Assembly: GCA_029856125.1 (NCBI GenBank)
Contig: JAHQWJ010000127.1
Span: 1-17,847, forward strand
Source of the DNA: Promethearchaeia archaeon
Lineage (GTDB): Archaea; Asgardarchaeota; Lokiarchaeia; Sigyniarchaeales; SOKP01
DNA: 17,847 nucleotides
Direction: 5' to 3'
Made by a program: the position numbers and the translations under genes. Below, piece after piece: positions 1-17,847 of the stretch. The notes under the pieces are model-generated. The model was not told where the DNA came from. It ran no database searches and saw only the letters and a list, made by a program, of their open reading frames with translations. How positions within the stretch are numbered: position 1 is the first letter of the stretch; each line of letters opens with the position of its first letter.

Positions 1-1290
1 CTGTTCTTCTTGATCGACCGTTTCTTTCTGTAAACGCATAAACATTGATGTTTCATGCGGTTTTAAGTAATATAGTAGCAGAGTACTCCCTAGGAAAATA
101 ATCATTAGTATAGAGATAATGTATTTATCTGCCATGAAAAACTGTCCAAGAGGAGTAATTAACTGATTTGGAACTTGTGTCTGTAAAGCATAACGAGTAA
201 GCGTTTGAGAAAGAACGCAACCTAAAATTAAAAGTATTAGACCGTCTCTTTTAAATATAAGAAGTTTCCATTCTAGAGAGCGTCCTAATTTTTTGATGAT
301 TCTATACAAGAAATAAATAGATACGGCGAATTCGATAATAAATATAAACCATACTGTAGAACTATTCGCACCTACAGTCGCTTTAAGGGCGGTTATAGTG
401 ACTGGATTTAAAATTAAGAACAACGATAACTGAAAGACCTGAAAAAAAAATATGAATAAAACTATTAAAGAAAAAGTGTAGTTATCAAACAATCCAGCTC
501 TCTTTGTCTCGGCTCTTCGTCGTGTAAATACGAATTCAAATATGATAAATAAGAGAGTTAAAATTAAACTAACATAAATTAAAGGCATTATTAAACGCAT
601 TTCTAGTTCGTAGACTCTTACTGCTTCACTGGGAGCATAAGGACCGAAAATCTCAAGTGAAATATATACTAACAGACTGCGATAAAACAGGGCTATTACA
701 ACTAATACTCCTAAAATGAAATAAGGAGCAATAAAAGCTAAAAAACGGCGAAATGAAGAATATTTAGTTATAAACTTAGCCTCTATTTTAGTTGCAAATT
801 TTCTAGAATACATGTAAAAGCGAACGCTTAGTAAAACAAGCCAGATTGTTGACAATCCTAATAGATAGCTTATAAGATTTGTGTTTATATTGTAGATATA
901 TAGGAAGAGAATGAAGAAGCTAGAAATAATTCCAACATATAAAATAATCTGCTTAATCGCTGTATGATTTTCAAAAAAGAATATTCTAATTTTATCAACG
1001 CTATATAATATAGATAATACGAGAAAGAAAGCTACCAATGCGTTTCCAAAAACAAATGGGTTTCCAAAGGTAAGAACATTCAAATAAGTACCTGGAAAAT
1101 TAATCCCAATTAAAACTAAAAATGAATAAATTAAAAAAATCGCATAAAGTCCAAAGAATTTCTTTTCTCCAAAATATGATTTTGGAGGGTCTTCTCCTTC
1201 TACATAAAGCTCTTGTATAAACAGTTTTCGAATGTTCTTTAGAAGAGAATTTTTTATCTTTGTTAGATTTTCTTTAGGATTCATTTTCAT
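1..1290 (-). CDS. Polytopic membrane protein of unknown function (~10 TM helices), C-terminus truncated by the window edge
   Basis: Manual translation from ATG at 1290 (MKMNPKENLTKIK...) is open for 430 codons to position 1. About 10 hydrophobic segments (e.g. FFGLYAIFLIYSFLVLIGINF, LIMPLIYVSLILTLLFIIFEFVF, YIISILMIIFLGSTLLLYYL) are followed by a charged stretch (QKETVDQEEQ). Absent from the ORF track because there is no stop in the window. Confidence 0.85.
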   Translation of the reverse strand, partial: MKMNPKENLTKIKNSLLKNIRKLFIQELYVEGEDPPKSYFGEKKFFGLYAIFLIYSFLVLIGINFPGTYLNVLTFGNPFVFGNALVAFFLVLSILYSVDKIRIFFFENHTAIKQIILYVGIISSFFILFLYIYNINTNLISYLLGLSTIWLVLLSVRFYMYSRKFATKIEAKFITKYSSFRRFLAFIAPYFILGVLVVIALFYRSLLVYISLEIFGPYAPSEAVRVYELEMRLIMPLIYVSLILTLLFIIFEFVFTRRRAETKRAGLFDNYTFSLIVLFIFFFQVFQLSLFLILNPVTITALKATVGANSSTVWFIFIIEFAVSIYFLYRIIKKLGRSLEWKLLIFKRDGLILLILGCVLSQTLTRYALQTQVPNQLITPLGQFFMADKYIISILMIIFLGSTLLLYYLKPHETSMFMRLQKETVDQEEQ

Positions 1291-1402
1291 CGAAAAAGCA
1301 AGTATAATGACTGAAAATATTTCTTTAGAATAAAAAAAATTATTATTTTTTTAAATGAATTAGTATAAATAAAACCAACCATAATGCAAATCAGTCATAG
1401 CT

Positions 1403-1414
1403 GAAAATTTAAAA
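1403..1414 (+). promoter_or_regulatory. Putative archaeal BRE-TATA (GAAAA-TTTAAAA) for a probably leaderless transcript of 1436..1738
   Basis: TTTAAAA is centred ~25 nt upstream of ATG 1436, preceded by a purine run, with no SD motif. The AT-rich background limits certainty. Confidence 0.4.
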
Positions 1415-1435
1415 GGCTTCAATTATAATATATTA

Positions 1436-1738
1436 ATGCAAATGGATAATCCACCAGATAAACCAGATAAAGAAACATTGATAAAACTGGTCAAACAAGG
1501 CATTGAAATGTTAGCAGATAGAAACATTTCTAGTATAGTGATCTTGTCCTCCTATAAGATAAATTCCGTGCTAAAAGATAATTACGGCGTAAATATTAAA
1601 GTCGACAGAATTGGTAGAATCCTCTCATCTGTAGCTAAAAATAATCAACTTAAGAAACTTTCTACTAATATTCCCAAATATCAGCTACAAATAGCGAAAG
1701 TCGGAAGACTTGAGTATCCCGAGTTATCGTCTTCGTAA
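1436..1738 (+). CDS. Small hypothetical protein, possible winged helix-turn-helix
   Basis: 100-aa ORF filling the gap between flanking genes. The pattern helix (SYKINSVLKDNYG), turn, helix (VDRIGRILSSVAK), short hairpin (KKLSTNIPKYQL) resembles a wHTH. Fold call is by eye. Confidence 0.6.
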   Translation: MQMDNPPDKPDKETLIKLVKQGIEMLADRNISSIVILSSYKINSVLKDNYGVNIKVDRIGRILSSVAKNNQLKKLSTNIPKYQLQIAKVGRLEYPELSSS

Positions 1739-1758
1739 AATACCTGCTTTAAACTTAT

Positions 1759-1773
1759 AAAAAAAAAAGAAAT
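1759..1773 (-). terminator. Oligo-T terminator downstream of the MPN gene pair
   Basis: The minus strand reads TAG-GATTTC-TTTTTTTTTT immediately after the stop at 1775, typical of archaeal intrinsic terminators. Confidence 0.5.
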
Positions 1774-1774
1774 C

Positions 1775-3160
1775 CTATTTGTTCTTAATATTTCGGAAAT
1801 CAGGAATTATTTTTTGTAATCTGTCAATTAACTTTTCAAGTTCTACAAAGTCTTCTTTACTATTATCTAATTCTGAAATCAGATTATCAAAGTTTGTAGT
1901 AATGCTAATTTCAAAGGGATGATTGATTGCACTTATTCCTTTTAAAATATCGATAGAGAGATTTTCTATCTGATTCGTTAAATTTGAGATTTGGTTTGCT
2001 GAGGAATCAATTTTTTCTCGCGTGTCTGTGTCTAATTTAGATAGTTCGTATTGTTTATTAATGGATTCATTGAGATTATCCTTTATAGATTTAGAGAATT
2101 CACCGATACTATGTTCTAAAGATTCACTAATTTCACTTTTTAATAGTTCGCTGATCTCGTGGGTATTCGATTTTAATTCTTCTTGCCCTTCAAGACGTTT
2201 TTTTACGTATCCCTCAACCTTTTCTTTGTATTCCTCTAACCTTTCTTGAAATTTTAAGTCAATCCATTTTTCTACTTTCTCGAAGCCCATATTAATTGCG
2301 CCAATCATTTCTGATAGAGAATCATTTATTTTAGAAAGTCCTATTAAAGTTCCATCATTAAATTCCGTTGACCACATTTCTAATTCGGATTGATAATTAT
2401 TTAAGACTAAGCTAGATAAATTCTGTAATCCCTTTTTAAAACCATCTATAACTGGATTAATGTTAGGGTAATTTATGTCGATTTTCGTATCAGCTTGATC
2501 GATTGACATCGGAATTTCTTGAAGATCGCCTGGAATTCCTTCAATTGTCTCTAATTTCTCACGTATTATACTTGGATCCTTCGCCTGACCATATTCAACA
2601 AGCTCTCGAACCCATCTGAAGAATTCTAGGGATTTTGGCGGCTCAACTTCGTATTTCACTCTAACTATTCCGCTTTTTTCGCCTAATTTGTGATTTTTTA
2701 ATTGATATACTTCTAATCCTAATTGATCGGCTTTTTTAAGTTTAGTGTGATCAAATACAATTCCAAATGCTAAGGGGTTTTGTTCATTTTGAAAATATAA
2801 ATGGTTTTTTTTATCAACATCTGAAAAGAAAAATGAATCACTATTAGGGTGAGAATGATACCAACCTACAACAGTAATATTTTCATCTTTAACTTCTTCT
2901 TCTATCTGTTCAAGTGCTTTATGAATCTTTTCTGAAAATCCTAATTCTACTTGATCACCGTGTGTAATAGGAATAGCTTTGATCACGTCAATATCATCGC
3001 TGTCAGGTTTTTTATTGCCCAAACAAAACCCTAAAACCTGTTCATTGTCAAAAGGAATATTTGCAAATCTTAATGCATGAGTAAGAATGTCTTTATACAC
3101 ACTCATTCGTATAAACACTTTACCGTTTTCTCTGGTTTCAATTGCGCTCTCATTCATCAC
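1775..3160 (-). CDS. MPN/JAB (Mov34) domain protein with long C-terminal helical/coiled-coil region; catalytic Glu position appears to be Gln (MPN-B)
   Basis: VVGWYHSHPNSDSFFFSDVD (H102, H104, S113, D116). QVLGFCLG aligns with the EVMG-x-x-x-G strand of Rpn11/CSN5. The last ~230 aa are L/I/E/K/S-rich and helical. Start is GTG 3160 or ATG 3157, behind GGAGGT. Confidence 0.9.
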   Translation of the reverse strand: MMNESAIETRENGKVFIRMSVYKDILTHALRFANIPFDNEQVLGFCLGNKKPDSDDIDVIKAIPITHGDQVELGFSEKIHKALEQIEEEVKDENITVVGWYHSHPNSDSFFFSDVDKKNHLYFQNEQNPLAFGIVFDHTKLKKADQLGLEVYQLKNHKLGEKSGIVRVKYEVEPPKSLEFFRWVRELVEYGQAKDPSIIREKLETIEGIPGDLQEIPMSIDQADTKIDINYPNINPVIDGFKKGLQNLSSLVLNNYQSELEMWSTEFNDGTLIGLSKINDSLSEMIGAINMGFEKVEKWIDLKFQERLEEYKEKVEGYVKKRLEGQEELKSNTHEISELLKSEISESLEHSIGEFSKSIKDNLNESINKQYELSKLDTDTREKIDSSANQISNLTNQIENLSIDILKGISAINHPFEISITTNFDNLISELDNSKEDFVELEKLIDRLQKIIPDFRNIKNK

Positions 3161-4614
3161 TATTTATTACCTCCTTGTTCAAGTTCTTTGATTTTTAATA
3201 GTAATTCTTTTTTATCAGATTCCAATTTATCGATTTTTTCAAAGATGGGCGTTTTTGTACCTTCCAAAATTAATACCGCAGCTTTTAAGTTTGTTACAAA
3301 CTTTTGAGAATTCTTTTGTATATAACTAATTGAATTTTTCATTAAGCCATGCTTCTTCGAGGTAATATCTGAAGTTTCTTTTTGCATCTTTTTAATCTTT
3401 TCGAGTGTAGCGTCTTTTATCGAATTAATTTTATCCGATAAGGTATTTAACGAATTCTCTAATTTTTCAAGATTTTCGAGATTCTTAGTTAGATTTCCAT
3501 TGAGGTTCAGTATTTTATTGTTCCATTCGTCGTAATCTTTTGAGAAATCATTTTTCAGTGCTTCAAATTTCTCTTTAAATAAAATATTTAGTTTCTTCTG
3601 AACGAATTCTTCTATCTCTCCCAATATTTTTGCTATCTCATCATGATATTCATCAATTTGATCTAGAAAGTCGTCAACATAGCCTTCTGCGTTAAATAAT
3701 TCTGAATTTAAATCGTCTTTATATTTCCTCTGAATTTTATCAATTCCAACGTTCACTAAACTTTTTAATTGAATTAAGTTATCCCTGATTTCAACATTAT
3801 TATTCTCAATTTCTCCCGAAATGTTTTTTGCTATCGAATTTAAGTAGTTAATTAAGGGTGTTAAAGATAAATCTAAAAAATTAGCAAGGCCAACTTGAAC
3901 TGTTTCAACAATTTTATGTTGATCTATTTCAGGTTGTTTAAACCTTAATTGATTCAATTCTGGGACTTGAACATCACCAAAGATATCGGCTGTTTCATTT
4001 TCTTCTATAATAGGGGGCTCATTTGAATATACACCGTTAATCAGTTCTACAAGTTTAAAATAGTATTCTAGATCGTTAGGAGGCTCAACAATTGCCTTCA
4101 CATCGTGAACGCTCGAATCCCTAATATTTGTTGGGTCAGTTAACCTAATAGCTCTAAATCCCGGATCATCTGAACGTTCCAAATATGCGTGGTCAAAAAC
4201 TAATGCTATACCGCTTGGATTCAATTCATTTTGCCAACCGAATTGATTTTTTACATCTGTAGGCGAAAAGAAAATCTTGTGCTGGAAAAGATTAGGGTGA
4301 CTATGATACCACCCTACCATAAACCAGTTTTTTTCTAAATACATCGAATTAGCTTTTTCAAAGAAAATATAATCATTTATTGAAAATTCGACTTCTACAC
4401 TACTTCCGTGAGAGATAGGTACGGAATCTTCAATTATAACATTTTTAAATTTCTTATCTTCGCTCTCTTCGTGATGTCCAATGAGCACTCCCATCACTTC
4501 TATACACTGAGAATGAATTCTCGCCTTATTTCCAAAACGTAATACATGTAACACCATTTTATAATAAGCGAGTGGTTTAATCTTAACTACACTATTGTCT
4601 ACATCTTTTCCCAA
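3160..4614 (-). CDS. MPN+/JAMM metallo-isopeptidase-like protein with long C-terminal helical/coiled-coil region (MPN-A)
   Basis: VKIKPLAYYKMVLH...IEVMGVLIG (E39) and MVGWYHSHPNLFQHKIFFSPTD (H104, H106, S117, D120) resemble Rpn11/CSN5. TTG start is preceded by SD-like GAAGTGAT. The C-terminal ~250 aa are helical. Confidence 0.92.
   Translation of the reverse strand: MGKDVDNSVVKIKPLAYYKMVLHVLRFGNKARIHSQCIEVMGVLIGHHEESEDKKFKNVIIEDSVPISHGSSVEVEFSINDYIFFEKANSMYLEKNWFMVGWYHSHPNLFQHKIFFSPTDVKNQFGWQNELNPSGIALVFDHAYLERSDDPGFRAIRLTDPTNIRDSSVHDVKAIVEPPNDLEYYFKLVELINGVYSNEPPIIEENETADIFGDVQVPELNQLRFKQPEIDQHKIVETVQVGLANFLDLSLTPLINYLNSIAKNISGEIENNNVEIRDNLIQLKSLVNVGIDKIQRKYKDDLNSELFNAEGYVDDFLDQIDEYHDEIAKILGEIEEFVQKKLNILFKEKFEALKNDFSKDYDEWNNKILNLNGNLTKNLENLEKLENSLNTLSDKINSIKDATLEKIKKMQKETSDITSKKHGLMKNSISYIQKNSQKFVTNLKAAVLILEGTKTPIFEKIDKLESDKKELLLKIKELEQGGNK
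3169..3174 (-). promoter_or_regulatory. Shine-Dalgarno GGAGGT embedded in the last codons of MPN-A (translational coupling)
   Basis: The minus strand reads CAA GGA GGT AAT AAA TAG TG ATG. The TAG stop overlaps the GTG start by 1 nt. Confidence 0.75.
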
Positions 4615-4823
4615 TTTTTATCACTTCAGCTTTTTAACAATAATAATTTTGAACAGTTAATATAAATGTATAGTGAATGATAATTTAATCGTGTTTTTTA
4701 TTTATATCTTTTTTTAGATTCTTAATTTTTAAGACAATCTTAGTCAACACCTAATTAAAAATAAGAATACTACTTCTTTTTGTAAGAAATATTAAAAGGA
4801 AATAATAGAAGAAATGATTTAAT

Positions 4824-5498
4824 TTAATGGGGTAGCGGTTTCCCGCAGTAAGGACAGAATTTCCAGTCAAGATCCTTCCCGCAACTAGGGCAAAAAGAGG
4901 ATGCTCCAGCTTTAGGTTTATCAGGTGGAATCGGGCTCCCGCTCGTTCCTTTAGGGATTGAAGGTAAACTTCTTGCAGTTTTTAGCGTCGCTGGTTCTTG
5001 TTGGCTCCCTTGAGCTCCTTTTTCCTCCTTAATATACTTCATTCTCTCTTGAAATGCTTGGCGTTTTTCGTCTTCTAATTCTTGACTTGATTTCATACCC
5101 TCTTCTTTTACCCATCCTGTTGCTGCTGGTCTTTTTATTTCGCTTTCTGGAACTTTTTCTAATTCAACTTTTTTAGCTTCAGAAATCGGGGTTGCAGCTT
5201 TTTTTTCTTCTTTTCTAGTAATAGCCTGCTTAGTTAATGCATGAGTAGTCTTCATAATTTGGTGGGGGTTTATATTTGGGATTGCTACTGTTCTCAACAC
5301 CCATCCAACTATGAGATTTTGGTTAGGAAAACCAGAAGCGCTCATATCCTCATCTTTAAAAACATAGGAATCAATAACATCTTTACCTTTTAGTAAACGG
5401 ACAGCCCATTTACCGTTTATAAGCCCTAATTGAATTCTATACGAAGTTCCAGAAATTCCTAGTTGACTACTTAGAGGTTCAAATCCTTTTTCAGAAAT
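4824..5498 (-). CDS. Protein with N-terminal globular domain, low-complexity linker and C-terminal zinc ribbon; start probably upstream of the track's ATG 5345
   Basis: C-terminus FCPSCGKDLDWKFCPYCGKPL (two CxxC). The middle is E/K/P/A/S-rich. The frame stays open 55 codons upstream of ATG 5345, to 5510, with protein-like sequence. The ATT start at 5498 is inferred; the CDS itself is well supported. Confidence 0.75.
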   Translation of the reverse strand: MSEKGFEPLSSQLGISGTSYRIQLGLINGKWAVRLLKGKDVIDSYVFKDEDMSASGFPNQNLIVGWVLRTVAIPNINPHQIMKTTHALTKQAITRKEEKKAATPISEAKKVELEKVPESEIKRPAATGWVKEEGMKSSQELEDEKRQAFQERMKYIKEEKGAQGSQQEPATLKTARSLPSIPKGTSGSPIPPDKPKAGASSFCPSCGKDLDWKFCPYCGKPLPH

Positions 5499-5730
5499 AA
5501 TTACATCAGCTCAATTTATTATAAAGTCTAATTAATTGGAATCAAATCTTATTTGTTGAAATTATAATATTATCATAATTTTCGAGTTTAAATAACTTTT
5601 TATTTGGTTGAAAAAAAAAAGATTTTTTTGGGGTTTAATCACTTTCAATGAAAAATAAAATCTAAAAAAATAGACATAAATATGAGATCTTGTATAAGCT
5701 TATCAAAAAAGAAATCATACAATTAAAAAT

Positions 5731-6693
5731 ATGACTGTACTTATTCCCAAAAACGTTTATTTGACCATCGTTGCAGCATGTGTTAGGTATGCTAATAAAC
5801 GAATTGTTAAAGACGATTGGCTTGAGGTTTCTGGTATATTTATTGGAAGAAATGAAGGAAACGACGTATATATTACAAAATCATATCCAATAATGCATCA
5901 AAAACAACAAGAACAGCAAGAGAGCGTAATTGATCAATACAAGTGGTCTAAAGAAGATTATGAAGCTCTCTCTATTATTGATGACGAAGCCTTTTCAAAT
6001 GGTGAATTTACAGTAGGATGGTGGCATAGCCATCCTGGATTCAAGGTAATGATGTCCCATATTGATATCAAAACTACTCTGAGTTATCAAACTAATAATC
6101 CTCTCGCCGTTTCATTAGTATTTAATCCTGAAAGGTTAGTGAGACAAATTGAGCTTGCTGAAAAGAAAGGTGATCCGGTAAAACAACTTGAGGGCGATCC
6201 TGGATTTAAAATATTCAGACTAGATGACGTAAATAGAGGAATTCAAGCTTCTTATCACACTGCAGATTATATCATTAAAGGTTTTGATACTCCGGAACAA
6301 ATGGTAATGTTAACTCAGAAATTCTTAATTGATATTACTAACATGTTCCCAAAAGACAATTTATTTGAAACTTATGAAAAGTTCGTAAATAACAAAATTA
6401 ATGAGTTGAATTCACTTTTACAAGGTGTAGATGAATATCTATCTACTTTAACTCGAAAGGGAGAATCCCATAGAATACATGAAGTCCTTACTAATCAAAC
6501 TAGAGATATTAGAAAATTTATAGCTGAATCTTTCATTAAAATTGAGAATATTAGACAATTCATGAACTATCTAGAATACAAAGAAAGATCTACCATTGTT
6601 CCTAAAGTTGAAATAATTTTGGCTGAGTGGGACAGCACTGTTTCTCAATTAAACGCAAAACTCACAGCAATTACCAAAAAATATGCATTTTGA
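5731..6693 (+). CDS. MPN+/JAMM metallo-isopeptidase-like protein with shorter helical C-terminus (MPN-C)
   Basis: LEVSGIFIG (E32) and TVGWWHSHPGFKVMMSHID give a canonical E...H-x-H-x7-S-x2-D (H99, H101, S109, D112). About 130 aa of helical tail follow. Confidence 0.92.
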   Translation: MTVLIPKNVYLTIVAACVRYANKRIVKDDWLEVSGIFIGRNEGNDVYITKSYPIMHQKQQEQQESVIDQYKWSKEDYEALSIIDDEAFSNGEFTVGWWHSHPGFKVMMSHIDIKTTLSYQTNNPLAVSLVFNPERLVRQIELAEKKGDPVKQLEGDPGFKIFRLDDVNRGIQASYHTADYIIKGFDTPEQMVMLTQKFLIDITNMFPKDNLFETYEKFVNNKINELNSLLQGVDEYLSTLTRKGESHRIHEVLTNQTRDIRKFIAESFIKIENIRQFMNYLEYKERSTIVPKVEIILAEWDSTVSQLNAKLTAITKKYAF

Positions 6694-6822
6694 TTTACAT
6701 CCAATTTCTATATTTTCTTAAATTTTGCTATTCCTATTAATAATCTATTGTTTAAAGGGAAAATCTTTATTTTAATTATTCCCTTTTCTACTTTATAAAT
6801 TAAATAGCTAGATTCGATTATC

Positions 6823-9030
6823 ATGCGTAAAGTTCAATTTCCTTTTGTTGCTGTTTTAGGGCAAGAAAGAATGAAGCTCGGTCTTATTTTAAACGTTATC
6901 GATCCTCAAATTGGTGGAGTATTATTAACTGGACAACAGGGGACAGGTAAATCTACGGGAGTACGGTCTCTTGTAGAAGTGATGCCTAACATTGAAGTTG
7001 TTAAAGATTGTCAATTTTCTTGCGATCCTAAATCTCATATAGATGATCTCTGTGAAGAATGCCGCGTTAGAAAAGAAAATGGGGAGTTGGAAACGGAGTC
7101 TAAAGATATGCGACTAATTAACTTACCATTGGGAGTTACAGAAGATATGGTAACAGGTTCTCTTTCAATTGATAAGGTCTTAACCGAAGGAATCAGGAGT
7201 CTTCACCCTGGACTTCTCGCTAAGGCTAATCGTGGTATCCTTTATATTGATGAGATAAATTTGCTCCAAGATCATATAGTCGATACCTTACTAGATGCTT
7301 CTGCTTCTGGTGTGAATATTATTGAAAGAGAAGGTATTTCGGTTATGCATCCTTCTCGGTTTATATTAGTCGGTTCGATGAATCCCGAGGAAGGCGATCT
7401 TCGCCCACAAATAGCTGACAGACTCGGTTTAGAGGTAAAAATAAAAGCACCAAGGGATGCAAAGCTACGCGCTGAAATTACGAAGAGAGTGATTGATTTT
7501 GATGATAATCCTAAAGCATTCATAAAAAAATACGAGCAAGAGCAAGAAGAATTAAGAAAAAAAATCGTAAAGGCGCGTGAATTAATTAAAGATGTCAAAA
7601 TTCCATCATCGGTTTACGAATTTGTATCTAGGTTAGTTAACGAATTGGATATTTTTTCGCAGAGAGCAGACATTACGTTTATTCGGTGTGCTAGATCTCA
7701 CGCTGCTTTTAGTGGAAGAACCGAAGTTGTGGAAGAAGATTTAAACGCTGCAATGGATTTAGTTTTCGAGCACAGAATCAAGTCGCTTCATTACGAAATG
7801 ACGCCAGAAGAAGTTAAAGCTAAAATTGTTGAAGTATACGGAAAGATTCAAAAAGCGTACGAAGATCCAAAAACTTACCGGCCAAATAAAGATACCGAGG
7901 GACCTTTAAAACACGATGATACACCTCAAAAAGAATTTAAACGTCAATCAGTTGATCCTAAAAAAGTTGATATCCCGGAAACAAAAGAACAGAAGTTACC
8001 TGCACCCAAATACCCAGATAATAAGAAAAGAAACCCTTCGCCTGCTGGTGGATGGAAAGTAAAAGATATTCCAGAATACGACGAACGCGAATTCAATTTC
8101 TTTGAGAATGGGGTTGATTCATTGCCATTAATTTATCAGATGGAAACCAAAATGACTTCCGTTTTGGATACCATCAGAAAAGATCGAAAAGTTTCCGATT
8201 ATGGCGGTAGAGGGATTGGAAGACGCATAAAAATCGCTTCTTCTCAAAAAGGTCGGTATGTATCGTATAGAAGACCGATCAATCGACCCAAAACTATTGC
8301 TCTCGACGCAACCATCCGGAATTATTTAAAAAATACTATATACAATCAAACAGATATTGAATTTCCAATTAAATTTGACAAGTACGATCTAATGGATAAA
8401 ATTTACGAGTATCGAGCTCCTTTAGTACTATTCTTTGTTCTCGATTCTTCAGCTTCGATGTATTATGTAATCAATCAAATGACAAATGTTATTCTTTCCC
8501 TCCAGCGAGAAGGTTACAGAAAAAAGGATAAGTTAAGTTTGATTATTTTTAGAGCGAAAGAAGCAGTTGTTCTTCAGAAACCTACTGTGTATTTTAAATC
8601 TGCTGTAAACAAACTCAAAAAAGTCCAAGGAAAATCCTATACTCCTATGGCCGCAGCTTTGACAAAATGCTTAAAATTAATTGTCGCTGAAAAACTAAAG
8701 AATAGAAACATAATTCCGGTCGTTTTCGTTTGTAGCGATTTAGGAGCAAATATTTCCTACAAATACCCAGATTTAATCGCTCAGGTTCAATCAGATTACA
8801 CTCTAGTCGTTAACGAATTAAAAGCTCTAACAAAACAACTATCGAAAAAAGGAGCGCATATGGTGGTGTTAGAGCCTAAGAAATCTTACGCTACTAGAGC
8901 ATTGGGTGTTAATACATTTGCGGCTAACAAAATAAAAAAGAATTTTAAAAAGTATGGAAACGCTGAGGTATTTCAATTCGATCGCGTAAATCCCAAAAAC
9001 TTAATTCTCGAACTGAAAAAAATACTTTAA
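6823..9030 (+). CDS. Magnesium/cobalt chelatase I/D-family AAA+ ATPase with C-terminal vWA domain
   Basis: FPFVAVLGQERMKLGLILNVIDPQIGGVLL, Walker A GQQGTGKST (6931-6957), Walker B ILYIDE and EREGIS...HPSRFILVGSMNPEEGDLRPQ are ChlI/BchI signatures. A Pro/charged linker follows, then the vWA MIDAS motif DSSAS (8443-8457) with TP and SD elements. Confidence 0.93.
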   Translation: MRKVQFPFVAVLGQERMKLGLILNVIDPQIGGVLLTGQQGTGKSTGVRSLVEVMPNIEVVKDCQFSCDPKSHIDDLCEECRVRKENGELETESKDMRLINLPLGVTEDMVTGSLSIDKVLTEGIRSLHPGLLAKANRGILYIDEINLLQDHIVDTLLDASASGVNIIEREGISVMHPSRFILVGSMNPEEGDLRPQIADRLGLEVKIKAPRDAKLRAEITKRVIDFDDNPKAFIKKYEQEQEELRKKIVKARELIKDVKIPSSVYEFVSRLVNELDIFSQRADITFIRCARSHAAFSGRTEVVEEDLNAAMDLVFEHRIKSLHYEMTPEEVKAKIVEVYGKIQKAYEDPKTYRPNKDTEGPLKHDDTPQKEFKRQSVDPKKVDIPETKEQKLPAPKYPDNKKRNPSPAGGWKVKDIPEYDEREFNFFENGVDSLPLIYQMETKMTSVLDTIRKDRKVSDYGGRGIGRRIKIASSQKGRYVSYRRPINRPKTIALDATIRNYLKNTIYNQTDIEFPIKFDKYDLMDKIYEYRAPLVLFFVLDSSASMYYVINQMTNVILSLQREGYRKKDKLSLIIFRAKEAVVLQKPTVYFKSAVNKLKKVQGKSYTPMAAALTKCLKLIVAEKLKNRNIIPVVFVCSDLGANISYKYPDLIAQVQSDYTLVVNELKALTKQLSKKGAHMVVLEPKKSYATRALGVNTFAANKIKKNFKKYGNAEVFQFDRVNPKNLILELKKIL

Positions 9031-9074
9031 ATTTATAACTAACTTCTTAAAGTTCTTATATTATTATTCAATTA

Positions 9075-10322
9075 ATGGATAACAAAGAAAATTCTGTCTT
9101 AGTTGCTGGATTTAACACTCGCCCTTTAGTTTATTCTTTACACAGAGCAGGATATGATGTGTATGCTGTTGATTTCTTTGGTGACTCAGACTTTTATCCA
9201 TATATTAAAGATTGCTTAATTCTTACCAAAAAATTAAGCGTAAACTATGATTTAGCAAAAAATAATTATAGTGAATACCTCCCTCTCTTAATTTTAGAGC
9301 TATTAGATACTTATCCTAAAATAAAGTATTTAATAATTGGAAGTGGTTTAGATGATGCTATCGAAGAGAGAACCCTTATTTTAAAAGATATTAATAGAAA
9401 GAAGTACAAAATTCTTAACCTTAATAACGAAATTGAAGTGATTAAGAAAAGCAGAAATACAGAATTCATTTTCAATTTGTTAAAAAAATTTGGTTACGAT
9501 GTTCCAAGAACAGTTTCCTTCCACGAAGTTAGGTCAAAAGTTAACGAGTTAGAATACCCACTTATATTAAAGAAAAAGAGTGGTTCTGGTGGAACAAATG
9601 TGTATAAAATACAGAATGAATCTGATCTCACCTTTTACATCAACCTAATCAGTAGAGAAAGCTTTGATCCAGAAGATTGGTTGATTCAGGAATATCTTGA
9701 AGGGAATCCCGTAAGTTGTACGACAATCTCTAACGGAGTAGAAAGCGAATTAATTACTGTAAATCATCAGATAATCGGAGATAAATATCTTAACGCTCCA
9801 AAAGAATTTATGTATTGTGGCAATGTGGTTCCTGCTAACGTAATTGCAGAAGAAAGGAAACTGATAGTTGACATTTCATTGAAATTATCTACCGAGTTAG
9901 GTTTAAAGGGAATAAATGGATTCGATTTTGTGTTAAGAAACCATTATCCATATTTAATAGAGATCAATCCCCGAATTCCAGGATCAATAAGAGCTTCTGA
10001 AGAGGCAATGAACATAAATTTATTAGATTTGCATATAAAAAGTTTTACAGAGAAAGGATGGGAACTCGTCAAAAAGACGCTAAAGGATGCGAAAATCGAA
10101 AATTTTACGACCAAGATGATTTTCTTTGCACCTAAAGAAATCGATAAAAACCTAATAAATAAAATTAACGACCTGGAATATGTTCACGATAAGTCTGAAC
10201 CAGTCAAAAACATTTATAAAAACGAACCAGTTTGCACTATTTTATTTAAGGCTAAATTTTTTCCTGATTCTTATCTGGGTAGTTTAAGAATAGTAGATAA
10301 GATAAAAAAGATAATTAAATAG
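9075..10322 (+). CDS. ATP-grasp domain ligase (COG2232-like archaeal carboligase family)
   Basis: N-terminal VLVAGFNTRP...YAVDFFGD; YPLILKKKSGSGG; LIQEYLEG; GINGFDFV; YLIEINPR. Confidence 0.88.
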   Translation: MDNKENSVLVAGFNTRPLVYSLHRAGYDVYAVDFFGDSDFYPYIKDCLILTKKLSVNYDLAKNNYSEYLPLLILELLDTYPKIKYLIIGSGLDDAIEERTLILKDINRKKYKILNLNNEIEVIKKSRNTEFIFNLLKKFGYDVPRTVSFHEVRSKVNELEYPLILKKKSGSGGTNVYKIQNESDLTFYINLISRESFDPEDWLIQEYLEGNPVSCTTISNGVESELITVNHQIIGDKYLNAPKEFMYCGNVVPANVIAEERKLIVDISLKLSTELGLKGINGFDFVLRNHYPYLIEINPRIPGSIRASEEAMNINLLDLHIKSFTEKGWELVKKTLKDAKIENFTTKMIFFAPKEIDKNLINKINDLEYVHDKSEPVKNIYKNEPVCTILFKAKFFPDSYLGSLRIVDKIKKIIK

Positions 10323-10330
10323 CCTAAAGA

Positions 10331-11080
10331 TTATTGTTTAATAATCGTTTTGATTTTTGCTATATAGCTTCTGAGGATTTTCTCGTCTCCTTCGGCCACA
10401 GCGATTGCGAGTATCCTCCTCTCATCTAATTCGTGGATAATAATCGAACCGTGATCTCCTCCAATTATCGAGAATTCTAAACCTCCATCCAATAAGACTC
10501 CTGCTAAATTATAAATAGCGGAGATCATTGCGGATATAGTTGGTTCTGGCATAGTAGATTGAACTTTAATAGGTAAGCCATCTTTGGTGATGATGGCAAT
10601 CACTAGAGCATTAGGGATTGCTCTTTTAAGAGCCACAAAGATTTCTTCCTTGATAAGATCACTCGTCTCAATAATTGCTGACATTTTTATAGCGAACTTT
10701 CTTAGTGATCGTATGTAAAAATCTAACCCTTCAAGTTCAGCTAATTCTCTATCTAAATAGGCGATTAGGGCCATATAATCAGTAAGGATTGATAAAATAA
10801 TTCTTTCTTTCCCTGTTATTAAAGTATAAGCGATTTTTTGGTTTAGTGAATCGTGTAACATTTTAGAAGATAAGAAAACTAAACTACTACTCGCTGCAGA
10901 AATTTCAGTTTTAGTCATTACTATGTCTTCTTTTAATTCACTTACAATAGGTGTACCATCATGAGAGGAAATGGAAATACCTAGAAGGCTTTCTTGATCT
11001 TTGATTTCTTTTTTTAATAATTCTGATAATTCTTGATTTAGTAGTTCTATATTGACTTCCTTAGACATAGAAATCTTCAA
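10331..11080 (-). CDS. Tandem (double) Roadblock/LC7 domain protein
   Basis: Two copies of the Roadblock pattern: ISISSHDGTPIVS...ISAASSSL and IAIITKDGLPIKV...ISAMISAI...IIGGDHGSIIIHEL. Start is TTG 11080 or ATG 11068. Confidence 0.85.
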   Translation of the reverse strand: MKISMSKEVNIELLNQELSELLKKEIKDQESLLGISISSHDGTPIVSELKEDIVMTKTEISAASSSLVFLSSKMLHDSLNQKIAYTLITGKERIILSILTDYMALIAYLDRELAELEGLDFYIRSLRKFAIKMSAIIETSDLIKEEIFVALKRAIPNALVIAIITKDGLPIKVQSTMPEPTISAMISAIYNLAGVLLDGGLEFSIIGGDHGSIIIHELDERRILAIAVAEGDEKILRSYIAKIKTIIKQ

Positions 11081-11142
11081 ATTCTTTAAGTTTTAAATAT
11101 TAACATTATAGTAAAATGAATCAAATTTAAACATATACTTTT

Positions 11143-11970
11143 ATGAAACTCAGAAATAATGCCTATGTAATAATATTGGCAGCGGGAAAAGCGACGAGGC
11201 TGAGACCATTATCTGATCAAATTCCCAAACCACTAATCAAAATCAATGGAATTCCGATGATTACTCGTATTGTATCTAACTTTAAACAGGCAGGCTATAG
11301 TAAATTTATTGTATTAGTAGGGTATAAACAAGAGTTAATTAGAGCAGAACTATTAAAAATTCAAGATATTGAATTACAAATCATTGGGCAGGTTAAACAA
11401 GTGGGATCAGCTGACGCCCTCTTGCTTTGCCTTGACCAATTTAATGATCTCAAATCTTCGGGATTAACATTTTTTGTAACTGCAGCAGATATTATCTTTT
11501 TCAAAAAAGAATTCAATTTAATGCATTTATTATATCATAATTCTAAGGCAGATATAATCTTGAGTTTGATTAAATCAAAAGATCAAGACATTGCTCGCGG
11601 ACACGGAAATGTCAAAATTTCTAAGAATTCAGATATTATTAACGATTCAGATTCAAAACTAGGATTAGAAATTACAGACATTATAGAAAAACCAAGAAAA
11701 GATCAAATTTTAAGCGATTATTACTCGTTTCCGCTCTATATTTTCAATCAAACAATTATTAAATATTTAACAGATATTGATATATCTACTCGGGGAGAGG
11801 TTGAGATTCAAGGTGCAATTAAGAAATCTATTCTGAATGGATATCGAGTGAAAGGTATAAAAATAATTGATCCGGATATAACATTTGAGAACGTAGGCAG
11901 ATATCATATAACCTACTTAAATGATATAGAAAAAATGAATGAAAGATTTCGAGAAATTGAAAGTAGATAA
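11143..11970 (+). CDS. Sugar-phosphate nucleotidyltransferase (NTP_transferase, RmlA/GlmU-N-like), no LbH domain
   Basis: ILAAGKATRLRPLSDQIPKPL signature; IIEKP; STRGEVEI, which resembles RmlA SxRGELEI. Substrate is not assignable. Confidence 0.88.
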   Translation: MKLRNNAYVIILAAGKATRLRPLSDQIPKPLIKINGIPMITRIVSNFKQAGYSKFIVLVGYKQELIRAELLKIQDIELQIIGQVKQVGSADALLLCLDQFNDLKSSGLTFFVTAADIIFFKKEFNLMHLLYHNSKADIILSLIKSKDQDIARGHGNVKISKNSDIINDSDSKLGLEITDIIEKPRKDQILSDYYSFPLYIFNQTIIKYLTDIDISTRGEVEIQGAIKKSILNGYRVKGIKIIDPDITFENVGRYHITYLNDIEKMNERFREIESR

Positions 11971-12126
11971 AAATTTAAGTGGATTGATTCTATTAAGTAA
12001 GTTTCTCTATTCAAATTCCCTTCTCTTAAATGGAATAAAAATAGCGATTACCTAAGAATTAAAAAGGATTTATTTTATTATATTTCTTAATATATAAAGA
12101 AAATTCAAGTTTTTTGGGATCTAAAA

Positions 12127-13017
12127 ATGGAAGAAGACGACAGGGACAGAATTATTCGTGAATTACGGGAAGAATTGAAAAAAGTTATTAAAAAATTCGA
12201 GAATTACAACATTATAATAAAGAGCAAAGAGGACCTTATAAATAATTTAACCAGATCTTTGGACTTAAAAGAAGATCAGATCAAAACAATGATAGACTCT
12301 ATGAATTTAAAAGAACAGCACAACGACACGTTAAATACTTCATTGCAAATAAAGAACGAGAAAATTAAAGATTTGGAAAAGAATATTAGATCTCTAAATG
12401 AAGAAATTAACCTATTAAAATCCTCTACTGTTGATAAAGATATTATTGCTGAGAAAGAAAGTGATTTAGAAGAATGTCAGAATAAACTGGTCATTTTAAA
12501 GGGAGAGTTAGAAAAACAAGAAGAAGATCTTGATTTGTTAGATGCAGAAAACGAAAAATTAAGAAATGACCTTGCTTCGAGTTCAGACCCTCAAATCGTT
12601 GATTGGACGCATGTAGAAATTCCTAAAGAATCTATATTAAAAAAAATTCGAAAGATTCTCTCTAAAGCTGTTCATAACGTAACTATTGCCGTCCCCGACA
12701 TTAAAGATTTACAAGATCTGCACTTATATGAAGTACGGTCTTCTGTAAATATGAAAATTATGTGTTATATCGATCCCAGTCTTGAGGATGACGAACAACT
12801 TTTGATGGAGTTTGAAAGTTTGGACAATATCTCAATTCGGCTATACGAAGATCGAGATAGATACTTAATCGATCGCGACGGGGAGGAACTTTTGTTTGGA
12901 ATAATTGGAGAAGGAGAGAATAACAATTTAATAATTCACACTCAAGATGCGAAGCATCAAAGATTACTACGAAGTCTCGTTATGGAAGGATGGCTACGAG
13001 CAAGAAAATTAGATTGA
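12127..13017 (+). CDS. Coiled-coil protein with C-terminal TrmB-effector/PLD-like alpha/beta domain lacking HKD
   Basis: Residues 1-150 are heptad-rich. Residues ~165-296 (IRKILSKAVHNVTIAVP...ISIRLY...LIDRDGEELLF...EGWLRARKL) follow the TrmB-C/PLD-fold pattern by eye, with no HxKxxxxD motif. Confidence 0.7.
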   Translation: MEEDDRDRIIRELREELKKVIKKFENYNIIIKSKEDLINNLTRSLDLKEDQIKTMIDSMNLKEQHNDTLNTSLQIKNEKIKDLEKNIRSLNEEINLLKSSTVDKDIIAEKESDLEECQNKLVILKGELEKQEEDLDLLDAENEKLRNDLASSSDPQIVDWTHVEIPKESILKKIRKILSKAVHNVTIAVPDIKDLQDLHLYEVRSSVNMKIMCYIDPSLEDDEQLLMEFESLDNISIRLYEDRDRYLIDRDGEELLFGIIGEGENNNLIIHTQDAKHQRLLRSLVMEGWLRARKLD

Positions 13018-13042
13018 TATGACCCCAAAACCTAATATTGAA

Positions 13043-13903
13043 TTATATTTCGATAAAGGATCTGTTTCTTTTTCTATAATGTGCAAAATGAGTAAAGCCA
13101 ATATTTTTTAACATTTTTGTTATGCTCTTAAATTCGTAAGCCACTTCGATCGGTTTGTGAGCATCTGAACCTAATAAAATAGGAATATCTAACTCGTAAA
13201 TTTTTTTTATAATGTCTATACTAGGATATTGTTCCTTAACTTTTTTTCTCAAACCACTTGTATTGATTTCTATAGTAAGATCATGTTTTTTTACCAACTC
13301 AAGAGTTTCGATTACTTTTCCCATTACCTTATCTTTATCTTCAATACCTTTATCAAATTTTTTTGGTAAATCGAAATGGGTGACAATATCTAATTCAAAT
13401 GTCGGTGATTTAATCATAACTTGCAACGAATCATAGTATTCTAGATAGATTTCATCGTTAACATCATATTCTTTATATTTATTTAAGAAACGCCCGTCGT
13501 CAAAAGCAAATATGCCCGCTTTTCCAAAGAGAACATGAACAGAGCCTAAAATGTAATCCAATTTAGCCATATAATTTTTTAGATATTTGTTGAGTACGTG
13601 ATCTTGATGTTTGAAGAAATCAATCTCGAATGCAGACCTCACGTGTATTTGATTCACGTATTTCTCTTTTAGTTTGTCTAATTGAAGGATATAACTTTCC
13701 AACTTATTTGTGGGCATCGCATAACCTTCATACGGAATATCTTTAAGAGATGGAATTTCTGAACTTAAATATTCATAAGGAAAATGATCGCTAATTCCTA
13801 TAACATTTAGATCGAGTTCAATGGCCTTTTTTATGTAATCTTCGATAGTACCAACAGCATGCTTACAAAGCGAGTTATGAGTATGCCAGTCTTCATATTG
13901 CAT
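13043..13903 (-). CDS. hisK: Histidinol-phosphatase, PHP family (HisJ/HisK type)
   Basis: DWHTHNSLCKHAVG, ISDHFP, FEID, LGSVH, THFDLPK, EINTSGLRK and LGSDAH motifs. No other his genes are adjacent, so the substrate is inferred from the family. Confidence 0.85.
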   Translation of the reverse strand: MQYEDWHTHNSLCKHAVGTIEDYIKKAIELDLNVIGISDHFPYEYLSSEIPSLKDIPYEGYAMPTNKLESYILQLDKLKEKYVNQIHVRSAFEIDFFKHQDHVLNKYLKNYMAKLDYILGSVHVLFGKAGIFAFDDGRFLNKYKEYDVNDEIYLEYYDSLQVMIKSPTFELDIVTHFDLPKKFDKGIEDKDKVMGKVIETLELVKKHDLTIEINTSGLRKKVKEQYPSIDIIKKIYELDIPILLGSDAHKPIEVAYEFKSITKMLKNIGFTHFAHYRKRNRSFIEI

Positions 13904-14160
13904 TTTAAAACGAGCTTAATATTAATGGTATTATTCTAATATTTGATATAATTAATTTAATTAGATAAAATTTTTGTTGAATTACTTTTAGAGGGAAATT
14001 GAATGGAATTACCCAAAATCAAGGAATTGATTAAGAATTTTTTTTTAAAATTTGGATAAATATCTAATATTATCTTAATATTAAATTCATAAGGCATAAT
14101 TTTTTAAGAACGAAAAAGAATTTAGATACTTACTACAAGCAATTTTTTAATAATTTTTTA

Positions 14161-17100
14161 ATGGGTGAGAATAAGTTGAGTACTATAAAAAAATCAAATT
14201 TAAATATTAATGATCTATTCAAATCAGATGAAAAAATAACCTTCTTAGTTGGAGCTGGAGCTTCAGTTGATTCTCCATCCCAATTACCTTCAGCTAGTAA
14301 TATAATGAAAGCACTAATTAAATTCACATGTACGAAATCTGAGGTTGAAAAAATCGTAAACACTCAAGGTTTAAACTTTGAAACTTTATTAGGAATAATA
14401 CATAACTCGCTCAATGATGATTTACAATTTTTAGATTTTTATTTGGAAATCAACAAGCCTAATATCCAACATTTTGTTTTAAGTGAAATGCTCCAAAAAG
14501 GACATTATGTTATAACTACAAACTTTGATTTTTTAATAGAGCACGCTCTACTTCAGACAGACTATCCTAAAAAAAAAATAGTCCCAGTTATTACTGAAAA
14601 AGATTACCAAAAGTTCAGTGATCCAGAGAAGTTGTATAAAAATAAAAAAATTCCAATTTACAAACTTCACAGCTCTCCTAAAAATATTATCACCGGAGAA
14701 GATACCCGTAATTCTTTTATTAACACCTTAAAGCTAATTGGATCAAATCGAGATAAAAACAATATCATTCAATTAGAGCCGTTCAAAGCTCAAATGTTTG
14801 AACAGATTTCAAATGAACGATCCCTGATAATTATTGGTTACTCGGGTAAAAATGATTACGATCTTATTTCAACTCTTAAGACTATGAGGGGATTGAAAAA
14901 CTTGATTTGGATTAATCATATTGTCAATGGTGAACCAAAGGGGGTCCTATATGAATATAGCAAACCAAGGAGCATGGATTTAAGCAATTTAGATGGTTTA
15001 GATCAGCACCTTACAGAAATTAAAAGATTAAATGAATCCGTTAATGTATTTCGGTTAAATACTTATACACCTAAATTTCTTGAGAATCTTTTAGATAAAA
15101 AAGAGAAAATCAGTAAAGAAAAATTTGAATTGAATTTAGGCGATTGGCTTAAGGATAAACTTAATGAACCATCTGAATTAACCAAACTTTTTATTTCTAA
15201 TAAGATTTATTCTGAAACCAAGAATTACGTCGACGCTCTCAGGTGTTTGGAAAGCTTATATAGGTTAAGTGACGAATCTGGAGATAGTCATTGGAAAGCA
15301 ATATCTCTAATGGAAATGGGGATTGTTAACTATAAACAATCCAAATACGGTGACGCATTAGATCAGCTACGTAAATCTCTACAAGTTCAAATTAAATCGA
15401 AATTAATGCCGGAACGAGCTTTGATTTTTAAATACATAGGTCTTTCGCATCAAGCACTTAGAGAATATTCAGATGCTATAAAAAATTTTGAGTTCGCACT
15501 GAAAGAAAATGAAAAAATTAAAGACTTTCAACAAAAGTCGGATGTATACAACAATCTAGGCGTACTTTATCAAGAACAACATAAGTATAAAGACGCTTTG
15601 ATGTATTTCGAATCAGCAATAAAAATTAACGAGAGATTCGAAAATCTTAGTAAGAAAGCGTTAAATTTAAAGCTTAAAGGGAGAGTCTATCATTCAAAAA
15701 AAAATTTTAGCGAAGCTTTAAAGAACCTTCAAATTGCATTAAAAATTTCCGAACAATTAGAAGATCTCGAGCAAAAAGCAGAGATTTTGAATATTATTGG
15801 ACGAATAACTCATGAATTTGGAGACTCTCTAACTGGATTGGAGAAATGTAATGAATCACTTAATCTTTACAATCTTTTGGGGGGAATTGAAGGAACACTA
15901 GATGCTTTAAACACTATAGGAATCATATATAGGGATCAATGGAATTACTCCAAAGCTTTTGATTACTTTGAAGAGGGATTTCAAACTGCCGAGAATTTAG
16001 GAAATATTCAATTAAAGGCCAGATTTTCGCGCCAATTAGGGATGATTTTTCAGAATCAGAATAAGTATTTTGAAGCACTTAAATGGTTTGAAGATTCTTT
16101 AAACTTTTATAAGCAGATTGGTGTAATTAGAGGAGAGGTTGATGTTCTTATAAATATGGGGTTAATATACAAGGAACAAAAAACTTATTTAAAAGCGTTA
16201 AAGAATTTTGGGAAAGCTCTGGAAATTTATGATCAATTAGAAGATTTAAACAATAAGGCATCCACTTTGAATATTCTTGGACGGATATATCTTGATCAAA
16301 GAAAATTCTCAGAAGCATTTAAAAACTTCCAGGAGGCTCTTCAGCTTTACGGGGAAACTGATAATCCTGAGGGGACAGTTGAGACTTTAAAAAACATTGG
16401 GAACCTCTATGCTGAACAAGCTAATTTTCAAGAGGCACTAAACAGATATAAAGATGCTCTAGAAATTATTAAAGGCATTGGAAAAACAGAAAAAAAAGCT
16501 GATCTTCTAAACAGGCTAGGATTGATTTTTCAAGATCAGGGGGACTATCCTCAAGCTAAACAGAAATTCGAAGAAGCATTAAATCTCTATAGAAAACAGA
16601 ACAATATGGAAGGACAAATTGAAAGTCTTCATTTAATTGGAATAAATTATCATTATGTAGAAGAAAATGATATAGCTTTAAAGACATTTGAAGAAGCTAT
16701 AAATATCGCTGAACAAATCGGTAACTTACATAAGAAAGCAATGTGCTTAAACATAACTGGTAAGATCTATCGAGAACAATGGAATCTCGTAGAGGCTTTA
16801 AAGCGCTACGAAGAGGCTCTATCGATTGCAGAACAACTAGGGCATTTAGAAGAACAAGTTGAAATTCTTAGCGTGATCGGAGAAATTTATCAAGCTCAGA
16901 AGCATTATCCAGAAGCAGTAAGGAGATATAACGAAGCAATATATGTCGCAGAAAGTTTAGGAAACCTTGAAATTAAAGCCGATATCTTTACGAGCATAGG
17001 GGATATCTATTACGATGAGGATAATTATCTTGAAGCCTTAAACTTATACGAAGAAGCTTTAAATATCGACGATCAACTTGGAAATATGAAGGGCAAGGCG

Positions 17101-17847
17101 TATAGGCTACTTTGCATTGGAAAGATATTTTTTATCCGTAATAAATACAATGAAACATTGGATAGATACAAAGAAGCTCTAGAGCTTGAGGAACAATTAG
17201 GTAATCTTACAAACCAAGCGGTTATGATACGAATGATTGGAGATATTTTTAAAGCTCAAGAGCATTTTCAAGAAGCATTAAAATGGTATCAAGATGCATA
17301 CAAGCTTTTTGAAGAAATTGAAAACTTGGAAGGAATTGCAGATTGCTTTGAGAGTATTGGATTAGTGTATCAAGAATTAGGTAATTATCCTGAAGCATTA
17401 AAGTGGAATAGTGAAGCACTTAAATTATCAGATCAAATTTATGACGACGAGAGGAAAGCTCGAATTTTATGCAGTATAGGCGCACTCTTTCATAAACAAG
17501 GTGTATATAAAGATGCCTTTAAACGTTATAATATTGCCCTCAACATATTTGATAGAATAGGAGACTTAATAGGGAAAACATATTGTTTAAATAAGGTAGG
17601 TCTTGTATACCAAGATAGAGGGGATTATACGGAAGCTCTTAAATGGTACGATCGAGGAACAAAACTTTTTAAAGTATTAGGACCTTCAAAAGAAAGAGCA
17701 GAGAATTTGTATAATACAGCAATGATCTATAGGGATCAAGGATTATATCTTGACGCTTTGAAAACCTTTGAAGAATCTCTCAATATTGATAATGAGCTTA
17801 AAAATTTCACCAGAAAAGCAGAAAGTCTTAATAACATTGGATTAATT
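14161..17847 (+). CDS. Large SIR2-like (SIR2_2) domain + tetratricopeptide-repeat protein, C-terminus truncated by the window edge
   Basis: Frame open from ATG 14161 (or TTG 14176 behind GGTGAG) to the window end, 1229 codons. Motifs: TFLVGAGAS (GAGAS at 14251-14265), TTNFD (14515-14529), YKLHSS (to 14676), IIGYSG (GYSG at 14836-14847), LIWINH, then TPR repeats. Not in the ORF track. Confidence 0.92.
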   Translation, partial: MGENKLSTIKKSNLNINDLFKSDEKITFLVGAGASVDSPSQLPSASNIMKALIKFTCTKSEVEKIVNTQGLNFETLLGIIHNSLNDDLQFLDFYLEINKPNIQHFVLSEMLQKGHYVITTNFDFLIEHALLQTDYPKKKIVPVITEKDYQKFSDPEKLYKNKKIPIYKLHSSPKNIITGEDTRNSFINTLKLIGSNRDKNNIIQLEPFKAQMFEQISNERSLIIIGYSGKNDYDLISTLKTMRGLKNLIWINHIVNGEPKGVLYEYSKPRSMDLSNLDGLDQHLTEIKRLNESVNVFRLNTYTPKFLENLLDKKEKISKEKFELNLGDWLKDKLNEPSELTKLFISNKIYSETKNYVDALRCLESLYRLSDESGDSHWKAISLMEMGIVNYKQSKYGDALDQLRKSLQVQIKSKLMPERALIFKYIGLSHQALREYSDAIKNFEFALKENEKIKDFQQKSDVYNNLGVLYQEQHKYKDALMYFESAIKINERFENLSKKALNLKLKGRVYHSKKNFSEALKNLQIALKISEQLEDLEQKAEILNIIGRITHEFGDSLTGLEKCNESLNLYNLLGGIEGTLDALNTIGIIYRDQWNYSKAFDYFEEGFQTAENLGNIQLKARFSRQLGMIFQNQNKYFEALKWFEDSLNFYKQIGVIRGEVDVLINMGLIYKEQKTYLKALKNFGKALEIYDQLEDLNNKASTLNILGRIYLDQRKFSEAFKNFQEALQLYGETDNPEGTVETLKNIGNLYAEQANFQEALNRYKDALEIIKGIGKTEKKADLLNRLGLIFQDQGDYPQAKQKFEEALNLYRKQNNMEGQIESLHLIGINYHYVEENDIALKTFEEAINIAEQIGNLHKKAMCLNITGKIYREQWNLVEALKRYEEALSIAEQLGHLEEQVEILSVIGEIYQAQKHYPEAVRRYNEAIYVAESLGNLEIKADIFTSIGDIYYDEDNYLEALNLYEEALNIDDQLGNMKGKAYRLLCIGKIFFIRNKYNETLDRYKEALELEEQLGNLTNQAVMIRMIGDIFKAQEHFQEALKWYQDAYKLFEEIENLEGIADCFESIGLVYQELGNYPEALKWNSEALKLSDQIYDDERKARILCSIGALFHKQGVYKDAFKRYNIALNIFDRIGDLIGKTYCLNKVGLVYQDRGDYTEALKWYDRGTKLFKVLGPSKERAENLYNTAMIYRDQGLYLDALKTFEESLNIDNELKNFTRKAESLNNIGLI
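15181..17847 (+). repeat. Coding array of at least 22 TPR-like units at an exact 120-nt (40-aa) period
   Basis: Consensus xxLNxIGxIYxxQxxYxEAL-xxYEEALxIxEQLGxxxxKA. The (E/D)AL-like motif recurs every 120 nt from 15232 to 17760 without indels. Units are divergent at DNA level. Confidence 0.9.

Follow-up and report, generated by a model that had tools for sequence, protein, structure and literature searches.

The window analysed here, a stretch of 17,847 nucleotides of DNA from a Promethearchaeia archaeon, contains two adjacent genes (A and B) that, judged from their sequences, probably encode an active-enzyme/dead-enzyme pair of MPN proteins on long helical rods. On balance, we lean towards a reading in which a tandem duplication within the Lokiarchaeia, a label for the host taken from the source names of close homologues, gave rise to A and B, which work as a hetero-oligomer, in its simplest form a 1:1 dimer. 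The repeated decay of the active site of B is the most telling feature of the locus, and it was missed by the sequence-only reading that preceded this work.

Three MPN genes had been claimed for the locus, and this was borne out: gene B (1775-3160, minus strand; 461 aa), gene A (3160-4614, minus strand; 484 aa), and gene C (5731-6693, plus strand; 320 aa) all scored above the cut-off for Pfam JAB (PF01398), with E values of 2e-11, 9e-14, and 2e-15, respectively. A zinc-ribbon open reading frame (gene Z) was found between A and C, in agreement with the claimed placement of such a gene within the MPN cluster. The motifs quoted as a shared family signature are present in A, B, and C, but every one of the genome's six MPN genes fits the signature, and the LRY/FAN-type helix and GW(Y/W/F)H(S/T)HP are likewise found in the other three JAB genes (C65, C79, and C143). 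Likewise, the tails are helical in all three proteins as had been stated, but they differ in kind, A and B having extended helices of 220 to 250 residues and C (pTM 0.88) a compact bundle of three helices. The state of the catalytic motif also differs: in B, Gln41 takes the place of the catalytic Glu, in A the motif is lengthened by an insertion of 3 residues, and C is canonical. A, B, and C are not equivalent as MPN genes. A scan for promoters and terminators, in which the model was bacterial and the host archaeal, gave no excess over shuffled sequences.

Gene A encodes an MPN+/JAMM domain followed by a post-MPN helix (residues 182-196), a disordered linker (about 206-230), and a helical rod (232-481). 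The protein was identified as a JAMM/MPN+ member by its MPN fold together with the catalytic Glu and the HxH-x7-S-x2-D zinc motif, represented by Glu39, His104, His106, Ser117, and Asp120. The Glu/His/His/Asp set is intact in 85/85 orthologues and invariant across the 83 aligned ones, and the 3-residue insertion, which is confined to this subclade, leaves all catalytic residues in place. When the AF2 model of A (mean pLDDT 75.7) was searched with Foldseek, the best matches were Rpn11, CSN5, and CsRpn11, with an E value of 2e-10 to Rpn11.

Gene B is built of an MPN domain, a linker with a conserved LQEIP motif, and a rod (about 237-458). By alignment, the codon at the JAMM catalytic Glu position (3038..3040, minus strand) specifies Gln41, so the MPN+ catalytic set is incomplete; the zinc ligands His102, His104, and Asp116 are still present in this genome's copy. 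Gln41 is common to a clade of six that includes the closest relatives. Across the family, the Glu/His/His/Asp set is broken in 54 of 84 orthologues, in 19 distinct patterns, and the B tree contains at least 5 to 7 changes of catalytic state. The dN/dS of B is about 0.15 to 0.24, and that of its MPN domain is 0.15 to 0.19 against close relatives; B is under purifying selection although its active site decays. The MPN domain of B has drifted (mean identity of 44% versus 66% in A), whereas no such drift is seen in its post-MPN helix and linker (55% versus 54% in A). With an MPN fold under selection and catalytic residues lost in most orthologues, B conforms to an MPN- pseudo-enzyme; the word "dead" is drawn here from the Glu-to-Gln change, since 30 of the 84 orthologues keep all four residues and the zinc ligands are kept in this copy.

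The two genes are closely linked. At their junction (3158..3175, minus strand), the A stop codon TAG and the B start codon GTG overlap by one base, and a GGAGG Shine-Dalgarno-like sequence lies just 5' of the B start, within A; this arrangement suggests translational coupling. Four sequencing runs labelled as metatranscriptomic are flagged as probably DNA, and their contigs cover the locus in fragments only. The proposed survey of synteny upheld the adjacency of A and B, which lie less than 2.5 kb apart in 98 of the 100 genomes carrying both, genomes that are not independent because most belong to one family. The two exceptions are one 6-kb insertion and one contig break, and in 82/83 fetched loci the genes are co-directional and less than 250 bp apart.

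A first tree, in which long-branch rows were included, did not resolve A and B. In a second one (62 rows, with long, gappy, and some redundant rows left out; LG+G4, no mixture model), A and B formed one clade with support of 100/96 and C fell outside it. The duplication nests among Lokiarchaeia paralogues, and the sisters of the pair are single intact genes. The A and B profiles were aligned by hhalign over 412 columns (E 2e-74). Their post-MPN regions (about 175-330) match each other at E values of 5e-11 and 4e-10, and no other match of comparable strength was found in the rest of the genome. In other families, relatives present as a single copy have intact sites, and their tails show weak similarity (E 3e-5 to 1e-2).

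The rods themselves show a common pattern. The A rod (3172..3921, minus strand) consists of helices 232-308 and 316-481, along which the hydrophobic period passes from 3.66 (hendecad) through 3.57 to 3.52 (heptad), and the B rod (1787..2452, minus strand) has periods of 3.68, 3.57, and 3.49 in the same order. Rod length between anchors is the same in 71/83 orthologues of A and in 81/83 of B. A search for indels shared in mirror fashion by the two rods found none: wherever one rod changes in length, the other shows no matching change, so co-evolution of the rod register is unsupported. The E/G peripheral stalk of A/V-ATPases consists of two chains forming a long heterodimeric coiled coil with 11-residue periodicity; its likeness to the A-B rods is one of geometry, and homology is not claimed.

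Modelling of complexes had been suggested along with the sequence-only reading, and for the A-B pair it gave an ipSAE of 0.47, the best of three controls being 0.00; contacts agreed between runs at at least 82%, and the partner pLDDT was at least 65. Of 80 solved complexes, 58 reach the mark set for the prediction, as do 2 of 110 mismatched pairs, but scores above the mark and no higher than 0.60 were given by only 7 of the 80 solved complexes plus both mismatched pairs. A value of 0.47 falls in a range where, unless the pairing was already probable, the tool errs more often than not, and resemblance to MPN dimers of solved structure may account for it. The prediction lends weak support to an A-B hetero-interface.

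In the scheme that we favour, a single MPN+-rod gene would have been duplicated in tandem within the Lokiarchaeia to give A and B, and translational coupling would supply them in equal amounts. Their rods would pair as a parallel coiled coil about 33 to 37 nm long (220 to 250 residues at 1.5 Å each) that joins the MPN heads through the first and post-core helices and acts as a fixed-distance tether between the heads and an anchor. A would then be a zinc isopeptidase, and B a pseudo-enzyme serving as scaffold or activator of A, or as a substrate binder. A more specific version, an obligate DUB heterodimer in which B switches A on, with a 35-nm hetero-coiled-coil tether and an independent origin still under way, is put forward tentatively, as it is rather more apt to fail than to hold. 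The heteromeric assembly through tails that had been claimed for the whole cluster is retained here for A and B, on the basis of linkage, overlap, the shared tail region, periodicity, and the weakly predicted complex, but not for C or the zinc-ribbon protein.

We regard it as unlikely that A and B, although co-regulated, form separate homo-oligomers, with A an active protease and B a relaxed binding protein or competitor. The single-copy relatives, with their intact sites and weakly similar tails, make an ancestral homo-oligomer plausible, the two rods have similar net charges with no obvious complementarity, and the archaeal CsRpn11 is monomeric in solution (PMC6043591). However, A and B co-occur in nearly every genome having either, catalysis by B has been lost only alongside an intact A, the stop/start overlap suggests equal amounts of the two proteins, and a hetero-interface is, albeit weakly, predicted.

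The tails could also be the main functional part, either as a filament or as lipid-binding amphipathic helices, with the MPN head acting on a non-ubiquitin-like substrate such as a peptide tag put on by the nearby ATP-grasp enzyme. Tail profiles do match apolipoprotein A-IV (E 4e-10 for B and 2e-8 for A) and apolipophorin, and in the family the ATP-grasp and AAA+-vWA genes lie downstream of C. Since the same profiles also match Ndc80, chemoreceptors, and designed bundles, the apolipoprotein likeness was set aside as helical periodicity. Moreover, the regularly spaced prolines of apolipoprotein repeats are missing, the ATP-grasp and AAA+-vWA genes adjoin neither A/B nor C in a second family, and the nearest matches of the heads are Rpn11, CSN5, and CsRpn11, all of which makes this explanation quite unlikely.

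Gene C is transcribed divergently from A/B and also shows the JAMM/MPN+ features, i.e., the MPN fold, the catalytic Glu, and HxH-x7-S-x2-D (Glu32, His99, His101, Ser109, and Asp112), a canonical set that is intact in 76/76 orthologues. Comparison with Rpn11 by VIA-align gave a Z of 17.1 and an rmsd of 4.1 over 155 aligned residues, and C shares its fold with CsRpn11 (Z 16.2, rmsd 3.4, 144 aligned). In the AF2 model (pLDDT 92.3, pTM 0.88), the C-terminal three-helix bundle (208-320) folds back on itself and resembles generic spectrin-like bundles (Z about 11). C aligns with A over the MPN domain only, and its tail matches neither rod.

The sequence-only reading had joined A, B, and C, perhaps with the zinc-ribbon protein, in one MPN complex held by helical tails. 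In line with this, no more than 8 kb separate C from A in 85/101 genomes, Z adjoins A or C in most loci, and an A+B+C clade was not rejected (p-AU 0.13). The linkage of A/B to C is nonetheless ordinary family synteny, since unrelated genes (for a ChlI/D-type AAA+-vWA protein, an ATP-grasp enzyme, and a membrane protein) are conserved in the block in the same order as well. C is on the opposite strand with an intramolecular tail bundle, and it is truly separated from A/B in at least five genomes (G007, G024, G036, G055, and G070; the distance is 1.66 Mb in one that is closed) and 13 to 21 kb away in three further genomes. In addition, three closed genomes of the order carry C but no MPN frame longer than 362 aa and hence lack A/B. 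A place for C as a subunit was therefore given up: C, self-contained in fold and outside the A+B clade, is probably a separate single-chain JAMM enzyme and merely a neighbour of A/B.

Gene Z (4824..5498, minus strand; about 224 aa) is likewise taken as a neighbour. Z exceeds its ATG frame, and its conserved N-terminal domain starts near the probable ATT start codon at 5498. This 100-aa domain is followed by a variable linker and a C-terminal CxxC..CxxC zinc ribbon, the latter absent from two orthologues. The N-terminal domain had no match in Pfam, PDB, or Atlas; it occurs in 92/151 genomes of the phylum, across Asgard classes, and the 12 loci of Z-domain genes that were checked had no MPN neighbour. 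Z belongs to an older Asgard-wide family, which counts against its membership in an MPN complex. In G026 and G019, a gene of 206 aa next to C was first taken for Z, but it carries TATA-binding-protein motifs. The claim of a three-enzyme complex is not supported and, as a reading of the locus, is very unlikely; C would act as an independent single-chain JAMM protease, and both C and Z would be here through family-wide synteny.

Catalysis in the proteasome lid, the COP9 signalosome, and BRISC/BRCA1-A is centred on active/inactive MPN pairs, and A-B appears to be an MPN+/MPN- pair convergent with Rpn11-Rpn8 and BRCC36-Abraxas rather than ancestral to them. BRCC36 and Abraxas bear helical C-terminal tails. 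As proposed for A-B, BRCC36-Abraxas/ABRO1 (KIAA0157), the core of BRCA1-A and BRISC, combines an active JAMM with an inactive MPN partner; that partner has a structural role, and BRCC36 is inactive alone and active with it (PMC12731174). In contrast to BRCC36-Abraxas, A and B are sisters of recent origin (29% identity), the decay of B is incomplete and lineage specific, and the tails are 220- to 250-residue rods instead of a short bundle. No gene resembling the BRISC/BRCA1-A subunits BRE (UEV) or MERIT40 (vWA) was identified at the locus, where the adjoining vWA domain is part of a ChlI/D-type AAA+ fusion.

The pairing proposed for A-B is also that of Rpn11-Rpn8, CSN5-CSN6, and eIF3h-eIF3f. 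Rpn11 functions as a heterodimer with the inactive Rpn8, and an active/inactive MPN pair organisation has been reported as unknown in archaea (PMC6043591). By both sequence profile and structure, the MPN heads scored best against Rpn11 and CSN5. The B profile gave 53.8 bits with Rpn11, 48.9 with CSN5, and 27.9 with Rpn8, and B is not closer to the MPN- subunits Rpn8, CSN6, eIF3f, and Abraxas than to the MPN+ enzymes; the eukaryotic comparison made earlier thus holds as analogy and not as orthology. The lid, CSN, and eIF3 have six PCI-domain subunits, whereas no PCI gene was matched in the window and only three weak PF01399 frames (816, 248, and 1467 aa) were found genome-wide. Lid tails are short C-terminal helices in one bundle, unlike the 250-residue helix of A and the self-packed bundle of C. 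That A-B is the direct archaeal ancestor, as an orthologue pair, of Rpn11-Rpn8, CSN5-CSN6, or BRCC36-Abraxas is scarcely credible, for although the design (an active and an inactive MPN with helical tails) is the same and Foldseek aligned the A model with BRCC36 and other BRCA1-A and BRISC chains, B is nearer to Rpn11/CSN5 than to Rpn8, the duplication falls within the Lokiarchaeia paralogues, where its sisters are single intact genes, B has decayed several times and recently, and the C profile, used as the query, gave matches at the level of the MPN domain only in the genomes searched outside the class.

We found no paper on the A-B pair in a literature search that left most subscription journals outside. 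In eukaryotes, the rise of an active protease's dependence on a dead paralogue is untraceable, the split being ancient. Here, the recent duplication, the 29% identity, and the graded B alleles make the path from homomer to enzyme/pseudo-enzyme testable with two recombinant proteins. If the obligate heterodimer were true, the intact, half-dead, and dead B alleles would constitute a natural series, and the design of the proteasome lid, signalosome, and BRISC would have originated independently. The weight of the pair for eukaryogenesis is limited, since A-B is a parallel to eukaryotic complexity and not a precursor.

The genes at the locus gave no clue to the substrate. On contig C65, the same genome encodes ubiquitin-like, E1 (ThiF), and E2 proteins and a further JAB gene, and, judging only from family function, a conjugate of the C65 ubiquitin-like proteins would be the likeliest substrate of A-B. 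CsRpn11 of Caldiarchaeum subterraneum (PDB 6FJU/6FJV) is an archaeal Rpn11-like JAMM and the top match to the A profile (58 bits); it is a monomer of 202 aa whose gene sits in the ubiquitin operon. Its positional counterpart here is not A, B, or C but the C65 JAB gene, which encodes 278 aa, lies inside the ubiquitin operon, and forms its own clade.

The source assembly comprises 3.69 Mb at 32.7% GC, and the window is one entire contig of it; sequences closely homologous to gene A carry the source labels Promethearchaeota or Lokiarchaeota. All three MPN genes, B (1775-3160, minus strand, 461 aa), A (3160-4614, minus strand, 484 aa) and C (5731-6693, plus strand, 320 aa), exceeded the Pfam JAB cut-off, and the motifs quoted in the sequence-only reading were found in the sequence; gene Z (4824 to about 5498, minus strand) gave weak zinc-ribbon matches. 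The motifs, which that reading described as a family signature shared by the three genes, are not specific to the cluster: the same N-terminal helix and motif are present in the other three of the six JAB genes found genome-wide. Contig C65 of the same genome carries an operon in which one of these three JAB genes is accompanied by genes for a ubiquitin-like protein, an E1 (ThiF, E 2e-57) and an E2 (E 2e-25), so the organism has a ubiquitin-like system, located outside the window.

A and B belong together in gene anatomy, linkage and ancestry. The stop codon of A and the start of B overlap by one base, with GGAGG just before. Both genes were listed in 100 of the 121 genomes of the class and were adjacent in 98 of these 100, counts that, coming mostly from one family, express conservation and not independent trials; the two exceptions were a 6-kb insertion and a contig break. 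In two genera of a second Lokiarchaeia family the pair is likewise intact, although its neighbours there are quite different. Profile alignment of A with B covered 412 columns including the tails (E 2e-74), and the post-MPN regions matched each other and nothing comparable elsewhere in the genome. In a Lokiarchaeia MPN-domain tree, A and B grouped in a single clade (100/96) that excluded C and whose sisters were single intact genes from another family; an earlier MPN tree that included long-branch rows did not resolve the A/B grouping.

Other tandem pairs were also seen. A second pair in genome G036 (L194:456-2631, contig 7) consists of a 396-aa MPN gene with an intact motif followed by a 336-aa MPN gene that has lost one zinc ligand, both with tails shorter than those of A and B. 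Pairs of short degenerate MPN-like genes (202-227 aa, without long tails) lie at L195:3562-4865 (G036) and at L050:940-2160 (G043), the latter directly upstream of A.

AF2 modelling of A (mean pLDDT 75.7, pTM 0.43) yielded an Rpn11-like head followed by a helix at 182-196, a disordered linker and then two long helices spanning 232-308 and 316-481. Along the tail, the hydrophobic period changes from 3.66-3.68 through 3.57 to about 3.5 in the A and B alignments alike, i.e., from hendecad to heptad in the same order, and the anchor-to-anchor tail length is constant across 71 of 83 orthologues of A and 81 of 83 of B. These patterns are compatible with a coiled coil, parallel and in register, that the two tails would form over a length of about 33-37 nm. 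The subunits of the lid, CSN and BRISC have short helical tails, in contrast to the much longer A/B rods.

B is turning into a pseudo-enzyme, losing catalytic residues while staying under purifying selection. The catalytic Glu, two His and Asp were complete in every orthologue of A (85) and C (76), but only 30 of the 84 orthologues of B had the full set; the incomplete sets fell into 19 different patterns. On a B tree built with the catalytic columns removed, the catalytic state changes at least 7 times, 5 of them forced by well-supported branches. In the source genome, B retains the zinc ligands and carries Gln41 in place of the catalytic Glu, which, by analogy with other JAMMs, should abolish catalysis. 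Comparison with four close genomes yielded dN/dS values of 0.15-0.19 for the MPN domain of B and 0.16-0.24 for its tail, so B is not a pseudogene. Mean identity among orthologues is 44% for the MPN domain of B versus 66% for that of A, whereas for the helix and linker that follow the two proteins are on a par (55% versus 54%), as expected of a structural partner.

Full-length A and B gave a predicted complex with an ipSAE of 0.47, the best of three controls reaching 0.00; the runs had at least 82% of contacts in common and a partner pLDDT of at least 65. When the method was calibrated, 58 of 80 solved complexes and 2 of 110 mismatched pairs attained the mark; passing scores of 0.60 or below came from only 7 of the 80 solved complexes and from both mismatched pairs. 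The pass may stem from likeness to well-represented solved MPN dimers; as weak support, the prediction strengthens the genomic case slightly and is no proof. Of the heteromeric MPN complex joined via tails that had been proposed, the A-B part is retained on linkage, ancestry and this weak prediction, while membership of C, whose helical bundle is self-packed, and of Z, an older Asgard neighbour, is not supported. A physical A-B complex is quite probable, and A is rather likely to be an active isopeptidase on ubiquitin-like conjugates. We slightly favor the combined model, in which B would serve as scaffold or activator and C stays outside; binding, stoichiometry, activity, substrate and the role of the rods are all properties that we infer.

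The A-B design recalls Rpn11-Rpn8, an organisation reported as unknown in archaea (PMC6043591), and BRCC36-Abraxas, BRCC36 being inactive without its MPN partner (PMC12731174). We found no published description of the A-B pair in the literature. Orthology to the eukaryotic pairs was rejected, since the B profile scored higher against Rpn11 (53.8 bits) than against Rpn8 (27.9 bits), the duplication nests within Lokiarchaeia, the genomes searched with the C profile outside the class returned only MPN-domain-level matches, and no set of PCI subunits was found. A-B would work like an MPN+/MPN- pair, one member keeping and the other losing the catalytic set, and is not a member of the eukaryotic families. 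A better place than the window to seek an archaeal PCI-MPN link is contig 79 of G000, where an intact MPN gene of 515 aa, its tail made of helical repeats (L205:93-1637), lies 1.8 kb from a 248-aa gene (L205:3445-4188) with a weak PCI match (E 3e-4, just under the cut-off); on contig 147, a frame of 816 aa gave several PCI-like matches.

C is probably separate from A and B. A complex of all three would be suggested by proximity, since 85 of 101 genomes have C no more than 8 kb from A; however, gene order within the family is kept across the entire block, which also contains a membrane protein, a ChlI/D-type AAA+-vWA gene and an ATP-grasp gene, and the proximity is therefore background synteny. 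True separation of C from A/B was seen in G007, G024, G036, G055 and G070, and in genus g10 the distance is 13-21 kb; C is also present in three closed genomes of the second family in which the JAB family search found no MPN frame longer than 362 aa. Its predicted structure is compact and of high confidence (pLDDT 92.3, pTM 0.88); it joins the MPN domain to a bundle of three helices that packs inside the same chain. The alignment of C with A is limited to residues 2-187. A three-way complex is very unlikely; transient contact of C with A-B may occur.

Z is an older neighbour of the MPN genes. Its frame continues upstream of an ATG as far as an ATT near 5498, where Z appears to start; three relatives show the same extension. 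The conserved part is an N-terminal domain of 100 aa (5190-5498, minus strand) without a match in Pfam or PDB, an unannotated family present in several Asgard classes; across the phylum, 92 of 151 genomes have it, mostly as a single copy. None of 12 loci checked, 11 of them from other classes, had an MPN gene nearby; by eye, an aminotransferase-like gene often adjoins and a roadblock, stomatin-like or Cdc48-like gene is sometimes near. Some Lokiarchaeia have Z next to A, others have it next to C, and the zinc ribbon is missing from two orthologues.

Beside B, a convergent 100-aa gene (1436-1738, plus strand) is kept in nearly all family loci; it has no Pfam match, and its Atlas clusters are unnamed Promethearchaeota proteins. 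A ChlI/ChlD-type AAA+-vWA fusion (735 aa) and an ATP-grasp gene (415 aa) occupy 6823-10322 (plus strand), downstream of C throughout the family and not beside C in the second family; no large chelatase subunit was found in the window. Further along are a 249-aa roadblock/LC7 protein, probably of two domains by length (10331-11080, minus strand), a 296-aa protein carrying a coiled coil at its N-terminus (12127-13017, plus strand), and an open frame of more than 1260 aa running off the contig end (14068-17847, minus strand), in which, by eye, a SIR2-like N-terminal part precedes many TPR-like repeats. At L043:10341-10973 (G026) and L042:9855-10508 (G019), a TATA-binding-protein-like gene, not Z, is divergent from C.

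C orthologues from 12 genomes of genus g19 (L069-L077 and L079-L081; e.g., L077:5327-5415) contain a 29-32-base insert that splits the JAMM motif directly behind the HSHP(G/D)F codons, equivalent to 6042/6043 of the insert-free window. In all 12 it adopts a bulge-helix-bulge shape, with 4 of 4 central pairs and two 3-base bulges, and the central pairs vary (e.g., GGCT/AGCT, GACT/AGTT and GGTT/AACT). The insert is absent from 52 other C-type motifs, and its excision restores frame and motif; it is likely a tRNA-type mRNA intron.

Follow-up and report, generated by a model that had tools for sequence, protein, structure and literature searches.

Do archaea pair an active MPN protease with a catalytically impaired paralog, as eukaryotes do, and if so, was such a pair inherited by both lineages or did it arise more than once? 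The question is raised by two adjacent genes, MPN-A and MPN-B (hereafter A and B), in a 17,847-nucleotide stretch of DNA from a Promethearchaeia archaeon (the window). A 2018 study described active/inactive MPN heterodimers as not known in archaea (Fuchs et al. 2018; PMC6043591). Our literature search found no later paper describing an archaeal pair of this kind, and two recent Asgard structure surveys make no mention of MPN/JAB. A first-pass annotation of the window had read the two genes as a translationally coupled active/pseudo pair that forms a heterodimer, possibly representing an independent or early origin of the MPN+/MPN- division. The features on which our analysis rests are as follows.

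3160..4614, minus strand: MPN-A gene, 484 aa from a TTG start; Pfam JAB 9e-14
4498..4500, minus strand: catalytic Glu39 codon GAA of A, read from the sequence; invariant in the alignment of A
3172..3885, minus strand: continuous helix of A, residues 244-481 (AlphaFold2); hydrophobic period 3.67 passing to 3.6
1775..3157, minus strand: MPN-B gene; 460 aa when started at the conserved ATG and 461 aa when started at GTG 3160; Pfam JAB 2e-11
3038..3040, minus strand: Gln codon CAG in the catalytic-Glu column of B (QVLG); Gln in 90/91 clade members
2813..2857, minus strand: zinc-ligand motif of B, H102-x-H104-x8-S113-x2-D116 (GTG numbering); 91/91 clade members
1784..2458, minus strand: continuous helix of B, residues 234-458 of 460 (AlphaFold2); period 3.68 passing to 3.57
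3169..3174, minus strand: GGAGGT Shine-Dalgarno-like motif serving B, within the last codons of A; kept in the clade, with GGAG/GGGG variants in many relatives

Two paralogous MPN genes with different active sites

The active site of A is complete, with E39 (in EVMG), H104, H106, S117 and D120, and all five residues are invariant in the alignment of A orthologs; the sequence bears out the earlier placement of E39, whose codon is read from 4500 to 4498. The MPN/JAMM domain (residues ~9-196) is followed by a linker and then a long C-terminal helix, and the MPN fold is indicated by a Pfam JAB score above cut-off, with which the structure model and atlas matches agree. The canonical JAMM spacing is HxH-x7-S-x2-D. 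Most A orthologs have this x7, and the x10 of the window's A is due to a clade-specific insertion.

B has the same layout of MPN domain, linker and long helix, and it too scores above the Pfam JAB cut-off. In a multiple alignment its Q41 falls on E39 of A, three residues ahead of the conserved Gly, so that B does not have the Glu by which JAMM/MPN+ proteins are recognized at this position. The annotation's claim of a Gln here (CAG, 3040-3038) beside a retained H-H-S-D is thus confirmed by sequence and alignment alike. The spacing between His and Ser is x8, and in B too the insertion is clade-specific. Among the six JAB genes of the genome, B alone is without the Glu. BLASTP aligns A and B at 29% over 420 columns (E 2e-36), a match that contains both motif pairs (VEPPNDLEYY/VEPPKSLEFF and IFGDVQ/IPGDLQ) from which the two had been called whole-gene paralogs, and this assignment holds.

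The junction between the genes had been described as a one-nucleotide overlap behind a GGAGGT motif. The motif is present (3174-3169), and the overlap requires a GTG start for B at 3160, which has one G in common with the stop codon TAG of A (3162-3160). Five close orthologs have TAG-AG-ATG or TAG-AA-ATG at this point and no GTG; they share ATG 3157 as a conserved start, 2 nt past the stop of A, and nearly all full-length database relatives of B have 459-460 aa. Because GTG is absent and ATG 3157 is common to these five orthologs, the overlap is probably not the true geometry and a 2-nt gap takes its place; as a conserved trait, the overlap is ruled out. With ATG 3157 as the start, Q41 and E40 (the latter encoded at 3043-3041, just before the Gln) become Q40 and E39; we keep the GTG numbering below. 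Tight coupling of A and B is likely despite the gap. Such coupling is common but not obligatory, given that four genes (about 6 kb) lie between A and B in one genome (G174). Four RNA runs yielded short scattered contigs, none of them spanning the A-B junction and possibly with DNA among them, and a promoter/terminator scan stayed at chance level with sigma-70 models, which are unsuited to archaea.

B has lost catalytic residues repeatedly beside an invariant A

We surveyed 66 distinct tandem A-B pairs, 63 of them with a complete A copy. The upstream gene has E-H-H-S-D in 63/63 complete copies. The downstream gene is lesioned in 51/66 pairs and intact in 15 (12 with Ser, 3 with Thr); because of these intact copies, inactivity of B is, as judged from motifs, not required across the family. 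The first-pass annotation had staked its reading on the loss of Glu in B orthologs. Taken literally that expectation fails, as 40/66 retain the Glu, and Glu>Gln is ruled out as the family-wide lesion of B; however, 25 of those 40 are without a His or Asp zinc ligand. In all, zinc-coordinating residues are missing from 33/66 B orthologs, and 18/66 have lost the Glu but kept H-H-D.

The type of lesion differs by clade (E>Q, E>N, E>A, H1>I/L/V/S/C/T, H2>R, D>T/G/E/N). Examples of the states are an intact B in G025 and G049, an H2>R copy in G018 and an erased site in G042. On a tree of concatenated pairs, lesioned copies of B are scattered among intact ones, several B copies that branch early have an intact motif, and E>Q occurs at four places. 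With the two I/L-S-R-P groups scored once, a manual parsimony count on this tree needs 5 changes when regain is permitted, 7 for the Glu column by itself, and no fewer than 8 separate losses when regain is forbidden. The I/L-S-R-P...T motif itself occupies two tree positions, and constraining it to a single clade is not rejected (p-AU 0.135).

These lesions have accumulated in a gene that is under purifying selection and is not a pseudogene. Values of dN/dS for B are 0.12-0.26 in 20/21 comparisons, which cover lesioned lineages too; the single exception, a higher value, has very low dS. Retention under selection despite a catalytic lesion is a mark of MPN- pseudo-DUBs, which B shares. The MPN domain of B has a higher dN than that of A in 18/21 comparisons, the pairs of which are not independent. 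Motif counts, tree and dN/dS agree with the earlier proposal of a catalytically impaired partner: B behaves as one that selection has kept next to an A that is always intact.

The state of the B site in the window's clade

To define the site in the window's own clade, we used 91 database proteins with pairwise identities down to 56%. Gln is found in 90/91, with one member having Glu again, and H-H-S-D in 91/91, while 49 of the 189 columns of the MPN domain reach 98% conservation in the same proteins. Because of this near-fixation relative to the rest of the domain, the combination of Gln with zinc ligands suggests a selected zinc-holding, non-cleaving site and not a transient state. MPN- pseudo-DUBs are defined by the absence of zinc-coordinating residues (PMC4579573). 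Since all zinc ligands (H, H and D) are retained in 91/91 clade members, the window's B is, by its sequence, not a formal MPN- protein.

The annotation had cautioned that E40, next to Q41, could compensate for the missing Glu. In all 91 clade proteins the position before the Gln column holds an acidic residue (57 Glu and 34 Asp, with 3 changes); it is one of seven such columns and has no acidic counterpart in other Gln lineages. Human BRCC36 likewise has E32 directly ahead of E33, and its E33A mutant is inactive (PMC13462971); the Glu serves as general base in JAMM catalysis (PMC9313428). Rescue of B by its neighboring Glu is therefore unlikely by analogy, given Asp in 34/91 and the inactivity of E33A beside E32, in a register of E40 and Q41 that rests on alignment and the BRCC36 precedent. 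The literature yielded no source on E>D or E>Q JAMM mutants, nor one for Prp8. Given that Glu-less BRCC36(E30A) still binds diubiquitin (Kd 2.4 uM; PMC4579573), we read the B site as one that would bind without cleaving.

Long helical tails and a possible A-B complex

In the AlphaFold2 models of both proteins, a linker of poor prediction quality joins the MPN head to a single unbroken helix (mean pLDDT 72 for A and 73 for B; pTM 0.42 and 0.45). Structural matches of the B fold are Rpn11, BRCC36 and CSN5 chains, with Rpn11 chains best. The tails are ~230-residue helices of 11/3 periodicity and near-fixed length, and in both the hydrophobic period passes from 3.67-3.68 at the start to about 3.6 at the end. 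In about 60 genomes, 208 aa of the A tail and 174 aa of the B tail are nearly free of indels. In a second pair, found in two genomes (G051 and G053), both tails are ~100 aa shorter. An atlas feature search with the B tail gave no usable match, and apolipoprotein-family matches, all weak, were returned for 21/37 B members and 4/34 A members.

Helices of this length would need a partner. The full-length A:B complex model scored 0.51 against 0.00 for the best control. Of the solved pairs 58/80, and of the mismatched pairs 2/110, reached the score mark, but at 0.60 or below these were only 7 solved pairs and both mismatches, so that in this range a call made without a prior is wrong more often than it is right. 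Runs of the model agreed in at least 29% of contacts, with a partner pLDDT of at least 62, and the score may stem from likeness to solved MPN-MPN dimers. The model thus weakly favors A-B binding, in line with the heterodimer that had been predicted from the sequence.

Genomic context and distribution

Two conserved neighbors of the pair are the following.

4824..5510, minus strand: upstream neighbor with a C-terminal zinc ribbon, kept at 30/41 loci; reading frame stays open and conserved above ATG 5345
5731..6693, plus strand: MPN-C, a third, divergently transcribed MPN gene of a different subfamily with an intact motif; kept at 25/41 loci

Across 41 A-B loci, the neighbors kept at 22-31 of them encode a membrane protein, a 100-aa protein, the zinc-ribbon protein, MPN-C and a chelatase-type AAA-vWA protein; no ubiquitin genes are among these conserved neighbors. 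In the same genome, genes for a Ub-like protein, E1, E2 and a separate JAMM (C65:19505-20335) are grouped on another contig, C65. Ubl genes of the genome are at C65:17280-17609 and C145:1752-2084, with a further Ub-like gene on C56. The A-B pair lies outside this ubiquitin operon, and A and B belong to a different subfamily from the operon JAMM. PCI-profile matches in the genome are only three, short, and located in two unlinked genes.

Within the family, 44/45 sampled genomes have a full-length relative of B. Such relatives have a patchy occurrence in two further families of the same order, and none was found outside the order in the 201 genomes searched. Adjacency of A and B is kept across three families and down to about 25% identity. 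The pair is absent from three single-contig genomes (G044, G055 and G050, the last matching the cultured strain MK-D1 by coordinates).

An independent parallel to eukaryotic pairs

In an MPN phylogeny, A and B copies each form a clade (98/98 and 97/98, respectively), and these clades are sister to each other (96/92); this tree was set to drop the five catalytic columns, has an imperfect root and contains no eukaryotic rows. A and B sit inside a Loki/Hel-type expansion, apart from both the operon JAMM and the Caldiarchaeum Rpn11-type branch. The profile of B is closer to MPN+ proteins (Rpn11 3e-13, BRCC36 2e-12) than to Rpn8 (5e-4). This profile, and the sister position of B to A in a tree without eukaryotic sequences, speak against orthology of B to Rpn8, CSN6 or eIF3f. 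Because A and B are sister clades within one Lokiarchaeia order and basal B copies are intact, the phylogeny argues that the pair is a convergence and not the origin of Rpn8, CSN6 or Abraxas, and that the active/impaired asymmetry postdates an order-level duplication and evolved separately from that of eukaryotes. Of the two origins considered in the annotation, the independent one fits the trees, and the early one is contradicted by the sister relationship inside the Loki/Hel expansion, the intact basal copies and a profile nearer to Rpn11.

The closest functional analogy is with BRCC36-Abraxas and BRCC36-KIAA0157 (ABRO1), the cores of BRCA1-A and BRISC, in which an active MPN protein is likewise paired with an impaired paralog and MPN heads are followed by C-terminal helices. 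These cores also include BRE (UEV) and MERIT40 (vWA) and have K63 specificity; the vWA protein kept as a neighbor at A-B loci is of the chelatase-type AAA-vWA kind. KIAA0157 carries the substitutions E>N, H>R and S>T (PMC4579573), and these (with H2>R) recur among B orthologs, which we read as convergence. Unlike KIAA0157, which is without zinc ligands, the window's B has all of them. The tails also differ, being ~230-residue helices that model singly instead of a short bundle, and the two systems appear separate in origin; neither BRCC36_C, an Abraxas-type C-terminal bundle nor any other eukaryotic C-terminal Pfam domain is among the matches listed for 37 B and 34 A members. Rpn11-Rpn8, CSN5-CSN6 and eIF3h-eIF3f share the fold and the active/inactive paralog logic of A-B. 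In contrast to these PCI complexes (lid, CSN and eIF3), A-B has no PCI gene cluster and no counterpart to their six PCI partner subunits; and whereas inactivation of Rpn8-type subunits is ancient and fixed, that of B, which is nearer to MPN+, appears recent, repeated and incomplete. Among solved structures, the best sequence match is the archaeal Rpn11-like JAMM CsRpn11 from Caldiarchaeum subterraneum (PDB 6FJU/6FJV), a short monomer encoded in a ubiquitin operon (PMC6043591). A and B, by comparison, are not encoded with Ub, E1 and E2. The closest solved relatives of A and B are all Ub/Ubl isopeptidases. On this sequence evidence A-B most likely works like BRCC36-KIAA0157, outside both that family and the PCI complexes.

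Proposed function and alternatives

Based on these data, we propose, with somewhat better than even confidence, a stalked A-B heterodimer: A would cleave conjugates of ubiquitin-like proteins, and B would be its zinc-holding, non-cleaving partner. The pair would have arisen when a long-tailed JAMM protease was duplicated in tandem, once, in an ancestor of a single Lokiarchaeia order, with both copies active initially. The MPN heads would pack together, and the 11/3 helices would intertwine to give a coiled-coil stalk some 33-35 nm long. A would provide the zinc isopeptidase site and, given the Ub-like, E1 and E2 genes of the genome, would probably act on ubiquitin-like conjugates. B would have been retained for its fold and stalk, so that its catalytic residues could be lost many times, and the window's clade would represent the mildest loss, in which Gln has replaced Glu and every zinc ligand stays fixed. 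The predicted zinc site of B probably binds substrate without cleaving it, as a scaffold, second binding site or allosteric activator. We offer more tentatively, as possible rather than probable, a fuller version: an obligate archaeal JAMM heterodimer on a ~34-nm coiled-coil stalk, a stepwise series of pseudo-enzymes traceable in living genomes, from both copies active through loss of Glu with zinc retained and loss of zinc ligands to an erased site, and a Gln/zinc site selected in the window's clade as a natural substrate trap by which A is fed or activated.

Several other explanations share parts of this evidence. B could be a selected non-catalytic paralog while A and B form separate homo-oligomers or join a larger assembly, their adjacency being a relic of duplication. 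Each tail could form a homo-coiled coil, tandem duplication by itself leaves two copies side by side, A and B are separated in G174, and archaeal JAMM dimers can be crystal artefacts, with CsRpn11 monomeric in solution (PMC6043591). We nevertheless consider this unlikely in view of the adjacency kept over three families at about 25% identity, the joint shortening of both tails in the second pair, and the heterodimer score, weak as it is. It is improbable that B of the window's clade is still an enzyme whose zinc-bound water is activated by the acid before the Gln or by a residue from A. Such activity would account for H-H-S-D and a preceding acid in 91/91 members, for the S-loop insertions gained by A and B on the same branch, and for the member with Glu back, but the acid toggles between Glu and Asp, is absent in other Gln lineages and does not rescue BRCC36 E33A, and sister lineages of B lost zinc ligands outright.

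The tails make up half of each protein, and their period of 3.67, the apolipoprotein matches and the lack of ubiquitin genes among conserved neighbors would fit a mainly structural pair, with tails acting as tether, filament or lipid-binding element and A processing a target that is not ubiquitin-like. Apolipoprotein matches are generic for amphipathic helices, however, and the isopeptidase activity of all closest solved relatives, together with the Ub-like, E1 and E2 genes of the genome, makes this quite improbable. Direct ancestry of the eukaryotic MPN+/MPN- heterodimers, suggested by the Asgard host, the same design and the H2>R, E>N and S>T substitutions also seen in KIAA0157 (PMC4579573), is hardly tenable against the position of A and B away from the Caldiarchaeum Rpn11-type branch, the intact basal B copies, the restriction of full-length relatives to one order among 201 sampled genomes, and the MPN+-like profile of B with no eukaryotic C-terminal Pfam match. 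Neutral decay of a redundant B, for which its faster evolution and gathering of lesions might speak, is largely refuted by dN/dS well under 1, full-length frames, a fixed tail length and presence in 44/45 genomes of the family, and we give it next to no weight. The stalked heterodimer thus stands as our preferred reading.

Implications

Eukaryotic MPN- subunits are too old to reveal how activity was lost. Here, the B copies of one gene family range from intact, through loss of Glu alone or of zinc ligands, to a fully erased site, next to an A that does not vary. By sequence and phylogeny, A-B is an independent archaeal parallel to the eukaryotic enzyme/pseudo-enzyme pairs, and Asgard MPN pairs should accordingly not be taken as ancestral to the proteasome lid. 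Should A and B bind, the family would allow direct tests of whether heterodimerization preceded inactivation, of allosteric control through asymmetry, and of the functions that a pseudo-DUB retains at each step of the loss.

Neighborhood of the A-B pair

The neighbors of the MPN-A and MPN-B genes (A and B) were compared across 41 A-B loci. Two genes are conserved downstream of B, neither of which has a Pfam match:

1-1290, minus strand: multi-pass membrane protein, conserved in 30-31 of the 41 loci
1436-1738, plus strand: 100-aa protein, conserved in 30-31 of the 41 loci

On the other side of the pair lies MPN-C (5731-6693, plus strand), a third MPN gene, whose motif is intact; it is a conserved neighbor that is transcribed divergently from A-B. 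Its subfamily is also found in the cultured Asgard strain MK-D1, which is without A-B. MPN-C is part of a fused 1008-aa frame in locus L086 and is broken immediately past the HxH motif in L066, L075, and L078. A chelatase-type AAA+ gene with a vWA domain (6823-9030, plus strand) comes next after MPN-C in 22 of the 41 loci. The frame of the zinc-ribbon gene (4824-5510, minus strand) stays open and conserved for about 55 codons upstream of its ATG at 5345, and this stretch contains no ATG, GTG, or TTG, which suggests a non-standard start near 5500. Lastly, the gene at 14161-17847 (plus strand), which extends past the contig end, encodes a large TPR protein whose N-terminal domain is SIR2-like (Pfam SIR2_2); it is possibly a defense-type sensor or effector.

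Motif changes and additional MPN genes in relatives

In the window's clade, the S-loop carries an insertion of three residues in A (4257-4305) and of one in B (2813-2857), and both insertions map to one long branch, the same as that of B's Gln. In one clade member, P0091 (81% identity to B), the catalytic column holds Glu again.

Additional genes of this type occur in relatives. Genomes G051 and G053 have a first A-B pair intact in both genes and a second A/B-type pair (L049 and L050, respectively) in which both tails, the long C-terminal helices, are shorter and B is strongly degraded. G051 also encodes a fully degenerate 251-aa MPN gene (L044:2084-2839, plus strand; motif columns Y-K-I-R-D) immediately upstream of A, forming a run of three genes. 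Separate from a fully intact A-B pair, G209 has a lone, short-tailed 288-aa relative with an intact motif (L138:4597-5463). The A and B genes of L137 (G174), at 3494-4828 and 10866-12284, are split by four inserted genes (~6 kb), and B there keeps Glu but has lost His1 and Asp.

Two groups of B, L063/L065/L070/L078 versus L075/L077/L079, share only ~38% identity in B, and their former zinc site is rewritten to a nearly identical motif. This likeness may reflect convergence or recombination.

What the first reader, a model, noticed from the sequence alone, without database searches (positions are those of the whole stretch)
14161..17847. Giant SIR2-TPR protein: candidate stand-alone NAD+-depleting immune or signalling receptor without an NTPase module
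Seen: an N-terminal SIR2_2-type domain (~residues 25-310, no zinc-binding Cys motif) joined directly to at least 22 TPRs, with no P-loop in between. Established: SIR2 domains of this class are NADase effectors in Thoeris ThsA, DSR1/DSR2, SIR2-HerA and Avs systems, and TPRs serve as pattern sensors in Avs. Inference: the TPR solenoid binds a viral or cellular ligand and switches on the SIR2 domain. The housekeeping-like neighbourhood also allows a non-defence signalling role. The C-terminus is unseen.
Basis: partly seen in the sequence, partly recalled or inferred. Interest (0 to 1): 0.7.

Follow-up and report, generated by a model that had tools for sequence, protein, structure and literature searches.

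The report
Chromosomally fixed Asgard SIR2-TPR giant protein
This Asgard-archaeal gene joins an intact immune-type, NAD-cleaving SIR2 enzyme head to a rigid coil of 25 protein-binding repeats with no ATPase, but it is inherited like an ordinary chromosomal gene, not like a mobile antiviral gene, so its role is open.

Summary
ORF 14161-17847(+) encodes a SIR2_2 domain (residues ~1-335; GAGAS, TTNFD, KLHSS, GYSG; no CxxC, no Walker A). It is followed directly by 40-aa TPR units, 22.3 of them before the contig ends.

Orthologues show the whole protein is about 1356 aa: SIR2 plus exactly 25 x 40-aa TPRs plus a 20-aa tail, with no further domain. The SIR2 model (pLDDT 87) matches defence-type SIR2 NADases (SPARSA, ThsA, KomC, DSR2; Z 17-20) better than sirtuins (Z 12.8).

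The antiviral reading is only partly supported:
- The gene is a positional orthologue, found in 31 of 32 sampled genomes of its genus. A 1196-aa form sits at the same locus in a sister genus.
- It has housekeeping-type neighbours and forms one clade.
- dN/dS is 0.05-0.23, like its neighbours.
- The TPR array has no indels in 17 aligned full-length orthologues, and it is as conserved as the enzyme domain.

It belongs to a large, publicly uncharacterised SIR2-TPR family whose named members are all Asgard, with 1-13 copies per genome.

Best reading: a partner-gated NAD+-consuming switch with DSR2-like logic that binds a conserved ligand. Whether it serves immunity or regulation is undecided.

This scan noted the same gene before on other DNA; one earlier follow-up reached the same conclusion.

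The parts
14161..17847 (+). SIR2-TPR gene, 1229 codons, cut by the contig end; about 127 codons are missing by comparison with 1349-1356-aa orthologues
14161..15165 (+). SIR2_2 (SIRim-type) domain, residues 1-335
   Evidence: Pfam PF13289. AF2 model pLDDT 87.4, pTM 0.88. Foldseek and VIA top matches are SPARSA Sir2, ThsA, KomC and DSR2.
14251..14265 (+). GAGAS, the Rossmann NAD-binding loop (residues 31-35); G31, A32, G33 and S35 are invariant in the family
14515..14529 (+). TTNFD (residues 119-123). N121 and D123 are invariant and align with TTNFD of SPARSA Sir2 and TQNID of Sir2Tm.
14662..14676 (+). KLHSS (residues 168-172); the family consensus is KIHGS. H170 is invariant and is the predicted catalytic His.
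14836..14856 (+). GYSGKND (residues 226-232), a conserved SIR2_2 motif
15169..17847 (+). TPR array in a strict 40-aa register, two helices of 17-18 residues per unit. 22.3 units lie in the window; orthologues have 25 units plus a 20-aa tail.
13904..14160 (.). AT-rich 257-bp intergenic spacer between the divergent PHP gene and the SIR2-TPR gene. In many relatives an alpha/beta-hydrolase gene (202-273 aa) sits between the PHP gene and the SIR2-TPR gene.

Best explanation
The gene encodes the first 1229 of about 1356 residues of an Asgard (Promethearchaeota/Loki-type) protein. The protein has an N-terminal SIRim-type SIR2 domain and a rigid solenoid of 25 x 40-aa TPRs. It has no NTPase and no other domain.

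Shown here:
- The fold and its intact Asn/Asp/His positions.
- The exact repeat architecture.
- The gene is a vertically inherited, positionally fixed, single-copy orthologue in its genus. A version four units shorter sits at the same locus in a sister genus.
- It is under ordinary purifying selection.
- It is nested in a large SIR2-TPR paralogue family whose named members are all Asgard.

Inferred mechanism: the SIR2 head consumes NAD+, as a glycohydrolase or perhaps an ADP-ribosyl transferase. It is kept off until the TPR solenoid binds a specific protein partner or oligomerises. This is the same sensor-effector logic as the NTPase-free bacterial DSR2.

Each repeat is individually conserved and the array tolerates no indels. 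The partner is therefore predicted to be conserved: a cellular protein or state, or an invariant feature of a virus, not a fast-changing target. The output would be local or global NAD+ depletion, or ADP-ribose signalling, serving growth arrest, dormancy or abortive infection.
For: Fold and motifs:
- Pfam SIR2_2 above cut-off, plus TPR_12.
- AF2 model pLDDT 87.4. VIA Z: 19.8 SPARSA Sir2, 18.2 SeThsA, 17.9 KomC, 17.4 DSR2, 14.6 Avs5, 13.9 FAM118B, 12.8 SIRT3. Foldseek E about 1e-6 to the same set.
- G31/A32/G33/S35, N121, D123 and H170 are invariant in 24 family members and 16 orthologues. The profile alignment places TTNFD on the TTNFD of SPARSA Sir2 and the TQNID of Sir2Tm.
- No Walker A and no CxxC.

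Inheritance:
- Full-length orthologues of 1349-1356 aa have the same neighbours in about 20 species. The same holds in three divergent congeners and two genomes of a sister genus.
- Found in 31 of 32 genus genomes.
- All 20 syntenic copies fall in one clade (SH-aLRT 94). The 4 other rows of that clade look like fragments of the same orthologue.

Selection and architecture:
- No indels between residues 372 and 1356 in 17 orthologues.
- The same repeat is 68% identical across orthologues, against 30% between repeats within one protein.
- Mean pairwise identity is 68% for TPR and 66% for SIR2.
- dN/dS is 0.10-0.21 (SIR2) and 0.05-0.23 (TPR). The neighbouring ATP-grasp, PHP and coiled-coil genes give 0.12-0.19.
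- TPR helices are modelled at pLDDT 80-94.
Against: - No enzymatic, binding or expression data exist for any member. Public names are only 'tetratricopeptide repeat protein' or 'SIR2 family protein'.
- The gating step is inferred by analogy. The full-length model gives no reliable interdomain geometry: pTM is 0.53 and the SIR2 part is poorly modelled in that run.
- Gly171 of the usual HG motif is Ser in this clade (KLHSS). Its effect is unknown.
- No conserved operon partner points to a ligand. The gene lies between divergent and convergent neighbours.
- Conservation alone does not separate a conserved immune sentinel from a housekeeping regulator.
Confidence: 0.55

Rival explanations
1. A classical antiviral abortive-infection receptor. 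The TPR solenoid recognises a viral protein and releases the NADase, as DSR2 does with the phage tail tube. This gene is one member of an Asgard innate immune repertoire.
For: - The SIR2 fold is closest to defence NADases.
- The architecture (SIR2 plus helical repeats, no NTPase) parallels DSR2.
- The family is paralogue-rich, with 1-13 copies per genome.
- Sensor parts vary across the family: TPR arrays of many lengths, LRR in P0031/P0049/P0058, and an N-terminal DUF4062 in P0015/P0023/P0024. This is typical of conflict systems.
- An earlier scan report describes a mobile 1835-aa member.
Against: - For this gene the locus is fixed across two genera.
- It is present in 31 of 32 genus genomes.
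- dN/dS equals that of its neighbours, and the sensor part is as conserved as the enzyme.
- The array has no indels in the 17 aligned orthologues.
- Neighbours are PHP, MBL-fold, PAP2 and ATP-grasp genes, with no defence genes.
- No PADLOC system model matches beyond weak SIR2-domain hits of at most 27 bits.
- TPR positions that map by motif offset to the ligand-facing helix-A positions of canonical TPRs are no more variable than exposed helix-B positions (my reading of the table).
Confidence: 0.2
2. A housekeeping or regulatory NAD+-dependent protein-modifying enzyme. The SIR2 head deacylates or ADP-ribosylates cellular proteins that the TPR platform recruits, with no role in immunity.
For: - Core-gene-like inheritance and selection.
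- Repeat-specific residues are conserved, as expected for fixed cellular partners.
- Both copies in this genome sit among metabolic genes.
Against: - The domain lacks the sirtuin Zn module.
- It is structurally nearer to NAD+ glycohydrolases of defence systems than to deacylases.
- The family was found in only a few of the 30 families sampled in the phylum. A general housekeeping role is therefore unlikely.
Confidence: 0.2
3. A catalytically silent scaffold. The SIR2 fold serves only as a nucleotide-binding or oligomerisation module on a large TPR platform.
For: The HG motif is changed to HS in this clade. The TPR array is the larger and slightly better conserved part.
Against: N121, D123, H170 and the GAGxS loop are invariant under purifying selection across orthologues down to 42-54% identity. 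That is hard to explain without catalysis or at least NAD+ binding.
Confidence: 0.05

Closest known systems
DSR2 (defence-associated sirtuin 2, Bacillus subtilis)
   Same: Both have an N-terminal SIRim-type SIR2 NADase fold (Z 17.4, rmsd 3.3-3.6 over about 245-250 residues). In both it is fused in one chain to a long C-terminal helical-repeat region with no NTPase, in a protein of about 1000-1350 aa. This is the best model for how the window's protein may work.
   Different: There is no sequence-level membership: no DSR model in PADLOC reached E 0.01. The structural alignment shows 16-18% identity. Here the repeat part is a regular 25 x 40-aa TPR array. The gene is vertically inherited and syntenic, not defence-island-borne. 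No trigger is known.
SIR2-APAZ of short-pAgo SPARSA systems; Thoeris ThsA; Kongming KomC
   Same: These give the best structural matches to the SIR2 head: Z 19.8, 18.2 and 17.9. The best sequence-profile hit in the PDB is SPARSA Sir2 at E 5.5e-4, with a shared TTNFD motif.
   Different: The window's protein has no APAZ, SLOG or Macro domain. No pAgo, TIR (ThsB) or KomA/B partner genes lie in the window or in syntenic loci.
Avs5 and other SIR2-STAND/NLR-like proteins (SIR2-NTPase-TPR)
   Same: A SIR2 effector plus a TPR sensor in one chain. Z is 14.6 to Avs5.
   Different: The defining STAND NTPase is absent: there is no Walker A and no NB-ARC or NACHT hit.
SIRim subfamily including human FAM118A/B (SIRanc), bioRxiv 10.1101/2024.09.18.613514
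   Same: The same SIR2 subfamily in the structural sense: Z 13.9 to the FAM118B filament. That paper notes SIRim fusions to TPR-like and NACHT domains in eukaryotes, and a conserved chromosomal SIRim gene that acts in immunity.
   Different: That paper included Asgard genomes but does not describe this SIR2-TPR family. The relation to the eukaryotic SIRim clades was not tested here.

Membership tests
SIR2_2 / SIRim-type SIR2 superfamily | Match to the family profile above the curated threshold | tested here: met
   PF13289 at 30.3 bits against a cut-off of 24.5. The Atlas nearest clusters are all SIR2_2.
SIR2_2 / SIRim-type SIR2 superfamily | Rossmann GAGxS loop and catalytic Asn/Asp (TxNxD) and His | tested here: met
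   G31/A32/G33/S35, N121, D123 and H170 are invariant. TTNFD aligns to SPARSA Sir2 and Sir2Tm.
SIR2_2 / SIRim-type SIR2 superfamily | Fold closer to defence NADases than to Zn-containing sirtuins; no Cys4 Zn module | tested here: met
   Z 17-20 against 12.8. No CxxC motif.
SIR2_2 / SIRim-type SIR2 superfamily | NAD+ hydrolysis | not testable with these tools
   Needs an enzyme assay.
DSR2 | Sequence membership (profile match over SIR2 and the C-terminal sensor) | tested here: not met
   The PADLOC scan lists only TPR models, Aga_SIR2 (27 bits), PDC-S39/S65 and a generic SIR2 model. No DSR model reached E 0.01.
DSR2 | One chain with N-terminal SIR2 plus a helical-repeat sensor and no NTPase | tested here: met
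DSR2 | Activation by a phage structural protein; anti-phage protection | not testable with these tools
   Needs experiments.
Avs / STAND NTPase receptors | Central STAND P-loop NTPase | tested here: not met
   No Walker A motif. No NB-ARC, NACHT or AAA Pfam hit at E 0.01.
Thoeris (ThsA/ThsB) | SLOG or Macro sensor domain on ThsA and an adjacent TIR gene | tested here: not met
   Only SIR2_2 and TPR families were found in the protein. Neighbours are PHP, coiled-coil, MBL and PAP2 genes.
SPARSA (short pAgo with SIR2-APAZ) | APAZ domain and an adjacent short pAgo | tested here: not met
   Weak Aga_SIR2 hits cover the SIR2 residues 85-170 only. No Argonaute gene lies in the window or in syntenic loci.
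TPR repeat proteins (TPR_12-like 40-aa units) | Repeated helix-turn-helix units matching TPR profiles | tested here: met
   TPR_12 E 4.5e-116 in 14 stretches. 25 units in strict register. Paired 17-18-residue helices at pLDDT 80-94.
Mobile defence-island gene (operational class) | Patchy presence, variable location, defence-gene neighbours | tested here: not met
   Found in 31 of 32 genus genomes. The locus is fixed in about 25 species. No defence neighbours.

The most novel reading that the evidence does not exclude
An immune-type SIR2 NADase has been fixed as a lineage-wide chromosomal gene in Loki-type Asgard archaea. Its exact 25-repeat TPR superhelix acts as a guard for a conserved cellular protein or process. 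If so, it would be an archaeal example of a germline-fixed, NTPase-free NAD+-depleting sentinel, and the surrounding Asgard SIR2-TPR/LRR family would be a prokaryotic precursor-like repertoire of the SIRim-repeat receptors seen in eukaryotes.
Probability: 0.15. Interest if true: 0.8.

Novelty: new variant of a known kind. Interest (0 to 1): 0.5.

Why it matters
SIR2 NADases are known as effectors of mobile bacterial antiviral systems. Here the same enzyme class, fused to a sensor-like TPR solenoid without the usual NTPase switch, behaves as a stable chromosomal gene in the closest archaeal relatives of eukaryotes. It belongs to a large family found here almost only in Asgard archaea, for which I found no functional study.

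If the head is an active, partner-gated NADase, it offers a simple one-protein model for how immune-type NAD+ depletion becomes domesticated. The parallel is vertebrate FAM118/SIRanc. The strictly conserved 25-repeat array gives a defined target for partner discovery.

If it is inactive or housekeeping, that warns against reading every SIR2_2-repeat fusion as a defence gene.

Tried and rejected
- Missing C-terminus within the same assembly. No contig end overlaps the last 20-40 bases of the window. The only TPR-bearing contig-end ORF (C106, 416 aa) is 24% identical and is a different gene. The end was inferred from orthologues instead.
- Single-sequence search of PDB sequences with the SIR2 domain gave nothing meaningful.
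- A profile that included full-length members was swamped by TPR proteins. A SIR2-only alignment built from DNA references (A2) solved this.
- DNA-level tandem repeats as the cause of the contig break or of recent repeat expansion: none were found.
- Defence context of the short paralogue on C142: its neighbours are serine dehydratase, DHH, GH130, GT1 and HSP20 genes.
- The full-length AF2 model (residues 1-1200) was meant to show SIR2-TPR docking. The TPR part is confident, but the SIR2 part is poor with the shallow orthologue-only alignment (pTM 0.53), so no interdomain conclusion was drawn.
- Literature. Full-text searches for Asgard + SIR2 (+ TPR) found no description of this family. The Upx/Avs2 paper is relevant only as another NTPase-free single-protein sensor.
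- Possibly disrupted copies: L009 is split into 993 + 281 aa and L020 is 1235 aa. They come from contigs with 8.7x and 2.2x coverage, so they were not taken as evidence of pseudogenisation.
Full report
OBSERVATION

The window is an entire 17,847-bp contig (C127) of a 3.69-Mb, 153-contig, roughly 30% GC MAG. ORF 14161-17847(+) has 1229 codons and runs off the contig end.

- Pfam gives SIR2_2 above threshold (30.3 bits against a cut-off of 24.5) on residues 117-232. It gives massive TPR matches from about residue 345 onward (TPR_12 E 4.5e-116, 14 stretches).
- The motifs are GAGAS (31-35), TTNFD (119-123), KLHSS (168-172) and GYSGKND (226-232).
- There is no CxxC and no Walker A motif. No STAND or AAA family appears at E 0.01.

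WHOSE GENE, AND THE MISSING END

Every named homologue comes from Asgard archaea: Promethearchaeota/Lokiarchaeota, and a few MAGs labelled Thor-, Hod-, Hermod-, Hel-, Sigyn- or Odinarchaeota. They are annotated only as 'tetratricopeptide repeat protein' or 'SIR2 family protein'.

A scan of one genome per species returned 22 loci. In about 20 of them the gene is full length at 1349-1356 aa, with 54-87% identity. Its neighbours match those in the window:
- Zn-ribbon protein
- JAB/MPN
- Mg-chelatase-like AAA-VWA
- ATP-grasp
- Roadblock/LC7
- nucleotidyl transferase (in some loci)
- coiled-coil protein
- PHP on the opposite strand, followed by SIR2-TPR

An alpha/beta-hydrolase gene is sometimes inserted just upstream. 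Downstream lie an unknown 279-aa gene, an MBL-fold gene and a PAP2 gene. The orthologues are TPR to the end, so the window's copy lacks only about 127 residues and no further domain.

ANATOMY

Seventeen full-length orthologues align with no gap anywhere between residues 372 and 1356. Written in rows of 40, residues 337-1336 form 25 units in strict register, followed by a 20-residue tail. AlphaFold2 models each unit as two helices of 17-18 residues at pLDDT 80-94.

The repeats are old and individually constrained:
- The same unit in different species is 68% identical on average.
- Different units within one protein are 30% identical.
- There is no DNA-level tandem repeat.
- Several positions vary between units but are conserved across orthologues. 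This is what a fixed, unit-specific binding or packing surface would give.

THE ENZYME HEAD

A model of residues 1-340 (pLDDT 87.4, pTM 0.88) matches defence-type SIR2 domains best.

| Match | VIA Z |
|---|---|
| SPARSA Sir2-APAZ | 19.8 |
| SeThsA | 18.2 |
| KomC | 17.9 |
| DSR2 | 17.4 |
| PsSIR2 / SIR2-HerA complex (8w9l, 8wld) | ~15.7 |
| Avs5 | 14.6 |
| FAM118B | 13.9 |
| SIRT3 | 12.8 |

These Z values are; Foldseek agrees. A SIR2-only profile hits SPARSA Sir2 (E 5.5e-4) and Sir2Tm (E 0.012) in the PDB. It aligns TTNFD with their TTNFD and TQNID.

G31/A32/G33/S35, N121, D123 and H170 are invariant in the family and in the orthologues. The Gly after the His is Ser in this clade. I infer an NAD+-binding and probably NAD+-consuming enzyme. 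Activity itself cannot be tested here.

EVOLUTIONARY BEHAVIOUR

Distribution:
- In the window's own genus, the long form (open frames of about 1250-1414 aa, 38-85% identity in the SIR2 part, or fragments cut by contig ends) was found in 31 of 32 sampled genomes. The exception is 86% complete.
- Three divergent congeners and two genomes of a sister genus carry it at the same locus.
- The sister-genus form is 1196 aa. It is shorter by about 160 residues, that is four units, at the C-terminal end. It still has no indel between residues 260 and 1178 at 42% identity.

Phylogeny: in a tree of 206 SIR2 domains, all 20 syntenic copies fall in one clade (SH-aLRT 94). The only other four rows in that clade look like fragments of the same orthologue: three are named 'partial' by NCBI and one is identical to a syntenic copy. 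The clade is nested among 700-800-aa paralogues.

Selection:
- Pairwise dN/dS is 0.10-0.21 for the SIR2 part and 0.05-0.23 for the TPR part.
- The neighbouring ATP-grasp, PHP and coiled-coil genes give 0.12-0.19, and AAA-VWA gives 0.045.
- Mean pairwise identity is 66% for SIR2 and 68% for TPR.

The wider family varies more:
- It has 1-13 copies per genome.
- Repeat lengths differ widely.
- Some members carry LRRs or an N-terminal DUF4062.
- It is concentrated in one family and order of the phylum: 61 of 68 and 5 of 7 genomes. It is sporadic elsewhere and was not found in most other families sampled.
- This genome has one short paralogue (C142, about 726-741 aa, 45% identity in the SIR2 part), also among metabolic genes.

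INTERPRETATION

The architecture and the fold argue for a sensor-effector NADase of the DSR2 type. The population behaviour of this particular gene argues against a mobile, arms-race antiviral receptor.

I therefore commit to a partner-gated NAD+-consuming switch whose TPR solenoid binds a conserved ligand (confidence 0.55).
- The anatomy and inheritance are shown.
- Catalysis, gating and the nature of the ligand are inferred.

Three rivals remain:
- Classical antiviral sensor (0.2). It is supported by the fold and by the family's diversity, and opposed by synteny and selection.
- Protein-modifying housekeeping enzyme (0.2).
- Inert scaffold (0.05).

COMPARISON AND NOVELTY

DSR2 is the closest known system in logic. 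The protein is not a DSR2 family member by sequence. It also fails the defining features of Avs/STAND, Thoeris and SPARSA.

Full-text searches found no description of an Asgard SIR2-TPR family. The SIRim paper (bioRxiv 10.1101/2024.09.18.613514) included Asgard genomes and mentions SIRim-TPR-like fusions only in eukaryotes. I class the finding as a new variant of a known kind.

EARLIER NOTES IN THIS SCAN

Within this scan the same orthologue was noted by first readers in at least eight other genomes.
- An earlier follow-up (e1-4409667) concluded, as I do independently, that a 1352-residue, 25-repeat member is inherited like an ordinary chromosomal gene.
- Another report (e1-2678745) described the family as found almost only in Asgard archaea and mostly among housekeeping genes.
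- A third (e1-5604955) found a mobile 1835-aa member.

SCORES

Interest is 0.5. The family is real, uncharacterised and in a lineage of high evolutionary interest. Its conservation pattern is unexpected for this enzyme class. But the function is untested and the finding repeats one already made in the scan.

Noticed in passing
window 1775-3160(-), 3160-4614(-), 5731-6693(+): Three JAB/MPN-domain proteins, two of them with C-terminal extensions of about 300 aa that look coiled-coil by eye. They cluster next to a Zn-ribbon protein and the AAA-VWA gene. The block is syntenic across the genus. The function of this MPN cluster is unknown.
   Followed up: no
window 6823-9030(+): A 735-aa Mg-chelatase-like AAA+ / AAA-lid / VWA protein is far more conserved than its neighbours: 94-96% aa identity and dN/dS about 0.045, against 0.12-0.19 for the neighbours. 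In several relatives it appears as two ORFs: 197 + 487-535 aa in L011, L013 and L021, about 345 + 345 aa in L029, and 296 + 348 aa in L030. This could be a recurrent split, an intervening element or an assembly error.
   Followed up: no
between PHP and SIR2-TPR: L004:9099-9905, L010:2128-2856, L013:9255-9863; absent at window 13904-14160: An alpha/beta-hydrolase gene of 202-273 aa is present in many species and absent in others, including the window, just upstream of the SIR2-TPR gene. It is the only variable element seen here between the PHP and SIR2-TPR genes.
   Followed up: partly
window 14161-17847 compared with window 5731-13903: Synonymous divergence of the SIR2-TPR gene to its closest orthologues (dS 0.34-0.45) is lower than that of the flanking genes (0.49-0.65 for the same genome pairs). 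The cause is unexplained; it may be codon or mRNA-level constraint in the repeat region.
   Followed up: no
window 10331-11080(-): A 249-aa Roadblock/LC7-domain protein of the MglB-like type is conserved at 85-96% identity across the closer orthologous loci.
   Followed up: no
proteins P0031, P0049, P0058 (LRR); P0015, P0023, P0024 (DUF4062 N-terminal, SIR2 at about 485-815); P0155 (3154 aa, two SIR2-like regions): Family members in other Asgard MAGs swap the TPR array for leucine-rich repeats, add an N-terminal DUF4062 region, or carry two SIR2 domains. This modular variation contrasts with the frozen architecture of the window's orthologue.
   Followed up: partly
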